From positions 2,370,001 through 2,402,000 of the forward strand of contig NZ_CP011391.1 of NCBI RefSeq assembly GCF_001564455.1: a stretch of 32,000 nucleotides of DNA, written 5' to 3'. A program made the position numbers and the translations under genes. The notes below the pieces were generated by a model. It was not told where the DNA came from and ran no database searches. It saw only the letters and a list, made by a program, of their open reading frames with translations. Shown in pieces: positions 1 to 32,000 of the stretch (the first letter of the stretch is position 1; each line of letters begins with the position of its first letter). Source of the stretch: Faecalibaculum rodentium. Its GTDB lineage: Bacteria; Bacillota_I; Bacilli_A; Erysipelotrichales; Erysipelotrichaceae.

Positions 1-219
1 ATGGAGTACACGATTCCCGTCCATGCGCAAAAGGCACTGAAAGAAACCATCCAGGGCTACATGAATCATCCCGACCGGCACTTTGCCAACGGGCGAACCA
101 TGCGCACCTGGCTGGAAAACGCCATCAGCCGGCAGGCCGGACGGCTCATGAATGTGGAGAATCCGAGTCTGTCGGACCTGACGGAACTGACCCTCGAGGA
201 CTTCCCGCCGCTTTCCTGA
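1..219 (+). CDS. C-terminal fragment of an AAA+ ATPase (SpoVK/CbbX-like); 5' end lies outside the window
   Basis: The ORF enters from the window edge and stops at 217-219. The tail ...HFANGRTMRTWLENAISRQAGRL... resembles the C-terminal lid of SpoVK/CbbX-type AAA+ proteins. Recognised by eye only. Confidence 0.45.
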   Translation: MEYTIPVHAQKALKETIQGYMNHPDRHFANGRTMRTWLENAISRQAGRLMNVENPSLSDLTELTLEDFPPLS

Positions 220-303
220 GGTCCCCAAAGCCTCCTTTTCCACGAAATGATCCCGGAAACATAGTCCGCCCGCGGATTCATGCCACAGGCTTTCCATTCA
301 GAT

Positions 304-347
304 TTGAAAAGGGAGAGCATCTCCACCAGGTGCTCTCCCTTCTTGTC
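304..347. terminator. Bidirectional rho-independent terminator between convergent genes
   Basis: Stem GGGAGAGCA (311-319) pairs with TGCTCTCCC (331-339) around an 11-nt loop. It is flanked by TTGAAAA on the left and TTCTTGTC on the right. Confidence 0.55.
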
Positions 348-415
348 TGCAGTCCTCCAGGGTCTCCAGCTGACCGCGCCGGCATTTCCTCAACACCGCG
401 GCCATGACAGTCTGC

Positions 416-886
416 TCAGTCCTGCTCCTGCAGTTTCTTCCGCCGGTGCATCGCAGCCCGGATCCGGCTCGTCAGGCCGAAGACCGTGCCCATGATCAGG
501 ATCGCCAGGGCAAGGGCCCCGGAAATGGACAGGATCTCAATGAGCTTGCCGATGGCACCGCTCTGTCGCCCCTGCACGATTTCGCCCATGAGATACAGCA
601 TCAGCCGCCCCGGCACAAAGGGCATCAGCACACTGGGCAGATACGTCGTCACAGGTGTGTGGCAGATCCGGGCAAATACCTCCGACAGACCCGCAAACAC
701 CAGTCCACTGATGAAGGTACACGTGATTTCATTGGCCCCGTTCACCCGGCAGATGCTCCCGGCAACCGAGGCACTGCCCGCAATGACACCGGACCAGACA
801 ATGTTCCAGCGGCGGACATCGAAGAACACCGAATACATGGACGCCGCCAGGAATGCGCCGGCCGCGGATACCAGAATCGTGTTCAT
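416..886 (-). CDS. Threonine/serine exporter family protein, ThrE_2 (DUF3815-like) half
   Basis: 156-aa polytopic membrane protein (MNTILVSAAGAFLAASMYSVFFDV...). ATG 884-886 overlaps the stop of the upstream partner (ATGA at 883-886). The 291-aa ORF-track version is an out-of-context extension. Confidence 0.8.
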   Translation of the reverse strand: MNTILVSAAGAFLAASMYSVFFDVRRWNIVWSGVIAGSASVAGSICRVNGANEITCTFISGLVFAGLSEVFARICHTPVTTYLPSVLMPFVPGRLMLYLMGEIVQGRQSGAIGKLIEILSISGALALAILIMGTVFGLTSRIRAAMHRRKKLQEQD

Positions 887-1638
887 GCGCCCACCATCAT
901 CGCCGTCAGGCACCCCAGTGCAATGGCGATCGCCACCAGAAAGGCCTCCGTCGTGCCGGCCAGACCCGAGAGATAGTCTCCCGAAATCGTGTCGCGGATA
1001 CCGTTGGTGATGGCCAGTCCCGGCACCAGCAGGGCAATCGCAGCCACGACCGCCGATCCGACATCCAGTTCCGGAATCAGGTACTCCTGCACCATCATGG
1101 GCAGCCACGTGCAGAGAAACCCCGAAATCAGCGTGGCCAGCAGACCGTTGATGAATGTCTTCTGCAGCAGCCCGTCCACCAGCCAGATGATGAGGCCGAT
1201 CCCGAAAGCCGCCACAAGGCCCTGCAGACTGGCACCATCCATCATGCCGAATCCCACGGAACAGAATCCGCCTGCCAGGGCGATCACCCACCAGGGATAG
1301 CCCTTCTGGGCATCGATTTTGTCCAGTGCCCGTTCCATCTGACTCAGGGTCATGGCGGATGCATGCCGGGAGAGGCTGTTGATTTCATCCACCTTCGAGA
1401 GATCCGTGTCATAGTGCTGCACCCGGACCACACGGGTGATGATCCGTTCGTGTGCCTTGAAGGAAAACATGACACCGGTCCGTGTCACGAAGGCCTCGGG
1501 CTGTGCCACACCGGGAAAACTCAGGCAGATGCGGTTCATGGTGTCCTCCACGCGGTAGATTTCCGCCCCACTCTCCAGCAGGATCAGCCCTGCGCGCATG
1601 ACCACGGACGCCAGCCGGTTACTTTCCTGAAGATCCAA
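883..1638 (-). CDS. Threonine/serine exporter family protein, ThrE (DUF1212-like) half
   Basis: ...RAGLILLESGAEIYRVEDTMNRI... followed by TM helices. Start placed at TTG 1638, with GAGGAG 9 nt upstream. The alternative ATG at 1599 has no SD. Confidence 0.75.
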   Translation of the reverse strand: MDLQESNRLASVVMRAGLILLESGAEIYRVEDTMNRICLSFPGVAQPEAFVTRTGVMFSFKAHERIITRVVRVQHYDTDLSKVDEINSLSRHASAMTLSQMERALDKIDAQKGYPWWVIALAGGFCSVGFGMMDGASLQGLVAAFGIGLIIWLVDGLLQKTFINGLLATLISGFLCTWLPMMVQEYLIPELDVGSAVVAAIALLVPGLAITNGIRDTISGDYLSGLAGTTEAFLVAIAIALGCLTAMMVGA

Positions 1639-2116
1639 GGCGTCCCGCTCCTCTCTCGCTGGCGATATCCTGCAGGTCTTCGAACCGCAGCTCCTGCACC
1701 TCCGGTTCGGGCACCGGAAGCAGAATGGCCTGACACAGTGCCTTTTCATAGGGATACAGAAGGAAGGACTCCGCTTCCTTCAGATCCAGGGCTTTTTGGG
1801 CCTGTTCCTTGATAATCCGCAGCGGTTTTTCATTCAGGTTCGTCACCGGACACAGGTATTCCCCGCGGTATCCGGAGTCAATGACCCCGGAGCGCTGCGC
1901 AATCCCCTTCGTTCCCGTGGACCCCCGTTCCTTGAGAATCATTACATAGCCCGGATCGAAGGCACTCGCGATCCCCATAGGCACCATGCGGGTTTCCATG
2001 GGCCCGATTTCCAGCCAGTCTTCCTCGAAGCAGGGATACAGGTCATACCCCGCATCTTCCCGCCGCTTTGAAGGGATCCGAGCCCCGTCCTTCACTTTCG
2101 CCCAATACAGTTTCAT
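1619..2116 (-). CDS. dut: dUTP diphosphatase (trimeric dUTPase)
   Basis: Motifs AGYDLY, GVIDSGYRGE and C-terminal RGAGRLGSSG. AAGGAG RBS lies before ATG 2116. The longer ORF-track start at 2209 lacks an RBS. Confidence 0.85.
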   Translation of the reverse strand: MKLYWAKVKDGARIPSKRREDAGYDLYPCFEEDWLEIGPMETRMVPMGIASAFDPGYVMILKERGSTGTKGIAQRSGVIDSGYRGEYLCPVTNLNEKPLRIIKEQAQKALDLKEAESFLLYPYEKALCQAILLPVPEPEVQELRFEDLQDIASERGAGRLGSSGK

Positions 2117-2187
2117 CTCTCCATCTCCTTTGCTGCTCACCAAACACGGACCAGTCCATGATCTGTCCAGCCCTGTGCCGCTTCTGT

Positions 2188-2223
2188 CAAAAACAGCCGG
2201 AGGCTGCATGAGCGGCCACCGGC
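2188..2223 (-). terminator. Probable rho-independent terminator downstream of the glycosylase gene
   Basis: GCCGGAGGC (2196-2204) pairs with GCCACCGGC (2215-2223) with one A.A mismatch. TGTTTTTG follows on the minus strand. Confidence 0.55.
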
Positions 2224-2291
2224 TTAAAACCTGTCCGGCTTTCTGACATCAGAGTACGCCACAAGACAGGCAGCTGTCACTGCTTCTGGAA

Positions 2292-2840
2292 TCAGTACCA
2301 GTTCTCCGGCACTTCCTGGGCCCGATCCAGGGCCCTGGCATACAGCGGTACCAGTTCATCCAGGTGTTCGTACATGAAATCCGCTCCCGAGGGAGAAGGC
2401 ACGTAGCAGACCTGGACATCCGCCGGGAAGTTCCAGTTCTCCCGGTCGATTTCGTGTTCGGCCATCCTTGATACACAGATGAGTTTTTTGATCGTGGGAT
2501 GCTCCTTCAGGAACCCCGCCATGTCATTGTACACTTCATCCGTTGTCGTATCCTGCTGAGACAGATGCCGTTTGCAGGATTTCAGCACAGACCAGATGGC
2601 GATTTTGTTTGCCTTGCACAGAGCCGTGCGTTCTTCGCTGGTCTCCGCCGGCATTTTGTAAATCGCGGCCATGACCTTCCAGAAATGATTGCCGGTATCC
2701 GCAAAGTAGAATTTGCGTGCTTCGGAATCGAAACTGGGCATGGTCATCAGAAACAGATATTCGCTGTCTTCAAACACCAGTGGCGGCAGAGCCGTGTAGG
2801 TCTGAAGATCGGATGTATCCCCGAATCCCGGGAGCTGCAT
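2292..2840 (-). CDS. UDG-superfamily DNA glycosylase (resembles family-6 DNA-deoxyinosine/hypoxanthine glycosylases)
   Basis: ...LFLMTMPSFDSEARKFYFADTGNHFWKVM... and ...CYVPSPSG... resemble UDG-fold motifs. AGGAGG RBS lies before ATG 2840. Confidence 0.6.
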   Translation of the reverse strand: MQLPGFGDTSDLQTYTALPPLVFEDSEYLFLMTMPSFDSEARKFYFADTGNHFWKVMAAIYKMPAETSEERTALCKANKIAIWSVLKSCKRHLSQQDTTTDEVYNDMAGFLKEHPTIKKLICVSRMAEHEIDRENWNFPADVQVCYVPSPSGADFMYEHLDELVPLYARALDRAQEVPENWY

Positions 2841-2926
2841 AAGGGTTCCTCCTTGTCGTATGCAATGCCGGTTTCTGTGCCGCCCTGCGCAGGCAGCCCG
2901 TACAGGCACAGACCGGCTGTGTTTTG

Positions 2927-2954
2927 AAAAAACGACCGGGGATGTCCCGGTCGT
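2927..2954 (-). terminator. Strong rho-independent terminator closing the small-protein array
   Basis: Minus strand reads ACGACCGGG-acatc-CCCGGTCGT followed by TTTTTTC. It lies 12 nt after the stop at 2966. Confidence 0.85.
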
Positions 2955-2965
2955 CTTGATCTGTC

Positions 2966-3229
2966 TTATTTCAGAGCTGCAAGGGCTTTTTCGACGATGG
3001 CGATTTTCTCGTCCTCGGCTGTGGCCTTCGCCTCTTCCCCGGCATCTTTGTGGATGCGGGCATAAGCTTTCAGGACACCGAGTTTCTCATCGAGACGGTC
3101 CTTCATGTCCTGGCCGTACTTTTTGTCTGCATCGCCGAAATCAGCGGCTGCCTCTTCGACAATTGCATCGCCATAGGGAGTTCCCCCAACGGCTTCCTTC
3201 AGTGCGCGTACCAGTTCATCTTTGGTCAT
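2966..3229 (-). CDS. Small helical protein, array copy 6 (subtype 'KAYARI'), family unrecognised
   Basis: 87 aa, MTKDELVRALKEAVGGTPYG...KYGQDMKDRLDEKLGVLKAYARI... AGGAGG RBS. Paralogous to five neighbouring ORFs. Confidence 0.8.
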   Translation of the reverse strand: MTKDELVRALKEAVGGTPYGDAIVEEAAADFGDADKKYGQDMKDRLDEKLGVLKAYARIHKDAGEEAKATAEDEKIAIVEKALAALK

Positions 3230-3268
3230 ATCGACACCTCCTGCCTTGCGTGTTTGAATGAAGAGATC

Positions 3269-3544
3269 TTACTGCAGAGCAGCAGCGGCCTTCTTCACGA
3301 TGGCCAGCTTGTCAGCTTCAGCAGCGGACTTTGCTTCTTCGCCCATCTGAGCGTCGCGGTTCATGTAGTACTCCAGGAATCCCAGACGGTCGTGCAGACG
3401 GTCCAGTGCGTCCTGGCCATACTTCTTGTCAGCATCGTCGTAAGTGGCTTCCAGAGCAGCGATCAGCTCTTTGCCATAAGCGGAATCACCGACAGCAGCT
3501 TCCAGCTTTGCAACCATTTCGGCCTTGGTCATTTTGTTTTCCAT
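3269..3544 (-). CDS. Small helical protein, array copy 5 (subtype 'LEYYM'), family unrecognised
   Basis: 91 aa if started at MENKMTKAEM... (ATG 3544). AAGAGG sits 9 nt upstream, the same spacing as in the other copies. The ORF-track start at 3625 has no support. Confidence 0.75.
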   Translation of the reverse strand: MENKMTKAEMVAKLEAAVGDSAYGKELIAALEATYDDADKKYGQDALDRLHDRLGFLEYYMNRDAQMGEEAKSAAEADKLAIVKKAAAALQ

Positions 3545-3641
3545 GATATTTTTACCTCTTTTATTTTGTTTCTGTTTTAAACAGGGAAGATCCGGCTCCG
3601 GTCTGGAACCGGATCTGATTGACATGATTTCTTAAGAGATC

Positions 3642-3905
3642 TTACTGCAGGGCAGCAGCGGCCTTCTTCACGATGGCCAGTTTGTCAGCTTCAGCAGCAG
3701 ACTTTGCTTCTTCGCCCATTTCAGCATCGCGCTTCATGTAGTACTCCAGGAAGCCCAGACGGTCGTGCAGACGGTCCAGAGCGTCCTGGCCATACTTCTT
3801 GTCGGCATCATCGAATGTGGCTTCCAGAGCAGCGATCAGCTCTTTGCCATATGCAGTATCACCAATAGCCGGTGTCAGTTTTGCGATCATTTCATCTTTT
3901 GTCAT
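3642..3905 (-). CDS. Small helical protein, array copy 4 (chimeric: N-terminus like copies 2/3, remainder like copy 5)
   Basis: 87 aa, with an AAGAGG RBS in the 32-nt spacer. Confidence 0.8.
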   Translation of the reverse strand: MTKDEMIAKLTPAIGDTAYGKELIAALEATFDDADKKYGQDALDRLHDRLGFLEYYMKRDAEMGEEAKSAAEADKLAIVKKAAAALQ

Positions 3906-3937
3906 GATATATTGCCTCTTTTTCTGTCTTCGAATTC

Positions 3938-4201
3938 TTACTTCAGAGCAGCCTGTGCTTTTTCCAGTACAGCTACCTTGTCTGCTTCAGCAGCAGCCTT
4001 GGCATCTTCGCCCATGGCAGCGTGCTTCTTTTCCCAGCCCTTCAGGAAGCCCAGACGGTCGTCGATGCGGTCCAGCGCATCCTGTCCGTACTTCTTGTCA
4101 GCATCGTCAAATGTGTCAGCCAGGACTTCGATCAGAGCCTTGCCGTATGCAGTATCACCGATAGCCGGTGTCAGTTTTGCGATCATTTCATCTTTTGTCA
4201 T
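3938..4201 (-). CDS. Small helical protein, array copy 3 (subtype 'LKGWEKKH')
   Basis: 87 aa. The protein is identical to copy 2. AAGAGG RBS. Confidence 0.8.
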   Translation of the reverse strand: MTKDEMIAKLTPAIGDTAYGKALIEVLADTFDDADKKYGQDALDRIDDRLGFLKGWEKKHAAMGEDAKAAAEADKVAVLEKAQAALK

Positions 4202-4233
4202 GATATATTGCCTCTTTTTCTGTCTTCGAATTC

Positions 4234-4497
4234 TTACTTCAGAGCAGCCTGTGCTTTTTCCAGGACAGCTACCTTGTCTGCTTCAGCAGCAGCCTTGGCA
4301 TCTTCGCCCATGGCAGCGTGCTTCTTTTCCCAGCCCTTCAGGAAGCCCAGACGGTCGTCGATGCGGTCCAGCGCATCCTGTCCGTACTTCTTGTCAGCGT
4401 CGTCAAATGTGTCAGCCAGGACTTCGATCAGAGCCTTGCCATATGCAGTATCGCCGATAGCCGGTGTCAGTTTTGCAATCATTTCATCTTTTGTCAT
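4234..4497 (-). CDS. Small helical protein, array copy 2 (subtype 'LKGWEKKH')
   Basis: 87 aa. The protein is identical to copy 3. GAGG RBS. Confidence 0.8.
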   Translation of the reverse strand: MTKDEMIAKLTPAIGDTAYGKALIEVLADTFDDADKKYGQDALDRIDDRLGFLKGWEKKHAAMGEDAKAAAEADKVAVLEKAQAALK

Positions 4498-4548
4498 TGT
4501 ATGTACCTCGTTTATATTCTCAATAATACGGATTTTCGTTCCGTACCG

Positions 4549-4812
4549 TTATTCAATTGCCTTCAGAGCTTTGTCGATGATCGCGATCTTATCCTCATCC
4601 GCGGTCTCGCGGGCCTCTTTTCCGAATGTCTTGTCGATCCGGGCATAGGCTTTCAGGATAGCCAGACGTAAGTCGAGACGGTCTTTCATGTCCCATCCAT
4701 ACTTGTGTTCACTGTCGCCGAATGTCTTTTCAGCTTCTTCGATCAGTTCCTTGCCGTAGGGGGTATCACCGACTGCAGCTGTCAGCTTGCTTACCAGTTC
4801 TTCTTTAGTCAT
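4549..4812 (-). CDS. Small helical protein, array copy 1 (subtype 'KAYARI')
   Basis: 87 aa, MTKEELVSKLTAAVGDTPYGKELIEEAEKTFGD... AAGGAGG RBS. It starts 39 nt after the rimO stop. Confidence 0.8.
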   Translation of the reverse strand: MTKEELVSKLTAAVGDTPYGKELIEEAEKTFGDSEHKYGWDMKDRLDLRLAILKAYARIDKTFGKEARETADEDKIAIIDKALKAIE

Positions 4813-4851
4813 AGAATCTTCGACCTCCTTAGTCGTCAGCAGGACCCCGGC

Positions 4852-6141
4852 TTATTCAGCCAGCACTCCCGCGACATCATATGGCCTTGCTTCGTCAATG
4901 CGTACATTCACGAAGGTGCCAGGTTCGATTTCCCTGGGACTCGTGAAGATCACCTGACCGTCCGCTTCGTCCGGCGCATCCGCTCTGGATCTGCCTCTGT
5001 AGCGCCCTGTCAGGGCTTCCCGTTCTTCCACCAGGACCTCGACCACTTGTCCGATCTTCTTTTGGTTGCTTTCCAGCGAGATCTGTTCCTGGACCTGCAT
5101 CAGCTGATCCAGGCGCCGTTGAGCCGTCTGCTCATCCACTTCAGGGCTCATGGACCAGGCCGGTGTATCTTCTTCTCTGGAGTAAGTGAAGGCACCAAAC
5201 CGGTCCCAGCGGACCTCTTTGACAAAGTCGAGCAGCTCCTGAAATTCCTCTTCAGTTTCGGTTGGAAAGCCGACAATTGCTGTCGTCCGCAGAGTTGCCT
5301 CCGGAAACATCTCGCGGATCCTGCTCACCAGTGCCAGAACGTCTTCCTTCGTACCCCGGCGATTCATCAGCTTCAGAAGCCGGTTGCTCGCATGCTGCAT
5401 GGGGATATCGAAGTAAGGAAGCACTTTGCTGCTCTCTTTCATGGCCTGAAGCACCTCTTCGGTGATTTCGTCGGGATACATATACAGGATGCGGATCCAG
5501 CGAATCCCTTCGATCCGGTCCACCTCACGGATGAGGTCGGCCAGCATCAGCCGTCCGTAGTTGTCCAGACCATATTTCGTGGTGTCCTGGGCAATCAGAG
5601 TGACTTCTTGAACACCATGTTCAGCCAGGGCCTCGATCTCTTCCCTGACCTCACTTAGAAGTTTACTCGTCTGATTTCCCCTTATCAAAGGAATTGCACA
5701 GTAAGTGCAGCGATTCGAGCACCCATCGCTTATCTTCACGTAAGCGCTCCAGGGATTGCCGCTCAAAGCCCTTTCTGACTTCGAAAAGCTTCCATTTCCT
5801 GCGTCTTTGAGCACCTCCTGCAGTTTTTCGGCCAGTTCTCCATAGTCCCGGATGGGAATTACCGCATCGATTTCCGGGATCTCCGAGCGCAGGGTCTCCT
5901 CATAGCGCTGAGCCAGGCACCCGGTGACGATCAGTTTTGACGCATACTGGCTCATTTCAAAGATGGTATTGATTGATTCTTCCTTTGCGGGCTGGATAAA
6001 CCCGCAGGTATTGATGACGATGGCGTCTGCCTGCCGGGGATCGCCGACGATTTCATGCCCGTTTTCCCGCAGGACGCCCATGATCTGCTCACTATCCACC
6101 AGATTCTTGCAGCAGCCCAGGGATACAAATCCGACCTTCAT
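4852..6141 (-). CDS. rimO: Ribosomal protein uS12 methylthiotransferase RimO (radical SAM MTTase)
   Basis: N-terminal MKVGFVSLGCCKNLVDSE, radical-SAM CSNRCTYC and a C-terminal TRAM-like region. Typical length of 429 aa. Confidence 0.93.
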   Translation of the reverse strand: MKVGFVSLGCCKNLVDSEQIMGVLRENGHEIVGDPRQADAIVINTCGFIQPAKEESINTIFEMSQYASKLIVTGCLAQRYEETLRSEIPEIDAVIPIRDYGELAEKLQEVLKDAGNGSFSKSERALSGNPWSAYVKISDGCSNRCTYCAIPLIRGNQTSKLLSEVREEIEALAEHGVQEVTLIAQDTTKYGLDNYGRLMLADLIREVDRIEGIRWIRILYMYPDEITEEVLQAMKESSKVLPYFDIPMQHASNRLLKLMNRRGTKEDVLALVSRIREMFPEATLRTTAIVGFPTETEEEFQELLDFVKEVRWDRFGAFTYSREEDTPAWSMSPEVDEQTAQRRLDQLMQVQEQISLESNQKKIGQVVEVLVEEREALTGRYRGRSRADAPDEADGQVIFTSPREIEPGTFVNVRIDEARPYDVAGVLAE

Positions 6142-7139
6142 GCCTGTGTTCCTCCGTCGTTTCTTTTTTCTTTGCCATTGTCCGCAGCCGCAGATGCCTG
6201 TTCGCCAAACTGCGTGGGGCGGTAAATCATGCGGTTGTCCAGCGCAAACACCCTGGGACCGAAATGACCGGGAGCCGTTGCGTCCATGGACTGCTTCATC
6301 ATGAACATCCGGGCATCCAGATCGTCCACCAGACTCAGCATCTCCGCTTCGGGGATCATGGGCATCACCGGGGACCCGAATTCAAGCTTCCCGTGGTGGG
6401 AGAGCACCATGTGCTTGAGCAGCATCCGCTGTTCCTTGTCCTCTTCGCCAGCATGTCCGGTTCGTACCGCCGCTTCGTCGATCCAGCCCGCAGTCATGGA
6501 AATGTGACCCACCAGATTGCCTTCGCTGGTGTATTCTGCCAGCATCGGCGCGGAGAGTTCCTCGGTTTTCCCCAGATCATGCAGCAGGATCCCCGCCATG
6601 AGCAGGTCCCGGTCCAGGAACGGGTACAGCGGCAGGAGGGCATCGGCGGCTTTCGCCATGGACAGCGTGTGCCAGGCCAGTCCCCCGACGTAGTTGTGGT
6701 GGTTTTTGGTGGCGGCAGGCCAGGTCAGAAACGCCTTGCGCCTCTGGTCGATGAGATCGCACGTGATATCGCGGCAGACCCCCGGGTTCATGGACTCCAG
6801 CAGCCTGCTCAGCATGCGATCCATGGTATCCCGGTCAGCCGGCGCCTCGCGGACAAATTCCAGAATGTCCGCATCCGGCACCACATCCAGGTGACGCACC
6901 CGCAGCTGCACGGCATTCCGGTGCAGGATGATGTCACCCGAGGCTTCCACCACCTGGCCGGCTTTGTACTGCCGGGTCTGTTCCTCGGTCAGGTTCCAGA
7001 ACTTGGCATCCAGCTGTCCGGTCTTGTCCTCCAGTGTGAGGGAAAGATAGGGCGTGCCTTTGCCTGTGCGCCCTGTATCGCATTTGGTAATGAGGGCCCG
7101 AAGCCGGGCCCTACCTTCCTGATTCAGATCCTTGATCAT
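6138..7139 (-). CDS. yhaM: 3'-5' exoribonuclease YhaM-like (OB fold + HD domain)
   Basis: MIKDLNQEG...YLSLTLEDKTGQLDAKFWN (OB fold) and ...LLHDLGK...HHGKLEFGSP (HD domain). GGAAAGGA RBS before ATG 7139. The stop overlaps the rimO ATG (ATGA, 6138-6141). Confidence 0.85.
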   Translation of the reverse strand: MIKDLNQEGRARLRALITKCDTGRTGKGTPYLSLTLEDKTGQLDAKFWNLTEEQTRQYKAGQVVEASGDIILHRNAVQLRVRHLDVVPDADILEFVREAPADRDTMDRMLSRLLESMNPGVCRDITCDLIDQRRKAFLTWPAATKNHHNYVGGLAWHTLSMAKAADALLPLYPFLDRDLLMAGILLHDLGKTEELSAPMLAEYTSEGNLVGHISMTAGWIDEAAVRTGHAGEEDKEQRMLLKHMVLSHHGKLEFGSPVMPMIPEAEMLSLVDDLDARMFMMKQSMDATAPGHFGPRVFALDNRMIYRPTQFGEQASAAADNGKEKRNDGGTQA

Positions 7140-7284
7140 GTTTCGTTCCTTTCCGGCAGCTGACTGCAGCTGCCTGTATCGTGACCGGCAATCCTCACGG
7201 ATCCCGGATTGTTTCTTCCACAAAGTCCCTGCCAGCCTCCAGCTGTTTCGCTGCACATCTGCCTTTGGCCAATGACTGGCACTG

Positions 7285-32000: not shown

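Follow-up and report, generated by a model that had tools for sequence, protein, structure and literature searches.

Tandem amplification of FRAT-87 genes downstream of rimO in Faecalibaculum rodentium

The closest described system to the locus reported here is FRAT-87 (NCBIfam NF045479), a curated subfamily HMM of 86 positions with a cutoff of 50 bits that is used by PGAP/RefSeq. The family is already catalogued by NCBI and functionally uncharacterised, and a literature search with the FRAT-87 name and accessions found no paper on the family or its function. Other systems invite comparison. WXG100/Esx loci of Firmicutes encode helical type VII secretion substrates of ~90-100 aa that lack a signal peptide and are often encoded as side-by-side paralogues. 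The multiple gvpA copies and the Asp23/Gls24 clusters, driven by dosage and encoding abundant small proteins of structural or stress function, combine tandem paralogues with strong ribosome-binding sites (RBS), the codon bias of bulk proteins and a copy number that varies between strains. YqeY and the GatB-YqeY tail (PDB 8xje, 8xjg and 1ng6; Pfam PF09424) are small, all-helical, of unknown or RNA-related role and encoded near translation genes; the YqeY gene often adjoins that of bS21, and the protein resembles the tRNA-binding tails of GatB/GlnRS (PMC13374519).

The locus that we analysed lies in a 32,000-nt stretch of the F. rodentium chromosome (the window). Its proteins are members of NF045479 without any difference, scoring over the full model as a single domain of ~87 residues. 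They resemble the WXG100/Esx proteins in being small, helical, free of a signal peptide and encoded in a multi-paralogue array, but have no WXG100 HMM match in Pfam or NCBIfam, are predicted to form a 4-5-helix bundle rather than a hairpin, and carry K-Y-G-Q/W-D rather than W-x-G. With gvpA and Asp23/Gls24 they share all the features of gene organisation named above; there is, however, no sequence or fold relationship, and the analogy is one of organisation and not of mechanism. YqeY is much larger (~148 aa, chains of 135-149, versus 87 aa), and FRAT-87 lacks its C-terminal subdomain, is acidic and shows only 14-20% identity to it.

The first-pass annotation had described six homologous minus-strand genes directly after yhaM and rimO, and an ORF check found all six where it had placed them (Table 1). 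They encode mutually homologous proteins of 87-91 aa (87 aa in five copies, 91 aa in one) and are separated, from copy 1 to copy 6, by gaps of 51, 32, 32, 97 and 39 nt, with another 39 nt between the rimO stop (4852) and the start of copy 1 (4812). Every copy is preceded by a strong Shine-Dalgarno sequence of its own, as had been described, read as AGGAGG in copies 1 and 6, AAGAGG in copies 3, 4 and 5, and ACGAGG in copy 2. Copy 5 starts at the ATG at 3544, the alternative 118-aa ORF that reaches 3625 having no RBS. The six ORFs cannot be put down to chance, because each matches the curated HMM with an E value of 1e-33 to 1e-39, dN/dS among the six paralogues is 0.08-0.39 and dN/dS between orthologues is 0-0.17; they are real genes, each individually maintained. 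Nor is the array an assembly artefact, since copies 2 and 3 differ at five synonymous sites and the six-gene layout, with its order of subtypes, recurs in five independent F. rodentium assemblies. Likewise, all five distinct protein sequences are carried by the F. rodentium ALO17 chromosome (2,542,486 bp), which was closed with PacBio reads (PMC4752744).

Table 1. Features of the FRAT-87 array and its immediate surroundings (positions in the window)
Feature	Position	Strand	Description
Intrinsic terminator closing the array	2926..2957 (approx.)	-	12-bp stem, 5-nt loop, U-run; dG -21 kcal/mol, z -5.9
FRAT-87 copy 6	2966..3229	-	87 aa; type A 'LKAYARIH'; identical to WP_067559732.1; NF045479 129 bits
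FRAT-87 copy 5	3269..3544	-	91 aa, MENK extension; 'LEYYMNRD'; identical to WP_067559734.1; NF045479 115 bits
RNA hairpin within the copy 4-copy 5 spacer (97 nt)	3588..3616	-	12-bp stem; z -6.2; without a good U-run
FRAT-87 copy 4	3642..3905	-	87 aa; 'LEYYMKRD' subtype; identical to WP_067559736.1; NF045479 122 bits
FRAT-87 copy 3	3938..4201	-	87 aa; protein identical to copy 2; from a recent 296-bp tandem duplication
296-bp unit (one gene + 32-nt spacer)	4103..4398	-	Twice in the window, once in 5-copy strains; MAFFT of arrays from the window, L004, L006 and L003
FRAT-87 copy 2	4234..4497	-	87 aa; type B 'LKGWEKKH'; identical to WP_067559738.1; NF045479 131.5 bits
FRAT-87 copy 1	4549..4812	-	87 aa; type A, divergent 'KYGWD...LKAYARID'; identical to WP_067559740.1; NF045479 117 bits
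rimO (ribosomal protein S12 methylthiotransferase)	4852..6141	-	Upstream neighbour, context only; TIGR01125 490 bits vs cutoff 357

The family had been called unrecognised, which does not stand: all six copies match NF045479 over model positions 1-86 with 115-131 bits, and all six are identical to RefSeq F. rodentium entries that already bear the name FRAT-87. Even at 25-30% identity, the very divergent relatives mostly pass the model too. The absence of a well-characterised profile match, on the other hand, was borne out, the sole curated match being NF045479, which supplies a name only. When the six proteins and ten divergent relatives were searched against Pfam, PHROGs and PADLOC, no family was matched; PHROGs gave only matches at E>=0.04 to the array proteins, and PADLOC gave none, and hence no anti-phage defence assignment. 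Searches of Pfam, NCBIfam, PHROGs, PADLOC and the PDB matched the proteins to no enzyme-like or known domain, and we found neither a Pfam counterpart nor a solved structure of the family. FRAT-87 is rare, with 30 matches among 1.84 billion cluster representatives, and the names and sources of the relatives, together with a genome-collection scan for family loci (at least two loci), place it in gut Erysipelotrichaceae-like bacteria only. One family member is auto-labelled 'RNA binding exosome subunit' in RefSeq, a label that most likely traces to a non-significant match (E 0.05).

The proteins have a mass of ~9.5 kDa and are highly charged, only mildly acidic (pI 4.8-5.1, net charge -4 to -5), Cys-free and without a signal peptide, in agreement with the earlier description. 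Alignment also confirmed the proposed arrangement of three subtypes in pairs, with ...LKAYARI... in copies 1 and 6, ...LKGWEKKH... in the identical proteins of copies 2 and 3, and ...LEYYM.RDA... in copies 4 and 5. Twenty-six columns are invariant across the six copies, among them K37-Y38-G39, D44-R45 and, at the C-terminus, K75/A77/K81/A82/A85, and residues L10, G15, Y19, G20, D44, R45, L46, G64, K75, K81, A82 and A85 are near-invariant across the family. The most conserved helix is the C-terminal one, whereas none of the nine residues at 54-62 is invariant among the window subtypes. Several identities suggested by local motifs were rejected. In the Walker-A-like G15-x4-G20-K21, K21 is not conserved and is followed by no S/T; the residue of the ACP-like 'GD[ST]' phosphopantetheine site is mostly Thr and lies at a helix N-cap, with no PP-binding match; and H60, a conceivable HPt-like phospho-His, is Asp in copies 1, 4 and 5. 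The invariant D44-R45 prompted the idea of a RimO substrate or S12 mimic, but most members are unlinked to rimO, and the S12 sequence around the modified Asp presumably bears no real similarity to this region. A RiPP precursor is at odds with a C-terminus that is conserved rather than variable, with the lack of Cys and with a confident globular domain, and the adjacent radical-SAM gene is a RimO equivalog.

The all-alpha structure that had been anticipated is also predicted by AlphaFold2. Two independent models (pLDDT 96.8 and 97.3, pTM 0.84 and 0.87; the pLDDT of 97.3 is that of copy 6) have the same helices, four long and one short, in which a pair of 12-residue helices packs against a 21+21-residue helical hairpin to give a compact bundle. 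The only recurring fold neighbour of both models in a Foldseek search of the PDB was YqeY (8xje/8xjg), with a query-normalised TM of 0.59-0.63 over ~87 columns (85-90), an rmsd of 3.5-4.3 A, a probability of 0.9-1.0 and an E value of 0.1-0.98. Homology to YqeY was nevertheless rejected: hhalign against an alignment of verified PDB YqeY sequences returned a probability of 0.3%, Pfam gave no match to YqeY / GatB_Yqey PF09424 at E<=10, and sequence-profile searches of the PDB with two alignments did not recover YqeY. Apart from ranaspumin-2 in the first of them, these profile searches recovered nothing but helical bundles of de novo design; the local 'GKEL...KYG.D.KD' resemblance to ranaspumin-2 was non-significant (E 0.29), and its fold, being alpha/beta, also differs. 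A Foldseek search of the viral fold library BFVD gave no match at E<=0.001.

The array had been thought to be co-transcribed with a translation/RNA-metabolism operon. The neighbouring rimO is secure, its product being a TIGR01125 equivalog with UPF0004, Radical_SAM and TRAM_2 domains (Pfam), whereas the gene named yhaM reached 305 bits with the YhaM model, under the cutoff of 460, and is referred to here as yhaM-like. The order yhaM-like, rimO, array is preserved in a second species; adjacency to rimO is, however, limited to F. rodentium and this one related species. Other members lie after a bile-salt-hydrolase-type gene, after dnaJ, beside thioredoxin (between two FRAT-87 genes in L021/L022, preceding one in L001) or, for the Dubosiella single copy, before an MntR-like repressor. 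Some members form monocistronic units with their own terminators; copies in the Dubosiella-like lineage each come with a separate long upstream region and a separate terminator, and no common promoter or operator motif was seen in the upstream regions of these monocistronic copies. The arrays have been amplified independently in unrelated contexts, and thus the link to rimO is local. The adjacency is real, but a functional tie to the operon is doubtful, as codon usage also differs from that of rimO and yhaM (see below), and annotation should not take it as functional.

The end of the array is marked by a strong terminator, as had been noted, and analogous terminators close the arrays of L003 and L014. 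A second strong hairpin, missing from the first-pass annotation, lies between copies 4 and 5 and is a candidate leaky terminator or 3'-end stabiliser. L003 has a hairpin of another sequence at the same position (z -3.3), and L014 has no significant equivalent. Neither a terminator nor a promoter was predicted between rimO and copy 1, which may be co-transcribed. When the window and three related loci were searched against Rfam, no array contained or adjoined an RNA element. The lone sigma-70-like match that a simple scan found within the array overlaps the start codon of copy 2, and no promoter was seen ahead of copy 1, so that nothing in the scan accounts for expression of copies 2-5 far above that of rimO.

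Such expression is nonetheless what codon usage implies. As a proxy we used a synonymous-codon log-likelihood (LLR), whose reference set is small and drawn from the window. GCT accounts for 51% versus 11% of Ala codons, and CGT for 53% versus 8% of Arg codons. Copies 2-5 scored from +0.24 (copies 2 and 4) to +0.32 (copy 5, the highest), compared with +0.16 for DnaK and +0.13 to +0.22 for mannose-PTS genes; rimO (-0.25), yhaM and most other genes lay between -0.06 and -0.35. The outer copies 1 (+0.09) and 6 (-0.06) show no strong bias. A bias in copies 2-5 that equals or exceeds that of dnaK and the PTS genes implies very high expression, and by this codon proxy FRAT-87 proteins are probably very abundant. 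F. rodentium proteomics, searched in the literature and its supplements, yielded no FRAT-87 protein-level data. Among mouse-gut commensals, F. rodentium and Dubosiella are dominant and figure in many host-microbe studies; if the inference from codon bias is true, a protein with no literature and no significant structural relative would be among their most expressed products.

Every copy is under purifying selection. Copies 2 and 3 are 98.1% identical in nucleotide sequence and differ by 5 synonymous and 0 nonsynonymous changes, copy 4 differs from its counterpart in the diverged strain L003 by 19 and 0, and copy 5 by 21 and 2; between strains, dN/dS is 0.17 for copy 1 and 0.06 for copy 2, against 0.08 for rimO. 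Copy number is 4, 5 or 6 in the assemblies of the strains. The 5-copy strains L006 and L008 carry the window array minus exactly one 296-bp unit, while L003 has four copies and lacks copy 6. In the window, the first 21 residues of copy 4 and its upstream spacer are identical to those of copy 3, and a further protein, P0003, is a chimera of copies 2 and 4. Elsewhere, five type-A copies follow rimO in L014, three or more near-identical type-B copies are present in L016, Dubosiella has 1 + 2 copies at two loci, and L001 and L002 have single copies: arrays were amplified independently in several lineages, from other founder subtypes. The F. rodentium array arose through successive rounds of local tandem duplication and unequal crossing-over, most recently by amplification of the 296-bp unit into copies 2 and 3.

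We favour a reading, to which we give an even chance of being right as a whole, in which FRAT-87 is an abundant, non-enzymatic cytoplasmic protein whose supply was raised by tandem gene amplification, along the duplication history above and uncoupled from rimO. The bulk amount would be supplied by gene amplification together with strong ribosome-binding sites and optimised codons, and the protein would act stoichiometrically, binding, buffering or protecting some partner. The polar, near-invariant residues G15, Y19-G20, K37-Y38 and D44-R45-L46, which the models place in or next to helix-joining loops, form a candidate common binding site, and helix 4 may provide a subtype-specific surface in its C-terminal half (residues 54-62). 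The position after rimO and the yhaM-like gene would then be a lineage-specific accident of array growth without functional coupling. What counts against this reading is that each subtype is under strong constraint of its own kind, which suggests that dosage is not everything, and that an 'abundant binder' is generic. A bolder version, which we put forward tentatively and think rather unlikely to hold in full, is that FRAT-87 represents an unstudied class of very abundant cytoplasmic protein of rodent- and rabbit-gut Erysipelotrichaceae-like bacteria with an essentially new helical-bundle fold, whose copy number is tuned by ongoing unequal crossing-over and whose helix-4 surfaces give the paralogues different partners. 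If so, the array would be a major uncharacterised part of the physiology of F. rodentium, a commensal much used in immunity and cancer models, and not a passenger of the rimO operon.

Other explanations have to be weighed against the abundant-protein reading. FRAT-87 might be a truncated YqeY/GatB-tail-like helical domain, made from the same transcript as rimO and the yhaM-like exoribonuclease and acting on the ribosome, tRNA or RNA turnover. The uninterrupted 39 nt after rimO, the gene order kept in the second species, YqeY as top PDB fold neighbour of both models, its ties to bS21 and the GatB/GlnRS tails, and a weak viral-search match to the annotated aspartyl-tRNA amidotransferase subunit B of a phage are consistent with such a translation or RNA accessory factor. 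We nonetheless consider it unlikely: neither the Foldseek E values nor hhalign nor Pfam support the relationship, the C-terminal YqeY subdomain is missing, a pI of ~4.9 is a poor fit to RNA binding, most lineages have FRAT-87 at sites that do not adjoin rimO, whether among unrelated genes or as monocistronic units, and codon usage is sharply unlike that of rimO and yhaM. There is also a slim chance that subtypes A, B and EYYM are stoichiometric subunits of one obligate hetero-oligomer, which would account for different paralogues lying side by side. Strong conservation between strains holds for each subtype separately, and the subtype order is constant in the F. rodentium assemblies; yet L014 has type A only and L016 type B only, L001 and L002 manage with single copies, L003 does without copy 6, and the monomer models are confident, with high pTM.

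Smaller still is the likelihood that these are leaderless, host-facing proteins, exported non-classically (by a type VII-like route or lysis), with paralogues diversifying under host/immune or inter-bacterial selection in the rodent gut. Their dN/dS is very low, without sign of diversifying selection; Pfam and NCBIfam gave no WXG100 or T7SS match; the predicted bundle is not the two-helix hairpin of that family; and neither T7SS machinery (EssC, FtsK-like ATPase) nor other secretion genes occur in the 32-kb window or the fetched neighbourhoods. In favour of export are an array that resembles WXG100/Esx-type loci, a family restricted to gut Erysipelotrichaceae-like bacteria, and subtype differences gathered on the one helix segment of residues 54-62. 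The explanation that we find least probable is a stress or DNA-hygiene regulator or mimic, with acidic FRAT-87 modulating a nearby-encoded DNA-repair glycosylase or a redox/metal-stress pathway. Three independent contexts do have a DNA glycosylase gene only a few genes from FRAT-87: in F. rodentium a deoxyinosine glycosylase, together with a dUTPase, lies directly downstream of the array; at Dubosiella locus 2 a UDG lies five genes downstream; and in L001 and L021 a MutY lies two genes upstream. The thioredoxin and MntR-like neighbours described above fit the same idea. However, these associations were spotted post hoc and are not universal, the net charge, at -4 to -5, is low by the standard of a DNA mimic, there is no Cys for redox chemistry, the PDB Foldseek search returned no glycosylase inhibitors, and it is difficult to see why a cell would constitutively make large amounts of a protein that inhibits its own repair enzymes.

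The array offers a clean natural case of recent, still polymorphic tandem amplification, with 4, 5 or 6 copies, an exact repeat unit and chimeric alleles. Many FRAT-87 entries in RefSeq are 'partial' and lie at contig ends, indicating that the array breaks short-read assemblies.

The family encoded by the array is already catalogued by name and so does not represent the discovery of a new one. Although the first-pass annotation had called it unrecognised, the NCBIfam model NF045479 ('FRAT-87 protein') matches all six proteins over its whole 86 positions (115-131 bits; the curated cutoff is 50). RefSeq likewise applies this name to identical entries from Faecalibaculum rodentium (WP_067559740, WP_067559738, WP_067559736, WP_067559734 and WP_067559732), which sit on the 2,542,486-bp chromosome of strain ALO17, closed with PacBio (PMC4752744). 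Functionally, FRAT-87 is nevertheless an orphan, and several of its properties are notable. Pfam gave no match for the six proteins even at E<=10, PHROGs and PADLOC gave none for the copies, PDB profile searches returned no sequence-related solved structure, and literature searches turned up neither a paper containing the name or its accessions nor any expression, localisation or interaction data. Relatives at 25-30% identity match NF045479 alone. A cluster member, P0093 (database entries for 4234-4497 and relatives), bears the JGI name 'RNA binding exosome subunit', which most likely reflects a non-significant match to PRK14555 (E 0.05).

Six consecutive minus-strand ORFs were found at precisely the positions first proposed within 2966-4812, and a Shine-Dalgarno element can be read 7-11 nt ahead of every start codon, in keeping with the claim that each copy has its own ribosome-binding site. 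From copy 1 to copy 6 the intervening gaps are 51, 32, 32, 97 and 39 nt, and 39 nt separate copy 1 from the upstream gene. Alignment bears out both the proposed homology (an MTK[DE]E start, a K-Y-G-[QW]-D...D-R core and a conserved C-terminal helix) and the grouping into three subtype pairs (copies 1/6, 2/3 and 4/5), with copies 2 and 3 encoding identical proteins. The products, of about 9.4-9.8 kDa, are indeed mildly acidic (pI 4.8-5.1, net charge -4 to -5), with no Cys in any of the six. That these are real genes, belong to FRAT-87 and originated by tandem amplification we regard as close to certain. A strong terminator does follow copy 6, and a second strong hairpin, absent from the first-pass annotation, lies between copies 4 and 5. 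Strain L003 carries a hairpin of different sequence at the same position (z -3.3), and the element may be a leaky terminator, attenuator, processing site or 3'-end stabiliser. An Rfam search found no RNA family in or near any array, in the window or at related loci.

Features of the array and of the surrounding window
Feature	Position	Strand	Details
dUTPase	1619-2116	-	downstream of array, with deoxyinosine glycosylase gene
DNA-deoxyinosine glycosylase	2292-2840	-	directly downstream of array terminator; TIGR04274, 84.7 bits (cutoff 80)
Terminator	2926-2957		3' of copy 6; dG -21 kcal/mol, z -5.9
FRAT-87 copy 6	2966-3229	-	Shine-Dalgarno AGGAGG
FRAT-87 copy 5	3269-3544	-	Shine-Dalgarno AAGAGG
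Hairpin, copy 4-copy 5 gap	3588-3616	-	12 bp; z -6.2; without proper U-run
FRAT-87 copy 4	3642-3905	-	Shine-Dalgarno AAGAGG
FRAT-87 copy 3	3938-4201	-	Shine-Dalgarno AAGAGG
FRAT-87 copy 2	4234-4497	-	Shine-Dalgarno ACGAGG
FRAT-87 copy 1	4549-4812	-	Shine-Dalgarno AGGAGG
rimO	4852-6141	-	TIGR01125, 490 bits (cutoff 357)
677-aa fusion protein	7285-9318	-	N-terminal GT4 glycosyltransferase, C-terminal RecX-like
Group II intron	17850-19642	-	RT/maturase ORF 17850-19199 (Pfam RVT_1 and GIIM)
Group II D1-D4 domains (Rfam)	19330-19409, 19468-19642	-	part of group II intron
Schlafen AlbA_2/HATPase_c_4 gene	25321-26586	+	weak PADLOC matches to pAgo-associated proteins
618-aa ORF antisense to dnaK	28134-29990	+	Pfam PF10712 'NAD-GH', E 2e-143

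Within the array, paralogue dN/dS is 0.08-0.39, and copies 2 and 3 differ by five synonymous and zero nonsynonymous changes. Against the diverged strain L003 (rimO nucleotide divergence about 8%), copy 4 shows 19 synonymous and 0 nonsynonymous changes and copy 5 shows 21 and 2, while orthologue dN/dS is 0.06 for copy 2 and 0.17 for copy 1 beside 0.08 for rimO, so that the inner copies are constrained at least as much as a housekeeping enzyme. The six-gene layout is present in five independent assemblies, and two assemblies with five copies fall short of the window's array by a single exact 296-bp unit (one gene with its 32-nt spacer). The array of L003 numbers four copies, being without copies 3 and 6, and has its own terminator immediately 3' of copy 5. 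The first 21 codons and upstream spacer of copy 4 are common to copy 3, and the public entry P0003 is a chimeric allele of copies 2 and 4. Together these observations show unequal crossing-over or gene conversion that is still ongoing. They also argue against the assembly artefact considered at the outset, although short-read collapse could explain some five-copy cases. That short-read assemblies break at the array is shown by the many RefSeq entries for FRAT-87 labelled 'partial' where contigs end.

When 1.84 billion cluster representatives were searched exhaustively with HMMER, no more than 30 proteins passed E<=1e-3, and 13 passed E<=1e-10. The named members belong to F. rodentium, uncultured Faecalibaculum and Dubosiella newyorkensis, and single copies occur in two rabbit-gut MAGs. 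The tree splits the copies into type A ('AYERIH'), comprising copies 1 and 6, all five copies at the related locus L014 and the rabbit MAG copies, and type B ('GWEKKH'), comprising the Dubosiella-like copies together with copies 2 and 3; type B also gave rise to copies 4 and 5 ('EYYMKRD'). At L014 the five type-A genes lie 3' of rimO, at least three type-B genes of another locus (L016) share 92-97% identity, and Dubosiella carries a single copy at one locus and a pair at a second. The founders that were amplified differ between lineages.

The upstream neighbour is a true RimO, preceded by a YhaM-like gene (305 bits, under the NCBIfam cutoff of 460). When synteny downstream of rimO was compared as the first-pass annotation had suggested, the yhaM-like, rimO, array order held in one related species and was common to that species only. 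At L014 the glycosylase-dUTPase pair is parted from the array by an inserted block of transaldolase, PFL and PFL-activase genes. Elsewhere, FRAT-87 genes are found between a NanE-like gene and an MntR-like repressor, after a choloylglycine-hydrolase-type gene, after a glycerate kinase gene and an unannotated 240-aa gene (L016), between a radical-SAM gene and a sortase gene, and after two dnaJ genes. At L021 (6258-7273), L022 and L001 (5876-6511) they flank or follow a thioredoxin gene with mutY upstream; these thioredoxin-linked loci belong to two other lineages, with GC contents of 53% and 43%. Copies of the Dubosiella-like lineage are each preceded by an upstream region of 180-380 nt and usually have a terminator of their own. 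Given such varied contexts, linkage to rimO is a local feature, not one that characterises the family. We also noticed, post hoc, DNA glycosylase genes (HDG, UDG, MutY) no more than a few genes away from FRAT-87 in three independent contexts.

To score codon usage, dnaK, grpE and the mannose-PTS genes of the window stood for highly expressed genes, with twelve others serving as background. In log-likelihood units per codon, copies 2-5 reach +0.24 to +0.32 and copies 1 and 6 reach +0.09 and -0.06, compared with +0.16 for DnaK, +0.13 to +0.22 for the PTS genes, -0.25 for RimO, -0.19 for yhaM and -0.06 to -0.35 for nearly all remaining genes. GCT makes up 51% of Ala codons (11% in background genes) and CGT 53% of Arg codons (8%), whereas ACG does not occur and the rare GCG, CGG and GGG account for 5-6% each. 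As a proxy for expression, this codon choice is the translational-selection signature of very highly expressed genes, unlike that of the genes upstream. A crude promoter scan came up empty upstream of copy 1; its sole site in the array overlaps the copy 2 start codon.

Two independent AlphaFold2 models, of copy 2 (15 sequences) and copy 6 (35 sequences), were predicted with very high confidence (pLDDT 96.8 and 97.3, pTM 0.84 and 0.87) and have the same architecture, namely helices at 3-14 and 18-29, a short helix at 31-35 and a long hairpin of 42-62 and 66-86. Residues L10, G15, Y19, G20, D44, R45, L46, G64, K75, K81, A82 and A85 are near-invariant across the family, and the polar ones cluster in or beside the loops joining helices 1-2 and 3-4. 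The subtypes are defined by residues 54-62, the C-terminal half of helix 4, where 0/9 positions are invariant among the window subtypes. On the models, the near-invariant residues may therefore form a common site and residues 54-62 a subtype-specific surface.

Our tentative reading, which could well prove wrong, is that FRAT-87 is an abundant, soluble, non-enzymatic cytoplasmic helical bundle that would act stoichiometrically, its supply being raised by tandem amplification, strong ribosome-binding sites and optimised codons. Foldseek against the PDB returned nothing at E<=0.001 for either model, and the top and only recurring fold neighbour was YqeY (8xje, 8xjg; TM 0.59-0.63, 14-20% identity, E 0.1-0.98), itself poorly characterised (PMC13374519). 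This likeness, with the position beside rimO, would suit a YqeY-like translation or RNA factor tied to rimO, which we consider unlikely. Comparing the FRAT-87 alignment with one made for YqeY from verified PDB sequences gave an hhalign probability of 0.3%; the likeness therefore stays a sub-threshold fold similarity and membership of the YqeY family was rejected, and the rimO linkage is local. Slightly less likely again is an obligate hetero-oligomer built of the subtypes, which fits poorly with single copies in the rabbit-gut MAGs. A leaderless exported or host-facing protein, in place of a cytoplasmic one, strikes us as improbable, and a modulator of stress or DNA hygiene, despite recurrent glycosylase, thioredoxin and MntR neighbours, as the least probable of these.

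The window holds several other features. In the fusion protein the N-terminus resembles alpha-monoglucosyldiacylglycerol synthase and the C-terminus matches NF010733 (residues 434-646) and Pfam RecX_HTH3; combining a membrane-glycolipid enzyme with a RecA-regulator-like domain makes for an unusual architecture, and the fusion is kept in all related loci. The AlbA_2/HATPase_c_4 gene has a low GC3 (0.44; every other scored gene lies at 0.55-0.77), the five ORFs beside it (19919-25224) gave no Pfam or PADLOC match, and together they may be an acquired island adjoining the group II intron. Finally, the ORF antisense to dnaK was rejected as a gene because PF10712 is a known artefact family made of antisense translations of dnaK.
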